Source: Nitrososphaerales archaeon
GTDB taxonomy: Archaea > Thermoproteota > Nitrososphaeria > Nitrososphaerales > Gagatemarchaeaceae
Reading direction: 5' to 3'
Assembly: GCA_030038365.1 (NCBI GenBank)
Contig: JASHPA010000196.1
Coordinates: forward strand, 8,900-72,899
DNA length: 64,000 nucleotides
The notes below the pieces were generated by a model. The model was not told the origin of the DNA. It searched no databases and was given only the letters and a program-made list of their open reading frames with translations. Below are positions 1 through 64,000 of the stretch, piece after piece; positions within the stretch are counted from its first letter, which is position 1, and every line of letters starts with the position of its first letter. A program made the translations under genes and the position numbers.

Positions 1-67
1 TGCGTGTATCACCGGAAGCGTCCATACCTTTGTGAGCTCGTTCCACGAGCCGTGGATCACCTTGCAT
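1..67 (-). CDS. partial 5' end of an unidentified gene that continues beyond the window
   Basis: Minus-strand ATG at 65-67 opens frame MQGDPRLVERAHKGMDASGDTR, which runs to the window edge. Too short to assign. Confidence 0.2.
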   Translation of the reverse strand, partial: MQGDPRLVERAHKGMDASGDTR

Positions 68-144
68 GAATCGAGGATTTCTTGGTTAATCTGGACGGAC
101 TTGCTCAAGTCAGAATTACCTACTTAGAGGTTCCCAACTACTAC

Positions 145-155
145 ATATATAAATA
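145..155 (+). promoter_or_regulatory. TATA-box-like element upstream of 177..803
   Basis: ATATATAAATA lies 22-32 nt upstream of the ATG at 177. The spacing fits an archaeal promoter with a very short leader. Confidence 0.45.
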
Positions 156-176
156 CGACCGAGGCCTTTCCCTTTA

Positions 177-803
177 ATGAGAACCGCCATGCCCGCTATT
201 CACAAGGACCCGCTCAACGGCCTCGACGTAAGCAACCGGGACCTGGAGGTAATGCGGTTCATCGCGGAGGAGGGGCTCCTGGGCTTCACCTTCGAAGGCC
301 TGAAGAGAAGGCTCGGGACCCATCCGGAGACGCTCTCACGGATACTCAGCAGGCTCGAGGAACAGCACGTGCTCGAGAAGGCAGAAGACGGATACCGTGT
401 GACCGAGAGAGGCAGAGAGGTCACCAGTATGAGGCAGCTCGCGGCCTCTGAGGCTAGAGTCGCGCTCCTCAAGACGCTGCTCCCCCATGTGGAAAACCCG
501 CGCGAGGCTATCCTGAGACTGAAGGGCCGCTGGTTCGGTGCGCTCCGCTGGCTGGGGTACTCTGACGAGGAGAAGGGCATTACCATGAAGTGGATCACGG
601 AGGACGGGAGCATACAGGTGGACGCCATCTTCAGCAATGGGGAGCTAGCGATCGAGGGCAGAATCAGAGAAGGCAGGGACCTCACCGACGCGATAAGGGC
701 GGCGCACCAGCTCGTCGGGTACATATCGAGGGTCTACCCGTCTCCGACAGTCCAGCGGGTCGCCTACTTCAACCTCTACGGGAACTCTCAGACGCCGAAC
801 TGA
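177..803 (+). CDS. winged helix-turn-helix transcriptional regulator (MarR/ArsR/TrmB-like N-terminal domain)
   Basis: 208-aa ORF. N-terminal LEVMRFIAEEGLLGFTFEGLKRRLGTHPETLSRILSRLEEQHVLEKAEDGYRVTERG reads as a wHTH. The C-terminal ~120 aa is unassigned. Confidence 0.65.
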   Translation: MRTAMPAIHKDPLNGLDVSNRDLEVMRFIAEEGLLGFTFEGLKRRLGTHPETLSRILSRLEEQHVLEKAEDGYRVTERGREVTSMRQLAASEARVALLKTLLPHVENPREAILRLKGRWFGALRWLGYSDEEKGITMKWITEDGSIQVDAIFSNGELAIEGRIREGRDLTDAIRAAHQLVGYISRVYPSPTVQRVAYFNLYGNSQTPN

Positions 804-868
804 TGTGACCGGGTCCGGGCAATCCCAGTCAACAAGTACCCCATGTTCTAATATCTCCCAGTCACAAA

Positions 869-1786
869 ATGAGCAGCACAAGTTCAACGGAAATACTGCA
901 GACGCTCTCAAACGCAATACAGCAGGTCGCGGAGAGCGCAAGCCCATCTGTCGTGAGCATCAGCTCCGACGGAGGTAACGGAACAGGAATCGTATGGGAT
1001 GAGGACGGACACATCGTCACGGCATACCACGTCGTACGACGACTGAATGAAGTGCAGGTAACCGCGGGCGGACAGACCCTCACCGCAAAGGTTGTCGGCA
1101 AAGACAGGACATCTGATATCGCACTCCTGAAGGCGGACACGAAGTTACAGCCCATAAAGAGAGGAGACTCCGAGTCGCTCAAGGTGGGCCAGTTCGTGCT
1201 CGCACTAGCGAATGCCTTCGGTCCAAGCGCAAGCGCCACTTCCGGAATAATCACCGGTGTCAAGCGCAACATCGGCGGCTGGTGGGGAGTCCAGATTGAC
1301 GAAGCCATAGTCACCGACGCGCGGGTCAATCCGGGGTACTCTGGAGGGCCACTTGTCGACCCTTCCGGTAAGATGGTCGGCATGAACGTCGCTCTGATAT
1401 CATCAAGGGGAATCGCAATACCCGTTAGCAAGGTCTCGCAGGCCGTCCAGAGGATCGTTTCGGGCGCGCCCACGGGCCGGGCCTATCTCGGGATAGTCTC
1501 CAATCCGGTACAGCTTCCAGAGCAGGCGACTAGGATCCCTGGCGTCAAGCAGGAGTATGGTCTGGTCGTCCTTTCAGTCGAGCCCGGCAGCCCGGCTGAC
1601 AAAGCAGGCCTGATGCTCGGGGACGTTCTCCTTGGACTTGGGAACAACAACATTGAGTCGTTCGGCGACCTGACTAGCCAGCTCAGCCAGGATATTGTCG
1701 GCAAGGCGACGAAACTGAAGGTCCTGCGTGCAGGCAAGCTCGAAGAGCTCACGGTCTCGCCGATTACCGCGCCGGAGAGCGACTAG
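869..1786 (+). CDS. HtrA/DegP-family trypsin-like serine protease with C-terminal PDZ domain
   Basis: 305 aa. Catalytic triad contexts are TAYHVV (His), DIALLK (Asp) and GYSGGPL (Ser). PDZ-like segment GLVVLSVEPGSPADKAGLMLGDVLL. Confidence 0.9.
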   Translation: MSSTSSTEILQTLSNAIQQVAESASPSVVSISSDGGNGTGIVWDEDGHIVTAYHVVRRLNEVQVTAGGQTLTAKVVGKDRTSDIALLKADTKLQPIKRGDSESLKVGQFVLALANAFGPSASATSGIITGVKRNIGGWWGVQIDEAIVTDARVNPGYSGGPLVDPSGKMVGMNVALISSRGIAIPVSKVSQAVQRIVSGAPTGRAYLGIVSNPVQLPEQATRIPGVKQEYGLVVLSVEPGSPADKAGLMLGDVLLGLGNNNIESFGDLTSQLSQDIVGKATKLKVLRAGKLEELTVSPITAPESD

Positions 1787-1856
1787 TCGTGTCGGAACCA
1801 AGGGGTCCTAGGCCGGGACCGACAGTCCCTGAGCCGGGACCACCCGTCAGTCCTCC

Positions 1857-2834
1857 ATGGTGATGACCGAGATGCCACTCACAGAACTCGAGACGCAGGT
1901 CACAAGCGCGGTCGAGAAGCTCAGTGACAGCGTCGTCGGAATCGACAGCACCAAGCTCGCAAGAGACAACCGGTTCGGCATAGTACCCATAGAGGGCCAA
2001 GGCTCCGGAATCATCATCGACTCGCGCGGAACGATTGTAACCAACCACCACGTAATCGACGACGCTGCCAAGGTTCAGGTGAATCTGAGGGACGGCAGGT
2101 CCTTCATCGGGGAAGTGATAGGCTCAGACCCAGCGACAGACGTCGCCCTAGTCAAGGTCAACGCCGAAGACCTCCCCTACGCCACACTTGGCGACTCCGA
2201 GTCGCTGCACGTGGGACAGTTCGCCCTCGCGATAGGCAACGCGCTGGGACTTCCAGGAGCGCCCACGATGTCGCTCGGCGTCATCAGCGCGCTCGGAAGA
2301 CCCCTGCCCGGGACCGACTTCGTCATAGAGGGACTCATCCAGACAGACGCCGCAATCAACCCAGGCAACAGCGGAGGACCGCTCGCTGACCTCGAGGGAA
2401 GGGTCATCGGGATGAACACTGCCATGATACCCTTCGCTCAGGGCGTTGGCTTCGCAATCCCCTCGGAGACTATCAAGAGGATAATCGAGCAAATCTCCAA
2501 GCAGGGACGCGTCATACGCCCGTGGCTGGGAATCTCCGGACTCGATGTCAACCGTTCCGTCGCGAGACGCTACGGTCTCTCAACGGAATCCGGTGTACTC
2601 CTCGCCGAGGTACTGAGAGATGGTCCGGCGTATCGTGCGGGACTGCGGGAGGGCGACATCGTCGTGGGCATCGGTGACGCCAAGGTGCACGACATGAAGA
2701 CCCTTGTCGTGGCACTCACCAAGTCCACAATAGGAGCCGAGGTCATGGTGAGCTTCGTGAGGACGGGTTCGACCTACGAGACGAACCTCAGACTCGCGGA
2801 GAGCCCAGTGCCTGTGGCTCCAAGACGCAGATAA
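1857..2834 (+). CDS. HtrA/DegP-family serine protease with PDZ domain (second tandem paralog)
   Basis: 325 aa. Triad contexts TNHHVI, DVALVKV and GNSGGPL. PDZ-like GVLLAEVLRDGPAYRAGLREGDIVV. Confidence 0.9.
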   Translation: MVMTEMPLTELETQVTSAVEKLSDSVVGIDSTKLARDNRFGIVPIEGQGSGIIIDSRGTIVTNHHVIDDAAKVQVNLRDGRSFIGEVIGSDPATDVALVKVNAEDLPYATLGDSESLHVGQFALAIGNALGLPGAPTMSLGVISALGRPLPGTDFVIEGLIQTDAAINPGNSGGPLADLEGRVIGMNTAMIPFAQGVGFAIPSETIKRIIEQISKQGRVIRPWLGISGLDVNRSVARRYGLSTESGVLLAEVLRDGPAYRAGLREGDIVVGIGDAKVHDMKTLVVALTKSTIGAEVMVSFVRTGSTYETNLRLAESPVPVAPRRR

Positions 2835-2853
2835 TCCAGCTGGACGCGAAGGG

Positions 2854-3075
2854 TCATCGAGCGGCGCCCCGTGCCCTTCTCCCCAGAAGGAATCCTCCGG
2901 CGATTATGATAAGCCCGATTGCCGTTGCCGTAATCCCCTGATAAATCCAGGCAGGGTTGTTGAACATGAACGAACTCTGGGGGCCGACGTATCCTGAGCC
3001 CTGAAGGGTGAAGACGATACCGGCCAGCAGTATCAGCACCCCGACGGCCATGAGCAGCAGCGGAACGGGCCTCAA
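2854..3075 (-). CDS. small membrane protein (two predicted TM helices)
   Basis: 73-aa ORF with two hydrophobic stretches (PLLLMAVGVLILLAGIVF and ITATAIGLIIIAGGFLL) and a basic C-terminus. Confidence 0.45.
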   Translation of the reverse strand: MRPVPLLLMAVGVLILLAGIVFTLQGSGYVGPQSSFMFNNPAWIYQGITATAIGLIIIAGGFLLGRRARGAAR

Positions 3076-3210
3076 CTTCAGGCGCGGAAGTGTACGCGCT
3101 TACTTATGGGTTTGTCAGGATTTCGCGCCCGTTCTCACGTTATATATGTCCAGCGACAATGCCGTGGCCCATTGAAGGCGAGCACGCGGCGCGTCCCTGT
3201 GTCCGGCAAG

Positions 3211-4347
3211 ATGCAGCTGTTCCCAGAGTCGGCCATAAGGGACATGTCGCTGCTAGCCGACGAGCTAGGCGCGATCAACCTCGCCCAGGGCTCGCCAGAT
3301 TTCTCCGCTCCCTTGGCGGTAAAGCGCGCCGGTGCCGCCGCGATCAGGGATGACTACAACCAGTACGAAGTGACGATTGGTTCGTCGGAACTGAGGCGGA
3401 GACTGGCCTCGAAGATGAAGAGCTTCAACAACGTCGCCACCGACCCCGACGAGGAGGTCACCGTCGTATGCGGCTCGACCGAGGGCATAGTTGACGCCAT
3501 CGTCGCGCTGACCGACCCCGGTGACCGAGTCGTGATACCCGAACCATTCTATGAGAGCTACATCCCGGCGACGATAATCTCAGGTGCCCGACCAGTGCAC
3601 TTCCGGATGAGAGAGCCCGACTTCGGACTAGACGAGGAAGCACTGAAGGATGCGTTCCGGAGCAGACCGAAGGCGATAATCATCAACACCCCCAACAATC
3701 CAACCGGCAAAGTCTTGTCCGGAGAGGAGCTGCGGGTCGTCGCAGATCTCTGCACCGACTACGACGTGACGGCGATAACGGACGAGATATACGAATACAT
3801 CACCTACGACTCGAAGAGACACGTCAGCCTCGCCTCGATAGGTGACATGCACGAGAGGACGGTCACTGTCTCCGGCCTCTCAAAGACGTTCAGCGTCACG
3901 GGATGGAGGCTCGGCTACGTCGTGGCCAGCAAGCAGCTCACCAAGGCGATAAGGACAATCCACGACTACACGACGGTCTGCGCTCCGACTCCTCTTCAGA
4001 GGGCCGCGCTGGCCGCGCTCGACCTCCCCGAGTCGTACTACGCGACCCTCGCGAAGACCTACGACAAGAAGAGGAGGTTTATGCTTTCCGCGCTCGAGGA
4101 ACTCGGCTTCAAGTTCAGCCGGCCGGAGGGCGCCTACTATGTCTTCGCTGACTTTTCAGAGATAAGCAACATGGACGATTACGACTTCGCCGAGCACCTC
4201 GCACGCGACGTCGGCGTCGCCACGGTCCCCGGCTCCAGCTTCTACCAGGGCAGAGCAGGCGGAAGGACCAGACTGAGACTTACCTATACGAAGAAGGACG
4301 CCACCCTCAAGGAAGCGGTGGCGCGGATGCGTAAGAAGCTGGCCTGA
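3211..4347 (+). CDS. class I/II PLP-dependent aminotransferase (aspartate/kynurenine aminotransferase-like)
   Basis: The ORF track starts at 3106, but the conserved N-terminus begins at ATG 3211 (MQLFPESAIRDMS..INLAQGSPDF). Motifs NTPNNPTGKV and the PLP-lysine motif SGLSKTFSVTGWRLGY are present. Confidence 0.88.
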   Translation: MQLFPESAIRDMSLLADELGAINLAQGSPDFSAPLAVKRAGAAAIRDDYNQYEVTIGSSELRRRLASKMKSFNNVATDPDEEVTVVCGSTEGIVDAIVALTDPGDRVVIPEPFYESYIPATIISGARPVHFRMREPDFGLDEEALKDAFRSRPKAIIINTPNNPTGKVLSGEELRVVADLCTDYDVTAITDEIYEYITYDSKRHVSLASIGDMHERTVTVSGLSKTFSVTGWRLGYVVASKQLTKAIRTIHDYTTVCAPTPLQRAALAALDLPESYYATLAKTYDKKRRFMLSALEELGFKFSRPEGAYYVFADFSEISNMDDYDFAEHLARDVGVATVPGSSFYQGRAGGRTRLRLTYTKKDATLKEAVARMRKKLA

Positions 4348-4348
4348 G

Positions 4349-4756
4349 CTAAGCTCCGGACATCTTCGTTATCTCGGACCAGAATTCCTCAGGAACCGGC
4401 ATCACCGAGAGCCTCGGTATCCTGAGCAGGACGAAGCCCTCAAACTTCGCGCTCGCTTTCATCTCGACGAGCGTCACGGGTCGGTGAAGCTTCTTCACGG
4501 GCTTCACGTCGACGACGGTAAGCTTTCCTTCCTTGTCGTTCGGGTCCGGATAGGCGTTGGAGATCGCCCTCATGAGGCCGACCACCTGCTTCTCGTCTCC
4601 CGTATGATAGAAGAGAATCTCGTCTCCCTTCTTCACGTCCCTCATGTTCTTCAGCGCGGCATTGTTCTCGACCCCGTCCCATCGCGTGCTGCCGTCCTTC
4701 AACAGCTGGTCGAAGGAGTAGTGGGCCGGCTCCTCCTTAAACAGCCATCGCGCCAT
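4349..4756 (-). CDS. EVE (PUA-like) domain protein
   Basis: 135 aa. MARWLFKEEPAHYSFDQLLKDGSTRWDGVENNAALKNMRDVKKGDEILFYHTG matches the EVE/Thy28-like pattern (W-L-x-K..P..Y..W.GVRN..A.N.. GD...FYHS). Confidence 0.75.
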   Translation of the reverse strand: MARWLFKEEPAHYSFDQLLKDGSTRWDGVENNAALKNMRDVKKGDEILFYHTGDEKQVVGLMRAISNAYPDPNDKEGKLTVVDVKPVKKLHRPVTLVEMKASAKFEGFVLLRIPRLSVMPVPEEFWSEITKMSGA

Positions 4757-4760
4757 GGGG

Positions 4761-6161
4761 TCACGCAGCCTCTACGTACTTTCCCGGGTTCATAATCCTC
4801 TCGCGGTCGAAAACGGCCTTGATCTCCTTCATGAGCCTGAGCGCCTCTTCTCCGTCATGTGCGATAAGCTGTTCCTTCAGGAACTTTGGCTTCTGCATCC
4901 CAACCCCGTGCTCGCCCGTGACGGAACCACCCATCGATATCGCCTGTCTGCATATCTCCTCGAAGGCAGCGTTGGCCGTCTCCCTGCTCTTCTGGTCCTC
5001 CCGCTCGTAGAGTATGGTGGGGTGGACATTGCCGTCGCCGGCGTGCCCGTTAACGGGTATCTTGATGCCGTACTTGGCCGCGACACCCTTGACGAACCTG
5101 AGGAACTCTCCGAGCCTGTCTATGGGCACTACAATGTCCTCGACCTGGATGCCGGTCGCCAGCGTCTTGATCGCCACGTATGCCATGGCCCGCGCCTGGT
5201 AGAACGCTTCCGCCTGTTCCTCGTCTCGGGCCACGATGATCTTCACGGCGCCGCACTCCTGGAATATTTCCTCGGCCACCGGGACCTGCGTCTCTTCTAC
5301 GTCGACCAGCAGGGTCGCCTCCGCCTCGTCGAAGCTCATCTCCAGCTTCTCGTTCAGGGCGTGTATGTTGTCCTTGTCTAGGAACTCGAAGAGATTCGGC
5401 AGTATCCTAGAAGACCTGAGCCTACTTATCACCTCGCCGGCGGACTCCCAATCGCCGAAGGTCACCATGAACCTCTTCGTCTTTACATCAGGAATTGGGA
5501 TTATCTTCAACCATGCCTCCGTCACGACTCCCAGCGTGCCTTCGCTCCCTACCATCAGGTGGACTAGATCGTATCCAGCCCTGTTCTTAGCCAGAGCCTC
5601 GCCGAATTTCACGGCCTTGCCATTGGGAAGCACGACCCGGAGTGCGAGGACCCAGTCCTTCATCGTCCCGTATCTTACACACCGCAGACCTCCCGAACCC
5701 TCGGAAATCGCCCCGCCGACCGTGCAGATGTAGCTGCTAGCTGGGTCCGGCGGGAAGAAGAACCCGTGAGGTTTGAGTTCCTTGTTCAGGTCTTCGAGCG
5801 AAATGCCGGGCTGAACGTGGACGTACCAGTTCACCGTGTCGACCTTGAGGACCCTGTCCATCCTTCTGGTGTCGATTATGATCCCGTTCTCGATGACCGC
5901 TGCCCCGGTGAGACTGCTTCCCGCTCCCCTCGCTATAAGGGGAAAACCTGTCATTGCCGCCAGCCTGACAACCTCGGCGACCTGCCCCTCAGTCAGGGGC
6001 CTGACCACCGCCGCCGGCACTGACTCGTAGTCTGCCATGTCGTGCGCGTAGTCTTCAATCGCCTTTGTCTGTGTGAGGACGTTTTCCCGACCGACTATCC
6101 CAATCAGGCGCGAGACGTTCTCCTCGCCGAGACCACGCATAATGTCCCCGCCTGCCCTCAA
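4761..6161 (-). CDS. FAD-linked oxidase (GlcD / D-lactate dehydrogenase family)
   Basis: 466 aa. It has an FAD-binding PCMH-type N-terminal region (PLIARGAGSSLTGAAV) and a C-terminal GEHGVG motif typical of glycolate oxidase subunit D-like enzymes. Confidence 0.85.
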   Translation of the reverse strand: MRAGGDIMRGLGEENVSRLIGIVGRENVLTQTKAIEDYAHDMADYESVPAAVVRPLTEGQVAEVVRLAAMTGFPLIARGAGSSLTGAAVIENGIIIDTRRMDRVLKVDTVNWYVHVQPGISLEDLNKELKPHGFFFPPDPASSYICTVGGAISEGSGGLRCVRYGTMKDWVLALRVVLPNGKAVKFGEALAKNRAGYDLVHLMVGSEGTLGVVTEAWLKIIPIPDVKTKRFMVTFGDWESAGEVISRLRSSRILPNLFEFLDKDNIHALNEKLEMSFDEAEATLLVDVEETQVPVAEEIFQECGAVKIIVARDEEQAEAFYQARAMAYVAIKTLATGIQVEDIVVPIDRLGEFLRFVKGVAAKYGIKIPVNGHAGDGNVHPTILYEREDQKSRETANAAFEEICRQAISMGGSVTGEHGVGMQKPKFLKEQLIAHDGEEALRLMKEIKAVFDRERIMNPGKYVEAA

Positions 6162-6173
6162 TTACTTAAAACC

Positions 6174-6662
6174 TCACTGCGTTCCCGAGCCGGGAACGTA
6201 TCCTTTCTCCGCCTTGAACTTCAGAGCCTCCAGCCAGAGATAGTGATGGTACCGTACATTTGAGGGCCTCAGCAGGTTGTTCAGGCGCGCCAGCCACCCC
6301 TTCTGATTCTCCTCGGTGAGCACCCGGCATCCGCCCGGCCTTCTCTCGATGAGCCAGGCGTGATAAGCATCGACGCCCTCGAACCGGGCGCTCCAGGCGA
6401 GGCGCTCGTAGAGGGTGAATTCCTCCACAACGGACGAAAGAGTGACTCCGAAGATCCTCCACGTGAACTTGGACCCGGGCCCTAGGTCTGTCTTGCCTCC
6501 CGCTATCATCACCCCTCTCACCGTCGGAAACCACTCCGGCCAGAGGGATGCGCGGACGAGCCAGGCCCAGACCACCTCGGGGTAGGCGTGGATTTCGACC
6601 TCGTTGCTAAGGTGGACGGTGGTGTTATCCGCGTTGTACCTCTCGGGCCAGACTATCCCCAT
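6174..6662 (-). CDS. SRPBCC (START/polyketide cyclase-like) family protein
   Basis: 162 aa. VHLSNEVEIHAYPEVVWAWLVRASLWPEWFP is the typical SRPBCC N-terminal beta-alpha pattern. It lies upstream in the same orientation as the GlcD-like and EVE genes. Confidence 0.55.
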   Translation of the reverse strand: MGIVWPERYNADNTTVHLSNEVEIHAYPEVVWAWLVRASLWPEWFPTVRGVMIAGGKTDLGPGSKFTWRIFGVTLSSVVEEFTLYERLAWSARFEGVDAYHAWLIERRPGGCRVLTEENQKGWLARLNNLLRPSNVRYHHYLWLEALKFKAEKGYVPGSGTQ

Positions 6663-6737
6663 AGTCGTCCGTGGTTCGCACGATCTCGACTACTTTTCCT
6701 TTGCCAGCGCGGGGACATTCGCGAGCTCGACGGCTCT

Positions 6738-6829
6738 TGGCGGGCCCGGCAGGATTTGAACCCGCGACTTCTAGCTCTCCTCCTAGAGGTTAGAAGGCTA
6801 GCGCTCTATCCGTACTGAGCTACGGGCCC
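6738..6829 (-). tRNA. tRNA-Arg(UCU) with a 14-nt intron at the canonical 37/38 position; CCA encoded
   Basis: The reverse complement folds by hand as GGGCCCG TA GCTC AGTACGGATA GAGC G CTAGC CTTCTA[ACCTCTAGGAGGAG]A GCTAG AAGTC GCGGG TTCAAAT CCTGC CGGGCCC G CCA. Confidence 0.85.
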
Positions 6830-6935
6830 TGCTCGCCACGCCTCGGCGTGATTAACATAAGGGTTTGCGGCGGCAGGAAGTCGACGGGCGGACATCCCTT
6901 AAGGCTTTTAATACGAACGGCTCTTTCCGCCGAAC

Positions 6936-8303
6936 GTGGCGTCACCCCGCGGAAAGCTCTTCGGAACCAACGGGGTGCGGTTCAGGCCGGGAATCGATGC
7001 CGACCTCCGGTTCGTGCTTGTTCTCGCCGAATGCATAGGGACATACTTCTCTGAGGGTGACGTGCTGGTCGGAAGGGACGGGAGGCTTTCGGGCGAGTCG
7101 CTTTCTCTTCTTACGACCTCCGGCCTCATGAGCTCGGGAAGAAACGTGGGGGAAACCGGCCTTGTCCCGACTCCCGCACTTCAGTTCGCGACCAGGGCCC
7201 TCGGGTACCGTGGAGGAATCATGGTGACGGCGTCCCACAATCCGCCCGAGTACAATGGCATCAAGGTCATGGGACACGATGGTGTGGAAATTCCCCGGCT
7301 CGACGAGCAGAAGATCGAGCACGTGTACCACGACAACTCCATGCATCGTGCGAACTGGGTCGAGGTAGGTACCAGCCGTCCAGAGCCATCGACTATCAGG
7401 CTGTACCTGCAGGGCATTCTATCACAGGTCAGCACCAAACTCATCTCGGGCAGAAGGTTCTCGGTAGTGGTTGACCCCGGCAACGGGGCGCAGAGCCTGG
7501 CTGCTCCAGCCCTCTTGGACATGTTGGGATGCAAGGTCATCTCGATAAATTCGGTAATCGACGGGAGATTCCCCGCAAGGGGACCGGAGCCCACTCCCGC
7601 CACCCTCGGTGACCTTAGCGCGGCAGTCCGGGCCTCGGGAGCGGACCTGGGTGTGGCCTACGACGGCGACGGAGACAGGGCGATTTTCTGCGATGAGACA
7701 GGCCTTGTCTACTGGGGCGACCAGTCGGGGACGCTCCTCGCAGATTATCTCCTAGAGAGGCGTCCCGGCGGCACGCTCGTAACCCCTGTCAGCTCCTCCC
7801 AGATTGTGGAGGTCGTGGCAGCGAAGCGCCAGGCCAGGGTGATTCGCACGCGGGTGGGCAGCGTTGACGTGTCGAGGACCATAATCGAGCGCGACGCTTT
7901 CTTCGGCTTTGAGGAGAATGGAGGCTGCATCTATCCGGCCCATATCCCTGTGAGAGACGGAGGGATGGCGACGGCCCTGATGCTCGAGTGCCTGGCCGTG
8001 AGGGGCCTGTCGTTCTCGAAGGTCGTCGCAGGCGCGTTCCCACACTTCTATCAGGCGAAGACCAAGGTCCCCGTTGACCCTTCCAAGGTCAAGATGGTCA
8101 TGAAGGCTGTTGAAAGGCAGGCCTCGGGCAAGGTCGAGAAGGTCGACGGACTCAAGGTCTGGACAGACGAGAAGACATGGACACTCATCCGCCCTAGCGG
8201 AACCGAACCTATCGTGAGGATCTTCTGCGAGTCAGATACGGAGTCGAAGGCAGAGGCCGTGATGAGGAAGTTCTCGAAAATAGCAAAGTCAGCCGCTGCC
8301 TAG
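6936..8303 (+). CDS. phosphoglucosamine/phosphomannomutase-family enzyme (alpha-D-phosphohexomutase)
   Basis: 455 aa with a GTG start. Active-site serine loop TASHNPPEYNGIKV, metal loop AYDGDGDR and sugar loop GFEENGG. A TATA-like CTTTTAATAC lies ~25 nt upstream. Confidence 0.88.
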   Translation: MASPRGKLFGTNGVRFRPGIDADLRFVLVLAECIGTYFSEGDVLVGRDGRLSGESLSLLTTSGLMSSGRNVGETGLVPTPALQFATRALGYRGGIMVTASHNPPEYNGIKVMGHDGVEIPRLDEQKIEHVYHDNSMHRANWVEVGTSRPEPSTIRLYLQGILSQVSTKLISGRRFSVVVDPGNGAQSLAAPALLDMLGCKVISINSVIDGRFPARGPEPTPATLGDLSAAVRASGADLGVAYDGDGDRAIFCDETGLVYWGDQSGTLLADYLLERRPGGTLVTPVSSSQIVEVVAAKRQARVIRTRVGSVDVSRTIIERDAFFGFEENGGCIYPAHIPVRDGGMATALMLECLAVRGLSFSKVVAGAFPHFYQAKTKVPVDPSKVKMVMKAVERQASGKVEKVDGLKVWTDEKTWTLIRPSGTEPIVRIFCESDTESKAEAVMRKFSKIAKSAAA

Positions 8304-9244
8304 CTCAGGTGTATCCAGCCTTTTCTGTCGACCGGCGTCCCGTTTCGCATCTCGACGCTTCCCGACTCGGTCACCTTCCCGATGGCCTTGAGCTCCGCGC
8401 CCATCGAACTGGCGACACGTTCTGCCCTCTCGAGCCTCCGTGCGGGAATCGTACCGACTATCTCGTACTCCTCCCCTCCGTAGAGGATAAGTTCCTCGGA
8501 TTTGTAGCCGTTTGCCGCTGCGAACTCCTCGAGTCCTGCGGCGTGCGGCAGCACGTCTACACTGATCCCCACGCCACTCGCCGAGGCGAGAGCGTGAAGG
8601 CAGATGGCCAGACCGTCGCTCGAGTCCATGGCGGATGAGAAGAGACTGCGCAGGGCGACTCCAAGCTTGAGCCGGGGCTCCGGCAGGTAGACGCTCCTCA
8701 GGGATAATCTGCGGAACGCGGCTCCTGCCTTGGCGTTCTCCAAGAGTATCTTCAGTCCCGCCGATACGGTGCCGAAGTCACCGGTCACCACCACGTAATC
8801 TCCCGGTCGGGCGCCTCCTCTTTCGACGATGTGCTTCGCGAAACCCGTCATTATGCAATCGATGATGAGGTCATCGGATTCGTTCGTATCTCCACCTATG
8901 AGTCTGACCCCCCATTCCTCCATCCCGTCCTGGAACCCGCGCACCATCGACCGGACCTCGGTCGGACGCGTCTTCCCGGGGATTCCGAGGGAGAGCATGA
9001 ACGCCCTTGGAGCCACCCCCTTGGACGCGAAATCGCTGACGCACATGGCAAGTGCCTTCCTCCCCGCCTGCCTCCACGTCATCCCGGGAGGAATGTCGGT
9101 CCGGCCGACCAGCATGTCCGCCTTCAGTATCAGCCTGCCCGGGACGGTCTTCATCCAGGCCACATCATCGCCTATCGCGGAGTAATCCGGAGGGAGGCTC
9201 CCGGCGGCTTGCGTCAGGAGAGAGATGATCTCGTACTCGTCCAT
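8300..9244 (-). CDS. thiL: thiamine-monophosphate kinase (AIR synthase-related fold)
   Basis: 314 aa. AIGDDVAWM...LKADMLVGRTD...AGRKALAMCVSDFASKGVAP fits the ThiL pattern (IGDDAA..D.LVE..HF...G.KA...N.SD.AAMGA.P). Confidence 0.78.
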   Translation of the reverse strand: MDEYEIISLLTQAAGSLPPDYSAIGDDVAWMKTVPGRLILKADMLVGRTDIPPGMTWRQAGRKALAMCVSDFASKGVAPRAFMLSLGIPGKTRPTEVRSMVRGFQDGMEEWGVRLIGGDTNESDDLIIDCIMTGFAKHIVERGGARPGDYVVVTGDFGTVSAGLKILLENAKAGAAFRRLSLRSVYLPEPRLKLGVALRSLFSSAMDSSDGLAICLHALASASGVGISVDVLPHAAGLEEFAAANGYKSEELILYGGEEYEIVGTIPARRLERAERVASSMGAELKAIGKVTESGSVEMRNGTPVDRKGWIHLS

Positions 9245-9246
9245 GC

Positions 9247-10557
9247 CTATCCGAGTTCCTTGACACGCTTCAGATAGAGGTCTGCCAGCTCCTGGGCCTC
9301 CTTCGTGGATTTGGACTCAGCCGAGACCCTGACCGCGTCCTCGGTGCCCGAGACTCTCACGAGCACCCAGGAACGTCCGGATGTCTCGATCCTGATCCCA
9401 TCAAGCGCGTCAGCTTCCGGATACTCTTTCTGCAGCCTCTTGATCGCAGCGAGCCCCTTCTTCCTGTCCATCGGGACCTTGACTCGCGCTTGTTCATAGG
9501 AAGGCACCTCACGGAAGACCCTGCGCCCACTCTTCCTCAGGGCCTTCACGATTACGGACACGGCTATCATCGAGTCGCGGCAGTAGTTGTAGTCGCCGTA
9601 GATTAGTCCGCCGCTGCTGCCCTCGCCGCCAAGGGAACTACCCTCCTCTGTCATGCGCGATACGACATTGGCCTCGCCGACCTTCGATCTGTAGACCGTT
9701 CCTCCAGCCTGAGATACGACATCGGTCACCGCGCGAGATGTGTCTGCCGACACGACCACTGCGCGGTTCTCAAGACCGGGCAGGATGTTCTTTATGGCGA
9801 GCGCCAGCATGAAGTCTCCGGTCCTCTTCTCGCCTTCATTGTCGACGAGGACGAGCCTGTCGCCATCGCAGTCAAAGGCGAAACCGACGTCCGACTTACG
9901 CTCCTTCACGGTCTTCCTCAGCAGGTTCAGGCTGTCATTCGTTGGGTCGATGGTCCTGCTGAAGATTCCGGGCGTCCCCCCGATAATGCTCACCTTACAA
10001 CCAAGGCCCTCGAGTATCGGCGGGGCGTGACCTATGGCGGCACCCCCGTTCAGGTCTACAGCTGCGGAGACGCCGGCGGCGCTTCCCTTTCCGTACATCT
10101 CGATCAGCTCCTGATTGTACGACGGCTTCACCCCGGACGAGATGGTCCCGCGGACCTGCGCCGCGCCCTTTTCCTTCGCCTCGAGCACCCCGTCGAGCTC
10201 CGGCTGCGTTATCCCCCTGCCGCTAAGGACGAACTTCAGCCCATTCCATTCGGGCTCATTGTGCGAGGCGGTTACGATCAGGGCAGGTAGACCCTTGATC
10301 CTGCTCTCACGGAAGAGCGCCGGCGTAGACACCACGCCGTAGTCGGTCACCTTGGCCCCCTGGCCAGCGAGAGTGCCGCAAACCAGCTTGGCTATCGACT
10401 CCCCGGAACGGCGCGTATCTCTTCCCACCAGAAACTCGGAGTAGGGCTTCACAGCCGCGAATCCCGCGACGTACCTCACGAGTTCTGAGGGAAGAAGGTC
10501 CTGACCGACTATCCCTCTTATCCCGCTTATCGAGGCGACGACCATCTGCGCGGGCAC
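9247..10557 (-). CDS. phosphoglucomutase/phosphomannomutase-family enzyme (second paralog)
   Basis: 436 aa. Motifs TASHNEPEWNGLKF, AFDCDGDR and GGEGSSG. Confidence 0.88.
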   Translation of the reverse strand: MPAQMVVASISGIRGIVGQDLLPSELVRYVAGFAAVKPYSEFLVGRDTRRSGESIAKLVCGTLAGQGAKVTDYGVVSTPALFRESRIKGLPALIVTASHNEPEWNGLKFVLSGRGITQPELDGVLEAKEKGAAQVRGTISSGVKPSYNQELIEMYGKGSAAGVSAAVDLNGGAAIGHAPPILEGLGCKVSIIGGTPGIFSRTIDPTNDSLNLLRKTVKERKSDVGFAFDCDGDRLVLVDNEGEKRTGDFMLALAIKNILPGLENRAVVVSADTSRAVTDVVSQAGGTVYRSKVGEANVVSRMTEEGSSLGGEGSSGGLIYGDYNYCRDSMIAVSVIVKALRKSGRRVFREVPSYEQARVKVPMDRKKGLAAIKRLQKEYPEADALDGIRIETSGRSWVLVRVSGTEDAVRVSAESKSTKEAQELADLYLKRVKELG

Positions 10558-10593
10558 CGAGTTACAAATTCACCTGCAACAAGTGAACTGTTT

Positions 10594-11136
10594 TTGAGTT
10601 CCGGCCTTTTGACTTTCCGAGGTTGCCTTGACTCCACCTTGCCCCTCAAGGTGTTCAAAGCGAAGAGAAACATTTCTCTGGGAGAGTACAAGTTCACCCA
10701 GATATTCATCGGCGTAGAGAACTCCCCGACCCTTCTTAGGCTCTTCGGTTCACAGAGGAGCATGCTCAAGACGATTCATCATCTCAAGCTGAGAATAGTA
10801 GACTCCGACTGGGGCATCTGGCTCGATCACAACACCGGGTCTGTATGCATAGGCTCGAAGTACCTCGCTTCCGCAAGGATAAACTGCCTCTATCTGGACG
10901 TGATTCACGTGCTGGTGCACGTCAAGCAGTTCCTCGACGGGAGGGACCTCTACGACCAGACCTTCGAATATGTGGACAGACCTACCGAGATAGAAGCCTA
11001 CCGATACACGATAGATGAAGCAAAGCGGCTTCAGATGAGTGAAGATGAGATACTGAAGTATCTGCGAGTCGACGCGGTGGACGACTCCGAACTCGGCCGC
11101 CTCATCGAGAAGATAGGCGTGCGGCAGAGACGCTAG
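10594..11136 (+). CDS. hypothetical protein (possible degenerate gluzincin-like fold); start uncertain, an ATG at 10762 is an alternative
   Basis: 180-aa ORF. It contains IHVLVH (HxxxH with Val where a zincin would have the catalytic Glu) and PTEIEAY 23-25 residues later. No family recognised with confidence. Confidence 0.4.
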   Translation: MSSGLLTFRGCLDSTLPLKVFKAKRNISLGEYKFTQIFIGVENSPTLLRLFGSQRSMLKTIHHLKLRIVDSDWGIWLDHNTGSVCIGSKYLASARINCLYLDVIHVLVHVKQFLDGRDLYDQTFEYVDRPTEIEAYRYTIDEAKRLQMSEDEILKYLRVDAVDDSELGRLIEKIGVRQRR

Positions 11137-11175
11137 TCAGCGAATTTGCCCAAGTCCTGCGAAGATGCTGTCGGC

Positions 11176-11526
11176 TTAGTGGCCGCCACAGCCACATGAG
11201 CCGGCCTGCACGTTCGGGTTTATGATTCTAAAGCCTCTCCTCTGCAGGCTCTCGCTGTAGTCGATTCTGGCGCCTCTGAGTATGTCCACGTTGTTCTTGT
11301 CGGTGACGACCTTTATACTCTCAATCTCTTCGAAGACGTCGTCCGGTCTCGCCTTGTCGTCCAAGGCCATTCCATACTTGTAACCGCCACTGCATGCGCA
11401 GCCGCCGCCGGAAGCGTAGACATCTATCCTGAGGAATGCATGCGAGGCGTTTTCCTCCTTCAAGACCTCCATCAGCTTCTGCCTTGCTGGACTGCTGAAC
11501 TGGATTATGGGGTCTATCTTCTGCAT
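11176..11526 (-). CDS. iron-sulfur cluster insertion/assembly protein (HesB/IscA/ErpA family)
   Basis: 116 aa. It has an internal GGGCACSGGY and the C-terminal GSCGCGGH cysteine signature of A-type carriers. Confidence 0.85.
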   Translation of the reverse strand: MQKIDPIIQFSSPARQKLMEVLKEENASHAFLRIDVYASGGGCACSGGYKYGMALDDKARPDDVFEEIESIKVVTDKNNVDILRGARIDYSESLQRRGFRIINPNVQAGSCGCGGH

Positions 11527-11587
11527 ATCAAGATGCGCAACCTTGACTTGGTATTTATGCGTTACTTACTTTTCCTTCGCGGGCCTC

Positions 11588-11872
11588 TCACTGGCCAACG
11601 TCGAATCCCTGGCCGCTCTGCGGATTCACCCTTCTGGACAGGAAGAACGAGAGGAAGAGTATCAGGACCATCGCTATCGAGATTAGCACCCCAATGAGAA
11701 TCAGTGTGCCGGAACCAGGTCCGGCACCAAAAGCTAATGGAAACGGACCAATGAAAACGACCCCGCCGAACGACGTGGAAGACGAACCGCCGGCACTGCC
11801 TAGGAATAGGATGGCCGTCCCGACGAATAGGAGCAGAAAACCCACCAGGTACAGGCGTGAGGCTTTCATCAT
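11588..11872 (-). CDS. small archaeal membrane protein (DUF131-like), tandem paralog 2
   Basis: Likely start MMKASRLYLVGFLLLFVGTAILFLG at 11872, 2 nt after the upstream paralog's stop. GGVVFIGPFPLAFG matches the GVVMIGPIPIIFG motif of its neighbour. Confidence 0.55.
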   Translation of the reverse strand: MMKASRLYLVGFLLLFVGTAILFLGSAGGSSSTSFGGVVFIGPFPLAFGAGPGSGTLILIGVLISIAMVLILFLSFFLSRRVNPQSGQGFDVGQ

Positions 11873-11874
11873 CT

Positions 11875-12111
11875 TCACCTCAGGTTCGTCAGCAATCCGA
11901 GTGCTAGGAGAACGATTGCCAGAATTATGGCCACTACCACCCACTTCGTGTCGTTACCGAAGATAATCGGAATGGGTCCGATCATCACGACCCCCGCTGC
12001 CTTGACCTTGGACCCATCCTTCTCTTCCTTGGATGTCGCGACAGTGGCGATGAATATGAGAGCCACGCCTGCGAGTATGACTACGATGCCCACCAAGGAG
12101 TAGTCGAACAT
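11875..12111 (-). CDS. small archaeal membrane protein (DUF131-like), tandem paralog 1
   Basis: 78 aa with two TM helices flanking the KAAGVVMIGPIPIIFG core, which is shared with the downstream paralog. Confidence 0.6.
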   Translation of the reverse strand: MFDYSLVGIVVILAGVALIFIATVATSKEEKDGSKVKAAGVVMIGPIPIIFGNDTKWVVVAIILAIVLLALGLLTNLR

Positions 12112-12135
12112 CGTTCCCTTTTTCTCACGAGGCCG

Positions 12136-12143
12136 TTTATATA
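12136..12143 (+). promoter_or_regulatory. TATA box for the zinc-ribbon gene
   Basis: TTTATATA lies 31-38 nt upstream of the ATG at 12174. Confidence 0.5.
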
Positions 12144-12173
12144 CCCTTGAGGGGATTCGGCGACAACTCTTTC

Positions 12174-12341
12174 ATGGCCGAGTACAGGTATTGCGAGAAG
12201 TGTATGATGCGGACGGAGCACGAGCTTGTGGAGGATACCCGCCGCTACAACCCGAGGGGGCGTGGGCTGTACAAGTGCAGGAAGTGCGGACGCGTAAAAT
12301 CGATGCGGCACCTAAGGCCCAGTTCCGAGATAGGGTACTGA
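12174..12341 (+). CDS. small zinc-ribbon protein
   Basis: MAEYRYCEKCMMRTEHELVEDTRRYNPRGRGLYKCRKCGRV has a CxxC...CxxC pair. The 3' end overlaps the convergent glycosyltransferase gene by ~30 nt. Confidence 0.5.
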   Translation: MAEYRYCEKCMMRTEHELVEDTRRYNPRGRGLYKCRKCGRVKSMRHLRPSSEIGY

Positions 12342-13745
12342 TTCCTCCTTGGCTGCCGGTATCGTGTGCCTGGAATCGCTTCGCGTTATGAGATAGTCGG
12401 AGAGCGCCGGGACCATCAGTGCGAAACCGACGATGACAGCCGACGGAATCGGCCAGTCCGACCCCACGTACCTCAACCACCACGTGTCCATACCTCCCCG
12501 AAGGAACAGAGGCAATGTCCAGGTCAGGAAGGCCGGGGTCGATGAGTTGTACATCGGAGTCACGGCCGAGGTGAGACCAGCGATGCCGTTGATGAATACG
12601 CCGACTCCGTAGAGCGTGTAGGCGAGGGTCTGCATCCCCCTCTCCTTTTTCTCTATGATTGCCCCTGCCGGGAGTATAAGGAATGGTATGGCGGCCACCA
12701 GGAACCTGGGACCGAAACCCTCTCCGCCCGAGGGGTCGTACCACATGGAGTACGGGATGAATATACCGAGGAAGAAGGCCAGCAGAAGCACGGTCTCGTT
12801 CTTGTAGGAGGACTTGCTCATCTCATAGAATCCGAAGACGCCGAAGACGAGGAAGATGGAATAGATGAACAATCCCCTGTACGGAGAGAAGAGGTTCAGA
12901 TAGGCGCCAAGATAGAGAGGATAAGAGAACTCATCGAGCAGGCTCGTTGCGTGGAGGTATAGCTGCTCGCTCCCGGTCAGGGGACTCCCGAAGTTCACGT
13001 AGTTGTACAGCCCTATGAGCACCAACCCGAGGGTGGCGGTGGAAACAAAGGCAAGGATAGGCTTCACACGCGGTTCTTTCTTGTCCCTTAGCACGAGGAA
13101 GACATAGAACAGGATTATCGGCAGGAATATCGCGTCTATGTAGTCGACGAACATCCCGACCGCGACGGCCACACCAGCCATAGCACACTCGAACAGCCTC
13201 GAATCGGGATGACGTGTCGCGCGAATCGTGAAGTAGGCCGCCAGCAGACAGAACAACGCGGAGACGTCGCTCTGGAAGAAGTAGGTCGCGAAGGCCCAGC
13301 TGATGGTCGAGAAGGCGTAGACGAACGCTAGGAACGCGGAGATCTTCTTCGAGAAGAAGAACCGTCCTACCAGGTACACGAGAGAGGAAGCGAAGGCGTT
13401 CGTGAGCGCGACGAAGAACTCGGAGAAGACCGTCGCGTGGCCGAAGACTGTGAACTGGCCATCAAGGACGAACCCTATGGCGACTATCGGGAGGGCGAGG
13501 ATGGGGGTTCCCGGTGCCAGCGCACTGTAGTAGTTTCCATTGTACTCGAAGTCGTCTACGGAGTTGGGCTTGAAGTTGCTTCCGCCCAGGATGAACGAAT
13601 GACGCGTCCAGAGGGACCAGTCGAGCTCGAGGAAGCTCGTCGCGTGGTCGATGGCCCATACCCCATTCAGACAGAACGTGTAGACGACGAGGGTCGTGAC
13701 GAAGATGAGCAGTCCCGTCGTCAGACGCAGACGCAAAAAAACCAT
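12312..13745 (-). CDS. polytopic membrane glycosyltransferase (GT-C fold, PMT/ArnT-like)
   Basis: Probable start is MVFLRLRL at 13745; the ORF track extends to 13931. About 12 hydrophobic segments and the aromatic-rich loops typical of dolichyl/undecaprenyl-phosphate-sugar transferases. The family call is by architecture only. Confidence 0.6.
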   Translation of the reverse strand: MVFLRLRLTTGLLIFVTTLVVYTFCLNGVWAIDHATSFLELDWSLWTRHSFILGGSNFKPNSVDDFEYNGNYYSALAPGTPILALPIVAIGFVLDGQFTVFGHATVFSEFFVALTNAFASSLVYLVGRFFFSKKISAFLAFVYAFSTISWAFATYFFQSDVSALFCLLAAYFTIRATRHPDSRLFECAMAGVAVAVGMFVDYIDAIFLPIILFYVFLVLRDKKEPRVKPILAFVSTATLGLVLIGLYNYVNFGSPLTGSEQLYLHATSLLDEFSYPLYLGAYLNLFSPYRGLFIYSIFLVFGVFGFYEMSKSSYKNETVLLLAFFLGIFIPYSMWYDPSGGEGFGPRFLVAAIPFLILPAGAIIEKKERGMQTLAYTLYGVGVFINGIAGLTSAVTPMYNSSTPAFLTWTLPLFLRGGMDTWWLRYVGSDWPIPSAVIVGFALMVPALSDYLITRSDSRHTIPAAKEESVPYLGTGP

Positions 13746-14192
13746 CGGGGGCCGCGGGCCTATTCGATATGTGTCTTTGCCCGAACAACAGAGTAGAAGG
13801 GCCAGTGACGAGTTTTGATCCAAATTACCCCCAACACTTACGAGGCGTTTGAAGCCGATGCTAGAAGAGAAAGGAGTACAGAAGAATTGTAATTTTCGGC
13901 GCAGAAGGCTGGAAATATACCGTTTGATCACTCCAATTCCGCCTAGGCATCCGGTCTTGAATGCCCAGATTGGATTGGACGCGATGAGACGGACGCCTGT
14001 TCAAAGAGAACTAGACGCATGTCCAGTCGAAGCCAGACTCGTAAGTCTAAAATATGATTCTAACGTTACTTTCCACGCTCACTGCTTCCGTAACGATAGA
14101 TCGTGTCCCTGACAACCTTATTCTCCGGTCTGAATAGCTCCTCACGATTCTAGTCCGCTCTTTTCTCCCGCGTAGTATCCTAAGCGAGCCTA

Positions 14193-14804
14193 CTATCTCC
14201 ACCAGATTCCGTTGTTCTTCTGTTCCGTTGGTGCTAAACCGAATCTCTTCCTTTCGGTTTGTCTGATGTTGAACTGTCCCTTGCTCCTTTTTATGACGGA
14301 CGAAGATAATTCATCGATGAATGAGACACAAAAGCTGGGAACACCTGTCTCAAATCTTGCAACCTCTCCGAAGACTGTCGTAGGGTCTCCTTTTCTGACT
14401 CGAGACGATATCGGATCCCAAACCATAGAGAAGAATGGCCAAGCCAAATCTGTGAGAATTGGACGTGACGGGAGGACCTACATATCGGCTCGGGAACTTG
14501 GTATGTTGGTCAAGAGCTCGAAAAATGCCAACGGCATCATCGAAGTTCCAGCAAAAATCACATACTCCCATTCAAAATCACTGTGCGCAGTCCCACGGGC
14601 TCCTTCCTCACCTATCACTCCTACAAAGGAGGTGCCGAATTCAGACCGGTACTCCCAAGGAATCGTCTCGCACCAGGGTAGCGTGTTTGGATAACACTGG
14701 AGCCGCTCTCCCGTGATTCTTTCGTTTACGGTATTCAGAGCTTTGAACTCGCTAGTCAAGACTTGAAGCGCTGGGAAGCTGAAAGAGTTGTTGTGTCGAC
14801 TCAT
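14193..14804 (-). pseudogene. orphan 203-codon frame interrupted by one in-frame TAG (14478-14480)
   Basis: ORFs 14478..14804 and 14193..14447 are in the same frame and are separated only by TAG plus 10 sense codons (..SSRADM*VLPSRPILTDLAWPFF..). The sequence is Trp/Phe-rich and looks globular. The opposite-strand ORF 14212..14694 is Ser/Thr/Pro-rich and looks like an antisense shadow. Confidence 0.3.
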
Positions 14805-14890
14805 TCACAATCCTCGATGATAAGCTTGAGATTCACTTCATTCAGGATCATCCATTGGTCGCGCTTTCAAATTTTGTGCTGTCTGGCCGC

Positions 14891-15631
14891 ATGGGTGAAT
14901 CTCTAGGGGCAAGTAATCAGTACGGCGGGGTCTATCTGCCGTTCGTCATAGTCGACTACATTGGCAGGATGTGGATGATGAGAATCCGTCATGATGGCTC
15001 AAATCGGCCCCAGTTTCAAATTGACCGTGGTGCCGGGTGCGAAACCGTGAGCCTGATATCTTTCGACGGATTCAGGCTGACGTTTCGTTACGGAAGAAGC
15101 GGAGCCGTATCGACCTGTTATCTCTGTCCTCCTTCGGATGAGATGTACGATCTTGCCCCGCCCCGTGCCTACTCTGGAAAGTATCTTGCCTTGGTTCAAA
15201 ACAAGTACTCAAGAGCGTTGATAATTGATAAGGTAAAAATCAAGAGAAATCTTGAACGCCAAATGCTCGACGCCGGATCGGTGTATGATCAGGGTAGAAT
15301 TGGATCAGAAATCGCCTATCTTTGCGCTGTGAGATACCTTGGGTTGCAGAGCGTAGTGCTTGAGGAACCCTCAAAGAACGGAAAAGACCTCTATACAATG
15401 AATAAGCAGTCAGTCATACAAACAAGAATGATTAAAGCTGCACGAAGAGATCACTTCGAACTGAGCGTTCAAACAGAACTTCTCGACCTTATCAGAAAGC
15501 TGGGACAGGATTTCAGGTACAACGGTGAGATGATTCGCGGGTATGGCGCTCTCTCTTTTGTAAACCGACGCAACGATATCAAAACTATCGTTGTAGAGGT
15601 AACAAGAGACACGAGGTTGAGTAGAAGTTGA
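14891..15631 (+). CDS. hypothetical protein (orphan; possible nuclease-like C-terminal half)
   Basis: Open frame from 14855 (TTG) with the first ATG at 14891. The stop lies 1 nt from the 3' end of tRNA-Thr. No recognisable family. The C-terminal GSEIAYLCAV...SKNGKDLY...VIQTRMIK loosely resembles an E...D...(E/Q)xK layout. Confidence 0.4.
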   Translation: MGESLGASNQYGGVYLPFVIVDYIGRMWMMRIRHDGSNRPQFQIDRGAGCETVSLISFDGFRLTFRYGRSGAVSTCYLCPPSDEMYDLAPPRAYSGKYLALVQNKYSRALIIDKVKIKRNLERQMLDAGSVYDQGRIGSEIAYLCAVRYLGLQSVVLEEPSKNGKDLYTMNKQSVIQTRMIKAARRDHFELSVQTELLDLIRKLGQDFRYNGEMIRGYGALSFVNRRNDIKTIVVEVTRDTRLSRS

Positions 15632-15632
15632 G

Positions 15633-15728
15633 AGCCGGCGGAGGGTTTCTCGTACTCCAGCGGAGTTAAGTCGATCCCTCGACCTTGCGCTTACGAGGCG
15701 CACGCTCTTCCAACTGAGCTACGCCGGC
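15633..15728 (-). tRNA. tRNA-Thr(CGU) with a ~23-nt non-canonical intron inside the T-loop
   Basis: Reverse complement: GCCGGCG TA GCTC AGTTGGAA GAGC G TGCGC CTCGTAA GCGCA AGGTC GAGGG [30 nt: ATCGACTTAACTCCGCTGGAGTACGAGAAA] CCCTC CGCCGGC T. All stems pair, and the T-loop carries 23 extra nt containing an ACUCC/GGAGU hairpin. Confidence 0.78.
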
Positions 15729-15755
15729 ACAAGTCACCCGTCCGATTCCTCGTCC

Positions 15756-15763
15756 TTTTAAAA
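15756..15763 (-). promoter_or_regulatory. TATA box for tRNA-Thr
   Basis: Palindromic TTTTAAAA lies 28-35 nt upstream of the tRNA-Thr 5' end (15728). Confidence 0.5.
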
Positions 15764-15785
15764 TGTAGACGGACGCTCGGAAGAG

Positions 15786-15792
15786 TTTTAGA
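15786..15792 (+). promoter_or_regulatory. TATA box for tRNA-Leu
   Basis: TTTTAGA lies 28-34 nt upstream of the tRNA-Leu 5' end (15820). Confidence 0.45.
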
Positions 15793-15819
15793 AGCGCGTC
15801 TATGAAGCGGGAGCTTCGT

Positions 15820-15924
15820 GCGGGGGTCGCCCAGCCTGGTCAACGGCGTGGGACTGAGGTGCCGTCTGGCTCAGACCTCCCATCCCTTAGGGGTTCGTGG
15901 GTTCGAATCCCACCCCCCGCACCA
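15820..15924 (+). tRNA. tRNA-Leu(GAG), class II, with a 17-nt canonical intron; CCA encoded
   Basis: GCGGGGG TC GCC CAGCCTGGTCAAC GGC G TGGGA CTGAGG[TGCCGTCTGGCTCAGAC]C TCCCA TCCCTTAGGGGTTC GTGGG TTCGAAT CCCAC CCCCCGC A CCA. The intron CUCAG pairs with the anticodon-loop CUGAG, as expected for a bulge-helix-bulge (BHB) splice motif. Confidence 0.9.
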
Positions 15925-15931
15925 TACAAAC
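15901..15931 (+). repeat. att-like direct repeat, copy 1 (3' end of the intact tRNA-Leu plus 7 nt)
   Basis: GTTCGAATCCCACCCCCCGCACCATACAAAC is identical to 17500-17530. Weaker similarity continues ~30 nt downstream. Confidence 0.85.
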
Positions 15932-16537
15932 CAGGTCGAAACGAGGTTTCTATCGGGTTCAGCGCGGAAGCACGCGCCGTCCGATTGCGGAGAATCAGTG
16001 CATCCTAGGCAACTTCGTCAGCCCGTCCGCCGCCTTAGATGGCAAGACCACAGCAGAGGCCGCTGAAGGTCGCGATTCAGGAGAGAACAAGTAGGGCCTC
16101 CTGCTTCTCAGAAACGCTCTCGTCAACGACCCGAAACAGCGGAGGAAAAAGCAACCCGATAGCAGGAAAAGAGCCATGACACTTGTTACTAAGACTTTAC
16201 AAGGCTTATACGTTGGAATGCTCCAATAATTACCTACGTTGGACAGACATTTGCCCACATTGACGGTTGCTCTTCCAGCCATTGTCGTCATGGTCCTGCT
16301 CTGTATGAACGGTACCAATACGATTCAGCATGTAATTAGATGCCTCAGGGTATGCCAGTAATATGGGACCATCATATTATGCTGCGTTCATCACAGAGAA
16401 GCCGAACAAGTTACTGCCCGAATTTACCACGTATTCCATGACTGCATACGCCCTGTACGACGGAGGGTCGTATGAAGGTGTACAACCGCTTTGGAATAGT
16501 GGATACTAGTTGCTTTGATGAGGGGCCTTTCTGCACC

Positions 16538-17326
16538 ATGAAAATTCGACGGCAACAAGAACGACGACGAGCGATCTCGCGCCGCGCAGTGACTTTCGCC
16601 GCGATAGCCCTGGTTCTTGTTGCTGCGATAGGCGTTGCAGCGCTAAGGACCTTTTCGATGGCGAGGTCAGCCGAAATAAACTCTACATCTGCCGCCGCCA
16701 CATCCTCCAACGGCGTCGAGCTGAAAGCCTCCGTCAATTCAACGACTCTCGCGGAGGGGCAGGTGTTGAACGTCTCAATCTCTTTGTTCAATACATTATC
16801 CGCACTCAATAACGTCACAACCTCCAACGATGACTGGATGATGCATGGATTTCCAGTCGCAATGTGGCCTCCATGCACTGACAACCTGCCTGTCGAATTT
16901 GACATCCTAGCGGGAAACTACAACGATGCTCAGATTCAGGCCATGAATCCGGACTATGGCAATGCGACATCCTACACGTGTGCGGAGAGCACTTCAGTCC
17001 AGTACGTTGCTTTCCAGCCGAACAGTGACAGCGTCAACCTCACCGCGCTTGTCGGGGTCAACGATTACCTTCACAGCAGAATGGTTGGTTCGTATGACCT
17101 GGATAGCAACTTCACGGTGAGCGGTTACTGGTGGTACCCGGTCACGAGCGCCGACGAGGGAGACCTGAACACGGTCGTGCCGGGAAGTGCACCTGCTCAA
17201 TACACTTTCCAGTACCCCGAGGTGTCTCCGACGGATTCCACTCCGTTCAAGCCGGGAGCCTACACTCTGGTCGTCGGAGATGAATGGGGACAGGTTGTGC
17301 TGATACACTTTCTAGTGAAGGCGTAG
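16538..17326 (+). CDS. membrane-anchored extracellular protein rich in N-glycosylation sequons
   Basis: Likely start MKIRRQQERRRAISRRAVTFAAIALVLVAAIGVAAL, a basic N-terminus followed by a TM anchor. Seven N-x-S/T sequons follow (NST, NST, NVS, NVT, NAT, NLT, NFT). No family recognised. Confidence 0.5.
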   Translation: MKIRRQQERRRAISRRAVTFAAIALVLVAAIGVAALRTFSMARSAEINSTSAAATSSNGVELKASVNSTTLAEGQVLNVSISLFNTLSALNNVTTSNDDWMMHGFPVAMWPPCTDNLPVEFDILAGNYNDAQIQAMNPDYGNATSYTCAESTSVQYVAFQPNSDSVNLTALVGVNDYLHSRMVGSYDLDSNFTVSGYWWYPVTSADEGDLNTVVPGSAPAQYTFQYPEVSPTDSTPFKPGAYTLVVGDEWGQVVLIHFLVKA

Positions 17327-17356
17327 CGTAGACAGGTCGAAGAGCGCATGGTCATG

Positions 17357-17396
17357 AGGGAGTGTCATGTCGAGCTCCTCCGCTTTGACACTCCCT
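17357..17396. repeat. perfect 11-bp inverted repeat (hairpin) downstream of 16538..17326
   Basis: AGGGAGTGTCA (17357-17367) and TGACACTCCCT (17386-17396) are separated by 18 nt. Confidence 0.7.
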
Positions 17397-17499
17397 TGTC
17401 ACTTGGCCGCGCTATATTCCGGCTTGTTCAGGGGCAAATAGTCATCGCCGATTTGGTGGCCCTCCCCTTCAGATAGGGGAACTGAGGGAGGATAGTCAT

Positions 17500-17530
17500 G
17501 TTCGAATCCCACCCCCCGCACCATACAAAC
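17500..17530 (+). repeat. att-like direct repeat, copy 2 (partial tRNA-Leu 3' end, not a functional tRNA)
   Basis: Perfect 31-nt copy of 15901-15931. The upstream TCATG cannot form the T-stem (GTGGG is needed), and no 5' half is present. Confidence 0.85.
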
Positions 17531-17752
17531 TAGCTCAAAGCGAGGTTTGTAATTGGTTTGGAGCCTGTTTTCGGCCACACCAGCAAGAGGTCAAAGGCGG
17601 CCAAGTTCAATTGAATCTCCCGACTCTTTCAGCTCGAGGGGGCACTGGGGTTAGGGCACTCCGCTCCTATCCCTGCTTGCAGTACACTCATCGGGCCGGA
17701 GCACCTCTCTCCGTAGCAAAGCTTATGTGTATACATAGCCGTATATCCAGTT

Positions 17753-18010
17753 ATGGCCAATATCGTCAAGCTACAAAAGATTGGAAATAGCATCAGAGCA
17801 ACCATACCAAAAGAGATCGTCGATGATCTTTCTCTAAGAGAAGGGGAAGATATGATGATAGCTGAAGTTGATGATTACATTCTGCTTAGAAGGAAAAAGG
17901 GAGGCGGAGTCGGTGATGGGCCGTCACAGTTCTTCGGCAAGCTCAAAGCCAAGACCGGAGAGGTGGAACATTGGCCAAGCCCGGAAGAAATCAAGAATAT
18001 CTGGGGATAG
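17753..18010 (+). CDS. vapB: AbrB/SpoVT-fold antitoxin (VapB-like)
   Basis: 85 aa. MANIVKLQKIGNSIRATIPKEIVDDLSLREGEDMMI is the swapped-hairpin AbrB/MazE motif. It lies immediately upstream of and overlaps a PIN gene. The palindrome TGTATACA sits in its promoter region (~17726). Confidence 0.8.
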   Translation: MANIVKLQKIGNSIRATIPKEIVDDLSLREGEDMMIAEVDDYILLRRKKGGGVGDGPSQFFGKLKAKTGEVEHWPSPEEIKNIWG

Positions 18011-18402
18011 ATTCCAACGTACTAGTCGCCTACTTGGTGCCAGACCACCCCGACCATCAACTAACCAAGTCCCTCCAAGCCAAGCGGCATGCGGTTAATC
18101 CCACGGTCCTTCACGAAACATATCATACATGCGTTTTCAAACTGAAGAGGCCCCCAGAAGACACAATGAACGCTTTGATTGATTACATGGACTTCTCATC
18201 ATGCCTCTCGATGGATTCGGGCACAGTAGAGTTAGGTCTTAGGCTTGCCCTGCGGTATTCGCTGGGTGGAAGAGATGCACTCATACTCGCATCGTATTCT
18301 CGCGCTAAGCAGGTCAGGAAGTTTGTCACAATGGATAAGTCGCTACTTGCAATCGGAAAGTTGACTGTTGGAAAGAAGAAGCTAAACATAGTCTCTCCTT
18401 GA
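17971..18402 (+). CDS. vapC: PIN-domain ribonuclease toxin (VapC-like)
   Basis: Acidic PIN residues in context: IDSNVLV (D), LHETYH (E), GGRDALILA (D), FVTMDKSL (D). The start is uncertain: a TTG at 17971 overlaps vapB by 40 nt, and no ATG/GTG lies near the vapB stop. Confidence 0.78.
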   Translation: MAKPGRNQEYLGIDSNVLVAYLVPDHPDHQLTKSLQAKRHAVNPTVLHETYHTCVFKLKRPPEDTMNALIDYMDFSSCLSMDSGTVELGLRLALRYSLGGRDALILASYSRAKQVRKFVTMDKSLLAIGKLTVGKKKLNIVSP

Positions 18403-18487
18403 TTGAACACTCGATGTTAGCAGCCGACTGGTGGATTCCTGTGGAGTTCGCGAACCTGCAATCCACAGGAAGTGCATGGGTTCTCAT

Positions 18488-18507
18488 GTTCGAATCCCAC
18501 CCCTGCA
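18488..18507 (+). repeat. att-like direct repeat, copy 3 (degenerate)
   Basis: GTTCGAATCCCACCCC-TGCA is preceded by the same TCATG as copy 2. The following AGCTCAAA resembles the flank of copy 2. Confidence 0.6.
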
Positions 18508-18648
18508 CTGCGAATCAGCTCAAACATATCGCGTTTATCCGTCGAGCCGAAACTGAATCTTGGAGACGGGAAAATGACGAGCGGGTGCGAAAGTTAACCA
18601 GCATGTCGGTGAGGAGTCTGCCGGGGTAACTACTTCAGAGGGCGACCA

Positions 18649-19197
18649 ATGGTGGAAACGTTCATGCTTCCTTCGACGGGAATTGGTTTTGCCCCTGCCA
18701 TCATACTCGTAGTGATTGCCGGAGGCGCCGCGCTTCACTACTTCTTCCCCCGACAGGGTCTGCCGAAGCTGAACAAAGGTTCCGCAGTCGGGATTGTCCT
18801 CGCTCTCTTGGTAGGTGGAGGACTCGCGGCCACCTTCCTGAATCCGAGCGCCCCGACAATCGCGGTCGGTCCTGGTCAAGTTTCGATTAGCGCGCAAGTA
18901 ATCGGGACCATGAGTTTCCAGGCAACGGACATGAAACAGGCGTGTACTCAGACGGTTGGAAGCGGTCTGCTGGCTTCCATGTTCAAACAATCAGGCACGA
19001 ACTACGGGAACTACAACGTAGGCACGTACTCGCTCGACAACGGCGCTACTGCGTACGTCGTCAGTGATAATCCGAGCAATGTCGTGGTCGAGCTAGACAG
19101 CGGTTTGTATCTCGTCCTCGGGCCTCCTTCGAGTAACTTTACTGGCTTCGTCAGCTATTTTTCGGAAAATGTCTTACCCGTGACCAGCTGTTCCTGA
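18649..19197 (+). CDS. hypothetical membrane protein (two N-terminal TM helices plus a soluble domain)
   Basis: 182 aa. GIGFAPAIILVVIAGGAALHYFF and AVGIVLALLVGGGLAATFL are followed by a Gly/Ser/Asn-rich beta-looking domain. Confidence 0.45.
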   Translation: MVETFMLPSTGIGFAPAIILVVIAGGAALHYFFPRQGLPKLNKGSAVGIVLALLVGGGLAATFLNPSAPTIAVGPGQVSISAQVIGTMSFQATDMKQACTQTVGSGLLASMFKQSGTNYGNYNVGTYSLDNGATAYVVSDNPSNVVVELDSGLYLVLGPPSSNFTGFVSYFSENVLPVTSCS

Positions 19198-19241
19198 TTG
19201 GCTCCTTGATTCAAGGGTGATGTCCGAATCGATGAAGTCAC

Positions 19242-19739
19242 TTAGAGCTCAGGCAGAGTACGTGTGAGGATCGCCGCCGAGATACTGGCCTGGTCGATCG
19301 TGCGCTGGGTATTGCTTCGCCTCAGTATGGCCAGCCCGAAGAGGACGATGGAGCCTATCACGAAGGGTATCAGGAGAACCACCCCAAGCGCTATCGCACC
19401 CGTGGTGGCAGAAATCCTGTATCCGACCCGAAGGTTGCGGCCCTCCTGGGTCACATTGATCCTAACCTCGTCGAAGAAATCCCTGTAGATCAAGTCCACT
19501 CCCTTCTCGAGCGGCACCCTGGGGACGAGACCCCTCCGCTTTAGCTCCGCCTCGAAGTTGGAGAGAAAGACTTCCTTGCTGTCTCCGAGACCCTCGAAGA
19601 TGGTCTCGCTTATCGAGGTAGTTATCCCTCTGTTCAGGTCCCTTGAGAAGATCACCCCAACCAGGACGATCACCGCCAGAGCGATTCCTGTGGCTACCCC
19701 GAACAGCAACCACAGCGAAACTATAGACCCAACGGCCAT
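19242..19739 (-). CDS. hypothetical membrane protein (TM, soluble loop, TM)
   Basis: 165 aa. N-terminal SLWLLFGVATGIALAVIVLVGVIF and C-terminal GAIALGVVLLIPFVIGSIVLFGLAIL flank an ~80-aa charged domain. Confidence 0.45.
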   Translation of the reverse strand: MAVGSIVSLWLLFGVATGIALAVIVLVGVIFSRDLNRGITTSISETIFEGLGDSKEVFLSNFEAELKRRGLVPRVPLEKGVDLIYRDFFDEVRINVTQEGRNLRVGYRISATTGAIALGVVLLIPFVIGSIVLFGLAILRRSNTQRTIDQASISAAILTRTLPEL

Positions 19740-19827
19740 GTCTTGTGGTACCGGCCCTCGCAGCTGGTCTCCAGACCTTTGGGATTAGCTTTACCCTTTG
19801 GCCAAGTAACCGTTTAAAGGGCCGGGC

Positions 19828-20184
19828 GTGAGCTACCCGCCCAGAATCCACTTGAGCGAACTCGTCGCGCGGAATGGGGACACGGTATCGGTGCACTACG
19901 TAGGGAAATTTCCCGGAGGGAAAGTCTTCGACACCAGCATGAAGTCGGAGGCGATAAACGCAGGACTCTTCAGCCCCGCACGCGACTACAAGCCGCTACA
20001 GGTCATCCTGGGCGCACATCAGGTGATTCCCGGGTTCGAGGAGGCGCTGGCAGGAATGAAAGTCAACGAGACGAAGGAGGTCACGATACCACCCGAGAAG
20101 GGCTATGGAAAGGTCGGGAGACACCCGATGGTAGGCAAGACCCTGCAGTTCAAGCTGCTGGTAACGAATATCAAGAGGCCATGA
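19828..20184 (+). CDS. FKBP-type peptidyl-prolyl cis-trans isomerase (short form)
   Basis: 118 aa with a GTG start. GDTVSVHYVGKFPGGKVFDTS...VIPGFEEALAGMKVNETKEVTIPPEKGYG is the canonical FKBP core. Confidence 0.85.
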   Translation: MSYPPRIHLSELVARNGDTVSVHYVGKFPGGKVFDTSMKSEAINAGLFSPARDYKPLQVILGAHQVIPGFEEALAGMKVNETKEVTIPPEKGYGKVGRHPMVGKTLQFKLLVTNIKRP

Positions 20185-20196
20185 GCCTATCACGGC

Positions 20197-20664
20197 TCAG
20201 GCCAGACTCTTCCTGATACCATCGAAATCCGGAGCGACGTCAGGGTTGGCGGCGACCCACGAATAGAGTATCTTTCCCGTGTCGTCAAGCGTGTACACCG
20301 CTCGGTTGGACACGTCGTATCCCTTGACTCCGTCTATGTCGCGCCAGATGAGGCCGTATTTCCGCGTGACCTTGCGGGTAAAGTCGCAAAGCAACGGGAA
20401 CTTGAAGCCGTACTTCTCGGCGTAGGCTTTCTGAGCGAACGGAGGGTCGACCGAGATTCCGACCACCTGGGCCTTCATCTTCTGGAGCTCCGCGAACATG
20501 TCCCGGAAAGCACACAGCTCCTCGGTGCATACACTCGTGAAGGCACCCGGGTAGAAGGCCAGTATAGTCTTCTTCCCCTTGACGAAGAATTCGGACAGAC
20601 TGCGTTCCTTCTGGTCTGCATCGTACAGCGTAAAGCTTGGAGCGCGACTTCCGACTTGCGGCAT
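20197..20664 (-). CDS. bcp: peroxiredoxin (AhpC/TSA family, Bcp/PrxQ-like)
   Basis: 155 aa. APSFTL...KTILAFYPGAFTSVCTEELCAFRD contains the peroxidatic Cys in the PxxxTxxC context and a resolving Cys 5 residues later. Confidence 0.88.
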   Translation of the reverse strand: MPQVGSRAPSFTLYDADQKERSLSEFFVKGKKTILAFYPGAFTSVCTEELCAFRDMFAELQKMKAQVVGISVDPPFAQKAYAEKYGFKFPLLCDFTRKVTRKYGLIWRDIDGVKGYDVSNRAVYTLDDTGKILYSWVAANPDVAPDFDGIRKSLA

Positions 20665-20709
20665 GGAGAGGGTCGCCCGCCACTTGCAGCTTAAAGCTTT
20701 GGCCGGGGC

Positions 20710-21636
20710 CTAGAGCTCCCTCAGCACGGCGGCCAGGAGGTGGATCTGTTCCCAGTCCTTCGTGTCCCATGTCTGGAAGTAAATCTTCTCAACTCCTCTG
20801 TCCCTTACCTTGTTCACACCCTCCGCGAATTCTTCCGTCGTGGCGACCGCGCATCCGCGGCTGATGAGCTCGCGTGCGTAGACGTCCTCGTCTTTGCTCA
20901 CTCCCTGCCGTCGCATGTCCGCTCGCACCCTCGCCTTCAGACCTCTCCTGTCCTCGGCGATTATGAACTGGCCCATCTTGGAGATCTCGATTGGTCTCTT
21001 GCTCGCCTCGAGTGTTTTCTTAATCGTCTCGAACTCCGCGGGAGGAGCACCAACAAAGTTCCATTCGTCTGCGTAGGCGACCGTCTCTCGTGCAATGGAG
21101 GGTGCTTTGCCACCTATGATCATGTGTACCTTGCGCCTGAGACTCGGCAGCCCCTTCAGGTGCGCCGAGAAGTACTTCCCACTGAAATCGACCCTGCCAA
21201 CCTGCGTCAGCGGACGGATGATCTGCAGCGCCTCGTGGAACTGCTCCTTCCTTACCTTGAGAGAAGGAAACTCCAAGCCATGGGCGAGATACTCATCCTC
21301 GTACCAGCCGGCCCCCACTCCCAGCCGCAGCCGGCCAGAGGATATCGAATCGACTGTGCACGCCATCCTGGCGAGCAGCGCAGGGTTCCGGAAGCCAATC
21401 GGCGAGACCATTGGTCCGAACCTCAGAGTCTTGGTAATGGCGGCAATTGCCCCAAGGGTCACCCAGCACTCGGGCGAATCGAGATTCTGCCGGCGGGAGG
21501 TCGGAAGCAGGTGGTCTGAACGAAAGAGGTAGCCGTACCCGATCTTCTCGACGCCCCTAGCCACGTCGAGCAACTCCCTGAGACCCATGCCCTCCTGAGG
21601 TTCGAGCATTATCCCGCAGTTCTTGATGAATGCCAA
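20710..21636 (-). CDS. LLM-class (luciferase-like) flavin/F420-dependent oxidoreductase
   Basis: 308 aa. EKIGYGYLFRSDHLLP...LGAIAAITKTLRFGPMVSP...RLRLGVGAGW is the TIM-barrel LLM pattern. Confidence 0.78.
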   Translation of the reverse strand: MAFIKNCGIMLEPQEGMGLRELLDVARGVEKIGYGYLFRSDHLLPTSRRQNLDSPECWVTLGAIAAITKTLRFGPMVSPIGFRNPALLARMACTVDSISSGRLRLGVGAGWYEDEYLAHGLEFPSLKVRKEQFHEALQIIRPLTQVGRVDFSGKYFSAHLKGLPSLRRKVHMIIGGKAPSIARETVAYADEWNFVGAPPAEFETIKKTLEASKRPIEISKMGQFIIAEDRRGLKARVRADMRRQGVSKDEDVYARELISRGCAVATTEEFAEGVNKVRDRGVEKIYFQTWDTKDWEQIHLLAAVLREL

Positions 21637-21705
21637 GTGGTGTGGCCACCTGATCTGGCCATATAATCTAGTGCAGAGAGCGGGCGGCTGAGCACGAACA
21701 AAAAT

Positions 21706-21730
21706 GATATATACAACTCGAAGTTGTATA
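21706..21730 (+). promoter_or_regulatory. thermosome promoter: TATA box overlapped by a perfect 9-bp-arm palindrome (candidate heat-shock operator)
   Basis: GATATATA (21706-21713) and TATACAACT-cga-AGTTGTATA (21710-21730) end 18 nt upstream of the thermosome ATG at 21748. Confidence 0.55.
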
Positions 21731-21747
21731 GCTGACGCGAATTATTA

Positions 21748-23391
21748 ATGTCAAGTAGCCCACAGTACATTATTCTAAAGGAAGGCACAGCAGAGTCGAA
21801 GGGAAGGGAAGCTCAGAGGAACAACATCCAGGCTGCGAAGCTCATCTCCGAGATCGTCAGAACATCTCTAGGTCCCCGCGGTATGGACAAGATGCTAGTC
21901 GACTCGCTCGGCGACGTGACCATCACCAACGACGGGGCTACCATGCTCAAGGAGATAGACGTCCAGCATCCCGCTGCGAAGATGCTGGTGGAGGTATCGA
22001 AGGCCACAGACAACGAGGTAGGCGACGGGACGACATCCGCTGTCATCCTCGCAGGCGCGTTGCTCGAGAAGGCGGAGGAGCTCATCAGTAAGGACGTTCA
22101 TCCCACAGTTGTCGTCGACGGCTACATGAAAGCGCTCGAGAAGTCGCAGCAGGTCCTCGAGAAGATTGCGGAGAAGGTCGACCCATCCTCGAAGGCAGAC
22201 CTGCTCAAGGTCGCCACAACCAGCATGATGACGAAGCTCGTCTCCGACGACGCTCCTCACCTCGCCCAGCTCGTGGTCGACGCGGTGACGCAGGTGGCCG
22301 AGCAAACGGAGACCGGCTACAAGGTCGACATCGACAATGTCAAGGTAGAGAAGAAGGCGGGAGGCTCGATGACCGATACCAAACTCATAACCGGAATAGC
22401 CCTCGACAAGGAGGTGGTCCACTCGGCGATGCCGAAGAGGATAGACGGGGCAAAGATAGCGCTCATCAACTCGCCTCTCGAGATAGAGAAGACCGAGTTC
22501 AGCGCAGAGATTAGGATAAGCGACCCCGACCAGATGCAGAAGTTCCTCGATGAGGAGAACAGCATCCTGAAGGGCATGGTCGAGAAGATCGAGGAGTCTG
22601 GCGCCAATGTGGTCATCGCCCAGAAGGGCATCGACGACGTCGCACAGCACTACCTGGCCAGGGCCGGGATCATGGCGGTCAGAAGGGTCAAAGAGAGCGA
22701 CATGACCAAGCTCGCCAAGGCTACGGGGGCGCGCATAGTCACGAACTTGGACGATCTGAGCGCCAAGGACCTCGGGTCGGCAAAACTCGCCGAGGAGAGG
22801 AAGGTCGAGGAAGACAAGTGGGTCTTCATCGAGGGCGCGAAGAATCCCAAGGCGGTCACCATTCTCGTGAGAGGAGGTTCGCAGAGGGTCGTCGACGAGG
22901 CCGAACGCTCGCTCCACGACGCGCTCATGGTCACGAAGGATGTCGTCGAGACTCCCTCGATCGTCGCCGGCGGCGGTGCGCCTGAGGTCGAGATCGCGAG
23001 CAAGGTCAGGGAATGGGCGCAGAAGCTTACAGGAAGGGAACAGCTGGCGGCTCTCAGGTTCGCCGAAGCGATAGAGAGCATCGCAACCATTCTCGCTGAG
23101 AACGCAGGCATGGACCCGATTGACACGCAGGTCGACCTGAGGGCAAGGCACAGCAAAGGCGAGAAGTGGGCCGGAGTCGACGCGCTCTCGGGCAAGGTCG
23201 CCAACATGTGGGGCAAGAACGTCATCGAGCCGATGGCCGTGAAGAGCCAGATTCTGAAGGCTGCGACCGAGTCGGCGAGCATGATTCTGCGCATCGACGA
23301 CGTCATCGCTTCGAGCAAGACAAAGGAGGTGCCAGCCGGTGCAGGAGGGCCAGGCGGAATGGGAGGAATGGGTGGCATGGGCGGGATGTAA
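21748..23391 (+). CDS. ths: thermosome subunit (group II chaperonin)
   Basis: 547 aa. [31 protein letters not shown] and VAGGGAPE motifs, with a C-terminal [12 protein letters not shown] tail. Confidence 0.97.
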
Positions 23392-23530
23392 GAAGAGGCC
23401 CGCCCGTTCACACTTTATTCTCTAAAGAATACCAATTCCGTCAAGCTTATGAAGGAGGTACCGTCGTCGCGGTGGCGGTAGTTCGTGCGGGTCGCATTTT
23501 TTGGCCTAGGCGCTGCCGTGTTGAGAACAA

Positions 23531-23947
23531 ATGACGCTGTCGATAGCAAAGCGCGTACTCGAGGAGATACACACCCACGCGGAGTCGACCTATCCGGAGG
23601 AGTGCTGCGGATTGCTGATCTCGGACAGGTCTAAACACGTGACGGAATCCATCCGTATGAAGAACGCCTATGACGGGCCGAAGCATGACCGCTACAACAT
23701 TGACCCTCTCGAACTGTTCAGGGCTGACCGGGCCAGCGCGCAGAAGGGCCTCACGATAGCTGGCATATACCACTCCCATCCAGACTATCCGGCCACGCTA
23801 TCGAAGTTCGACACCGACCATTCTTTTCCCTGGTATTCCTACGTCGTTGTCTCGGTGCCCAAGGGCCAGGCCGGAGATACCAGGGCCTGGATACCAAAGG
23901 AAGACAGGACATCGGCCATGGAGGAGACGATGGAGGTCTTTGGGTGA
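23531..23947 (+). CDS. JAMM/MPN+ metalloprotease (Mec+/HcyD/QbsD-like prokaryotic JAB)
   Basis: 138 aa. The complete JAMM signature is present: EECCG (Glu) and HSHPDYPATLSKFD, which equals HxHx7Sx2D exactly. Confidence 0.88.
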   Translation: MTLSIAKRVLEEIHTHAESTYPEECCGLLISDRSKHVTESIRMKNAYDGPKHDRYNIDPLELFRADRASAQKGLTIAGIYHSHPDYPATLSKFDTDHSFPWYSYVVVSVPKGQAGDTRAWIPKEDRTSAMEETMEVFG

Positions 23948-23951
23948 GAAG

Positions 23952-25379
23952 ATGGCCGTCAAGATAGTCATACCGACCGCTCTGCGGCAGCACACGAACA
24001 ACGAGGACGAACTCCAGCTCAGCGCGCGTGATGTGAAAGGAGCGCTGCAGGAACTGGTTGTCGCTTTCCCCGGGCTCAGACGATATCTCTATTCCGACAA
24101 TGGAAGGCTCCGCAACTTCATCAACATCTACCTCAACGAGGAGGACATCCGCTATATGAAAGGGGAGGAGACCCCTCTTTCCGACGGGGATACCCTGATG
24201 ATAGTCCCATCAGTGGCCGGAGGATCGGCCCATGCCGATCCGCACAACGTCAGTCTGTCGAGCAGCGAGTTCGCACGCTACAGCCGGCACCTGATAATGC
24301 CAGAGGTCGGGATGGAAGGCCAGAAGGCGATAAAGGCGTCGAGCGTCCTGATAATTGGCGCGGGCGGCCTAGGGACACCCTCGGCGACCTATCTCGCAGC
24401 CGCAGGGGTCGGCAGGATAGGCATCGTCGACTTTGACACGATTGAGAAGAGCAACCTCCACCGACAGATACTGTACTCGGAGCAGGACGTAGGCAAGAGC
24501 AAGGCGGAGGTTGCCAAGGAACGTTTGCTGCAGGTAAACCCGAACATCAGTATCGAGCTGCACAAGGTCCGTCTCGACTCTTCCAATGCGCTGGACCTCC
24601 TGAAGAACTACGACATCATCATGGATGGTACAGACAACTTCCCCACACGCTATCTAGTGAACGACGCATGCGTGCTCCTCGGCAAACCAAACGTTTACGC
24701 GAGCATTTTCAGGTTCGAGGGCCAGGCCTCAGTATTCTTCGCCAAGGAGGGTCCATGCTACAGGTGCCTCTATCCGGAGCCCCCCCCACCGGGCCTCGTC
24801 CCGTCGTGCGCCGAGGGCGGCGTCCTTGGTGTCCTGCCGGGGATAATGGGGAGCATCCAGGCGGCCGAGGCCATAGACCTCATACTTGGAAAGGGTACGC
24901 CCCTGATCGGGCGCCTCCTGCTCTTCAACGCCCTGGACATGAAGTTCAAGGAGCTGAAACTCAGGAAGAACCCCGACTGTCCGATATGCGGCCCGAATCC
25001 GACAGTGAAGGAGTTGATAGACTATGAAGTGTTCTGCGGGGTCAACGAGACGCTCGAGCCTGGTTTCGAGATATCGTCGCGCGCCCTCAAGCAGGTGATT
25101 GACGCGAAAGGAGGCGTCGTGCTCCTCGATGTGCGAGAGCCATTCGAGAATCAAATCTGCAGGATAGACGGCTCGAGGCTCATCCCGCTTGGGCAGCTGC
25201 CGCAGAGGGTCAACGAGCTGGACACTGCGGATGACATAGTCGTCTACTGCCACAGTGGTGTAAGGAGCGCCCAGGCGGTCCGGCTGCTGAAGGGTCTGGG
25301 TTTTCGCAAGGTCAGGAATCTAAAAGGTGGGATACGGGCCTGGACCATCGAAGTCGACCCCACTCTCCAGACGTATTGA
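23952..25379 (+). CDS. tri-domain fusion: CysO/MoaD-like ubiquitin-fold sulfur carrier (internal GG) + MoeB/ThiF-type E1 adenylyltransferase + rhodanese
   Basis: ATG at 23952, 5 nt after the JAMM stop. Residues 1-91, MAVKIVIPTALRQHT...FINIYLNEEDIRY...DGDTLMIVPSVAGG, follow the CysO pattern (IPT.LR.HT / FVNIYVNDEDVRF / DGD..I.P.VAGG). Next come ARYSRHL..IIGAGGLGTPSATYLAAAGVG (E1 nucleotide loop), the CYRC and CPIC zinc pairs, and PSCAEGGVLG. The rhodanese domain has active site VVYCHSGVRS. Confidence 0.85.
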   Translation: MAVKIVIPTALRQHTNNEDELQLSARDVKGALQELVVAFPGLRRYLYSDNGRLRNFINIYLNEEDIRYMKGEETPLSDGDTLMIVPSVAGGSAHADPHNVSLSSSEFARYSRHLIMPEVGMEGQKAIKASSVLIIGAGGLGTPSATYLAAAGVGRIGIVDFDTIEKSNLHRQILYSEQDVGKSKAEVAKERLLQVNPNISIELHKVRLDSSNALDLLKNYDIIMDGTDNFPTRYLVNDACVLLGKPNVYASIFRFEGQASVFFAKEGPCYRCLYPEPPPPGLVPSCAEGGVLGVLPGIMGSIQAAEAIDLILGKGTPLIGRLLLFNALDMKFKELKLRKNPDCPICGPNPTVKELIDYEVFCGVNETLEPGFEISSRALKQVIDAKGGVVLLDVREPFENQICRIDGSRLIPLGQLPQRVNELDTADDIVVYCHSGVRSAQAVRLLKGLGFRKVRNLKGGIRAWTIEVDPTLQTY

Positions 25380-25422
25380 TGACGGGGTGTGAACGCACCT
25401 GACAAAGTTCTCGACCGACTCC

Positions 25423-26574
25423 GTGCACGGGCACGACTACTACGACCCGGAGACGGGGGCGTTCAAGGTGCCGCTCTATCTCTCCACCATATTCGAGCAT
25501 CCGGACCGGCGGACGGGAGAAACGCGCAAGAGCGACAGGGGTTTCGAGCAGAAGTACTCGAGAGAGGAGAACCCGACCGTAAGAGGGTTCGAGAAGGTCA
25601 TCGCGAAGCTCGAGCAGGCCTCCGCCTCCCTCGCGTTCAGCAGCGGGATGGGGAGCATGGCGGCCATCTATCTTTCGACCCTGAGCTCGGGCGATAACAT
25701 CGTCGTCACCAAGGAATCCTACGGCACTACCCAGGAGCTCGCCCTCAATCTTTCCAAGTTCGGGATAAAGACGACCCTTGCAGGACCGGAAACCGAGGAT
25801 TTCATCGAGAAGATCAACCAGGGAGTCTCCCTCGTCGTGGTCGAGACCATGACCAATCCCCAGGTCCGAGTAGCCGATGTGAGGGCTATCGCGAAGCGAT
25901 GCAAGGAGGTCGGAGCGAAGCTGGTCGTAGACAATACGTTCGCCACACCGCTCCTGTACAAGCCGCTGCTCGACGGCGCCTGGGTGACCCTTCATAGCGT
26001 GACCAAGTACATAGCGGGGCACAACGATGTGATTGGCGGAGTCATCGCCCTGGATGATTCCATGGACTTGGTCGACCTGTGGGAGTTCAGACGCAGGCTC
26101 GGCTCAATCATGGGACCATTCGAGGCCTTCCTCTCGTTGAGAGGTGTAAGCACTCTGAAGGTACGGTTCGAAGCGCAGTGTGCGTCTGCACTCGCCATAG
26201 CAGAGTTTCTGCAGGACAGCCCTAAGGTCGAGGAAGTGTTCTATCCCGGGCTGAAGAGCAGCCCGTATCACAAGACGGCGCAGAAGCTCTTCGCCGAGAA
26301 ACTGTACGGTGGCCTCCTCAGTTTCAAGGTCAAGGGTGGAAAGAAGGAGGCGCTCGAGGTCCTCAAGAGGGTAAACGTCATCAAACCCTCGCCCAGCCTA
26401 GGCGGCACGGAGTCGCTCCTCAACTACCCGATCACCAGCGCTTCGAAGACGCTATCGCCCGCCGTGAAAAGGGAACTTGGCATAGGCGACAATCTACTGA
26501 GGCTCGCCCTGGGGCTCGAGGATATCGAAGACCTGAAGGAAGACCTTTCACAGGCGCTGGCAAGAGTGCCATAG
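25423..26574 (+). CDS. Cys/Met-metabolism PLP-dependent enzyme (O-acyl-homoserine sulfhydrylase / cystathionine gamma-synthase family)
   Basis: 383 aa with a GTG start; the frame is open back to 25393 and reads TKFSTDSVHG, so the true start may be non-canonical. Motifs YSREENPT, AFSSGMGSMAA and the PLP-lysine context HSVTKYIAGHNDVIGG. Confidence 0.85.
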   Translation: MHGHDYYDPETGAFKVPLYLSTIFEHPDRRTGETRKSDRGFEQKYSREENPTVRGFEKVIAKLEQASASLAFSSGMGSMAAIYLSTLSSGDNIVVTKESYGTTQELALNLSKFGIKTTLAGPETEDFIEKINQGVSLVVVETMTNPQVRVADVRAIAKRCKEVGAKLVVDNTFATPLLYKPLLDGAWVTLHSVTKYIAGHNDVIGGVIALDDSMDLVDLWEFRRRLGSIMGPFEAFLSLRGVSTLKVRFEAQCASALAIAEFLQDSPKVEEVFYPGLKSSPYHKTAQKLFAEKLYGGLLSFKVKGGKKEALEVLKRVNVIKPSPSLGGTESLLNYPITSASKTLSPAVKRELGIGDNLLRLALGLEDIEDLKEDLSQALARVP

Positions 26575-26609
26575 AAGATTCCTGTTCTTCGAATCCCTCA
26601 TAAGCACCC

Positions 26610-28286
26610 GTGTCCTGCCGACCGGCCGTGCCGACTGGCGGGGCTCTTGTGATAGAGGCGCTGGAGCGAAAACGCGTTCCGTTTGTCTTCGGTATACCTG
26701 CCGTCCACAATCTCCCAATCTACGATGCTCTCCAGTCGTCGACCAAGGTAAGAAGCGTCAGCGTGAAGCACGAGCAAGGCGCAGGATTCATGTCGATTGG
26801 CTTCGCGTATTCCACAGGGAAACCGGCCACCTGTGTCGTAGGGTGCGGTCCGGGGGCCACCAACATGTTGACTCCCGTCGGCGAAGCCTACCTGGATTCG
26901 ATGCCGCTGCTGGTGATTGCTGGTGGAATCAGGACCACCTCCGTAGGCAAGGGAGGTCTTCACGACGTCGACCAGCTATCTATGTTCGCAAGCGTCACGA
27001 AGGAGACCGCGAGACTGACTGATGCTGCAACGCTTGGACTCTGTGTTGAAGAGGCAGTCCAAAGCTCGACAAGCGGCAGACCTCGCCCTATTTTTCTCGA
27101 GATACCTTTCGACGTACTCTCGCGCGAAGTTCCGCCCGCCTCCGCGATGTCGATACCGAATCCTGTCTCACAGCCGCTCCGCGGGGAAAAGGACGCAGTC
27201 TCCCTCGCTTCAAGGGCTCTTTCGCAGGCTGTGAGGCCGCTTATCATCGTCGGAGGCGGAATAAACAGCTCTGGAGCGTGGGACGACCTCCACAGGCTTG
27301 CAAACATACTCCAATCTCCTGTGGTATCGACTATCTCGGCCAAAGGGGCATATCCCGAGAACGACCCCCTCTCGGCGGGCCAGCTCTGGGATTCCGTTGG
27401 ACTCAGGACCGCCAGCGAGGCGGATGTCGTTCTCGCCCTGGGCTGCCGCTTCTCCGAGCGTTCCACTGCGAGCTGGGGACTCAGACTCCCGGGCTCCCTG
27501 ATTCAGGTCGACATCGACCCGAACGAGATCGGAAGAAACTACCCGGTAGCACTCGGAATATGCGCCGATGCGGGGAAGTTCCTGCAGGCTCTCTTGGAGG
27601 AGAAGCCCTCTGGGAATACCCACGAAAGAGCCAAGTGGACAGAAGAGGTGCGGAACGCAAGCCTGGAGAGGAAGGCCCAGATTGCCAGGAGTGTCCCCGA
27701 GTCGGGCTCGATCAGACCGCAGAGCGCTGTCCACGAGATAGCGCAGGTGCTCCCTGGCGATGCAGTGGTCGTAACGGAAACGGGTCATGCTTTCTGGTGG
27801 CCCGTAATGATGCTGGAGATGACAAGACCGAGGAGCTTCCTCGCGCCCTCTGGCAACTCAACCCTCGGCTTCGGCTTCCCCGCCGCACTAGGGGCGAAGT
27901 GCGCCCGTCCGGAGAGGCCCGTGGTCTGTCTGGTGGGAGATGGTGGTTTCGCTTTCACCTGTCAGGAGATTGCTACTTCGGTCGAGGAAAAAATCCCCAT
28001 CGTGACTGTGGTATTCGACGACGGGGGCTACGCGGCCATACGGGAGTATCAAAGAAAGGGGTATGGTTCCCGTTACATCGGCGTCGATTTTTCGGTGAGA
28101 CCCGACTTCGTGAAACTCGCTCAATCGCTTGGCGCCGATGGTGTCCTCGTGGAGCGACGGGATGAGATTGGACCGATCGTGAAGGCCGCACTGCGAGCAT
28201 CGAAGACTACCGTGATAGACGTCGGGATAGAGCGCGACGAGGAAGTCCTTCCCAAGTTCTTCACCCAGATTTACAAGAAAGGCTAA
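26610..28286 (+). CDS. thiamine-diphosphate-dependent enzyme (acetolactate synthase large-subunit-like)
   Basis: 558 aa. N-terminal GGALVIEALERKRVPFVFGIPAVHNLPIYDAL..KHEQGAGFM and the ThDP-binding motif VGDGGFAFTCQEIATSVEEKIPIVTVVFDDGGY. Substrate specificity cannot be read from the sequence. Confidence 0.85.
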   Translation: MSCRPAVPTGGALVIEALERKRVPFVFGIPAVHNLPIYDALQSSTKVRSVSVKHEQGAGFMSIGFAYSTGKPATCVVGCGPGATNMLTPVGEAYLDSMPLLVIAGGIRTTSVGKGGLHDVDQLSMFASVTKETARLTDAATLGLCVEEAVQSSTSGRPRPIFLEIPFDVLSREVPPASAMSIPNPVSQPLRGEKDAVSLASRALSQAVRPLIIVGGGINSSGAWDDLHRLANILQSPVVSTISAKGAYPENDPLSAGQLWDSVGLRTASEADVVLALGCRFSERSTASWGLRLPGSLIQVDIDPNEIGRNYPVALGICADAGKFLQALLEEKPSGNTHERAKWTEEVRNASLERKAQIARSVPESGSIRPQSAVHEIAQVLPGDAVVVTETGHAFWWPVMMLEMTRPRSFLAPSGNSTLGFGFPAALGAKCARPERPVVCLVGDGGFAFTCQEIATSVEEKIPIVTVVFDDGGYAAIREYQRKGYGSRYIGVDFSVRPDFVKLAQSLGADGVLVERRDEIGPIVKAALRASKTTVIDVGIERDEEVLPKFFTQIYKKG

Positions 28287-28339
28287 CAGAAACCTAAGGA
28301 GCGCACCCGTATATATCATGGAACATATTTTGGATAGCG

Positions 28340-28681
28340 TTGATCAACATCAACAAGACCGTCTACGACGCGCCCGAGCCCGCGGACGGCAAGAGGGTAC
28401 TGGTGATGTCGCTCTGGCCGCGCGGGATATCGAAGGAGAAAGTGGACGCATGGATGAAGGAGCTCGGTACACCCAAGGAGACCATCAAGAAGTGGAAGAC
28501 TGGCAAGATTAGCTGGGCGGAATTTGCGCGCGAGTATAGGAGGAGCCTCAAGGGTAAGGAACCGCTGTTGAGGGAGCTCTCCCAGGAGTCGAAACACAGA
28601 ACGATTACCCTCCTTTGCATCGAGAAGGATCCGACGCGCTGTCACCGGTCGCTTCTCAAGGAAGCCATCGAGTCGATATAG
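28340..28681 (+). CDS. DUF488 (YeaO-like) family protein
   Basis: 113 aa. RVLVMSLWPRGISKEKV..WMKELGTPKE...ITLLCIEKDPTRCHRSLL matches the DUF488 pattern (LWPRG ... W.K.LAPS ... LLC.E....CHR). Confidence 0.72.
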   Translation: MININKTVYDAPEPADGKRVLVMSLWPRGISKEKVDAWMKELGTPKETIKKWKTGKISWAEFAREYRRSLKGKEPLLRELSQESKHRTITLLCIEKDPTRCHRSLLKEAIESI

Positions 28682-28826
28682 AAGCTAGGAACCTAGGAAT
28701 CAGGAATGCTCGAGCCCAGTCGAGCCGATTGAGTGGAAGGTTCTAACTGTTTGCGGCCTCTTTATAGAATACTCTTAACAAACGGGAAGACATATGTAAT
28801 AGGCACCGGCCAAAGCCCAAAAATCC

Positions 28827-30707
28827 GTGGGTATGGGTGATTCTTCCAAAGCCGCCAGGGCCGTAGATCAGCTCAGCGACTTCACAACGGTGAACAGAAG
28901 GCTCTTTCTGGTCGCCGCGTTCAGCGTAGTCATCGGCGCAGTAGCTGCGCTGGTCGCCGCAGCGCTCCTTCTCTTGATTGGCTTCTTCACGAACCTCTTC
29001 TTCTACGGAAGGCTGGCCTTCACCTTCGTCTCGCCTGCCGGTAACAGTCTGGGGCTCTTCGAGGTCGCGGTTCCCGTGATGGGTGGATTGATCGTTGGAC
29101 TGATGGCGCGCTACGGATCCGACAGGATACGTGGCCATGGAATTCCCGAGGCGATAGAATCCATCCTTACCAAGAAGAGTAAAGTCGAGCCGAAGCTGGC
29201 CGTCCTTAAGCCCCTTTCGAGCGCGATCTCGATAGGGTCGGGCGGACCCTTCGGCGCCGAGGGTCCCATCATCATGACGGGAGGAGCATTCGGCTCTGTC
29301 TTCGCCCAATTCCTTCACGTTTCCTCGAGTGAGAGGAAAACCTTGCTCGTAGCTGGTGCAGCTGCGGGAATGGCCGCCACGTTCAACAGCCCGGTCGCTG
29401 CGGTCCTGCTCGCGGTCGAGCTTCTCCTCTTCGAGTGGAAACCTAGGAGCCTGATTCCGGTCGGTATCGCGAGTATCACGGCCACTGTGGTGCGCTGGTC
29501 GATTCTGGGCACGAGCCCCATATTCCCTGTGGCTGCCACCCCGGTACCGGATGCGCTCACCGTCATTGCAGCACTCGCGGTAGGGTTGATCGCCGGAGGA
29601 GCGTCCACGATGCTTACGTGGGGGGTCTACGGGTCTGAGGACCTTTTCCGGAAGCTCCCGATTCACTGGATGTGGTGGCCAGCAATCGGCGGCCTGGTGA
29701 TAGGCATAGGAGGACTCATCGCGCCCAGGGCATTGGGGGTCGGATACAATACGATCGACGCCCTCCTCCTGGGCCAGCTTGCGGTCGGAGTGGTCGCAGT
29801 GCTAGTGCTGGTCAAGGCGGTCATCTGGGCCTTCTCGCTTGGTTCAGGAACGTCGGGAGGCGTCCTCGCGCCGCTGCTGATTGTGGGTGGGTGCCTAGGA
29901 GCGATCGAGTCGCTGTTCCTCCCCGCGGGAACCCTCACCCTCTGGGTGCTCGTCAGTATGGGAGCCATGATAGGCGGGACGATGAGGTCTCCCTTCACGG
30001 GGGTGGTCTTCACGCTGGAGCTGACGCACGATGTCAATGCCCTACTTCCGCTGCTCGGCGCTGCGATTACCGCAGATTTGATCACCGTCTTCACGATGAA
30101 GCGGTCAATCCTGACAGAGAAAGTCGCCAGGAGAGGGGTGCACGTCGCGAGGGAGTATTCGGTAGAGCTCCTGGAGCAGATTTACACCGGCCCGGTAATG
30201 CACGGGGACTTCCTGTCAGTACAGGCTGATATGCCCTTTGCCGAGCTCGTGCGGTCTTTCTCGAACGGGGGCGGAACCGCCATTGGTTACCCCGTGCTCG
30301 ACGAGAAGGGACGATTGAGCGGATATCTCCAGAGAAACGAGATTCTTGCCCGCGTCGCCAAAGGCGGATATGAAACGCTGCAGGTAAAGGATGTCGTCTC
30401 GAAGAAACTCGTGGTGGCGTTCCCTGACGATCCGATGAAGGTGGCGGCCGACATGCTAGCTCTCCATGACCTAGAGAGCCTGCCTGTAGTCGAGCCGTCC
30501 AATCCGGCGAAGGTGGTCGGACTCATCTCCCGCGAGGATGTCTTCCACGCCCGAAAGCTCTGGCTGGCGGAGGAGCGTGCTTACGAGAAGCATCTATCGG
30601 TGCCGAGACCATCCGCGAGGAGAATTGCGCGTAACATTATGCAAAGAATTCGACGGCAAAAGAAGGGGAAAAACTCCGATAAGGCACGGAAACAGGAGGA
30701 GGCCTAA
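28827..30707 (+). CDS. ClC-family chloride channel/transporter with C-terminal CBS pair
   Basis: 626 aa. ClC selectivity motifs GSGGPFGAEGPI and GVLAPLL are present, with more than 10 TM segments. The C-terminal ~150 aa has two CBS-like repeats (GYPVLDEKGRLSGYL, LPVVEPSNPAKVVGLISRED). Confidence 0.9.
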   Translation: MGMGDSSKAARAVDQLSDFTTVNRRLFLVAAFSVVIGAVAALVAAALLLLIGFFTNLFFYGRLAFTFVSPAGNSLGLFEVAVPVMGGLIVGLMARYGSDRIRGHGIPEAIESILTKKSKVEPKLAVLKPLSSAISIGSGGPFGAEGPIIMTGGAFGSVFAQFLHVSSSERKTLLVAGAAAGMAATFNSPVAAVLLAVELLLFEWKPRSLIPVGIASITATVVRWSILGTSPIFPVAATPVPDALTVIAALAVGLIAGGASTMLTWGVYGSEDLFRKLPIHWMWWPAIGGLVIGIGGLIAPRALGVGYNTIDALLLGQLAVGVVAVLVLVKAVIWAFSLGSGTSGGVLAPLLIVGGCLGAIESLFLPAGTLTLWVLVSMGAMIGGTMRSPFTGVVFTLELTHDVNALLPLLGAAITADLITVFTMKRSILTEKVARRGVHVAREYSVELLEQIYTGPVMHGDFLSVQADMPFAELVRSFSNGGGTAIGYPVLDEKGRLSGYLQRNEILARVAKGGYETLQVKDVVSKKLVVAFPDDPMKVAADMLALHDLESLPVVEPSNPAKVVGLISREDVFHARKLWLAEERAYEKHLSVPRPSARRIARNIMQRIRRQKKGKNSDKARKQEEA

Positions 30708-31229
30708 ATGTCCGAAAAAAACAAGGTCACACGAAACAAGACGCTACGGCAACCCATAACTAACTCGGCGCGGCGCTCTTCAGCATTGGACGACCTGGAC
30801 ATGCGGCTGCTCGTCGCATTAAAGGAGAACGCACGAAGACCGGTGCTCGCCCTGTCCAAAGAGCTGGGCGTCTCCGATGCGACCGTGCACAAGCGGATAC
30901 ACAACCTCGAGCGGTCAGGCATCATAAAGGGATACAGTACGAGGCTCGACGCCGAGCAGCTCGGCTACAAGGTCACCGCGTTCATCGAAGTCAGGGTGAA
31001 GCCCGGTACCTCTGAAAGCGTAGGGCAGAACCTCTCGAGAATTCCTAACGTTCTGGAGGTCTTTGAACTTCACTCGCACTGCGATATCCTGGTGAGAGTT
31101 CAGGCCAGAGACCTGCATGAGCTCCGCGATGAGCTCGTCGGTATCATAATGACCGTGCCCGACGTGGTCTCGAAGGAAACCAACATCGTTCTGAACACAG
31201 TCAAAAGCACAGAGGGTCCTCCAATCTAG
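30708..31229 (+). CDS. Lrp/AsnC-family transcriptional regulator
   Basis: 173 aa. The ATG directly abuts the ClC stop (TAAATG). LDDLDMRLLVALKENARRPVLALSKELGVSDATVHKRIHNLERSGIIKGY is followed by a RAM/ACT-like domain (KVTAFIEVRVKPG). Confidence 0.85.
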   Translation: MSEKNKVTRNKTLRQPITNSARRSSALDDLDMRLLVALKENARRPVLALSKELGVSDATVHKRIHNLERSGIIKGYSTRLDAEQLGYKVTAFIEVRVKPGTSESVGQNLSRIPNVLEVFELHSHCDILVRVQARDLHELRDELVGIIMTVPDVVSKETNIVLNTVKSTEGPPI

Positions 31230-31381
31230 AGCCGAAGCCCCGCCGCTACTTCGTGACTGCTCTCGAAACGTCAGGCTGGAGTCTCTCTTCCAGCCGGCCG
31301 GACAGACGGACATGGATACCGGGGACCCCCCATGAGCCTCCGCGACGGTCCGGATGGTCTGCTCTTAACGTAAGAACAAAG

Positions 31382-31513
31382 TGCCAAGGGTCGGATTTGA
31401 ACCGACGACAACCCGGTAAATGAGGAGGGTCTCTCCACTTCAGCCGGGGGCTTGAGGCCTTTGGAGCTCTCTCCCAGGTTTCTCGGCTTTTTGCTCCTCT
31501 GAGCTACCTTGGC
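31382..31513 (-). tRNA. tRNA-Phe(GAA) interrupted by three introns (D-loop, position ~25/26, canonical 37/38)
   Basis: The 132-nt reverse complement reads GCCAAGG TA GCTC AG[AGGAGCAAAAAGCCGAGAAA]CCTGGGAGA GAGC [TCCAAAGGCCTCAAGC]C CCCGG CTGAAG[TGGAGAGACCCTCCTCATTT]A CCGGG TTGTC GTCGG TTCAAAT CCGAC CCTTGGC A. Removing 20+16+20 nt leaves a canonical 76-nt tRNA-Phe. Confidence 0.8.
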
Positions 31514-31577
31514 ACGGGGCCGTCGTTTCGTTCGTATTCACTTAAGACTTTCTGCCATTGATTCCTCTTTCTCACGC

Positions 31578-31916
31578 TTAGACCGCTTCTATCATCTTGT
31601 CGATGATTAGCCTCGCTCTCAGGCCCGACGCCTCCACTCGGTAGGTCTGACCATCGAGGCACGTCCTTGACCCGCCTCCCCTCCTACGAATTGGCAGGCC
31701 CCACCGCCTGCTGACTGGAAGGAGAGCGTCCCTGTCGCAAATCGTTATTGCAATGGTCGGCGAAATGCTTACTCCAACATGTCTCTTGCGCCTCTTGCAA
31801 TACGAGTATCCTTCCCCGTTGTAGAGTCCGGTGGAGTACAGTGCCAAGCCTCTATCTTCCAGATGCGGATGGTTGCCGACGATTCTTCCCATGCGTCGCT
31901 CGATTGCCAACCCCAT
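31578..31916 (-). CDS. hypothetical protein, weakly LAGLIDADG-homing-endonuclease-like (single motif)
   Basis: 112 aa. LYSTGLYNGEGYSY (compare LAGLIDGDGS), then ISPTIAITICDRDALLPVSRRWGLP and YRVEASGLRARLIIDKM mimic the LAGLIDADG domain layout. The acidic residues are only partly conserved. Weak call. Confidence 0.3.
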   Translation of the reverse strand: MGLAIERRMGRIVGNHPHLEDRGLALYSTGLYNGEGYSYCKRRKRHVGVSISPTIAITICDRDALLPVSRRWGLPIRRRGGGSRTCLDGQTYRVEASGLRARLIIDKMIEAV

Positions 31917-32040
31917 AATTCGTACTCTGTGTTATGACTTCACCACTGAGCTGCGCCTAACCAGCGCCATAGAAACCGGCCACCTCTTAACCTCAAAGCT
32001 TAAAGTGCCTCAGGCCCACTGCAGTTACGGCTTGAAGAAG

Positions 32041-32496
32041 AACTTCGTCGAGACCTACAAAGCATCCCAGGCATTCAAGGCGCCTCTGGACTTTGTGTTC
32101 CAATGGTGCACCGATTTCAGGGAGGACGATGGGAAGATGGTGGGCTCGAAGGCCAAGAAGACCTTCCTGGAGAAGACCGCGAAGAGGGTCGTTTGGGTCG
32201 CCGAGTATAAGGAAGATGGCAAGCCCCGTGAGGGGGTCAGGGTCGTCTGGTTGCGTCCTCCCAATACCTGGAAACTGGACACGTGCGGCGACCACCGCGA
32301 GATTGGAGAATACGTCCTGAGCCCCAAGGGCAAGGACAAGACCCGACTCGACATGAAGTTCAAGATAAGCTACGACAGCAAGGACGACGCGCCCGACAAG
32401 AAGAAGTGGGAGAAAGAGGTTGCCGAGGAATGGCAGACCTTCGCCGACTACCTTCAGAAAGACTACAAGGGGTCACTGCACGTCGCCAAAGAGTGA
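32041..32496 (+). CDS. SRPBCC-like small protein
   Basis: The ORF track starts at 31831, but that extension overlaps the divergent gene. An in-frame TTG at 32041 follows a TATA-like GCTTAAAG. KASQAFKAPLDFVFQWCTDFREDDGKMVG fits the SRPBCC N-terminal pattern. Confidence 0.5.
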   Translation, partial: NFVETYKASQAFKAPLDFVFQWCTDFREDDGKMVGSKAKKTFLEKTAKRVVWVAEYKEDGKPREGVRVVWLRPPNTWKLDTCGDHREIGEYVLSPKGKDKTRLDMKFKISYDSKDDAPDKKKWEKEVAEEWQTFADYLQKDYKGSLHVAKE

Positions 32497-33419
32497 CCCA
32501 TCTGGCCCACACAATCGACCGCAAGACCTTCCATTACAAGTGGAACAGGGCCCACAAGCCCGTCCTCAAAATCAGCGACGGCGAGACAGTCACCTTCGAC
32601 ATAAACGACGTCTGGAGCTGGGGAATCAAGAAGACCTCGAAGGCCGAGGACCTTACGCGCCTCGACCTGGAGAAGCTCTACCCGTTGGCAGGTCCCGTTT
32701 ACATCGAGGGGGCAGAGCCCGGGGACGCTCTCGTCGTGGAGGTCCTCGACGTAACCTTCGACAACTTTGGATGGACCGCCGTCGTGCCCGGGTTCGGAAT
32801 CCTAGATGAGTTCCAGAAGCCGTATCTCTACAAGTGGGACCTAAGGAACAAGAAGGTCGCGCCCTTCGAGAACGGGATAAAGATTCCACTCAGCCCCTTC
32901 TGTGGCGTCATGGGCGTGGCCCCTGACGAGAAAGGGTCGTTCAACGTCGCGCCACCTGGCAAGCACGGTGGAAACATGGACATCCGGTACCTTACCAAGG
33001 GAAGCACGATCAAGATTCCCGTCTGGATCCCCGGGGCTCTTTTCTCAGCTGGAGATGTACATGCGGCCATGGGTGATGGAGAGGTATGTCTATGCGCAAT
33101 CGAGTGTGCCGGAGCGGCAAAACTGCGCTTTCATCTTGATAAGGACGCGCGCCTCCGGGGGCCGCAGTACACGACACCTGGCGACAAGAAACCAAAGAAG
33201 GGATACTACGGGACGACGGGTATCTCCCCCGACCTGTGGAAGGCAATGCAGGAATCCGTCAGGAACATGATCTCCTACCTGACAAAGACTTACGACCTGA
33301 CCGCGGAGGAGGCCTACGTGCTCTGCAGTGTCGCCGCGGACGTAAGAGTCCACGAAGCCGTGGACAAGCCCAACTGGCTCGTCGGCACCATGATATCACG
33401 GGACCTCTTCCCGGACTAG
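32493..33419 (+). CDS. acetamidase/formamidase-family amidohydrolase
   Basis: A GTG at 32493 overlaps the upstream stop (GTGA). NRAHKPVLKISDGETVTFD, GPVYIEGAEPGDALVVEVLD, GGNMD and GDVHAAMGDGEV are FmdA/AmdA hallmarks. Confidence 0.85.
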   Translation: MTHLAHTIDRKTFHYKWNRAHKPVLKISDGETVTFDINDVWSWGIKKTSKAEDLTRLDLEKLYPLAGPVYIEGAEPGDALVVEVLDVTFDNFGWTAVVPGFGILDEFQKPYLYKWDLRNKKVAPFENGIKIPLSPFCGVMGVAPDEKGSFNVAPPGKHGGNMDIRYLTKGSTIKIPVWIPGALFSAGDVHAAMGDGEVCLCAIECAGAAKLRFHLDKDARLRGPQYTTPGDKKPKKGYYGTTGISPDLWKAMQESVRNMISYLTKTYDLTAEEAYVLCSVAADVRVHEAVDKPNWLVGTMISRDLFPD

Positions 33420-33466
33420 CTTCGGTCTCCGCAATCGATTTGTAGCCACGCGACAGCCTTCCCGGC

Positions 33467-33847
33467 ATGCGACTCCTTCACACTTCGATAACCGTCAAGA
33501 ACATGGACGACAGCATAGGGTTCTACACGAAGGTCATGGGAATGAAGCTGAGGGCGCGTCGCGAGATCAAGGAGAACGACGCCGAGATCGCCTTCCTCGA
33601 TGTCGATGGCACGAACCACGAGATCGAACTGACGTGGTGGAGGAAGAAGACAGACTATGCGGACGGAGACCAGCTTGACCACATGGCGTTCGAGGTCGAA
33701 GACCTTAACCGGGCCATCGAGAAGATGAGAGCAATGAAGGTCGAGGTCGCGAAGGAGCCCTACTCGCTAGGCTCCAGCAGAATCGCGTTCATCAAGGACC
33801 CTAACGGGATATGGCTCGAACTCATCGAGAAGAAGAGCGCTGGTTGA
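33467..33847 (+). CDS. VOC-family protein (glyoxalase I-like)
   Basis: 126 aa. MRLLHTSITVKNMDDSIGFYTKVMGM...EIELTW...LDHMAFEVEDL...DPNGIWLELIE. Confidence 0.85.
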   Translation: MRLLHTSITVKNMDDSIGFYTKVMGMKLRARREIKENDAEIAFLDVDGTNHEIELTWWRKKTDYADGDQLDHMAFEVEDLNRAIEKMRAMKVEVAKEPYSLGSSRIAFIKDPNGIWLELIEKKSAG

Positions 33848-34443
33848 GTACGACCCTTGGTCCATGCACACTGGAAGGGAAGTACGTCCGGCTTGAGCCC
33901 CTGAAGGTCGAAGACGCCGGGGTCCTCACGGTGGCGGCGCAGGATTCGGACTGGTCTTGGATGTCGGTCGACAGCAGGTCGGAGTCTAACACGCGTCAAT
34001 GGATCAGTGCGGCTCTCGCGGCTCAAGAGATGGGACTTGAGTATCCCTTCATCGTATACAACAAGGCAGACGACAGAGTCGTCGGCAGCACGCGCTACAT
34101 GGACGTGCGCGCTGCGAACAAAGGCGTCGAGATCGGATGGACATGGTACTCGTCGAGCGTCTGGGCCACTGCAGTCAATCCCGAATGCAAGTTCCTCTTG
34201 ATGCGACACGCATTCGAGGACTGGGGCGCGATACGCGTCCAACTGAAGACGGACAACAACAACCTTCACTCCCAGCGCGCAATCGCCAAACTGGGAGCCA
34301 GGTTCGAAGGAAGGCTGAGGAACCATCGCCTGCGGAAAGACGGCAGTCACGGGGACTCCATGATGTATGCAATCACGGTCGACGAATGGCCTGTCGTTAA
34401 GGAAGCGCTGCTGACGAGAATAGAGGCTTTCGAAAAACACTAG
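33844..34443 (+). CDS. GNAT-family N-acetyltransferase (RimJ/RimL-like)
   Basis: A TTG at 33844 overlaps the upstream stop (TTGA). LEGKYVRLEPLKVEDAGVL ... GSTRYMDV...VEIGWTW...RHAFEDWGAIRVQLKTDNNNLHSQRAIAKLGARFEG. Confidence 0.8.
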   Translation: MSTTLGPCTLEGKYVRLEPLKVEDAGVLTVAAQDSDWSWMSVDSRSESNTRQWISAALAAQEMGLEYPFIVYNKADDRVVGSTRYMDVRAANKGVEIGWTWYSSSVWATAVNPECKFLLMRHAFEDWGAIRVQLKTDNNNLHSQRAIAKLGARFEGRLRNHRLRKDGSHGDSMMYAITVDEWPVVKEALLTRIEAFEKH

Positions 34444-34469
34444 CTCGCGGCGGGGCCTGTTGAAGGAGG

Positions 34470-34581
34470 TGCGGTCGCTGGGATTTGGACCCAGGTATCT
34501 TGTCCGGTTCACGGATTACAAGCTTGGAGGGCTTATGTCCTAGACCAGATTGTCCTCTGCTGAGATCTGGACGACGACCGC
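34470..34581 (-). tRNA. tRNA-Gly(UCC)-like gene with two non-canonical introns (D-loop and variable region); atypical C33 and C55
   Basis: Reverse complement: GCGGTCG TC GTCC AG[ATCTCAGCAGAGGACAAT]CTGGTCTA GGAC A TAAGC CCTCCAA GCTTG [19 nt inserted within TAATCCGTGAACCGGACAAGATAC] CTGGG TCCAAAT CCCAG CGACCGC A. This is the only parse in which all four stems pair. The anticodon loop reads CCUCCAA, with C where U33 is expected. Confidence 0.55.
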
Positions 34582-34623
34582 TTGCCCACCTCGTCATTCA
34601 GCTCCCATTTATGAGTTCACGGG

Positions 34624-35280
34624 TCATCCTTCACGCTCGAGTTCGTAGATCAACCGCGCTGCGACCACATGGGCATCCAGAGACTCCCGGTGTATCCTCA
34701 CCAGCTCGTCAAGCTTCGCTACGGTCTCGGGTGTGAAGTGTCCCTTTGGGAACCCTCCGATGAGCACTGCTGGATTGCTCGCCTTCGACAGCTCGACAGC
34801 CAGTGCCTCCAGACTCGACGTCTTCCCCTGCGTCGAAAGACCGACCGCCAGGTCGGGACGGATTCTATCCAGCAGCGCGGGCAGCGTCGACTCATGGACC
34901 GAGATCAGGCCGGACTCGGGCCGTTCGACGAGCAGCTTCTGTACCAGGTCCCTGAAGCGGGCGTAGCTCTTGGGCGGGCGCGTCCTCTTTTCCAAGTCAA
35001 GCACGGTGTTATCGCCCGTGTGGATGTAGACCTTGACGCCACCCTCTAGGTACAGGGGCGTGCTTGTGATGCTCAGCAGGGTGAGATGGACAAGGTCCGG
35101 CCGACCCCTCTTGGCGCCGTCAAGCAGTTTCAGCATGGCGTGGTGGTGTATGCTCCTGTCGAGAAGAGTCTCCGAAGACTTGATACCCCTCCTCTTCGCC
35201 TCGTTCCTTGCCGAAGCGTGTCCAGATATCTCGTGCGGGACAAGCTCCAGAGCCGCCTCGGCGATTATGAGGTTGAGCAC
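34624..35280 (-). CDS. nep1: ribosomal RNA small subunit methyltransferase Nep1 (Emg1, SPOUT fold)
   Basis: 218 aa. LNLIIAEAALELVP...LLDRSIHHHAM...RPDLVHLTLLSITSTPL is the Nep1 signature. Confidence 0.85.
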   Translation of the reverse strand: MLNLIIAEAALELVPHEISGHASARNEAKRRGIKSSETLLDRSIHHHAMLKLLDGAKRGRPDLVHLTLLSITSTPLYLEGGVKVYIHTGDNTVLDLEKRTRPPKSYARFRDLVQKLLVERPESGLISVHESTLPALLDRIRPDLAVGLSTQGKTSSLEALAVELSKASNPAVLIGGFPKGHFTPETVAKLDELVRIHRESLDAHVVAARLIYELEREG

Positions 35281-35312
35281 CCCGACCGAGGCTCCCAGCT
35301 ACGATTAATTCT

Positions 35313-35678
35313 TTGTTCGCATGTGGCCATGACGTGAAGCGACGGGAGGCTAAGAAGGAGGCTGCCCGAGTAGCCAGTGGCCTGATTGAAACGGCGGCGA
35401 GGACGGCTACGGAGGACGTCGAACTGGCGAAGCGACAGGCTGCCCTGGCGCGTCGGCTCGCTCTCAAGTTCAACCTGAGGTTCGACTGGAGCCAGAAACG
35501 CTTCTTCTGCCACGGCTGCAAGGCCCTGATCTTCCCCGGAGCCAACGCGCGTGTCCGCCTGGGTCCGGATAAGATGCTACTCATAACCTGCGCCGACTGC
35601 GGTCGCGTCAACCGAAAGAAACTCGGCGCACGCTTAAATAGACAGCGGAAAGGCCAGAGCAATTCACTCCGTGAGTAA
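35313..35678 (+). CDS. rnp4: RNase P protein component 4 (Rpr2/Rpp21 zinc ribbon)
   Basis: RLALKFNLRF...KRFFCHGCKALIFPGANARVRLGPDKMLLITCADCGRVNRK is the Rpr2 pattern. The start is uncertain (TTG 35313 or GTG 35334). Confidence 0.8.
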   Translation: MFACGHDVKRREAKKEAARVASGLIETAARTATEDVELAKRQAALARRLALKFNLRFDWSQKRFFCHGCKALIFPGANARVRLGPDKMLLITCADCGRVNRKKLGARLNRQRKGQSNSLRE

Positions 35679-35681
35679 AGA

Positions 35682-36137
35682 ATGGTTCGCGTCTACGACG
35701 TCCCTGCGGACAAGCTGATCACCGCTTTAGCGGAGCACCTCAAGAAGGTGCCAGAGCTCGAACCACCCCAGTGGGTACCCTACGTCAAGACAGGGTCCCA
35801 CGCGGAAAGGCCGCCTCAAAGGCCGGACTGGTGGTACTCGAGAGCGGCCTCTATCCTGAGGAAGGTATACGTTCACGGCCCGGTCGGTCTGCAGGAACTG
35901 GAGTCAGCGTATGGCGGGAGCAAGGCGCTCTCTTATTATCCGAAGCATCACCGCGACGCGGGAGGATCGATAATCAGAAACGTGATGAAGGACCTAGAAC
36001 AGGCAGAGCTCGTGACGAAGCAGGGCAACAAGGGCCGTGTCCTGACGCCGAAGGGCGTGGCACTGCTCGACAAGATAAGCAAAGACGTTTTTAAGGAACT
36101 AGTCAAGGAAGTTCCCTCGCTAGCGAAATACGGGTGA
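35682..36137 (+). CDS. rps19e: 30S ribosomal protein S19e
   Basis: 151 aa. VYDVPADKLITALAEHLKK...PDWWYSRAASILRKVY..GPVGL...YGG. Confidence 0.95.
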   Translation: MVRVYDVPADKLITALAEHLKKVPELEPPQWVPYVKTGSHAERPPQRPDWWYSRAASILRKVYVHGPVGLQELESAYGGSKALSYYPKHHRDAGGSIIRNVMKDLEQAELVTKQGNKGRVLTPKGVALLDKISKDVFKELVKEVPSLAKYG

Positions 36138-36143
36138 CCATGC

Positions 36144-36428
36144 TTGTACGAGCAGAAAGATGACCAGCAAAAGGGCGACTCACAGGAAGATAAGGAAAAG
36201 AAAGCCTTCAGAGAGAATATCATACGTATGGCACTTACTTCCGAGGCCCGGCAGCGCCTCGCGAACATCCGGATGGTCAAGCCTCAGATAGCCCAGACGA
36301 TAGAGGAGTACATAGTGCAACTGGCCTCCTCGGGGAAGCTCAAGCAGGTGATAAACGACGACCAGCTCAAGGAGCTACTCGGATCGATTCAGGGGAGGAA
36401 GAGGGAGTTCACAATAAAGAGGATATGA
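36144..36428 (+). CDS. PDCD5/TFAR19-like DNA-binding protein
   Basis: 94 aa. LTSEARQRLANIRMVKPQIAQTIEEYIVQLASSGKLKQVINDDQLKELL is the conserved archaeal PDCD5 homolog pattern, in its usual position before rpl39e. Confidence 0.8.
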   Translation: MYEQKDDQQKGDSQEDKEKKAFRENIIRMALTSEARQRLANIRMVKPQIAQTIEEYIVQLASSGKLKQVINDDQLKELLGSIQGRKREFTIKRI

Positions 36429-36430
36429 GC

Positions 36431-36589
36431 ATGGGTAGCGTCAAGGACAAGTCCAAGAAGAACCGGCTGGTCAAGGCAAGGAAGCAGGCGGCCCCCGTAC
36501 CGACCTGGGTCGTGATGAAGACCAACCGCAACGTGAGATTCAACCCCAAGCAGAGGGACTGGCGGAGACAGAAGCTCCGACACAGGTGA
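36431..36589 (+). CDS. rpl39e: 50S ribosomal protein L39e (below the ORF-track length cutoff)
   Basis: Hand translation: MGSVKDKSKKNRLVKARKQAAPVPTWVVMKTNRNVRFNPKQRDWRRQKLRHR (52 aa), TGA at 36587-36589. Confidence 0.9.
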   Translation: MGSVKDKSKKNRLVKARKQAAPVPTWVVMKTNRNVRFNPKQRDWRRQKLRHR

Positions 36590-36592
36590 TAG

Positions 36593-36877
36593 TCTACGTC
36601 CACGAACGTCGAACCGTTAACCCGCGTCTACACCGTCCCCCTTCGCAGGGCCTTTGAAGCTCCCAAGTACCGGAGGGCAAAGGTGGCAGTGCGATTGATC
36701 CGGGAGTTCACTACTCGGCACATGAAGGCGAAAGAGGTCAAGATTGAGGAGGGAGTCAACCAGAAGTTGTGGTCTCGCGGCATAGAGAATCCTCCCAGAA
36801 GGATAAAGCTGGAGATGGAAAGGGACGACGAGGGCGTCGTCTCAGTGCGTCTCGCCCCCGAAGCAGAGTCATCCTAA
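36593..36877 (+). CDS. rpl31e: 50S ribosomal protein L31e (N-terminus/start unresolved)
   Basis: The frame is open from 36593. The conserved RVYTVPLRRAFEAPKYRRAKVAVRLIREF...PPRRIKL begins upstream of the first in-frame start (GTG 36683). No ATG/GTG/TTG lies in frame between 36593 and 36682. Confidence 0.8.
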   Translation, partial: STSTNVEPLTRVYTVPLRRAFEAPKYRRAKVAVRLIREFTTRHMKAKEVKIEEGVNQKLWSRGIENPPRRIKLEMERDDEGVVSVRLAPEAESS

Positions 36878-36878
36878 A

Positions 36879-37544
36879 TTGGGCCTTTACCTGGTGGACA
36901 TTTACCGGAGCCCCAACGTAGGCATCTTCCTCCGCGCGAACGACAAGTTCCTCCTTGCCCCGAAGGGAATGGCAAGCACAAAATCCGATAAGCTGGCTGA
37001 GGACCTCAAGGTGACACCCTGCTTCGTCTCCATCGAGGGGACCAGACTCCTGGGACCTCTGACGGCGATGAACAACAAGGGGATAATCGTCTCGAGGATG
37101 GTCGAGGACTACGAGATGAAGGAGATCGGGTCGAAGACCGGACTCCCTGTCACCAGGTTCGATTCCAAGTACACAGCAGTGGGGAATCTCGTGACTGCCA
37201 ACGACCGGGGCGCCGTGGTCTCACCGATCCTGGACGCAAAGGCAGTCTCCCAGGTGAAGGACGTTCTCGACGTAGAGGTGCATAAACTGACGATCAACGA
37301 CTACGTCCAGGTAGGAGCACTCACCGTCGCGACGAACAGAGGCGCAGCCGTCTATCCCAAGCTGACGGAGCTGGAAGTCCAGCACGTCGGCGAAGTGCTC
37401 GGCGTCGAGGCCTATCCGGCCTCTGTCAACGGAGGCATCCCGTTCCTGTCTTCGGGCCTGGTGGCGAACTCCGAGAACGCCGTAGTCGGAAACCTGACGA
37501 CGGGCCCAGAGCTGGTTTTCCTCACCAAGGCCCTGAAGATATGA
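36879..37544 (+). CDS. eif6: translation initiation factor 6 (aIF6)
   Basis: 221 aa. DIYRSPNVGIFLRANDKFLLAP followed by five pseudo-repeats ending in VGNL/VGAL/ANSENAVVG-type motifs. Confidence 0.92.
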   Translation: MGLYLVDIYRSPNVGIFLRANDKFLLAPKGMASTKSDKLAEDLKVTPCFVSIEGTRLLGPLTAMNNKGIIVSRMVEDYEMKEIGSKTGLPVTRFDSKYTAVGNLVTANDRGAVVSPILDAKAVSQVKDVLDVEVHKLTINDYVQVGALTVATNRGAAVYPKLTELEVQHVGEVLGVEAYPASVNGGIPFLSSGLVANSENAVVGNLTTGPELVFLTKALKI

Positions 37545-37594
37545 GCGCGCACTAGTCTTAAAAAGGGGCTCGACAACCTCGGGCCGATTTCCGC

Positions 37595-38011
37595 TTGAGT
37601 TCCGACGAGGAGGTAGTAAACAACCTGGTCGCAGAGATCAGGGTGCTCGAGAACACCTTCAACGAACTTACCAGCCGCCAGAATCTCCTCGAGAGGATCC
37701 TCATCGAGACGAGGGCATCAATAGAAACGCTCGCAGGGCTTGGTTCCTCCAAGAGCGATGAGGTGCTAATCCCTATTGGCGGAGCCGTCCTGATACGCTC
37801 TACTCCTCCGAACTCTGACAAGGTGCTCCTCAACGTCGGCGCGAACGTGGTAGTAGAGAAGAGCAGGGACTACGCATCCAAGTTCATGGAGTCCAGGGCG
37901 AAGGAGATAGAGGAGAGCATAGTATCCATCGTCTCTCAGCGGAACCAGATCGCGCAGAGACTAGATTCCGACAGAAGAGCCGTTCAATCCATAGTGAACA
38001 AGCAGGGTTAA
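37595..38011 (+). CDS. pfdA: prefoldin alpha subunit
   Basis: 138 aa. Coiled coil, then beta hairpins (EVLIPIGGAVLIRS...KVLLNVGANVVVEK), then coiled coil. It sits in the conserved position between eif6 and ftsY. Confidence 0.85.
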   Translation: MSSDEEVVNNLVAEIRVLENTFNELTSRQNLLERILIETRASIETLAGLGSSKSDEVLIPIGGAVLIRSTPPNSDKVLLNVGANVVVEKSRDYASKFMESRAKEIEESIVSIVSQRNQIAQRLDSDRRAVQSIVNKQG

Positions 38012-38021
38012 GGGGATTCCT

Positions 38022-38927
38022 GTGTTCGAGAAGCTCAGGCAAGCCTTCTCTTCTCTCACCAAAGTAGTCTCGGAGAAGAAGCTCTCAGAAAGGGATATCG
38101 ACGATGTGCTGTTCAACTTCCAGCTCACGCTCCTGGAGAGCGACGTTGCCCAGGAAGTCGTCGAGAAGCTGACGAACGACCTGAGAACCCAGCTCACCGG
38201 GGCGAGTATCGAACGCTCCAAGGACGTTGGAGATCTCGTCCAGACCAGGTTGCGCGACTCCATCCTCGAGGTCTTCAAGAAGGCAGGCAGCGTCGATATT
38301 CTGGAGCGCATCGAGACGTCGAAGAAGAAAGGTGAGCCCTTCGTCGTGCTCTTCCTCGGGATAAACGGGACGGGAAAGACCACGACCGTCGCTAAGTTCA
38401 CATATTTTCTGAAGCAGAACGGCTTCTCCGTCGTAATAGCTGCAGGTGATACTCACCGGGCCGGAGCCATCGAGCAGCTCACGCAGCACGCCGACAGGAT
38501 TTCGGTGAGGGTCATCGCGCAGAGGTACGGCGCCGACCCGGCCGCCGTGGCCAGGGACGGAGTCCTCTACGCCAAGTCCCATCACATAGATGTGCTGATC
38601 GTGGATACAGCCGGACGCATGCAAACCAACCAGAACCTCATGGAGGAGATGGGCAAGATAGTGAGAGTCGTCAGTCCCAATCTGAAGATCTTCATCGGAG
38701 ACTCGCTCGCAGGCAACGATGCCATATCCCAGGCTCAGATGTTCAGGAAGTATACCGACTTCGACGGCGCCATCCTGACCAAGGCTGATGCTGACACGAA
38801 GGGAGGGGCAGCGCTGTCCATAGCCTACGTGACGGAAAGACCGATCATGTTCCTGGGGGTCGGGCAGGAGTTCAAGGACCTGAGGAAGTTCGACCCCACG
38901 GCCTTCGTGGACCTTTTGCTCGGCTGA
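38022..38927 (+). CDS. ftsY: signal recognition particle receptor FtsY
   Basis: 301 aa. SRP-GTPase motifs GINGTGKTTT, DTAGR and TKADAD, with the GGAALS closing loop. Confidence 0.95.
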   Translation: MFEKLRQAFSSLTKVVSEKKLSERDIDDVLFNFQLTLLESDVAQEVVEKLTNDLRTQLTGASIERSKDVGDLVQTRLRDSILEVFKKAGSVDILERIETSKKKGEPFVVLFLGINGTGKTTTVAKFTYFLKQNGFSVVIAAGDTHRAGAIEQLTQHADRISVRVIAQRYGADPAAVARDGVLYAKSHHIDVLIVDTAGRMQTNQNLMEEMGKIVRVVSPNLKIFIGDSLAGNDAISQAQMFRKYTDFDGAILTKADADTKGGAALSIAYVTERPIMFLGVGQEFKDLRKFDPTAFVDLLLG

Positions 38928-38933
38928 CCGGCC

Positions 38934-39761
38934 TCACAGCTTCACAATCTCAAGCGAGAACTGTTTCGCCAGGCCTACGATCCCGTCCTTGTACTTCCCC
39001 ATTCCCTTCCAGTCGATTGCCACGAAGCGGGGAAACTTCGTCGTCTTCTGTATTATCTGCCCAAACATGGCGCTGTCCACGCCCTCCAGTGAGTGCTTGG
39101 CGACGGCCGTCGTGATTGCCATGTCGGTGTTGAGCAGGATATCATTAAACTTGGCAGGGTAATGGGTCCCGCCGAAGGCCATCGCGACTTTGTCCCATGA
39201 CTTCCCCTCGGTCAGGCACTCTACCAGCGCGTCCCCTATCACGGCGCCCGCGTGCTCGTCCCCCCATTGCTTCTCCGACGAACCGAGCTCTACGAAGAGA
39301 ACAGGCTTCTGGAGCGAGGTCGGTCCGTGGTGCGTCGCCTCGATGGTCACCTCATAACCCTCGATTTCCTTGCTCCGCTTCTTCAGGGCGATCATGTAGT
39401 TCTTCTGAAGATCGGGGTCCACTCTGCCCACCTCCATCGGCTCTCCGCCGAGATACGGTGCGTTGGTGAAGTTACCGGTCGTGTGGACCGTCAGCGACGG
39501 GATGTTGGATTCGGCCCTGTGCCTGCAGAGGAAGATGTACGCGTGCGGATTGAAGTACGTGTCAAGGTCCGGCGGCTCGACCAGTTCCGTATCGACCGTC
39601 GCGAGCAATAGGTGCCCATACTGGAGCAGAGGCCTGCCCATGAACATTATCTTGGTAGACTCGAACGGGTGGTTCTTCGTCAGCTCCTTGGCTATGGTCG
39701 TCGATGCCGTGTCCTTCGTGGACGTGACGAGTACCGTAGTGGGTCGTGAGGTGGTCTCCAT
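38934..39761 (-). CDS. dtdA: archaeal-type D-aminoacyl-tRNA deacylase (DTD2/DtdA)
   Basis: 275 aa. LVTSTKDTASTTI...FLCRHRAES..PSLTVHTTGN...IEATHHGPT matches the DtdA family pattern. Confidence 0.82.
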   Translation of the reverse strand: METTSRPTTVLVTSTKDTASTTIAKELTKNHPFESTKIMFMGRPLLQYGHLLLATVDTELVEPPDLDTYFNPHAYIFLCRHRAESNIPSLTVHTTGNFTNAPYLGGEPMEVGRVDPDLQKNYMIALKKRSKEIEGYEVTIEATHHGPTSLQKPVLFVELGSSEKQWGDEHAGAVIGDALVECLTEGKSWDKVAMAFGGTHYPAKFNDILLNTDMAITTAVAKHSLEGVDSAMFGQIIQKTTKFPRFVAIDWKGMGKYKDGIVGLAKQFSLEIVKL

Positions 39762-39792
39762 GTCGCCGTCTGGCCCACGCGCCTTTGGGTAG

Positions 39793-39800
39793 TTTTATAA
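39793..39800 (+). promoter_or_regulatory. TATA box upstream of secE
   Basis: TTTTATAA lies 38-45 nt upstream of the ATG at 39838. Confidence 0.45.
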
Positions 39801-39837
39801 ACAGGCCACTTGACTGGCGCAAAAAGGGGTTATTGGG

Positions 39838-40014
39838 ATGGGGACGCGCGAGTTTCTCAAGTCGATGGCATCGGTGATTCGGCTCTCGAAGAAGAGCGAC
39901 AGAGAGCAGTTCATGCTCTATCTGAAGCTCGTCCTCATGGGAGTAGCCGTAGTCGGGACGCTCGGTTTCCTCATAAAGTTCGTCTCAGTGGCGCTGCCTT
40001 CGATTTTCGGCTAA
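39838..40014 (+). CDS. secE: protein translocase subunit SecE (Sec61 gamma), below the ORF-track cutoff
   Basis: Hand translation: MGTREFLKSMASVIRLSKKSDREQFMLYLKLVLMGVAVVGTLGFLIKFVSVALPSIFG (58 aa). It sits in the conserved position before spt5. Confidence 0.8.
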   Translation: MGTREFLKSMASVIRLSKKSDREQFMLYLKLVLMGVAVVGTLGFLIKFVSVALPSIFG

Positions 40015-40023
40015 ACTGGGGTA

Positions 40024-40506
40024 ATGTTGTTGTCAGAACAAAAGCAAAGTTCCATCTATCCTGTCAAGACGACAGGGGGCCAGGAGAGGACGGTGGCGAC
40101 CTTCGTAGCCAACAAGGCGATGCAGAAGAAGAAGCCAATCTACTCTATCCTCGCCCTAGACACTTGGAAGGGCTACGTGCTCTTCGAGGCACCGAATTCA
40201 CAGGTCGTCGACGAGAGCATACAAGGATTCAAGCACGTGAGGAGCAAGATCCCTGGGATGATGCAGTTCCAGGACATAGAGAAGTTTCTGGTCACAAAGT
40301 CGATGGTGGCCGAGCTCTCGGACGGTGACATAGTGGAGATCGTGGCCGGTCCCTTCAAGACCATGCGTGCGAAGATATCCAGGATAGAGTCGGCGAAGCA
40401 GGAGGTCACGGTCGTCCTTCTGGATACTCCTTATCAGCTCCCTGTAACGGTAGATGCCGCTTACTTGAAGATAGTCGAGAAGGTCAAGCCCGAGGCCAAG
40501 AAGTGA
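40024..40506 (+). CDS. spt5: transcription elongation factor Spt5 (archaeal NusG)
   Basis: 160 aa. NGN domain (IYPVKTTGGQERTVA...YVLFEA) and KOW motif (GDIVEIVAGPFKTMRAKISRI). Confidence 0.9.
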   Translation: MLLSEQKQSSIYPVKTTGGQERTVATFVANKAMQKKKPIYSILALDTWKGYVLFEAPNSQVVDESIQGFKHVRSKIPGMMQFQDIEKFLVTKSMVAELSDGDIVEIVAGPFKTMRAKISRIESAKQEVTVVLLDTPYQLPVTVDAAYLKIVEKVKPEAKK

Positions 40507-40512
40507 TGGTAA

Positions 40513-41013
40513 ATGGCAGAGACTAAGACAATCTCGGTTCTTGTCGTGGGCGGCGAAGCTACGGCGGGACAGCCGCTCGGTCCCGCCCTGGGGCCCCTGG
40601 GCGTGAACGTCCTCGCCATCGTGAACGAAATCAACCGCATCACAGGAGACTTCAAGGGAATGAGGGTTCCCGTCAAGGTAGAGGTCGACACCGACACAAA
40701 GAAATTCACGGTCTCCGTCGGCACACCTACGACCTCGGCGCTCCTGGTGAAGGAGGCGGGAATCGCCAAGGGTTCGGGCAAGCCCAACGTGGACTTTGTA
40801 GGGAGCATCACATTCGACAAGGTGCTCGGGATTGCAAAGATCAAGATCAACGACTCGTACGCCAAGTCAATCAAGTCCTCGACCAAAGAAGTCGTGGGGA
40901 GCTGCGTGAGCCTCGGTCTCAAGGTCGAGAACGAAGACCCCCGTCAGTTCATGAGGCAGATCGAGGAAGGGAAGTGGGACAAGGCGATTACGACCTTCGA
41001 GAAGAAGACTTGA
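40513..41013 (+). CDS. rpl11: 50S ribosomal protein L11
   Basis: 166 aa. VVGGEATAGQPLGPALGPLGVNV...KFTVSVGTPTTSALL. Confidence 0.95.
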   Translation: MAETKTISVLVVGGEATAGQPLGPALGPLGVNVLAIVNEINRITGDFKGMRVPVKVEVDTDTKKFTVSVGTPTTSALLVKEAGIAKGSGKPNVDFVGSITFDKVLGIAKIKINDSYAKSIKSSTKEVVGSCVSLGLKVENEDPRQFMRQIEEGKWDKAITTFEKKT

Positions 41014-41084
41014 CTGGTCTGGCTTCTCCCTCTCGATGTTTAAATAATGGTCGCTAGGCGCGGTGTCTCTCCCCGGGGAAGAAT

Positions 41085-41738
41085 TTGCTTTCAGGCACAC
41101 AGCTCGCAGAGATTGTAAAGAAGGGCAAGGAGTCCAAGGAAAGGAAGTTCCCAGAATCCTTCGAGGCAGTCCTGACCTTCAAGGAGGTCGACCCGAAGAA
41201 GACTGACCTCAACATCAACGAGACCGTCTACCTTCCTCATCCCGGTTCTCTCAAGTCATCCATTTGCTTCATAGGTTCCGGAGACCTCCTGCTCAGGGCG
41301 AAGAACGCAGGCATCGACGGTACGCTGGAGCCGTCCCAGCTCGAGAATTTCGCCGGAAACAAGAAGGAAGCCAAGAAGCTCGCAAGGCAGTACGATTTCT
41401 TTCTCGCAGACACCGCCCTGATGCCCAGGGTCGGCAGAATCCTCGGTCAGGCCCTCGGCCCCAAGGGGAAGATCCCCACTCCTGTTCCCCCGAACGCGCC
41501 CATCGAGGCGATGATTAACAGGACGCGCACGGCTGTAAGGGTGCGCAGCAGGGCGGCCCTCGCCGTGGCGTCCAAGGTCGGTGACCGCAAGCTCAGCGAC
41601 TCGGACCTGGCCGATAACATCCTCGCGATGGTTCAGGCTGTCCAGAAGAAGCTCCCGAATGGCGAGCGCAACATCAAGTCCGTAATAGTAAAGACCACGA
41701 TGGGGAAGCCGGTAAGAGGCAAGGCGGGAGAGTCTTGA
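41085..41738 (+). CDS. rpl1: 50S ribosomal protein L1
   Basis: 217 aa. ESFEAVLTFKEVDPKK...DFFLADTALMPRVGRILGQALGPKGKIP. Confidence 0.95.
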   Translation: MLSGTQLAEIVKKGKESKERKFPESFEAVLTFKEVDPKKTDLNINETVYLPHPGSLKSSICFIGSGDLLLRAKNAGIDGTLEPSQLENFAGNKKEAKKLARQYDFFLADTALMPRVGRILGQALGPKGKIPTPVPPNAPIEAMINRTRTAVRVRSRAALAVASKVGDRKLSDSDLADNILAMVQAVQKKLPNGERNIKSVIVKTTMGKPVRGKAGES

Positions 41739-42610
41739 GCAAGCAGGTCCAGGTCCAGAGGGAGTACAGTCCGAAGAAGGTCTCCACGATAGACAGGATC
41801 GCCCATCTGACGAACGAATACCCCGTCATAGTCATCACCCAGCTCTCAAAGGTGCGGTCGGCTCAGCTGATGGCGGTAAGGAAGGTGCTCCGCGGGAACG
41901 CGGAGATCGTTGTGGTAAAGAACAAGCTCGCGAAGCTGGCTCTCAAGAAGGCTGGGATAAAGAACGCAGAGGAACTCATCGGACATCTGACTGGCCAGAA
42001 TGCACTTCTGTTCTCAAAAATGGACCCGTTCAGACTTTATCTTCTGCTCGAGAAGAACCGGGTCAGTCTCGCAGCGAGGGCCGGTGACGTGGCGCCTAAC
42101 GACATCATGGTTCCGGCCGGAAATACGGGTCAGCCGGCCGGTCCGGTCCTTAGCGAGTTCAGGGAAGCTGGAATCCAGACCAAGATTGAGTCTGGAAGTA
42201 TCTGGATAGTCAAGGACTCCGTAGCCGCCAAGACAGGTACGGTGATTTCACCCAAGCTGGCGAGTCTCCTCTCGAAGCTGGGAATCAAGCCGATACGGGC
42301 CGGGCTCTCGATAGCACTCGCGTACGAGAACGGACTGATCTATGGTCCCGACGCAGTGGCGATAGATATCGAGAAGTACAGGAGCGACCTCGTCTCTGGG
42401 TTCGCGTCCTCACGCGCTCTCGCGGTCTACATAGGGTATCTGACCGCGGACACTGCCCCGCAGATAATAGCAAAGGCATACAGGGAGGCTCTCGCGCTGG
42501 CGGTCGAGGTTGGAGATATCACGAAGGATACCGCTCCGGCGATACTTGGCAAGGCGCAGGCCGAGGCGAACGCCCTGTTGGCCAAGGCCAAAGAGAAGGG
42601 TTACCAGTAG
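41735..42610 (+). CDS. rpl10: 50S ribosomal protein L10 (P0)
   Basis: 291 aa. It overlaps the rpl1 stop by 4 nt. YPVIVITQLSKVRSAQLMAVRKVLRG...PAGNTGQPAGPVLSEF. Confidence 0.93.
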   Translation: MSKQVQVQREYSPKKVSTIDRIAHLTNEYPVIVITQLSKVRSAQLMAVRKVLRGNAEIVVVKNKLAKLALKKAGIKNAEELIGHLTGQNALLFSKMDPFRLYLLLEKNRVSLAARAGDVAPNDIMVPAGNTGQPAGPVLSEFREAGIQTKIESGSIWIVKDSVAAKTGTVISPKLASLLSKLGIKPIRAGLSIALAYENGLIYGPDAVAIDIEKYRSDLVSGFASSRALAVYIGYLTADTAPQIIAKAYREALALAVEVGDITKDTAPAILGKAQAEANALLAKAKEKGYQ

Positions 42611-42682
42611 CCTCGGACCGAAGCTGCGTCCCGTTCGCAGGTCGGATTCTGAAATAAATACGCCTTCCGCAAGAACAGAACC

Positions 42683-43075
42683 ATGACCCGCATCGGCCAC
42701 ATAGCTGTCGTGGTGCAGGACCTCGACAAAGCAGTGGAGCTGTTCTCTCGGGGGTTCGGTCTCACTCCAGCGAGCCGAAAGGACTACCCTGATTTGGGCA
42801 TCAAGGTGGCAGTCGTGAAGGCCGAGAATCTGGACGTCGAGCTGATCGAACCTACCGGACCAGGAAACTACTGGCAGTTCCGCTCCCCCGGGCCAGCCAG
42901 CTTCAATCACCTCTCCTTCGAGGGCGATACGATTCCCTCCTTGGGGGAAAGGAGCGACAAGCTCGGGATAAGGGAGAAGAAGGACTCGACGAGGAAGACC
43001 GAAAGCGGTACGATAACAGACCTCGACCCCGAGACCACGCTGGGGCTCCGCCTTCAGGTCTACAAGAAGGGTTGA
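42683..43075 (+). CDS. VOC-family protein (methylmalonyl-CoA epimerase-like)
   Basis: 130 aa. MTRIGHIAVVVQDLDKAVELFSRGFGL...VELIEP...FNHLSFE. Confidence 0.72.
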   Translation: MTRIGHIAVVVQDLDKAVELFSRGFGLTPASRKDYPDLGIKVAVVKAENLDVELIEPTGPGNYWQFRSPGPASFNHLSFEGDTIPSLGERSDKLGIREKKDSTRKTESGTITDLDPETTLGLRLQVYKKG

Positions 43076-43148
43076 AGTTGGTTCTGCGCCAGTCGGAACC
43101 TCCGGTAGGCCTCAGGAGGTGCCAGGACAGAGACGACGCTTACTGTCT

Positions 43149-43463
43149 TTAGCCGAAGAGCGACGCTAGACCTGCTAGGGCTTCCTCTTCCTTCTTCTCG
43201 TCTTCCTTTGGCTTCTCTTCTGCCTTTGCAGTGCTCGCCGCTGGTGCTGCAGCCGCTGCAGCAGGGGCTGCCACCGCCATCGCAGAAGCGTTCTTCAGGG
43301 CCTCATCTATGTTGACCTCGCTTAACGCGGATGCCAACGCCTTCACCTTCACCTGGTCGACATCGACACCAGCCGCCTTGACAACACTGCTAAGATTGTC
43401 CTCGTTGACTGGCTTGCCTGCCCCGTGAAGCAAAAGAGCGGCATACATGTAGGAGTCGGTCAT
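43149..43463 (-). CDS. rpl12: 50S ribosomal protein L12 (P1 stalk protein)
   Basis: Likely start [24 protein letters not shown] at 43463. Ala-rich hinge and an acidic C-terminus, [23 protein letters not shown]. Confidence 0.9.
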
Positions 43464-43572
43464 TTTGCAGGGCCGAGCCAACCCGTAGTGCATTTATAGT
43501 TTTCGAGGCCTCAGCGGAGTCCGCGCGTCCCGGTGGACTCACTGCGCGTGACCGAATCTTTTACTTTATCTA

Positions 43573-46338
43573 GTGACGTGGTCGATGCCGGAAAGAGACG
43601 ATTCCTTGAACGACGTAAAGGCTCGACTCCAAGAGAAGTTCTCGAAGGACTACGAGCAGTACTATGTCGTCGACCTCTTCAAGAGGAAGGGGTTCGTCAG
43701 GAAGAAGTGCGACTGCTGCGGCAAACACTTCTGGACGCTCGACCCAGCCCGCACCCGGTGCGACGACCAGCCCTGCTCGCCGTATACCTTCATCGGGGAC
43801 CCGCCCACCAAGACGAAGCTCGATTACATCAGCGCCTGGACGAAGGTAGCCGATTTCTTCCGCTCAAACGGCCACGCGATAATCCCGAGGTATCCCGTGG
43901 TGGCGCGATGGAGGCCTGACCTCTACTTCACGGTAGCATCGATCATAGACTTCCAGAGGATAGAGGGAGGCAAGGTTGTCTTCGAGCTCCCCACCAACCC
44001 TCTCGTGGTGCCACAGATGTGTCTGCGGTTCAACGACTTGGCAACGGTAGGGGTGAACGGCAAGCACAACTCGTCCTTCTGCATGGTCGGACAGACCGCA
44101 ATCGCGAACGAGGAAGGGTACTGGAAGGACAGGTGCATCGACCTCGACTTCGAGCTGCTCACCAAGGTGCTCGGCATCCCCGAGAAGGAAATCACATTCA
44201 TCGAGGGAGTGTGGGTCGGATACGGAGCCTTCGGCTATTGCATGGACTACTTCGCGCGCGGTCTCGAGCTCGGCAATGCCGTCTTCACGGCGTTCGAGGG
44301 CGACCTCACGCACTACACCGAGATGAGGGAGAAGGTAATCGACATGGGCGCGGGGCTCGAGAGGCTCGCTTGGATGACCCGAGGTACACCCACGTCCTAC
44401 GACGTCACCTTCGAGCCGATTCTCAAGCGGATGAGAGAGGCCTCCCCGGTGGAATACGACCACGACCTGTTCCTGAAGTACTCGAAGGTCGCGGGCGCCC
44501 TGAACGTGGACGACTTCCCCGACCTATCCGAGGCAAGGAAGATGATTGCAAACACGATAGGTGTCTCGGCTTCGGATCTGACACAGAAGCTGGCGCCGGT
44601 GGAGGCGCTTTACGCCGTCGCTGACCACTCCCGAACCCTCCTTTTCGCGATAGCAGACGGGCTGCTCCCAAGCAATGTAGGAGGAGGCTACAACCTCAGG
44701 GTCGTCTTCAGGAGGGCGCAGTCGTTCATCCAGAGGTACGGATTCAAGTTCGACCTCGTGGACGCGATCAACTGGCACATCGACGCGCTGAAGGGCATGT
44801 ATCCGGAACTCGAACAGCACAGGGGAGACGTCTCGGAGGTGCTGGATGTCGAGGCGAAGCGCTATGGCTCAGCGACGGAGCGGGTGTCCAAGACGATTGC
44901 CGGTCTATCGGGGTCAAAGAAGCAGCTCGGTACCGAGGACCTTGTTAGGCTCTATGATTCCGACGGTATCACCCCCGAACAGCTCGTGCAGGCGGGACTC
45001 AACGTCACGATTCCCGACGACTTCTATCAGCGCGTGGTCTCGAAGCATGTACTCCAGAAGGCAGAGGACAAGGGTCCCAAGTACGACATCTCCGACCTGC
45101 CAAACACGCGCGTGCTCTACTACGAGGATGTGAACCTGTTCGAGTTCGACGCTGAAGTCCTCAGGGCGTATGACGACGGGTTCGTCGTCCTCGACAAGAC
45201 CGCCTTCTATCCCCGGGGTGGGGGACAGGAACCGGACCACGGTACGATAGATGGCAGGAAGGTCGGCGAGGTGATAAAGTACGGCGCGATAGTCCTCCAC
45301 AAGCTACCCGGTGCTCCTCCTGCGATTGGCTCGACGGTCCACGGTATAGTGGACTCCGTGAGGCGGCAGAAGATCAAGCGCATACACACGGCGACGCACA
45401 TACTCAACGGTGCCTCGAGGCAGGTGCTGGGACCGTGGGTCTGGCAGCACTCAGCGTTCAAGGAGGCGAATTATGGGAGACTGGACATCACTCATTTCGC
45501 CCATCTCACAGATGCCGAGATACATAAGATCGAGGATGTCGCTAACGACGTCGTCATGAGGAACCTCCCCGTGACCATCTCGAACCTACCAAGGAGGGTG
45601 GCCGAGGAGAAGTACGGCTTCAGGATCTTCCAGGGAGGGGTCGTGCCTTCGGGGACGCTTAGGATAGTGAACATTGCAGACTGGGACGTCCAAGCCTGCG
45701 GCGGCACCCACGTGAAAACCACGGGCGAGGTGGGCCTGATCAAGATAGTGAAGACCGAGCGTATTCAGGACGGGGTCGAGAGACTCGATTTCGTCGCCGG
45801 CTACTCGGCGGTGGCCTATGTACAGGACATGTACACCACGATAGGGAAGTCGTCCTCGATACTCGGGACCCAGCGGGAGAACGTCGTGAAGGTGACCGAG
45901 GAGCTGAAGCAGAAGTTCGACGAATCCTCCAGGAAGGAGCGTCTCCTCGGGGAGAGGCTCGTGGAATCTTCGGTCGGACAGCTCATTTCTTCAGCGAAGC
46001 CCGTGAAGGGAGTAAAGGTTTATCTCTCCAGCGACCCTGACATGACCGAAGAACTGATTGTTAGCCAGGGGCAGAAGTCGGTAGCGGCAGATTCGAAGCT
46101 CGTCTACATTAACGCATCGCCCCGTGGAACTGCGGCCAGAGTCACATGCTTTGTAGGAAAGTCTGCCGTGGAGATGGGAGTCAGCGCGGACGCTATAGTC
46201 AGGGCAGTAGCGAAGGTCTTGGGTGGGGCCGGCGGCGGCACCAAGGAGTTCGCACAGGGTGGTGGTCCCAAGGCTGACCGAATGAACCAGGCATCCGAAA
46301 CTGTCTACGATAAGGTCTCGGAACTAGTCCGGAGTTAG
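43573..46338 (+). CDS. alaS: alanine--tRNA ligase
   Basis: 921 aa. Archaeal AlaRS N-terminus (KKCDCCGKHFWT...), editing-domain HTATHIL and CGGTH motifs, and a C-terminal DHHA1-like region. Confidence 0.97.
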   Translation: MTWSMPERDDSLNDVKARLQEKFSKDYEQYYVVDLFKRKGFVRKKCDCCGKHFWTLDPARTRCDDQPCSPYTFIGDPPTKTKLDYISAWTKVADFFRSNGHAIIPRYPVVARWRPDLYFTVASIIDFQRIEGGKVVFELPTNPLVVPQMCLRFNDLATVGVNGKHNSSFCMVGQTAIANEEGYWKDRCIDLDFELLTKVLGIPEKEITFIEGVWVGYGAFGYCMDYFARGLELGNAVFTAFEGDLTHYTEMREKVIDMGAGLERLAWMTRGTPTSYDVTFEPILKRMREASPVEYDHDLFLKYSKVAGALNVDDFPDLSEARKMIANTIGVSASDLTQKLAPVEALYAVADHSRTLLFAIADGLLPSNVGGGYNLRVVFRRAQSFIQRYGFKFDLVDAINWHIDALKGMYPELEQHRGDVSEVLDVEAKRYGSATERVSKTIAGLSGSKKQLGTEDLVRLYDSDGITPEQLVQAGLNVTIPDDFYQRVVSKHVLQKAEDKGPKYDISDLPNTRVLYYEDVNLFEFDAEVLRAYDDGFVVLDKTAFYPRGGGQEPDHGTIDGRKVGEVIKYGAIVLHKLPGAPPAIGSTVHGIVDSVRRQKIKRIHTATHILNGASRQVLGPWVWQHSAFKEANYGRLDITHFAHLTDAEIHKIEDVANDVVMRNLPVTISNLPRRVAEEKYGFRIFQGGVVPSGTLRIVNIADWDVQACGGTHVKTTGEVGLIKIVKTERIQDGVERLDFVAGYSAVAYVQDMYTTIGKSSSILGTQRENVVKVTEELKQKFDESSRKERLLGERLVESSVGQLISSAKPVKGVKVYLSSDPDMTEELIVSQGQKSVAADSKLVYINASPRGTAARVTCFVGKSAVEMGVSADAIVRAVAKVLGGAGGGTKEFAQGGGPKADRMNQASETVYDKVSELVRS

Positions 46339-46345
46339 CATCCCC

Positions 46346-49177
46346 GTGGCGCCCTACGAGAAATACTGGCTCAATGTATGGAATGAGAGGCGGCTCTTCG
46401 AATCCGGGCCGATCCAGGGGAAGAAGAAGGCCTTCGTGACCTTCCCGTTTCCGTACATGAACGGGCCACTTCACATAGGTCACTGCTTCACCGCCACCCG
46501 CGTCGACATCTACGCGCGGTTCAAGAGGATGCAGGGATACAACGTCCTGTTTCCCTGGGCGTGGCACTGGACCGGGGAGAGCATACCGGGCATGAGCTAC
46601 AGGCTCTCACAGGGGGACGAGTCGGTCAAGAAGGCGTTCCTCGAGATAGATGGCGTTCCTCCCAGGGAGGTCGAGCGCTTCGTCGACCCGGAGTACTTGG
46701 CTTCGTACTACACTCGCGTAAGCAGAGAGGCTGTGAAGGATACGGGGTTCTCGATCGATTGGCGCAGGGAATTCAGGACCGTGGACCCCGCCTTCAAGAA
46801 GTTCATCGAGTGGCAGTACCTGCGGCTGCGTGAGATGGGCTACGTCGTACAGGGGACGCACCCGGTAGTCTGGTGCAAACGTGACGAGAGCCCTACCGGA
46901 GACCACGACAGGATGGAGGGCGAGGGTGTCTCCCCTGAAGAGTTCAACCTGATCAAGTTCAAGCTCGGCGATCGCTGGCTGGTCGCTGGAACCCTGAGGC
47001 CCGAGACGATATTCGGCGCTACGAACCTCTGGTTGCATCCTGACGGTTCCTACTGCGACGCCGAGGTGGACGGAGAGGACTGGATTATCAGCGTCTCAGC
47101 CGCGAACAGGCTCGCCGAGCAGCGCCACAAGGTCAAGGTCACCCGCGAGTTCAAGGGCAAGGAGCTGTTTGGCATGTCCGTCGTGACGCCGATCACTGGC
47201 AGCGCTCTGCCTGTGCTGCCAGGCACCTTCGTGGACACGGAGCTTGTGACCGGGGTGGTGTACAGCGTACCCGCGCACGCACCCTACGACTATATGGGCC
47301 TAGTGGACCTGCAGAAAGGGACTACCTCGGACTCTCCCGAGATCGTTGAGCTGGCAAGGAAGATCGTCCCGAGACCAATGATTTCAATACAAGGATACTC
47401 CGATGTCCCGGCCCGTGACGAGGTCGAAAAGCGGGGCATCCAGAACTCCGAGGACTCTCGGCTCGAGGATGCGACGGCGGAGCTCTACAAGGCCGAGTTC
47501 CACAGGGGCGTCATGAGAGAGAACTGCGACGGCTATCGCGGGATGAAGGTGAACGAGGCGAAGCCGAAGGTTATCGAGGACATGAAGTCGCGCGGATTGC
47601 TCGCGGTGATGCAGGAACTACCAAGGAGGGTGGTCTGCAAGTGCGGCACCAGATGCTACGTCAAGATACTCGAGAACCAGTGGTTCCTCAACTACTCGGA
47701 CCCGGCGTGGAAGGAGAATACCAAGTCCCTCATCAGGCGCGCCAACGTCTATCCCGAGCAGTCGCTCGAATGGTACTTCTCGACTATAGACTGGCTCCGC
47801 AACTGGCCATGTGCCCGGAGGGCGGGTATGGGTACCAAGCTGCCGTGGGACAAGGAGTGGATAGTCGAGACCCTCTCGGACTCGACGATCTACATGGCGT
47901 TCTACACGATCAACCACCTGGTCAACGCCGAGAAGGTGAAGTTCGAGCAACTCATCCCGGAGGTCTTCGACTATGTGTTCCTGGGAAAAGGCTCCGAGGC
48001 GCACGTGGCCAAGCTCTCAGGGATCGACGCGAAGCTCCTAAACAACATGCGCAACGAATTCCTGTACTGGTACCCGGTCGACCTTAGGAACTCCGCGAAG
48101 GAGCTGATACCGAACCACCTGACATTCTTTGCCTTCCATCACGCGGCCATGTTCGAGGAGCCGCAGTGGCCCGTCGGGTTCAGCGTGAACGGAATGATCG
48201 AGATAGAGGGTCAGAAGATGAGCAAGTCCAGGAGCATCTTCGTGACGTGGAGACAGGCCCTCGACCGCTATGGGGCGGATGCACTGAGAGCGACGCTGGC
48301 TCTCGCGGCGGATGGGATGGACGACGCCGACTGGAAGGTCAAGAACGCGGAGGACAACCAGTTCAAGATAGATTCTCTGTTCAGTTTCATCGAGAAGGCG
48401 ATGCGCGAGTCGGAGAAGAGGGAGCCGAACCACCTCGACAACTGGCTGCTGTCGATGACCCACCGACGTGTAGAGGCTGTAACGGCGTCGCTAGAGATAA
48501 TGAGGACGAGAAGGGCGCTCAGCATCGCACTCCTTGAGATGTGGAACGACATCAGGTGGTATCTACGTCGCTCCGAGAAGCCGCGTCGAAAGACCCTCGA
48601 GCTGGTCTTCGCCGCGTGGATCAGGCTGCTTTCCCCCTTTACTCCCTTTGCTTCCGAGGAGCTCAACAAGAGGATGGGAGGGAAGGGTCTGCTGAGCACG
48701 GCGGACTGGCCGTCTCCAGTGGACTTCGCAATAAACGAGGAAGCAGAGATAGCTGAGCTGCTGGTGAACACGGTCATCGAGGACGGCAGGAATCTGCTCA
48801 AGATAATCAAAGAGAAGAAGACCACTCTGAACGTCTACACGTCCTCGGACGAGGCGTACCTCTACTTCGCGGAGCTGTACGAGGCCCAGCGGGCTGGAGG
48901 GAACCGCGGTGAGGTCATCAAAAAGTACGCCGCGACTGGGATAAAACCAGAGAGGATAATCAAGCGACAACACGAGCTCGGCGACGAGCTCACCGCAAAG
49001 CTGGTCTCGGTGAAGGGTTTCGACGAGTTCACTACGCTGGCAGGTGCATCAGCCTTCCTCTCCGGCGAACTCGGAATAGAAGTTAGGGTCTGCAAGGCGG
49101 GAGCAGCCGGGATTCACGATCCAGCCAAGAAGGCACCCGCGGCCCTCCCGTTCAAGCCCTCATTCTATCTGGAATAG
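46346..49177 (+). CDS. leuS: leucine--tRNA ligase (archaeal type)
   Basis: 943 aa. HIGH motif (NGPLHIGHCF), KMSKS motif (GQKMSKSRS) and a CP1 editing insertion. Confidence 0.97.
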   Translation: MAPYEKYWLNVWNERRLFESGPIQGKKKAFVTFPFPYMNGPLHIGHCFTATRVDIYARFKRMQGYNVLFPWAWHWTGESIPGMSYRLSQGDESVKKAFLEIDGVPPREVERFVDPEYLASYYTRVSREAVKDTGFSIDWRREFRTVDPAFKKFIEWQYLRLREMGYVVQGTHPVVWCKRDESPTGDHDRMEGEGVSPEEFNLIKFKLGDRWLVAGTLRPETIFGATNLWLHPDGSYCDAEVDGEDWIISVSAANRLAEQRHKVKVTREFKGKELFGMSVVTPITGSALPVLPGTFVDTELVTGVVYSVPAHAPYDYMGLVDLQKGTTSDSPEIVELARKIVPRPMISIQGYSDVPARDEVEKRGIQNSEDSRLEDATAELYKAEFHRGVMRENCDGYRGMKVNEAKPKVIEDMKSRGLLAVMQELPRRVVCKCGTRCYVKILENQWFLNYSDPAWKENTKSLIRRANVYPEQSLEWYFSTIDWLRNWPCARRAGMGTKLPWDKEWIVETLSDSTIYMAFYTINHLVNAEKVKFEQLIPEVFDYVFLGKGSEAHVAKLSGIDAKLLNNMRNEFLYWYPVDLRNSAKELIPNHLTFFAFHHAAMFEEPQWPVGFSVNGMIEIEGQKMSKSRSIFVTWRQALDRYGADALRATLALAADGMDDADWKVKNAEDNQFKIDSLFSFIEKAMRESEKREPNHLDNWLLSMTHRRVEAVTASLEIMRTRRALSIALLEMWNDIRWYLRRSEKPRRKTLELVFAAWIRLLSPFTPFASEELNKRMGGKGLLSTADWPSPVDFAINEEAEIAELLVNTVIEDGRNLLKIIKEKKTTLNVYTSSDEAYLYFAELYEAQRAGGNRGEVIKKYAATGIKPERIIKRQHELGDELTAKLVSVKGFDEFTTLAGASAFLSGELGIEVRVCKAGAAGIHDPAKKAPAALPFKPSFYLE

Positions 49178-49298
49178 AGCAATGTGCGTAAAGAATATTA
49201 TTCGGCTGCACGCTTTTCTCTCCGATATGTCGGAACGTCTCTCCGGGTGCTCTTCCAAAGGCTTGATAGACTACGATAATCAGGGCGGGAGAGAATAA

Positions 49299-50933
49299 AT
49301 GGCCAAGTATGTTCTGGTTTCTGATCCTACCCTCGCAAGGGAGTACAACAACTTCCCGCTGCTTGACTTCCTCCCCTGTGCTCCCAGCGGACCGGTGCCT
49401 GAGTTCATCTACAACTTTCTCAAGGGCAAGCGTACGCCGGATGACGGAGGAAGGGCGATTCTGGCCCCCTACGCCCTCAGGAAACTCGAGTCCGCCCTCC
49501 TGACCAGGAACAAGAAGGAGGATGTCGTTATAGCTCACGAGAATTTCATCGACGCCTTCATCAAAGATGATACCGAGATAATCGGGGTCTACACGATGGA
49601 TGGCCTCGGTCTTGGGCCGCTCACCATGTCCTACTCGATGCTGTTCGCTGACCAGTCGAAGCCATGGGTGAGGGTCGAGTTCGAGAGGATGATGAAGAGG
49701 ATCGACCGGGCCAGGAAAGGGAAGAAGGCGAAGGTAGTAGTCGGAGGGCCCGGCGTATGGGAACTGACCGTGATGCCCGAGATGATGGACGAACTCGGCA
49801 TAGACTTTGCGTTCCAGGGAGAGGCCGACGACATCATCAATGAGGTCCTCGAAGACATAGCAACCAACGCCATCTATGACAGGGGCTACTTCCAGGGTTA
49901 TCAGTCGTTCGACGAGGGCTTCCATAAGCAGTGGGTGAAACACGACCGCTTCATCACCCGCACAAAGACGGGGAAGCAGTTCCCGACCCTAAACGACATT
50001 CCGCTGATCCAGGGTCCGACCGTGAAGGGGCTGAGCGAGGTCATGCGGGGATGCGGGATCGGCTGCGACTTTTGCGAGGTCACCCTCCGGCCCATCCGCT
50101 ACTATACGCCGGAGATGGTGGCAAAGGAGGTCAGCGTCAACGCCAAATCCGGCAAGACGAGCGCCTGGCTCCACAGCGACGAGATTTTCGCCTATCATCA
50201 TGGCCCACACTTCGTCCCGAACGGCGACGCCATAATGGACCTCTTCCGCGCTACGATGGGGGTCAAGGGGATAGAATACACCAACCCGACCCATGGCAGG
50301 ATATCGATTCCAGCGGGATACCCAGACCTAGTGAAGCAGGTCTCTTCGGTGGTGCATGCCGGACCGGACAAATGGATAGGCGTCCAGGTCGGACTCGAGA
50401 CCGGCAGCGACAGGCTCGCCCTCGTCCATATGCCTAACAAGACACTGCCGCTCAAGATTGGCCCGGATGGATCCTGGCAGCAGATTGTAGCCGAGGGGGT
50501 CAGAGGAATGAACAGAGCGTACTGGAGACCGGCGTTCACCGTCCAGGTCGGACAGATGGATGAGACTCCGGACGATAACTGGGAGACCGTGGCCATGGTC
50601 AACCGGCTCAGCAACATGGACGTAGGAAGCCTTCCTTCGGAGTTCAGCGTGACACCCATGCAAAATGTGCCGCTGGGACGGATCAGGAGTAAGGACATCA
50701 CAGTCGAGATGCTAGACGAATCGCAGCTGGCCGTATACTACGCTTGTTATCGCCATCTTGCGAAGATGGTCAGGCGGGACTCCGTCAGAGACAGCAAAGG
50801 GAACCTCGCCCGACGCACCGCCATGTCGATGACCCTCAACCTTGGTGGGTGGGGCCTTCTGCACTACATCGAGCGCATGTGCAAGAAGCGCGGCCTCGAC
50901 CTCGAGAAGGTGAAGCGGTACGGGCTCAACTAG
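49299..50933 (+). CDS. radical SAM protein (archaeal large type with an N-terminal B12-binding-like domain)
   Basis: 544 aa. CxxxCxxC cluster motif in MRGCGIGCDFCEV. The N-terminal KYVLVSDPTLAREYNNFPLLDFLPCAP resembles the MJ0865/MJ1487-type family. Confidence 0.82.
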   Translation: MAKYVLVSDPTLAREYNNFPLLDFLPCAPSGPVPEFIYNFLKGKRTPDDGGRAILAPYALRKLESALLTRNKKEDVVIAHENFIDAFIKDDTEIIGVYTMDGLGLGPLTMSYSMLFADQSKPWVRVEFERMMKRIDRARKGKKAKVVVGGPGVWELTVMPEMMDELGIDFAFQGEADDIINEVLEDIATNAIYDRGYFQGYQSFDEGFHKQWVKHDRFITRTKTGKQFPTLNDIPLIQGPTVKGLSEVMRGCGIGCDFCEVTLRPIRYYTPEMVAKEVSVNAKSGKTSAWLHSDEIFAYHHGPHFVPNGDAIMDLFRATMGVKGIEYTNPTHGRISIPAGYPDLVKQVSSVVHAGPDKWIGVQVGLETGSDRLALVHMPNKTLPLKIGPDGSWQQIVAEGVRGMNRAYWRPAFTVQVGQMDETPDDNWETVAMVNRLSNMDVGSLPSEFSVTPMQNVPLGRIRSKDITVEMLDESQLAVYYACYRHLAKMVRRDSVRDSKGNLARRTAMSMTLNLGGWGLLHYIERMCKKRGLDLEKVKRYGLN

Positions 50934-50936
50934 CGC

Positions 50937-52142
50937 TTGGGCTTTTATCCTTCAACCATCTTAACACGCGTGCAGACCCTGCTGACCAGAACACCAAAGG
51001 CTGACCTCGACGAGGAAATCGGCTCTCTGGAGAGCCAACCCAGCCCTGTCCATAATCGCATCATAGCGCACATAGACATGGACTCGTACTATGCATCAGC
51101 GGAGACAAAAAGAAACCCCGCGCTCAAGGATAAGCCGATAGTGATAGGACCTGAGCCGAAGGAGGGGAAGGCCCGCGGCGTGGTCATCTCCTGCAACTAT
51201 GCAGCCAGGAAGTTCGGGTTGAGGTCTGCGATGCCGATATCGGAGGCTTGGAGGCTCTGCCCAACCGCCGTGTACCTTCCGCCCGACTTTCGGTACTATG
51301 AGTCGCTCTCCGACGAGGTGATGGGGATGATCAGAAGCAAGGTCAGAGTGTTCGAGCAGGTGAGCATCGACGAGGCGTTCGTGGACTTGGAGGACGTCGT
51401 CGGATCATTCGAGGAGGCGAGCGTATGGGTATCCCAGCTCAAAGAGGAGCTCAGGAGCAGGACCGGACTCACATGCTCCGTGGGTCTAGCGGAGACGAAG
51501 ACGGCTGCTAAGATCGCGACGGACCTGCACAAGCCGAACGGGATAACGATAATCGGTCCGGGACTCATCAAGGAGGCACTCGCTCCTCTGCCCGTCTCGG
51601 TCATCCCCGGGGTGGGCACGAAGACCGAACTCTTCCTGAAGGAGATGGGAATCTCGAAGATCTCCGACCTTCAGGCCATCGGTGCCGACCTGATGAAGAG
51701 GAGGCTCGGGAGGACCGGAGTCTGGCTCTGGGACGTTGTGAATGGGGTCGAGAAGGAAGGCGTAAGGGAGCACGAGCTGAAGTCCTTCAGCACTGAGAGG
51801 ACCTTTGAAGAGGACACGGAGAACTGGAAAGCTGTCGATGAACTGGTTACAGAGCTGTCAGTCGATCTGGCGGCCCGTCTGAAGGCTGCTCACGTCGTCT
51901 TCAGGAAGGTCGGTATCAAAATCCGTTTTCGGGGATTCGAGACCCACACCCGAGAGGTGCGACTCGCGACCTTCTCGAAGGAGCAGCACCTGATTGAGAG
52001 AGAAGCGCGAACGCTACTTCGCGAGTTCCATGAGAAGAAACTGCCTGTGAGATTGATCGGGCTCAGGGTCTCCGAGCTGAAGCTTGAGACGGCCGATCAA
52101 AGCAGCATGACCGCGTGGCTGGAGAAAAAAGGAGAGGGGTGA
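50937..52142 (+). CDS. dinB: Y-family DNA polymerase IV (Dpo4/Dbh-like)
   Basis: IAHIDMDSYYASAE (catalytic Asp pair), SIDEAFVDL and VGLAETKTAAKIA. The C-terminal QSSMTAWL looks like a PCNA-interacting (PIP) box. The N-terminal ~40 aa of the ORF may not be translated. Confidence 0.9.
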   Translation: MGFYPSTILTRVQTLLTRTPKADLDEEIGSLESQPSPVHNRIIAHIDMDSYYASAETKRNPALKDKPIVIGPEPKEGKARGVVISCNYAARKFGLRSAMPISEAWRLCPTAVYLPPDFRYYESLSDEVMGMIRSKVRVFEQVSIDEAFVDLEDVVGSFEEASVWVSQLKEELRSRTGLTCSVGLAETKTAAKIATDLHKPNGITIIGPGLIKEALAPLPVSVIPGVGTKTELFLKEMGISKISDLQAIGADLMKRRLGRTGVWLWDVVNGVEKEGVREHELKSFSTERTFEEDTENWKAVDELVTELSVDLAARLKAAHVVFRKVGIKIRFRGFETHTREVRLATFSKEQHLIEREARTLLREFHEKKLPVRLIGLRVSELKLETADQSSMTAWLEKKGEG

Positions 52143-52163
52143 GTAGACGCAGACGCGGAGCGC

Positions 52164-52304
52164 CTAGCCCCCAATCCGGAAGAGTTTGGTACCGCAGACA
52201 GGGCAGACACCCTGTGCCGCCTTCTTCCCGTTCTTCATGGTAATGTTCTGCGGGTTCTTCATTTCCCTCTTTGCTTTGCACTTGACACAATAGGCCTGGG
52301 TCAT
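52164..52304 (-). CDS. small zinc-ribbon protein (DUF5679-like), below the ORF-track cutoff
   Basis: Hand translation: MTQAYCVKCKAKREMKNPQNITMKNGKKAAQGVCPVCGTKLFRIGG (46 aa). CxxC...CxxC with the characteristic C-terminal FRIG. Confidence 0.7.
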   Translation of the reverse strand: MTQAYCVKCKAKREMKNPQNITMKNGKKAAQGVCPVCGTKLFRIGG

Positions 52305-52500
52305 TTTGGGTTCGCCTAATCACAAGCAGGCTCAAAAACAGCGTATAAACGTTGCAGAGTAGTTTTTCTTCTGTAATCGGACAACAATAACCCATTTTCC
52401 AACCACCCAGACCCTGAATAAAAACCGAGTCCGCTTCGAGGAAATATAATTCTAGCTTAATGTCAGCTAGGATTACGCATTTATTCTCACGGCATGGAAG

Positions 52501-52869
52501 CTACTTGCGCTGCAGATCGGACCTCATCTGTTCGTACTGCTCTTTGGATATCTCACCTCGAGCGTACCTCTGTCCGAGTATCTCCAGGGCATCAGGATCG
52601 TTGTAGCGCCAGGAGCCGCGGTAGTAGCCCCATCCGCCGCCCCATCCCCAGAGCGCGAGCCTGAACACGAAGAAGATGCCGATCACGAAGAGGAAGAACC
52701 CGAACGGGAAGAAGAACGGCCAGCCGTAGTAGTAACCAGGCCCGAAGTGGCCGAACGCGAAGAACAGCCCCGCCAGGAGACCGATGGCTAGAACCGCGAA
52801 GATACCCGCAAACAGCCATCTTAGAAGGCCTCGTCTTTTCTTTACCGCTCCGGCAGTGGTTGCAAACAT
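52501..52869 (-). CDS. membrane protein with C-terminal SHOCT domain
   Basis: 122 aa with two aromatic-rich TM segments. The C-terminal LEILGQRYARGEISKEQYEQMRSDL is the SHOCT motif. Confidence 0.7.
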   Translation of the reverse strand: MFATTAGAVKKRRGLLRWLFAGIFAVLAIGLLAGLFFAFGHFGPGYYYGWPFFFPFGFFLFVIGIFFVFRLALWGWGGGWGYYRGSWRYNDPDALEILGQRYARGEISKEQYEQMRSDLQRK

Positions 52870-52985
52870 TTTTTGTCTGATAAACGGTGAACCGCACCCG
52901 ATTTAAGTATATCGGAAAAGCGATATCGTAATCCCGATAAAAGCCGAAGGTATATGAACTCGGTTTTCCGATAGGGGTCGCGCCC

Positions 52986-53411
52986 ATGTGGCCCTTCCGC
53001 TGGATGATGCACAGGAAGCGCGGTCTCCGGATGGCTGTCGTCTCGATGCTCTCAGGCTCCCCGAAGAACGGCGCCGAGCTCATGGACGAGATCGAGAAGA
53101 TGACGCAGGGCTGGTGGAGACCTTCCCCTGGCTCCGTCTATCCTCTCCTCGAACAGCTGACCAAGGAAGGGATGATCAGGAAGAGAGATGACGGGCGCTA
53201 CGAGCTCACCGACAAGGCCGGAGAAGAACTCGAGTGGTCGTTCGGACCTTCGTTCAGACGACGTCCCTCGGTGGAGGATATGTTCGGCGAGATAAGTGGG
53301 TTCGTCTCTTACATGGAGGACCTCAAAAGAACGGACCCAGCGGCCGCAAAGGCGTACGCTGAGAAGCTCAAGGAACTATCGGCGCGTCTCTCGTCTCTTT
53401 CGGAAGAATAG
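52986..53411 (+). CDS. PadR-family transcriptional regulator
   Basis: MLSGSPKNGAELMDEIEKMTQGWWRPSPGSVYPLLEQLTKEGMIRKRDDGRYELT is the PadR wHTH. It is divergent from the SHOCT membrane gene. Confidence 0.85.
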   Translation: MWPFRWMMHRKRGLRMAVVSMLSGSPKNGAELMDEIEKMTQGWWRPSPGSVYPLLEQLTKEGMIRKRDDGRYELTDKAGEELEWSFGPSFRRRPSVEDMFGEISGFVSYMEDLKRTDPAAAKAYAEKLKELSARLSSLSEE

Positions 53412-53600
53412 GACCCGTTGCTCTCGCGACACACGATGCCTCACTGAAAGCTTAAGTGACGTTCTTCGCGACGTCATGCTGTTATGTCGCTCGATATCGC
53501 GGAATTGGAGGACGACGAGTTCGAAGCTGACTTTGAGACGGATGACTGGGACGAAGACTCCGAAGAAGAGGGCTTCTGACCGGCGACGTAACCGATAACT

Positions 53601-54014
53601 CTACGATACGATTTCTATCCAGATGCCGTTGGGATCCTCGATGTAGGCCCAGCGGCTCTTCTCGGTTTTTATCTCTGCGACGACCGGGTGTCCAGCATTC
53701 TTCGCCTGAGCCAAGAACGCGTCCATGTCCTCCACCTGGAACGCCAGGTGGTCGAGCTCCTCTCCGCTCGCGTACTTCGTGTTGAACCTGCTGCTCTCGT
53801 GGTAGTAGTTCAGCTCTAGCTGGAATCCACCCGCCTCGCTCTCCAGACTGACGACGACTCCTCCCGCAGCGGGAATCTCGCTCCTCTCGACCATCTTCAT
53901 CGCGAGCAGCCTACTATAGAAATCGACGGACTTGTCCAGGTCCTTCACTCTTATCCCCGTGTAGATGAATTTGGTCTTCAATCTGAACTCGCAGGTCATG
54001 CAGCGCAGAGGCAT
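53601..54014 (-). CDS. VOC-family protein (glyoxalase I-like)
   Basis: FIYTGIRVKDLDKSVDFYSRLLAM...QLELNYY...LDHLAFQVEDM...DPNGIWIEIV. Confidence 0.8.
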   Translation of the reverse strand: MPLRCMTCEFRLKTKFIYTGIRVKDLDKSVDFYSRLLAMKMVERSEIPAAGGVVVSLESEAGGFQLELNYYHESSRFNTKYASGEELDHLAFQVEDMDAFLAQAKNAGHPVVAEIKTEKSRWAYIEDPNGIWIEIVS

Positions 54015-54125
54015 ATGAGACTTACCGTGTTCACGACTTTCACCCCTTTACAGACGACATAAAACCAAAAGCAGGGCATCCAGTATAAGTGGCTCGGTTC
54101 CGGGGCTCCGCCCTTCGAGCGGAAT

Positions 54126-55016
54126 TTGGACCCAATTGTCTTCCTGTTTGGCCTCATGATTTCAGTCAGTTTTGGGGCCTCGGACGTGCTCTCCAAGGGA
54201 GTCACCTCCAGGATTGGTGCCTACAAGACCACCGTCTACATCCTTGCCCTGAGCGGGGTGGTCACATTGATCCCCGGCCTGTTCCTCAGCTCCAGCTTTG
54301 TTCTCTCGCTTGGGTCTGTGCTCCTGTTGGTGTTCATCGCAGTGACGACGTATCTCGCGTTCTTCGGGCTCTACCGCGCCTACAGCAAAGGCATGTTGTC
54401 GCTGACCTCGCCGATAGCGAACTCGTATCCGGCGTTCTCGACCGCCCTCTCGATCCTGCTCATCGGCGCGTCGTTCTCCCCGGACTCGATTGCCGCTCTG
54501 ATTGTGGTGATGGTTGGTATCGTCCTCGTCTCGACAAGTATCTCTGACCTCAGGTTGAGACTCTTCGGTAAGGGCAAGGCGTTCGCGCCAGGGGTGGGTT
54601 CGGCCATGTTCGCGGCCATCTTCTTCGGTTCATCGTGGACCGCGTTCGGGTACGCGAGCCAGACCCTTGGCTTCCTGCTGCCCGCGATAGCCATCAGACT
54701 CGGCGCCGCCGCCGCCGGCTTCGGCTTGGCCCCAGTGCTCAAGGAGGATGTACGCCCTGTCTTCATGAACTCGTTCCGTCGGCTCTCAGTGATGGCGGCT
54801 CTCGAGGCTGCCGGCGCAATACTCTACAGCGCCGGCGCCATAATCTCGTCGTCATCCGATGCGATACCAATTCTCTCGACCTTCAGTGGAATCTCAGCCG
54901 CCTTCACGGTCTGCTTCGCTATATTGTTCCTCAAGGAGAGGATCGAAATCAACCACGTAATCGGCATACTGATGCTGATAGGTGGCGTAGCCCTCCTCCT
55001 CTATCTGACGGGATAG
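54126..55016 (+). CDS. EamA/DMT-superfamily transporter
   Basis: 296 aa, ~10 TM helices arranged as two similar halves. The family call is by architecture. Confidence 0.75.
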   Translation: MDPIVFLFGLMISVSFGASDVLSKGVTSRIGAYKTTVYILALSGVVTLIPGLFLSSSFVLSLGSVLLLVFIAVTTYLAFFGLYRAYSKGMLSLTSPIANSYPAFSTALSILLIGASFSPDSIAALIVVMVGIVLVSTSISDLRLRLFGKGKAFAPGVGSAMFAAIFFGSSWTAFGYASQTLGFLLPAIAIRLGAAAAGFGLAPVLKEDVRPVFMNSFRRLSVMAALEAAGAILYSAGAIISSSSDAIPILSTFSGISAAFTVCFAILFLKERIEINHVIGILMLIGGVALLLYLTG

Positions 55017-55020
55017 CGCG

Positions 55021-55716
55021 TCATTTCAGCGAGAAGTAGACCCTGCGGTTGCTCTTTCCCTTGTTCTCCGCCTTGCCTACGACTATCTCGCCTATCTCTC
55101 TCGTGTTCCCCACGTGGACGCCTCCGTCTGCCTGGGTGTCAACGTCCCCAATCTGGACTATCCTGAGCTCGGCTACCGATGGCGGCAGGGCGTTCGCGAG
55201 CTTGACGAGGCCGGGCGTAGCTAGCGCTTCTTCTCTCTTCATGAAGTAGGTCCTGACGTCAACCCCTCTCGTCACGACCGCGTTCGCCGCCGCAACGTAG
55301 TCCGAGAGCTTCTCCCGGTCGAACTGCTCGAGGTTGAAGTCTATGCGTGACTCGTCCGGGTTAATCTGGTTGCCAGTGATTAGCGCGCCAGTCTCCTTGT
55401 TCACTATCGAGCAGAGGATGTGCGCTGTGGTGTGCATCTTCATGAGCTTGTACCGCCTGTCCCAGTCTATCGTCCCGTGGACGGTCTCGCCGACCTTCAA
55501 AGCGCCGGGATTGTCGACTACGTGATAGATCTCCTCGTTTTCCTTCACGACCTCGGTGACGTTCGCGTCGCCCAGCTTTCCGATGTCGGAGACGAGCCCT
55601 CCGCCTCTGGGGTAGAACGTCGTCTGGTCAAGAACCACCCTGTTTCCATCGACGGAGACGACCTTCCCGTCGAATTCCTTGGCGTACATGTCCTCCCAGT
55701 AGATACGTCTCGTCAT
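55021..55716 (-). CDS. alaX: alanyl-tRNA editing protein AlaX (AlaX-M type)
   Basis: 231 aa. LDQTTFYPRGGGLVSD, MHTTAHIL and DTQADGGVHV are the zinc-binding editing motifs shared with the AlaRS editing domain. Confidence 0.88.
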   Translation of the reverse strand: MTRRIYWEDMYAKEFDGKVVSVDGNRVVLDQTTFYPRGGGLVSDIGKLGDANVTEVVKENEEIYHVVDNPGALKVGETVHGTIDWDRRYKLMKMHTTAHILCSIVNKETGALITGNQINPDESRIDFNLEQFDREKLSDYVAAANAVVTRGVDVRTYFMKREEALATPGLVKLANALPPSVAELRIVQIGDVDTQADGGVHVGNTREIGEIVVGKAENKGKSNRRVYFSLK

Positions 55717-55750
55717 CTGACTGGCCGGACAGTCCTGCTCTAATGAAGTT

Positions 55751-57067
55751 TCAGTAGGCCGTTATCTTCGTCTGCGTGAACTCTCTTGAAATGAGCACGG
55801 ACGTTTCATGCCACTTCTTGGCATCTATCTTCATCCGCCCCAGGGCCGCTTTCACCGCCGCGCCGAAGGTATCGTACTTCTCGGGGCGCTGCTTCATGAG
55901 CATCCTTATGCTCTCCCTGACGTTCCAGACCCCGAGGGGCATCAAGTAGCCCGGGTAGGTCTCTCGCAGCACTATAGCCGCCGCCTGTTTGCCCTCCTTC
56001 TCAAGCTCCTCCGTCACAGCGAGCCTGGTCGAATAATAGCAGCCTCCGACCCTTGCATAGGTCTTCCTGCCGAAATGCTCCTCGTAATCGCCGATCATAT
56101 ACGGCTCCCTCGTGTACTGGTTCCACGTGGTGTTCGGGAACCACGCTTCTATCCATTCGAACCTCCATGGTTCTGGCAGGAGGATGGCCACATACTGATT
56201 GTCGTAGACGCTGTAGCTGTAGACCCTGTACTCGTCGATCGTGGGGTTGCCCTTGACCTTATCGATGAGCCTGAGGCTGATGTTGCTGTCGACCGCGGTG
56301 ATGCTCCATCGCGTGGGGACGAACCTCCGTCTCGCTCCTTCTCCGAGCATCCCTATGCTCAGCGCCCTCTGCAGTCTGGTGACCAGAATTCCGTCCCTGT
56401 ATAGCGAGAACACAGCGTCTCCCGCCCGCAGATCGCGGTCATAGTACGCCTTTTCGATCTTCTTGTCAACGGAGACGTTCGATGTCACGAACCTCTCGAG
56501 CGGGGCCGACGGGCCGTAGGGCTGCGTGTCCTCGCTGAGGGCGAGCGTCCTTCTCGGCGCCTTCGACAGCCGGAGCTCGGTATCCACCGGGCGAGAGGCC
56601 ATCGAGAGCTCCTGGAGCTTCTGCATCGTAGAGCTGGGACTGGCTGCGTCCTCAACCCTCGCCCTCATGTTGCCCCTCACGAGAGAATACCGATAGTCGA
56701 CTATCGTGTCTATGGGCCTGCCCAGCCATTCCTCGGGCGTGTCGAGGATGGCAGTGTCCCCATACTGTGGAGGCACCATGGGACCTATCGACACCTTCGG
56801 GTACCCATACCTGCCCACGAAGACACCGGGAGGCGACGAACCGGCGATCTGGTCGCTGAAGGTCGCCTCACCCATACGCGCCATCGACTGGGCCTTCACG
56901 ATGATCGGGCATCGAGGCTGCCCGCAGAGCAACTTTGCTCCCCTGCAGGCGAGGCACATCCAGGCCGGAGGGCTCTCAGTCACCTCGATGGCCTTGGCGA
57001 CCTTCTCCTCCAGCCCTATGCTCTCCGCTGACATGACGTTGGAAAGCCAGGTTATCCTGCGGGGCAA
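55751..57067 (-). CDS. nreA: NreA-like archaeal DNA-repair protein (DUF650/DUF651 architecture)
   Basis: 438 aa. N-terminal Cys cluster CLACRGAKLLCGQPRCP, PPGVFVGRYGYPKVSIGPM and RFVPTRWSITAVD. The C-terminal QTKITAY resembles a terminal PIP box. Confidence 0.7.
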   Translation of the reverse strand: MPRRITWLSNVMSAESIGLEEKVAKAIEVTESPPAWMCLACRGAKLLCGQPRCPIIVKAQSMARMGEATFSDQIAGSSPPGVFVGRYGYPKVSIGPMVPPQYGDTAILDTPEEWLGRPIDTIVDYRYSLVRGNMRARVEDAASPSSTMQKLQELSMASRPVDTELRLSKAPRRTLALSEDTQPYGPSAPLERFVTSNVSVDKKIEKAYYDRDLRAGDAVFSLYRDGILVTRLQRALSIGMLGEGARRRFVPTRWSITAVDSNISLRLIDKVKGNPTIDEYRVYSYSVYDNQYVAILLPEPWRFEWIEAWFPNTTWNQYTREPYMIGDYEEHFGRKTYARVGGCYYSTRLAVTEELEKEGKQAAAIVLRETYPGYLMPLGVWNVRESIRMLMKQRPEKYDTFGAAVKAALGRMKIDAKKWHETSVLISREFTQTKITAY

Positions 57068-57097
57068 GAAGCTTCCGAATGCGCTCGGTGGTTAAAG

Positions 57098-59137
57098 TCA
57101 CTTTTGGTGTGATTCCGCGACGGAGACCATGGACTCGCCGTTGGCCTTCTCGACCCTGTAGACCCTGTCTGCCAGGTTCTCCAGCTCCTGTTCGTGGGAG
57201 ACCAGTATGACTTGGGGGCACCTGAGCTCTCTGAGGATGTCACCGAATTTCCCGAGCTGCTCCTTGCTGAAGCCGTCGGTCGGTTCGTCCAGAATCATCA
57301 GGTTGGGCTCCTGCCCCAGGGCAGCCTCCTGGACCGTCGTGTTTAGGGCGAGACGATATGCCAGGGCGACACTGGTCCGCTCGCCCCCGCTCAGCTGTCT
57401 GTAGTCCTGTTCGTATCCTTCGCGCTCGATCACCGGTGCGAAGTCCTCCTTCACGCGGACCCTGAGGTCGGGGTCGTCGACGAGTATCTGGAACCATCGC
57501 TGGAACTGCTGATTGAAGTGCTGATTCCTGTTCGCGAATGTCTGCTTCTCGATGAGCTCGACCGTGGGAGCGAAATACTCGGAGAGCCATGTCCTGTCCT
57601 CCTCGAGGGAGCTCTGCAGCTTCTGGAGCCCCTCCTTCTCCTTGACCGCTGCCTCGAGTTTTGTTTCATCGCCCTTCAGTCCTCCGGTCTCCTTCTCGAT
57701 CCCGCCGAGCTGCTTGATGATTGACGAATGTTCTCTCTCGAGACGCTGGATTTCGTCACCGATTCTCTGAATGTCCTTCTCCATCCTCAGAATCGGTTCG
57801 CTTTCTTTGTTGGCCTGCCTGAGCTGCTCGTTCAGTTCGGTCAGATCCTTCTCCATCCTTTGCAGCAGCTTGGTGCTGGACTCCTCTCGCTCCCTGGATT
57901 CTCTGAGACCATCGCGCAGGATTTTGAGCTTTTCATGCGCAACGCGGAAGTCTTTTGCCAGGTCGATGATTCTGTTCACCGACCTTTTTTCATCCTCCAA
58001 GGCTTCGAGTTTCCCTCGAATCTGGCCCAGCTCATTATCTATGTGCGCTTTTTTCTCTCCTATCTGGTCGGCCTCGTACTCTTGTCCACAGGTTGGGCAG
58101 ACACCGGTCTCCATCAGATTCCTGAAATTATCCAGCCGCTCAGAGAGTCTGGACGACTCGTCCCTGAGGCTGGTAATCTCCTTTTCCAGTCTCTCTGACT
58201 CTCTGTCGAGCTCTTCCGCGCTCTTCGTCGGGCTCTCCACAGCAGCGAGTCGCTCGATATCCTTGGAGAGGGTAGCGACCCTCTTCCGGGCGCCCTCCCC
58301 TTCCTTCGCCGCCGAGGAGCGGCTGTCCTCGGCCTCGTGCAGCTGTCTCACAAGCAGAGGGATTCTCTCTTGCGCCTTCCCCATCTCCTCCTTTCTCTTC
58401 TCCATCTCCTGTCGTGCAATCCTCCTCGAGTCAAGTTCCCCCGCGACCGCCTCCTCCTTCTTCTTCGACTCCGCCAAACTGGACTTGAGGCTCTCGAGCC
58501 TCTCGCGCACCCTGAAGAGCTCCTGACGCTCCCTGTCGAGGTCAGCGGTCCTGCCCCTCAGGTCACCTATCTTGACCCTGAATTCGGTGGAGATGGTCTT
58601 CGTGTTCTGCGCCGCCGTCCTGTACTGCTCTATCCCGTAGGCCTTCCTGAGCGTCTCGAGCCGCGTTCCCGAGTCCCTCTCGATGATATCCCTCATAGCC
58701 TCCTGCGGTGTGAAGATCGCGTAACGATAGATCACGCTCTGCGCCTTGGGATTCGATGGTTCGTTGAACCTCAGCAGCTGCAGGACCTTCTCCTTGAGCT
58801 CCTTCGCCGAGTACTTCTTCCTCTCCTCGCCCTCCTGCAGGAACGAGTCAGCCGACCTGACGCTCTCGCCCTTCCTTGTAAGTCCTCTGTGAACCAGATA
58901 CTCGGTGCCTTCCACCTCGAACTTTAGCGTGACATAGCCGTTCTCCATTCCGTTCCTGAGGAGGAAGGAGCCGTTCAGGTCCCCCAGACCGAAGAGCGCG
59001 AACTCGACCGCCGACAGAATCGTGGATTTGCCGGCGGCGACGTCTCCCTCGAACAAGGTGGTGCCCAGCTCAAAGTCGATCGTGACAGGCTCGCGGTAGC
59101 TTCTGATGTTCCGGAGCGTGATTGACTTGAGAATCAT
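57098..59137 (-). CDS. rad50: DNA double-strand break repair ATPase Rad50
   Basis: 679 aa. Walker A GDVAAGKST, long Glu/Lys/Arg/Leu coiled coils with the zinc hook CPTCGQ at the centre, signature LSGGERT and Walker B LMILDEPT. Its ATG overlaps the mre11 stop (ATGA). Confidence 0.92.
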   Translation of the reverse strand: MILKSITLRNIRSYREPVTIDFELGTTLFEGDVAAGKSTILSAVEFALFGLGDLNGSFLLRNGMENGYVTLKFEVEGTEYLVHRGLTRKGESVRSADSFLQEGEERKKYSAKELKEKVLQLLRFNEPSNPKAQSVIYRYAIFTPQEAMRDIIERDSGTRLETLRKAYGIEQYRTAAQNTKTISTEFRVKIGDLRGRTADLDRERQELFRVRERLESLKSSLAESKKKEEAVAGELDSRRIARQEMEKRKEEMGKAQERIPLLVRQLHEAEDSRSSAAKEGEGARKRVATLSKDIERLAAVESPTKSAEELDRESERLEKEITSLRDESSRLSERLDNFRNLMETGVCPTCGQEYEADQIGEKKAHIDNELGQIRGKLEALEDEKRSVNRIIDLAKDFRVAHEKLKILRDGLRESREREESSTKLLQRMEKDLTELNEQLRQANKESEPILRMEKDIQRIGDEIQRLEREHSSIIKQLGGIEKETGGLKGDETKLEAAVKEKEGLQKLQSSLEEDRTWLSEYFAPTVELIEKQTFANRNQHFNQQFQRWFQILVDDPDLRVRVKEDFAPVIEREGYEQDYRQLSGGERTSVALAYRLALNTTVQEAALGQEPNLMILDEPTDGFSKEQLGKFGDILRELRCPQVILVSHEQELENLADRVYRVEKANGESMVSVAESHQK

Positions 59138-60390
59138 TTGAACTCGTCGTCCAGCTCCAGGGCGTTGACAACCCCCTTGAGCAACCTTGACTCATAATCG
59201 TCCTTCACCTCGTCTTCTTTTTTCTCATCCTTGAGCACATGGAGTATCTCCTTGGAGGTAGTCACCCCGGTTTCTCCAGCGAGCTTCTTCTGGCGGAACT
59301 TCGCCTCCGACAGCCTTTCTCTGAAGAGCCTCTCCTCTATTTGGTACGGATTGTCCGTCACAACGTTCTGGACCGCATACTCCTTGGAGCTGAGTGCGTT
59401 GTAGTTCAGCAGGATTTCAAGCGCCCCTCTGTCCCTCATCATTCTCCTTATCTCCACAAAGTCGACGTCCGAGGTCCTTCCGCTGACCATCTCGCCGGAC
59501 ACCTTGAGCAGCACCACTCTGTCGGCGACCTCGGTATTCCTGGCGATCTCAAGCAGCTGACTCTTCACGTCAATCGAGCTCTTCCCGTTCGCGCTGTACT
59601 CGATTAGACGCCAGTCGCATGCTTTCACTGGGACGAACTCTATCTCGCTCACCTTCTGGTCGAATGTGACGACGAAGAACCCCCTCTGCGTCCCGCGGGC
59701 ACTCTTCTCCATGTCCTGGTAGTCCCCTCCCGCGAAGAGCGCCCCGGGGTACGCGATGGTCATACCAGAAATCTTCTCTAGCATCCTGTCGTGAAGGTGG
59801 CCTCCTGCATAGTAGTCGAACCCACGAGGAAAGTCCGAGACTGGCACGGAGGTGCTCCTCATCACATCAGGGGCGAGATCCGCGACGGCGCCGTGGAACG
59901 CGAAGACCTTGAAGCCATTTGTCGATTCAAGCGCCTCCCTGTCCAGGGACTTGAAGACATCCGACTCCATTCCCAGCCTCCTGCCATAGACTCCGCAGAG
60001 TTTGGCCCCGGTCCGGGGGTCCCTGTAGACCTCGAGCTCGAACTTGCCGTCCACCGTCACACCCTTCGATACATTCCTGAACAGTCCAGCGCTCTCCAGC
60101 ATGTCGACCACAGACGTCTGGGTCGGGCTGAAGTCGTGGCTCCCATAAACAAGATAGATCGGGATTCCCCTGTCCCTTACCTCCTTCATCTTTCTGACCG
60201 CGATATTCGCGAGCGCCATGTTGGGGATGTTCGAGTCGAAGAGGTCTCCGCTGAGGATGATGAAATCTACCGACCTCTCGATGCATATGTCCATGGCCGT
60301 GATGAAGGCATCCAGGACGAGCTTCTGGAGCGCGGGCTGCCTGAACGCCCCTATGTGGGTATCCGACAGGTGCGCGAAACGATAGGGCAT
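59134..60390 (-). CDS. mre11: DNA double-strand break repair nuclease Mre11
   Basis: 418 aa. Calcineurin-like phosphoesterase motifs HLSDTHIG, LSGDLFD, YGSHDF, FAFHGAV and GGHLHD. Confidence 0.92.
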   Translation of the reverse strand: MPYRFAHLSDTHIGAFRQPALQKLVLDAFITAMDICIERSVDFIILSGDLFDSNIPNMALANIAVRKMKEVRDRGIPIYLVYGSHDFSPTQTSVVDMLESAGLFRNVSKGVTVDGKFELEVYRDPRTGAKLCGVYGRRLGMESDVFKSLDREALESTNGFKVFAFHGAVADLAPDVMRSTSVPVSDFPRGFDYYAGGHLHDRMLEKISGMTIAYPGALFAGGDYQDMEKSARGTQRGFFVVTFDQKVSEIEFVPVKACDWRLIEYSANGKSSIDVKSQLLEIARNTEVADRVVLLKVSGEMVSGRTSDVDFVEIRRMMRDRGALEILLNYNALSSKEYAVQNVVTDNPYQIEERLFRERLSEAKFRQKKLAGETGVTTSKEILHVLKDEKKEDEVKDDYESRLLKGVVNALELDDEFK

Positions 60391-60435
60391 CTCGGTCGGT
60401 TTTCCGTCGAAAATCGGGACATAAGAATTTCGATG

Positions 60436-60441
60436 AAAAAA
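60436..60441 (-). terminator. oligo-T terminator following the RNase P RNA
   Basis: A run of six T on the minus strand lies immediately 3' of the P1 closing helix. Confidence 0.55.
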
Positions 60442-60739
60442 GTGACACGTCCCGGCAGTAGTCCTCCTTCTGTTCTAGGCGGGATTCAGCTTAGCAGCCT
60501 ACCTTGGCCTGGTGCAGGCCCGTCGACGGCCACGTTCGGCCTTGCTCTGCATGGGTCGGCCGTTTCATCCCCGCATCCATCGAACTCCGGATTTCTCCTT
60601 CACCGCATACGACGAAGGGGGTCTCGTTTCTGTTCCGTCGCCAACCGTCTCCGGTTACGCTTCTCAGCGTCATGCATCCTGCAGCGAGGGAGGAACTTCC
60701 CCAGGGTAACCCCGTGGCCCGCCCACCGGGTCGTGTCAC
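60442..60739 (-). ncRNA. rnpB: RNase P RNA (archaeal type A-like, ~298 nt)
   Basis: It lies in the ORF-free gap between mre11 and tsr3. The minus strand gives a P1 helix (5' GUGACACGACCCGG with 3' CCGGGACGUGUCAC), a CR-I-like GGGGAAGUUCCUCC and a CR-V-like AACAGAAGGAGGACUAC. These form P4 (AGU[U]CCUCC/GGAGGACU) with the conserved bulged U. Internal GGAACAGAAAC, GCGUAACCGG and GGUGAAGGAGAAAUCCGG elements are present. A TATA-like AATAAAG lies ~28 nt upstream. Confidence 0.8.
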
Positions 60740-60765
60740 TCGGCAAGAGACGGGTAGGAGCTCCT

Positions 60766-61284
60766 TTATTCTTTTCTGCCCTCAAGGAACTGACCGAAAT
60801 ACTCCCTTTCGATGACCCTGACTGCGTCTTCCGATTCCGCCTTACTATATTCGACCAGGGGGTCCCTGTTAAGCGTGAGGAAGGTCGGACCCCACTTGTA
60901 AAGCGATAGGCACTTCTCCGCGTCGCTTTCCTCGCCTACGACGAAGAGAGTCGCAGCCACTGCCTCCACAGAGCTGAGCATCCCGAGCCGAGAATAGTTC
61001 GTCGGGTTTGCTGCAAGCAAAAGCGGGAGCCTCCTGTGTTTGCCTCCCAGTTTCTTGAAGAAGACCTCCCTGGCCTGGTTCCATGAGCAATCAATTGCGA
61101 GGACGGCCTTGGCGGATGAGTCCGGAGGGGATAGGACGATCTCAGCGAACGGGTTTAGGACCAGCATGGCGCTTGAGGCGTGGAACTTCCGGGACACCTC
61201 GGTCGCAAGTCCCATTCTGATCATCTTCCTCGAGGTACACTTGACAGGGTCGTCTTGAGCGTAGTCGATGACCAGTACGTTCAT
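60766..61284 (-). CDS. tsr3: 16S rRNA aminocarboxypropyltransferase Tsr3
   Basis: Probable start MNVLVIDYAQDDPVKCTSRKM at 61284. LAIDCSWNQA and LLAANPTNYSRLGMLSSVEAVAATL are Tsr3 (DUF367) hallmarks. Confidence 0.85.
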   Translation of the reverse strand: MNVLVIDYAQDDPVKCTSRKMIRMGLATEVSRKFHASSAMLVLNPFAEIVLSPPDSSAKAVLAIDCSWNQAREVFFKKLGGKHRRLPLLLAANPTNYSRLGMLSSVEAVAATLFVVGEESDAEKCLSLYKWGPTFLTLNRDPLVEYSKAESEDAVRVIEREYFGQFLEGRKE

Positions 61285-61347
61285 GGATGGAGAGCCGCCA
61301 AGAGACGGTTCTTTATTATGGGTTCGGCCGGACCCCTCAGACTTTCC

Positions 61348-61353
61348 TTTTAT
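61348..61353 (+). promoter_or_regulatory. TATA box upstream of 61379..62551
   Basis: TTTTAT lies 26-31 nt upstream of ATG 61379, which implies a leaderless or near-leaderless mRNA. Confidence 0.45.
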
Positions 61354-61378
61354 CCACGACAGACCCGGCGCGAGGGCA

Positions 61379-62551
61379 ATGCGCAGCATGTACAAGGAAC
61401 TCGGTGTGAGGCGTGTCATCAATGGACAGTTCCCAGTAACGCGCTTGGGCGGGTCGGTGCTTCCTCAAGAGGTCCTGGACGCGATGGTCGAAGCGAATCT
61501 GAACTGGTGCAGCATGTGGGAGCTCGAGGAGAAGGCGGGAGATGCCATCGCCAAGATTTGCGGGGCGGAGGCCGCACATCTCACATCCGGCGCGTACGCC
61601 GCGCTCGTCCTGAGCGCCGCCGCCTGCATGGCCGGCAAGGACCCCGAGAAGATGAGACGGCTGCCCGATTCGGCCGGGATGAGGAACGAGATTCTCATTC
61701 AGCGGAACCTCCGGGGTGCAGAGCCGGGGATGTACGACCGAAGCATGGAGGTGGCTGGAGGAAAGCTAGTCGAGGTCGGAGACGAGAAGAGAGGAGCCAG
61801 AGAGGCGGAGCTAGAGGCTGCGATAGGTGAGAAGACCGCGGCCATTCACTTCATGGTACCAGATTTCCCTGACTCGAGGACCGACATAATCCCACTCCAG
61901 CGTGTGATAGAGATAGGGCACAAGCGCGGCATACCGATAATCGTCGACGCCGCCGGGCAGACCTATCCGACAGAACTGCTCACTAGGTTCACGCAGATGG
62001 GCGCCGACCTTGTGTGCTACGCGGCAAAATACGTGCACGGGGACAACTCGGCCGGGTGGGTGTGCGGCAAGAAGGACCTGGTTGAGGCGGTCGCCCTCCA
62101 CAGCTTCATCGGGCAAGAGGCTGGGGGCTATCAGCCCAGGGCGGGTCGCTACAAGAGCGTCGGGCGAGGCTACAAACTCGATCGACTGCAGGTCGTCGGA
62201 ACTGTCGTCGCGCTGCAGAGATGGATGACGATGGACCACCACAGACTGCGCATAGAGCCGGCCCTCAAGAGAGCCGAGAACCTCAGGAACCTTCTCAACG
62301 ACCTTTCTGGTATCGAGCTGTCCGCGTTCCCAGACAGGCTCGTCGAAGGCATCGGCTATCACAGGCTTGGGCTGCGGTTGATATTTCCCAACAGGACTGC
62401 GGCCGACGTGACCGGACTCCAAGACAAGCTGAGGGAAATGGACCCTTCGGTATGGGTCTACGCGCTGGGAAACAGCCTCGCGGTGAACTGCCTGCTGCTC
62501 GCGGACGGAGACGAGAGGCTGGTGGCCGAAAGTATCCGGAAACTTCTCTAG
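61379..62551 (+). CDS. PLP-dependent enzyme of the SelA-like (L-seryl-tRNA selenium transferase-related) family
   Basis: Start taken at MRSMYKELGVRRVING (61379). GAEAAHLTSGAYAALVLSAAA, IPIIVDAAG and the Lys context YAAKYVHGDNSAGWVCGKKDL fit the SelA-like fold-type I pattern. Function not assignable. Confidence 0.6.
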   Translation: MRSMYKELGVRRVINGQFPVTRLGGSVLPQEVLDAMVEANLNWCSMWELEEKAGDAIAKICGAEAAHLTSGAYAALVLSAAACMAGKDPEKMRRLPDSAGMRNEILIQRNLRGAEPGMYDRSMEVAGGKLVEVGDEKRGAREAELEAAIGEKTAAIHFMVPDFPDSRTDIIPLQRVIEIGHKRGIPIIVDAAGQTYPTELLTRFTQMGADLVCYAAKYVHGDNSAGWVCGKKDLVEAVALHSFIGQEAGGYQPRAGRYKSVGRGYKLDRLQVVGTVVALQRWMTMDHHRLRIEPALKRAENLRNLLNDLSGIELSAFPDRLVEGIGYHRLGLRLIFPNRTAADVTGLQDKLREMDPSVWVYALGNSLAVNCLLLADGDERLVAESIRKLL

Positions 62552-62607
62552 GGTGCGAAGCATAAGGACGAAGCGGGACTTCTGGAATGGCTGTTAAGTT
62601 CGGAGAG

Positions 62608-62939
62608 TCATAGGGGAGAGTATACTTGCTCCCCCAGCTCTGCCTCCACGGCCTCAAAAGAGACCGCTCGGGAGTACAGGTGCCGGGAGGCAGATATAAG
62701 GATTATCGAAGAATTCTCGGTTCCGTTGCGTTCACAGGTGCTGCCGTCGAAGTAGCTCTGCATCGCCAAAGTGATTACGGCGGGACTAGACCGCATCCGC
62801 TCAAAGCCGAGGTTGTTCGTGAACCTCTTGCCGCACGCTAGCATTCGAACCTCTGGGTGTGGCCGCTCTTGTTGTGAAGACCGTCGCGCTTGATTTTCTC
62901 GGAGCCGCAGCTAATGCACGACTGATAGTCGAGAGGCAT
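62608..62939 (-). pseudogene. frameshifted, truncated IS-element transposase N-terminus (zinc-finger/HTH part, IS6- or IS1-like)
   Basis: ATG 62939 gives MPLDYQSCISCGSEKIKRDGLHNKSGHTQRFEC and then TAG. The motif continues in another frame as (M)LACGKRFTNNLGFERMRSSPAVITLAMQSYFDG. No DDE domain follows. Confidence 0.6.
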
Positions 62940-63081
62940 GACGCGCTTCGCGTTCTCTATTCGTCGCCTAATCTGTAACGAGAGTTCGATCGCGAAGACG
63001 TGCTTGCACTTCACGCCTCTGTAACCAACGTCGAGGCAGGAACAAGACCACCGGCCTCGGACTGAAGAACGACATACTCGC

Positions 63082-63237
63082 CCGAACCGAACAAGAAGAG
63101 ACCCGGGAGACCAAAGGCTGCTCGACAGGGAGACGTATCACGGAGTCAGGTACAACGTCGAGAGATTCTTGGGCTGGCTGGATAACTACAGGAAGCTGAC
63201 AATCAGGTACGAGAGGATGCCTCAGAGACATTCCTAG
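63082..63237 (+). mobile_element. C-terminal fragment of an IS5-family (DDE) transposase
   Basis: In-frame ...DRETYHGVRYNVERFLGWLDNYRKLTIRYERMPQRHS* matches the IS5 C-terminal signature (Y..R..VE..F..LK.FR...TRYEK). The upstream catalytic region is absent. Confidence 0.65.
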
Positions 63238-63349
63238 CCCTAATCTAGCCCTAATTCACTTGGCTTGCATACGAATCCTATGGAAGATATTGAAATAGGT
63301 TCTTCGTTTACAACGGATTTATAGAACTTGTCATCCTGTTTCTCATACC

Positions 63350-63940
63350 TTGCAGAACGGGATTCTGACGGTGGCGCACAGGAAGGAGTTTTTCATCCTG
63401 CCGGGCCTCTTTGTGGCATTCATGATCCTGTTTGAGTTTCCCGCGAGTGCTCTTTCATTTTCCAGAGCAGGGGCCGGATATGTCCCGTTAGTTTCATTTT
63501 TACTCTCGGGAATCAGAGAGGAGGCCCTTCCTTCAGGGTTTCGTATAGCCAATACTTATGCTAATGAGAACTTGGAGATATACCTGTTCTCGTCAGGCAT
63601 CATGGCTCTGATGCTCATATCGCCCCTCATATCATACTCAATCTTTGGGAGGCTAATCGTACCTGGTGATACGGGACACAGGAAGACGAAGACATTCCTA
63701 CTAACGATGATAGCATCTGCGATCTTCGCAGTTGGAGCCATCTTCACATACTTCTCCTCACCAGTTTACGCCGTCCAACTAATTCTATACGGCAATGATA
63801 TGTGGAGAAATCCCGTGATAATCGACTCGTTCTACTTCTATTCGAGCACCCTGGGGGTTATGGCCATCGTGGGAGCAGTGTGTGAGGCGCCCGTCCTTAT
63901 CGTGTCAAGGATTGTCCTTCACCGGCATCGCAAGGAATGA
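63350..63940 (+). CDS. polytopic membrane protein, weakly TatC-like (short/divergent)
   Basis: 196 aa, AT-richer than the core genome. LISPLISYSIFGRLIVPGDTGHRK and LLTMIASAIFAVGAIFTYFSSPVYAVQLI echo the TatC motifs (P.i.yqiw.Fi.PGL...E and lF..G..f.Yf...P....f). Shorter than typical TatC. Confidence 0.35.
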   Translation: MQNGILTVAHRKEFFILPGLFVAFMILFEFPASALSFSRAGAGYVPLVSFLLSGIREEALPSGFRIANTYANENLEIYLFSSGIMALMLISPLISYSIFGRLIVPGDTGHRKTKTFLLTMIASAIFAVGAIFTYFSSPVYAVQLILYGNDMWRNPVIIDSFYFYSSTLGVMAIVGAVCEAPVLIVSRIVLHRHRKE

Positions 63941-64000
63941 AAACGATAACAAGGCGAGCGTACTTCGCAAGTCGTCACAGATGATGAACTTCTCTCCGAG

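What the first reader, a model, noticed from the sequence alone, without database searches (positions are those of the whole stretch)
23531..26574. JAMM protease + CysO-like sulfur carrier fused in cis to a MoeB/ThiF E1 and rhodanese + Cys/Met-family PLP enzyme: candidate self-processing protein-thiocarboxylate module
Three consecutive same-strand genes form a coherent set.

1. 23531..23947 is a JAMM protein with a perfect E...HxHx7Sx2D signature.
2. 23952..25379 is a single ORF. Its first 91 residues follow the M. tuberculosis CysO pattern (IPT.LR.HT, F.NIY.N.ED.R., DGD..I.P.VAGG) and end in Gly-Gly (nt 24219-24224). The ORF then runs without a stop into a complete E1 adenylation domain (GAGGLG loop, two CxxC zinc pairs) and a rhodanese with active-site Cys (YCHSGVRS).
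3. 25423..26574 is a fold-type-I Cys/Met-metabolism PLP enzyme.

The separate-gene versions are established: CysO/Mec+/CysM/MoeZ in mycobacteria, HcyS/HcyD/HcyF/MetY in Wolinella, and QbsCDE. In those systems the JAMM enzyme trims the carrier to expose the GG.

Here the carrier would need to be cut from its own activating enzyme. That makes the JAMM protease obligatory. It also raises the alternative that the GG is never freed and the Ubl acts as an intramolecular domain.
Basis: partly seen in the sequence, partly recalled or inferred. Interest (0 to 1): 0.7.

Follow-up and report, generated by a model that had tools for sequence, protein, structure and literature searches.

The report
Sulfur-carrier protein fused to its activator
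This archaeal three-gene cluster encodes a small sulfur-carrier protein made as one chain with the enzyme that activates it, next to a protease that most likely cuts it free and an amino-acid-building enzyme; the arrangement is real but common in soil archaea and bacteria and has already been catalogued, so it is a well-supported but fairly ordinary find.

Summary
Window 23531-23947 is an intact JAMM/MPN+ protease. 23952-25379 is one ORF joining a CysO-like ubiquitin-fold carrier that ends in Gly-Gly, a short disordered linker, a MoeB/MoeZ-type E1 and a rhodanese. 25423-26574 is a Cys/Met-family PLP enzyme.

The fusion is not an artefact and not rare. More than 120 Nitrososphaerales protein clusters share it. 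So do about 60 of 80 sampled species from Acidobacteriota, Gemmatimonadota, Bacteroidota, Chloroflexota and Thermoplasmata. The Gly-Gly is kept in nearly all of them, the linker varies from 10 to 45 residues, and a JAMM gene sits directly upstream in 70 of 78 loci.

Related split genes keep the same gene order. They usually carry extra residues after Gly-Gly, and in 14 of 16 cases their stop codon is in frame with the E1 gene.

The most likely mechanism is that the JAMM enzyme cuts after Gly-Gly, the E1-rhodanese converts the freed carrier to a thiocarboxylate, and the PLP enzyme uses it to make homocysteine. The partner enzyme is CysM (cysteine) in most bacterial versions.

Comparative-genomics papers from 2006, 2010 and 2024 already list Ubl-E1 fusions and predict JAMM release. 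No biochemistry was found. I rate it a new member of a known kind, of modest interest.

The parts
23531..23947 (+). JAMM/MPN+ zinc metalloprotease (138 aa). Predicted to release the carrier and to hydrolyse carrier-amino-acid adducts.
   Evidence: Pfam Prok-JAB 3.6e-22. The HxHx7SxxD motif is at 81-94 and E23/E24 are present. The best solved relative is 2kcq (4e-19). A homologue lies directly upstream of the Ubl in 70 of 78 related loci.
23952..25379 (+). Single 475-aa ORF: Ubl carrier, linker, E1 adenylyltransferase and rhodanese.
   Evidence: ORF list. Pfam ThiS + ThiF + Rhodanese. The same architecture is found in 120 of 120 best database clusters at 68-91% identity.
23952..24224 (+). CysO-like beta-grasp sulfur-carrier domain (residues 1-91).
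   Evidence: PDB 4n6e_B (4e-16) and 3dwg_C CysO (6e-16), aligned over the full length to the terminal GG. In the AF2 model residues 1-87 have pLDDT 77-92 and beta-grasp-like secondary structure.
24219..24224 (+). Gly90-Gly91 codons: predicted JAMM cleavage site and future thiocarboxylate terminus.
   Evidence: The sequence reads GGA GGA. G90 is invariant and G91 at least 90% conserved in 68 archaeal homologues. GG is kept in 61 of 62 fused and 16 of 16 split bacterial/archaeal loci.
24225..24254 (+). Linker (residues 92-101), predicted to be disordered.
   Evidence: pLDDT is below 50 for residues 88-98. Length and sequence vary among homologues. The distance from GG to the RYxRH motif is 10-45 residues in other lineages. 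A Ubl-less orthologue starts aligning at residue 102.
24255..25046 (+). MoeB/MoeZ/ThiF-type E1 adenylation domain. It carries GAGGLG, R109, R171, K184, D228, two CxxC pairs and C286.
   Evidence: Pfam ThiF 1.6e-86. NCBIfam MoeB/MoeZ models. PDB Uba4, MoeB and ThiF. Foldseek TM up to 0.83 to MoeB/ThiF. The listed residues are invariant in the 68-sequence alignment.
25086..25346 (+). Rhodanese domain with active-site Cys433 (CHSGVRS).
   Evidence: Pfam Rhodanese 6.5e-19. C433 is invariant. pLDDT is 84-90.
25423..26574 (+). Cys/Met-metabolism PLP enzyme of the PRK08574 family. Predicted to be a thiocarboxylate-dependent homocysteine synthase. The true start may be CTG 25399.
   Evidence: Pfam 5.8e-107. 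PRK08574 scores 522 bits against a 477 cut-off. The SVTK lysine motif is at 192. The same gene follows the fusion in L081, L083 and L084. Start-codon issue.

Best explanation
This is a protein-thiocarboxylate sulfur-delivery operon of the CysO/HcyS type, in which the carrier is translated as the N-terminal 91 residues of its own activating enzyme.

Proposed steps:
1. The JAMM protease cuts the peptide bond after Gly91. This frees a CysO-like carrier ending in Gly-Gly and a MoeZ-like E1-rhodanese. (Inferred.)
2. The E1 domain adenylates the carrier's terminal glycine.
3. The rhodanese Cys433 persulfide converts the acyl-adenylate to a thiocarboxylate. (Inferred from the family's established chemistry.)
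4. The adjacent Cys/Met-family PLP enzyme uses the thiocarboxylate as sulfur nucleophile on an activated homoserine, giving a carrier-homocysteine adduct.
5. The same JAMM enzyme hydrolyses the adduct, releasing homocysteine and recycling the carrier. (Inferred by analogy. This is the least certain step.)

The fusion itself is best read as an extreme case of the C-terminal extension that carriers of this family normally carry. It arises and is lost by simple changes at a stop codon.
For: Domain identities and intact catalytic residues:
- All domains and their catalytic residues are present.
- The carrier is closest to CysO-type carriers, not MoaD (6e-16 against 1e-3 to 0.6).

The junction behaves like a cleavage site:
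- Gly-Gly is essentially invariant in fused homologues.
- The linker is disordered and hypervariable.

The JAMM gene is tightly linked:
- A JAMM gene lies directly upstream in 70 of 78 loci.
- Its motif is intact in 73 of 74.

Fused and split forms are interchangeable:
- Split relatives keep the order JAMM-Ubl-E1.
- 15 of 16 carry 1-27 residues after GG.
- 14 of 16 have the Ubl stop codon in frame with the E1 gene.
- At least 11 fused/split changes are needed on a neighbour-joining tree.
- An orthologous E1 (73% identity) starts exactly at residue 102 with no Ubl. The Ubl plus linker is therefore a separable unit.

Partner enzymes:
- The gene next to the module is a CysM-like PALP enzyme in 60 of 72 loci and a Cys/Met PLP enzyme in 5.
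- In the window's own clade the PRK08574 enzyme follows the fusion in the window, L081, L083 and L084.
- At least 15 contig lengths up to 90 kb appear in both the fusion and the PLP hit lists, which points to the two genes lying on the same contigs.

Precedent:
- HvJAMM1 cuts a SAMP1-MoaE linear fusion exactly after the terminal Gly, and the fusion is inactive without it (PMC4443979).
- JAMM release of fused ThiS/MoaD was predicted in PMC1779556.
- Thiocarboxylate routes to homocysteine exist in Wolinella (cited in PMC5764234) and Streptomyces.
Against: - Nothing here is biochemical. Cleavage, thiocarboxylate formation and the PLP reaction are all inferred.
- The PLP enzyme does not reach any sulfhydrylase equivalog cut-off (TIGR01326 scores 279 against 495). 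Its closest solved relatives are cystathionine gamma-lyases and methionine gamma-lyases at roughly 35-40% identity. It could therefore be an ordinary transsulfuration enzyme.
- More distant PRK08574 orthologues (L087/L088) have no JAMM or E1 nearby.
- NCBIfam MoeB models PRK08762 and PRK05690 are passed, so a role in molybdenum-cofactor synthesis is not excluded.
- No homoserine-activating gene was found in the annotated part of the window.
Confidence: 0.6

Rival explanations
1. The PLP enzyme is not coupled to the carrier. The JAMM/Ubl-E1-rhodanese pair is a general sulfur-carrier system, feeding a CysM elsewhere, molybdopterin synthase, or tRNA thiolation. The neighbouring gene is an ordinary cystathionine gamma-synthase, beta-lyase or gamma-lyase that clusters with it only as part of sulfur amino-acid metabolism.
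For: - The PLP enzyme's best solved relatives are lyases.
- No sulfhydrylase equivalog cut-off is reached.
- In L085/L086 two unrelated genes separate the E1 from the PLP gene, and in L087/L088 there is no linkage.
- The E1 passes two NCBIfam MoeB models.
- Mycobacterial MoeZR serves both CysO and MoaD (PMC3227635).
Against: - A PLP enzyme of one of two sulfhydrylase-capable families sits next to the module in at least 65 of 72 loci.
- Different Cys/Met PLP subfamilies were recruited independently in Pyrinomonadaceae/Chloracidobacterium and in Nitrososphaerales.
- No MoaE, MoaA or MoaC was found within about 10 kb.
Confidence: 0.2
2. After release, the Ubl acts mainly as a SAMP-like protein modifier, conjugated to lysines by the E1, with the JAMM enzyme acting as the deconjugase. 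This would be a minimal archaeal ubiquitin-like tagging system.
For: - The best NCBIfam hits are SAMP1 for the Ubl (53.7 bits), UbaA among the E1 hits (341 bits) and desampylase for the JAMM (63.8 bits).
- The module always follows the thermosome gene in this clade.
- Ubl genes next to HSP60 were noted in Sulfolobales (PMC2948915).
Against: - All three scores fall below the curated cut-offs (60, 450 and 130).
- The carrier is much closer to CysO than to SAMP1 (6e-16 against 1e-3).
- The rhodanese domain and the PLP or CysM neighbours point to sulfur chemistry.
Confidence: 0.12
3. The Gly-Gly is never exposed. The N-terminal Ubl is a permanent intramolecular domain (docking, regulation or dimer stabilisation), and the E1 activates a different, free carrier.
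For: - Permanent Ubl-like domains fused to ThiF exist, for example in Campylobacter (PMC1779556).
- No experiment here shows cleavage.
Against: - GG is kept in 61 of 62 fused forms and in the archaeal set.
- The linker is disordered and hypervariable.
- Fused and split forms interconvert repeatedly, and split Ubls also need trimming.
- An active JAMM gene is adjacent in about 90% of loci.
- No second Ubl was found in the window.
Confidence: 0.06
4. The fusion is an assembly or sequencing artefact (a missed stop codon or frameshift), or the cluster is an anti-phage Ubl/E1/JAB defence system.
For: - A few database entries are frameshifted or truncated versions of the fused protein.
- PADLOC E1-E2 and JAB models give weak hits.
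Against: - More than 120 independent clusters from NCBI, ENA, JGI and Logan share the uninterrupted ORF.
- About 60 species loci share it as well.
- PADLOC hits reach at most 63 bits on the Rossmann core only, against 290-510 bits for ThiF, MoeB and MoeZ models. There is no E2 domain.
Confidence: 0.01

Closest known systems
M. tuberculosis CysO / MoeZ(R) / Mec+ / CysM cysteine pathway
   Same: - CysO-type beta-grasp carrier (E 6e-16 to 3dwg_C).
- E1 with a C-terminal rhodanese (NCBIfam MoeZ model, 485 bits).
- JAMM protease.
- Most fused relatives sit next to a CysM-like gene in the order CysM-JAMM-Ubl-E1.
   Different: - Here the carrier is covalently fused to the E1, so a cut is needed before first use.
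- In the window the PLP partner is a fold-type-I Cys/Met enzyme, not CysM.
- The MoeZ equivalog cut-off (647 bits) is not reached.
Wolinella succinogenes HcyS / HcyF / HcyD / MetY homocysteine pathway (Krishnamoorthy & Begley 2011; cited in PMC5764234; details from my own knowledge)
   Same: - The carrier is made with residues after Gly-Gly that a JAMM enzyme must remove.
- A Cys_Met_Meta_PP-family enzyme is the sulfur acceptor.
- The JAMM enzyme is also expected to release the amino acid from the carrier.
   Different: - The extension here is the whole 384-residue E1-rhodanese rather than one residue.
- The PLP enzyme belongs to the PRK08574 (CGS-like, 383-390 aa) subfamily, not to MetY-type O-acetylhomoserine sulfhydrylases.
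Streptomyces MetO / Mec / MoeZ / MetM thiocarboxylate route to homocysteine (as summarised in bioRxiv 10.1101/2024.10.14.618325)
   Same: Carrier, Mec-type JAMM maturation and a MoeZ-type E1 together supply thiocarboxylate sulfur for homocysteine.
   Different: - MetM is a threonine-synthase homologue using O-phosphohomoserine, whereas here the enzyme is a Cys/Met-family one.
- The carrier is a separate gene there.
Ubl-MoaE linear fusions cut by JAMM proteases (HvJAMM1 with SAMP1-MoaE, PMC4443979; Deinococcus DR0402/DRJAMM, PMC8832034, and reference 122)
   Same: - An N-terminal Ubl ending in Gly-Gly is joined by a peptide bond to a pathway partner.
- The fusion is inactive until a JAMM enzyme cuts exactly after the terminal Gly.
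   Different: - The partner there is MoaE, the sulfur acceptor enzyme of molybdopterin synthase. Here it is the activating E1.
- No cleavage data exist for Ubl-E1 fusions.
Catalogued Ubl-E1 fusions: 'Ubl-E1-TBP in Thaumarchaeota' (PMC2948915); MoaD-MoeB and MoaD-MoeBR fusion clusters 356.1-356.3 (PMC11237513)
   Same: Same domain order, same archaeal phylum, and the same observation of close bacterial (Acidobacteria) relatives.
   Different: - Those papers treat the fusion as a molybdenum-cofactor item or as a passing note.
- They do not link it to the JAMM gene or to the PLP or CysM partner.
- They give no mechanism.

Membership tests
CysO/HcyS-type protein-thiocarboxylate amino-acid biosynthesis module | ThiS/MoaD-fold carrier with a conserved C-terminal Gly-Gly | tested here: met
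   Pfam ThiS 2.1e-10. CysO structures match at 4-6e-16 over the full length. GG is conserved.
CysO/HcyS-type protein-thiocarboxylate amino-acid biosynthesis module | Carrier has, or acquires, a free terminal glycine carboxylate | not testable with these tools
   The GG is internal in the ORF. Release by the JAMM enzyme is inferred.
CysO/HcyS-type protein-thiocarboxylate amino-acid biosynthesis module | E1-like adenylyltransferase with a rhodanese domain and its active-site cysteine | tested here: met
   ThiF 1.6e-86 and Rhodanese 6.5e-19. GAGGLG, D228, CxxC x2 and C433 are invariant.
CysO/HcyS-type protein-thiocarboxylate amino-acid biosynthesis module | Adjacent JAMM/MPN+ protease with an intact zinc site | tested here: met
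   Prok-JAB 3.6e-22. Motif at 81-94. Adjacent in 70 of 78 related loci.
CysO/HcyS-type protein-thiocarboxylate amino-acid biosynthesis module | Adjacent PLP enzyme that accepts the thiocarboxylate (CysM- or MetY-type sulfhydrylase) | tested here: inconclusive
   A Cys_Met_Meta_PP enzyme is adjacent and conserved in the clade. It belongs to PRK08574, not to a characterised sulfhydrylase equivalog. Its substrate is unknown.
Molybdopterin synthase activation (MoaD/MoeB) | E1 reaches MoeB model cut-offs | tested here: inconclusive
   PRK08762 (459 bits against 449) and subfamily PRK05690 (295 against 266) are passed. TIGR02355 moeB (232 against 377) and PRK07411 (510 against 633) are not.
Molybdopterin synthase activation (MoaD/MoeB) | Carrier is a MoaD, and MoaE or other Moco genes are linked | tested here: not met
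   moaD_arch scores 39 bits against a 49.5 cut-off. MoaD structures match at 1e-4 to 0.6, against CysO at 6e-16. There are no Moco genes at 19.8-31.2 kb, and the neighbours in 72 loci are CysM or Cys/Met PLP enzymes.
Archaeal SAMP / UbaA / HvJAMM1 conjugation system | Members reach the SAMP1, UbaA and desampylase equivalog cut-offs | tested here: not met
   SAMP1 53.7 against 60. UbaA 341 against 450. Desampylase 63.8 against 130.
JAMM-processed Ubl linear fusions | N-terminal Ubl with GG at the junction to a pathway partner, plus a JAMM gene | tested here: met
   The cleavage itself was not tested.
Anti-phage Ubl/E1/E2/JAB systems (Bil, CBASS Cap2/Cap3 type) | E1 fused or linked to an E2, and strong match to defence models | tested here: not met
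   PADLOC hits reach at most 63 bits, on the Rossmann core only. There is no E2. JAB hits have E about 4e-4.

The most novel reading that the evidence does not exclude
The fusion is not a neutral gene merger but a zymogen-like control point. As long as the carrier is tethered, neither it nor perhaps the E1 active site is usable, so JAMM cleavage, possibly responsive to redox state or sulfur supply, gates sulfur flow into methionine synthesis in Nitrososphaerales. In addition, or instead, the released carrier doubles as a protein modifier, which would make this a two-gene ubiquitin-like system. Both readings would be new biochemistry for a Ubl-E1 pair.
Probability: 0.12. Interest if true: 0.55.

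Novelty: new member of a known kind. Interest (0 to 1): 0.3.

Why it matters
If confirmed, the module would do three things.

- It would give Nitrososphaerales (soil Thaumarchaeota) a defined route from a protein thiocarboxylate to homocysteine. That pathway is poorly covered by annotation tools.
- It would provide the first tested case of a ubiquitin-like carrier synthesised as one chain with its own E1.
- It would offer a natural parallel to ubiquitin precursors that deubiquitinases must cut, and a convenient one-polypeptide substrate for studying JAMM specificity and E1-Ubl recognition.

In practice, these genes are annotated as 'MoeB' and 'cystathionine gamma-synthase family protein' in public records, which probably misstates their role.

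The gain is incremental. The parts, the chemistry and the fusion itself are already known from comparative genomics.

Tried and rejected
- Sequencing artefact: rejected.
- Anti-phage defence reading: rejected by PADLOC.
- Second Ubl or E1 in the window: a profile search of all ORFs of at least 40 codons found only the fusion. One E = 0.008 hit at 15410-15718(-) overlaps a tRNA and was dismissed.
- Stand-alone archaeal carriers: the Ubl-only database search scored only 34 candidates. Its high-identity short hits proved to be truncated or frameshifted pieces of fused proteins. Only hits at 43-54% identity are true stand-alone carriers, and these also carry 1-7 residues after GG.
- Whole-model Foldseek search: it confirmed the E1 fold but, as expected, said nothing about how the Ubl docks. 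The AF2 model has only moderate confidence (mean pLDDT 72.7, pTM 0.51), so inter-domain geometry was not interpreted.
- Downstream TPP enzyme (26610-28286): considered as a fourth operon member and rejected. It follows the PLP gene only in the window and in the closest relative L084, not in L081 or L083.
- Literature: the Wolinella paper (PMC3089676) is not held in the library, so its details are given from my own knowledge.
- Promoter and terminator scan: not run, because the tool models bacterial sigma-70 promoters only.

Full report
WHAT IS THERE

Three same-strand genes lie 4 and 43 nt apart.

Gene 1 (23531-23947) is a 138-aa Prok-JAB protein (Pfam 3.6e-22). It has the complete JAMM site: E23/E24 and H81-x-H83-x7-S91-x2-D94. 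Its closest solved relative is the bacterial MPN protein 2kcq (4e-19).

Gene 2 (23952-25379) is one uninterrupted 475-codon ORF.
- Residues 7-91 match Pfam ThiS, 110-344 match ThiF and 379-465 match Rhodanese.
- The first 91 residues align end to end with two CysO-type carriers of known structure, 4n6e_B (4e-16) and M. tuberculosis CysO 3dwg_C (6e-16). MoaD and SAMP1 structures score only 1e-4 to 0.6.
- G90-G91 are encoded at 24219-24224.
- The E1 part carries the nucleotide loop GAGGLG, the conserved Arg/Lys/Asp residues, two CxxC pairs and C286. The rhodanese has its CHSGVRS cysteine. All of these are invariant in 68 homologues.
- An AlphaFold2 model (mean pLDDT 72.7) gives a confident beta-grasp-like N-domain (pLDDT 77-92) and a confident rhodanese. 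The E1 core matches MoeB/ThiF/Uba4 (Foldseek TM up to 0.83). pLDDT falls below 50 exactly at residues 88-98, the GG-linker junction.

Gene 3 (25423-26574) is a Cys/Met-metabolism PLP enzyme (5.8e-107). It passes the NCBIfam PRK08574 'cystathionine gamma-synthase family' cut-off and has the SVTK lysine.

THE FUSION IS REAL AND COMMON

The 120 best database clusters (68-91% identity) all have the same three Pfam domains in one protein of about 475-480 residues. They come from NCBI, ENA, JGI and Logan assemblies, and those that carry a name are Thaumarchaeota or Nitrososphaerales.

A scan of one genome per species returned 80 loci in which the tblastn match usually spans query residues 1-475 at 52-66% identity. 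They come from Acidobacteriota, Gemmatimonadota, Bacteroidota, Chloroflexota, Verrucomicrobiota, Armatimonadota, Eisenbacteria, Thermoplasmata and Nitrososphaerales. By my ORF analysis about 62 are fused and 16 are split.

In an exhaustive search of 50%-identity representatives, about a dozen of the best 150 clusters are full-length fusions. The rest are ordinary MoeZ-like E1-rhodanese proteins that match from residue about 100 onward.

A missed stop codon or frameshift is therefore excluded. A few short 'stand-alone' hits are simply broken copies of the fused protein.

WHAT THE COMPARISONS SAY ABOUT MECHANISM

1. The Gly-Gly is invariant or nearly so in the archaeal set. It is present in 61 of 62 fused and 16 of 16 split loci.

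2. The segment between GG and the first E1 helix (RYxRH) ranges from 10 to 45 residues and is low-complexity, rich in Ala, Pro, Ser and Thr. This agrees with the disordered prediction.

3. A JAMM gene lies on the same strand, ending within 400 nt upstream of the Ubl, in 70 of 78 loci. Two of the exceptions are at contig ends. 73 of 74 of these genes keep the catalytic motif.

4. Split relatives keep the order JAMM-Ubl-E1.
- 15 of 16 split carriers still have 1-27 residues after GG. True stand-alone carriers at 43-54% identity also have 1-7 extra residues. The family therefore normally needs C-terminal trimming.
- In 14 of 16 split pairs the carrier's stop codon is in the same reading frame as the E1 gene, where one third would be expected by chance.
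- A neighbour-joining tree of the E1-rhodanese part needs at least 11 fused/split changes, with 'fused' at the root (a rough tree).
- Fusion and fission thus happen readily by point changes, which argues that the two states are functionally equivalent.

5. In a Nitrososphaerota MAG (L085/L086) the JAMM gene is followed directly by an E1-rhodanese that is 73% identical to the window protein. It aligns from residue 102 to the end and has no Ubl segment. Residues 1-101 are therefore a separable module.

An E1 can adenylate only a free carboxylate (established chemistry of MoeB, ThiF and MoeZ). These data therefore make release of the carrier after Gly91 the most likely event, and the adjacent JAMM enzyme the most likely agent. 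The direct precedent is HvJAMM1. It cuts a SAMP1-MoaE linear fusion exactly after the terminal Gly, and that fusion is inactive in a jamm1 deletion strain (PMC4443979).

WHAT THE MODULE IS FOR

The gene just upstream of the JAMM gene is a PALP enzyme in 60 of 72 loci and a Cys_Met_Meta_PP enzyme in 5. The two PALP examples scored against NCBIfam are CysM-like: the cysKM subfamily model is passed by one and missed narrowly by the other. Most fused relatives are therefore the classical CysM-Mec-CysO-MoeZ cysteine operon with carrier and E1 merged, for example L082.

In the window's own clade the partner is instead the PRK08574 enzyme, placed downstream. The order thermosome - JAMM - fusion - PLP is found in the window, L081, L083 and L084. 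Many contig lengths recur between the fusion and PLP hit lists.

The bacterial Cys/Met enzymes linked to the module belong to other subfamilies, resembling O-succinylhomoserine sulfhydrylase or methionine gamma-lyase. Gamma-family enzymes were therefore recruited more than once.

By analogy with HcyS/MetY in Wolinella (cited) and MetO/MetM in Streptomyces, I propose thiocarboxylate-dependent homocysteine synthesis, with the JAMM enzyme also releasing the product.

This last step is the weakest.
- The enzyme's nearest solved relatives are lyases.
- It reaches no sulfhydrylase cut-off.
- Linkage loosens in L085/L086 and is absent in L087/L088.

ALTERNATIVES

- A permanent, uncleaved Ubl domain is disfavoured by points 1-5 above.
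- A molybdenum-cofactor role is the public annotation, and two MoeB models are passed. It is not supported by the carrier's affinities or by any neighbour. The freed E1 could still serve other carriers, as MoeZR does in mycobacteria (PMC3227635).
- A SAMP-like conjugation role cannot be excluded, but all three equivalog cut-offs are missed.
- An anti-phage Ubl system is excluded.

COMPARISON WITH WHAT IS KNOWN, AND NOVELTY

- Iyer et al. 2006 described operons of ThiS/MoaD + JAB + E1-rhodanese, with or without cysteine synthase or O-acetylhomoserine sulfhydrylase. They suggested that JAB frees ThiS/MoaD from fusions (PMC1779556).
- Makarova & Koonin 2010 listed 'Ubl-E1-TBP in Thaumarchaeota' as a fusion shared with bacteria (PMC2948915).
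- A 2024 survey counted MoaD-MoeB fusions in 61 of 98 Thaumarchaeota assemblies, plus MoaD-MoeB-rhodanese fusions with Acidobacteria-like sequences. It treated them as cofactor genes (PMC11237513).
- Targeted searches found no paper testing a Ubl-E1 fusion biochemically.

The window therefore holds a new member of a catalogued architecture within a known kind of pathway. What this analysis adds is:
- the tight JAMM linkage;
- the CysM versus Cys/Met-PLP partner pattern;
- the in-frame fusion/fission signature;
- the reassignment from 'MoeB' to a CysO/HcyS-type role.

VERDICT

- Observation: confirmed.
- Interpretation: partly supported. The parts and the chemistry are right, and cleavage is likely. 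The fusion is neither unusual nor unreported, and the JAMM gene is present whether or not the genes are fused.
- Interest: 0.3.

Noticed in passing
window 25384-25425: The PLP gene's homology to its orthologues runs 8 codons upstream of the first canonical start (GTG 25423). Orthologues L084 and L083 have ATG exactly where the window has CTG (25399-25401). An SD-like GGGGTG lies 9 nt upstream of that CTG. Orthologues are 388-390 aa, against 383 aa from the GTG start. Either CTG is used as the start codon or the N-terminus is shortened.
   Followed up: partly
window 21748-23391; L081, L083, L084, L085/L086: A thermosome (Cpn60/TCP-1) gene lies immediately upstream of the JAMM gene in every Nitrososphaerota locus examined. 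This includes the lineage that lacks the Ubl segment, where the thermosome is 84% identical. It may be plain synteny, or a hint of a link between this Ubl system and the chaperonin.
   Followed up: partly
L085 and L086, 2450-4035: In a Nitrososphaerota MAG (GCA_029785755.1) the JAMM gene is followed directly by an E1-rhodanese 73% identical to the window protein from residue 102 on. There is no Ubl-coding segment. The PLP orthologue lies 2 kb further on, after a hypothetical gene and a TFIIB gene. Where its carrier is encoded is unknown.
   Followed up: partly
L009-L076 (16 split loci), e.g. L036 5280-5582, L075 2201-2488, L047 5791-6351: In bacterial relatives with separate carrier genes, the residues after Gly-Gly are often cysteine-rich (CCPCGCCCCPR, SSCCR, C...VGCCPPACGR, SAFACGAGRDLCCN). 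In 14 of 16 cases the stop codon is in frame with the downstream E1 gene. The function of the Cys-rich tails is unexplained.
   Followed up: partly
window about 14000-19200: This stretch has lower G+C (48-53%, against 56-60% on either side). It holds two divergent tRNA hits (15657-15727 on the - strand, 15820-15921 on the + strand), several ORFs with no Pfam match, and a MazE/AbrB-like antitoxin plus PIN-domain toxin pair (17753-18010, 17971-18402). It looks like an integrated element or genomic island next to tRNA genes.
   Followed up: partly
window 6738-6829 (-), 15820-15921 (+), 31382-31513 (-): The Rfam tRNA matches are 89-132 nt long, so they are probably intron-containing archaeal tRNAs. 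ARAGORN reports only one of them and calls it tRNA-Pyl (anticodon cta), most likely a misreading caused by an intron.
   Followed up: no
window 60447-60734 (-): A full-length archaeal RNase P RNA (Rfam RF00373, 199 bits).
   Followed up: no
window 26610-28286 (+): An acetolactate-synthase-like TPP enzyme, below all equivalog cut-offs, follows the PLP gene by 35 nt. It does so only in the window and in the closest relative L084, not in L081 or L083. It is therefore probably not part of the module.
   Followed up: yes
window 23492-23531: A T-run (ATTTTTT, 23496-23502) lies about 30 nt upstream of the JAMM start codon. The two internal genes are preceded by SD-like GGGTGA or GGGGTG. This fits an archaeal operon with a leaderless first gene, but the T-run could equally be the thermosome gene's terminator. 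This is read by eye from the sequence and was not tested.
   Followed up: no
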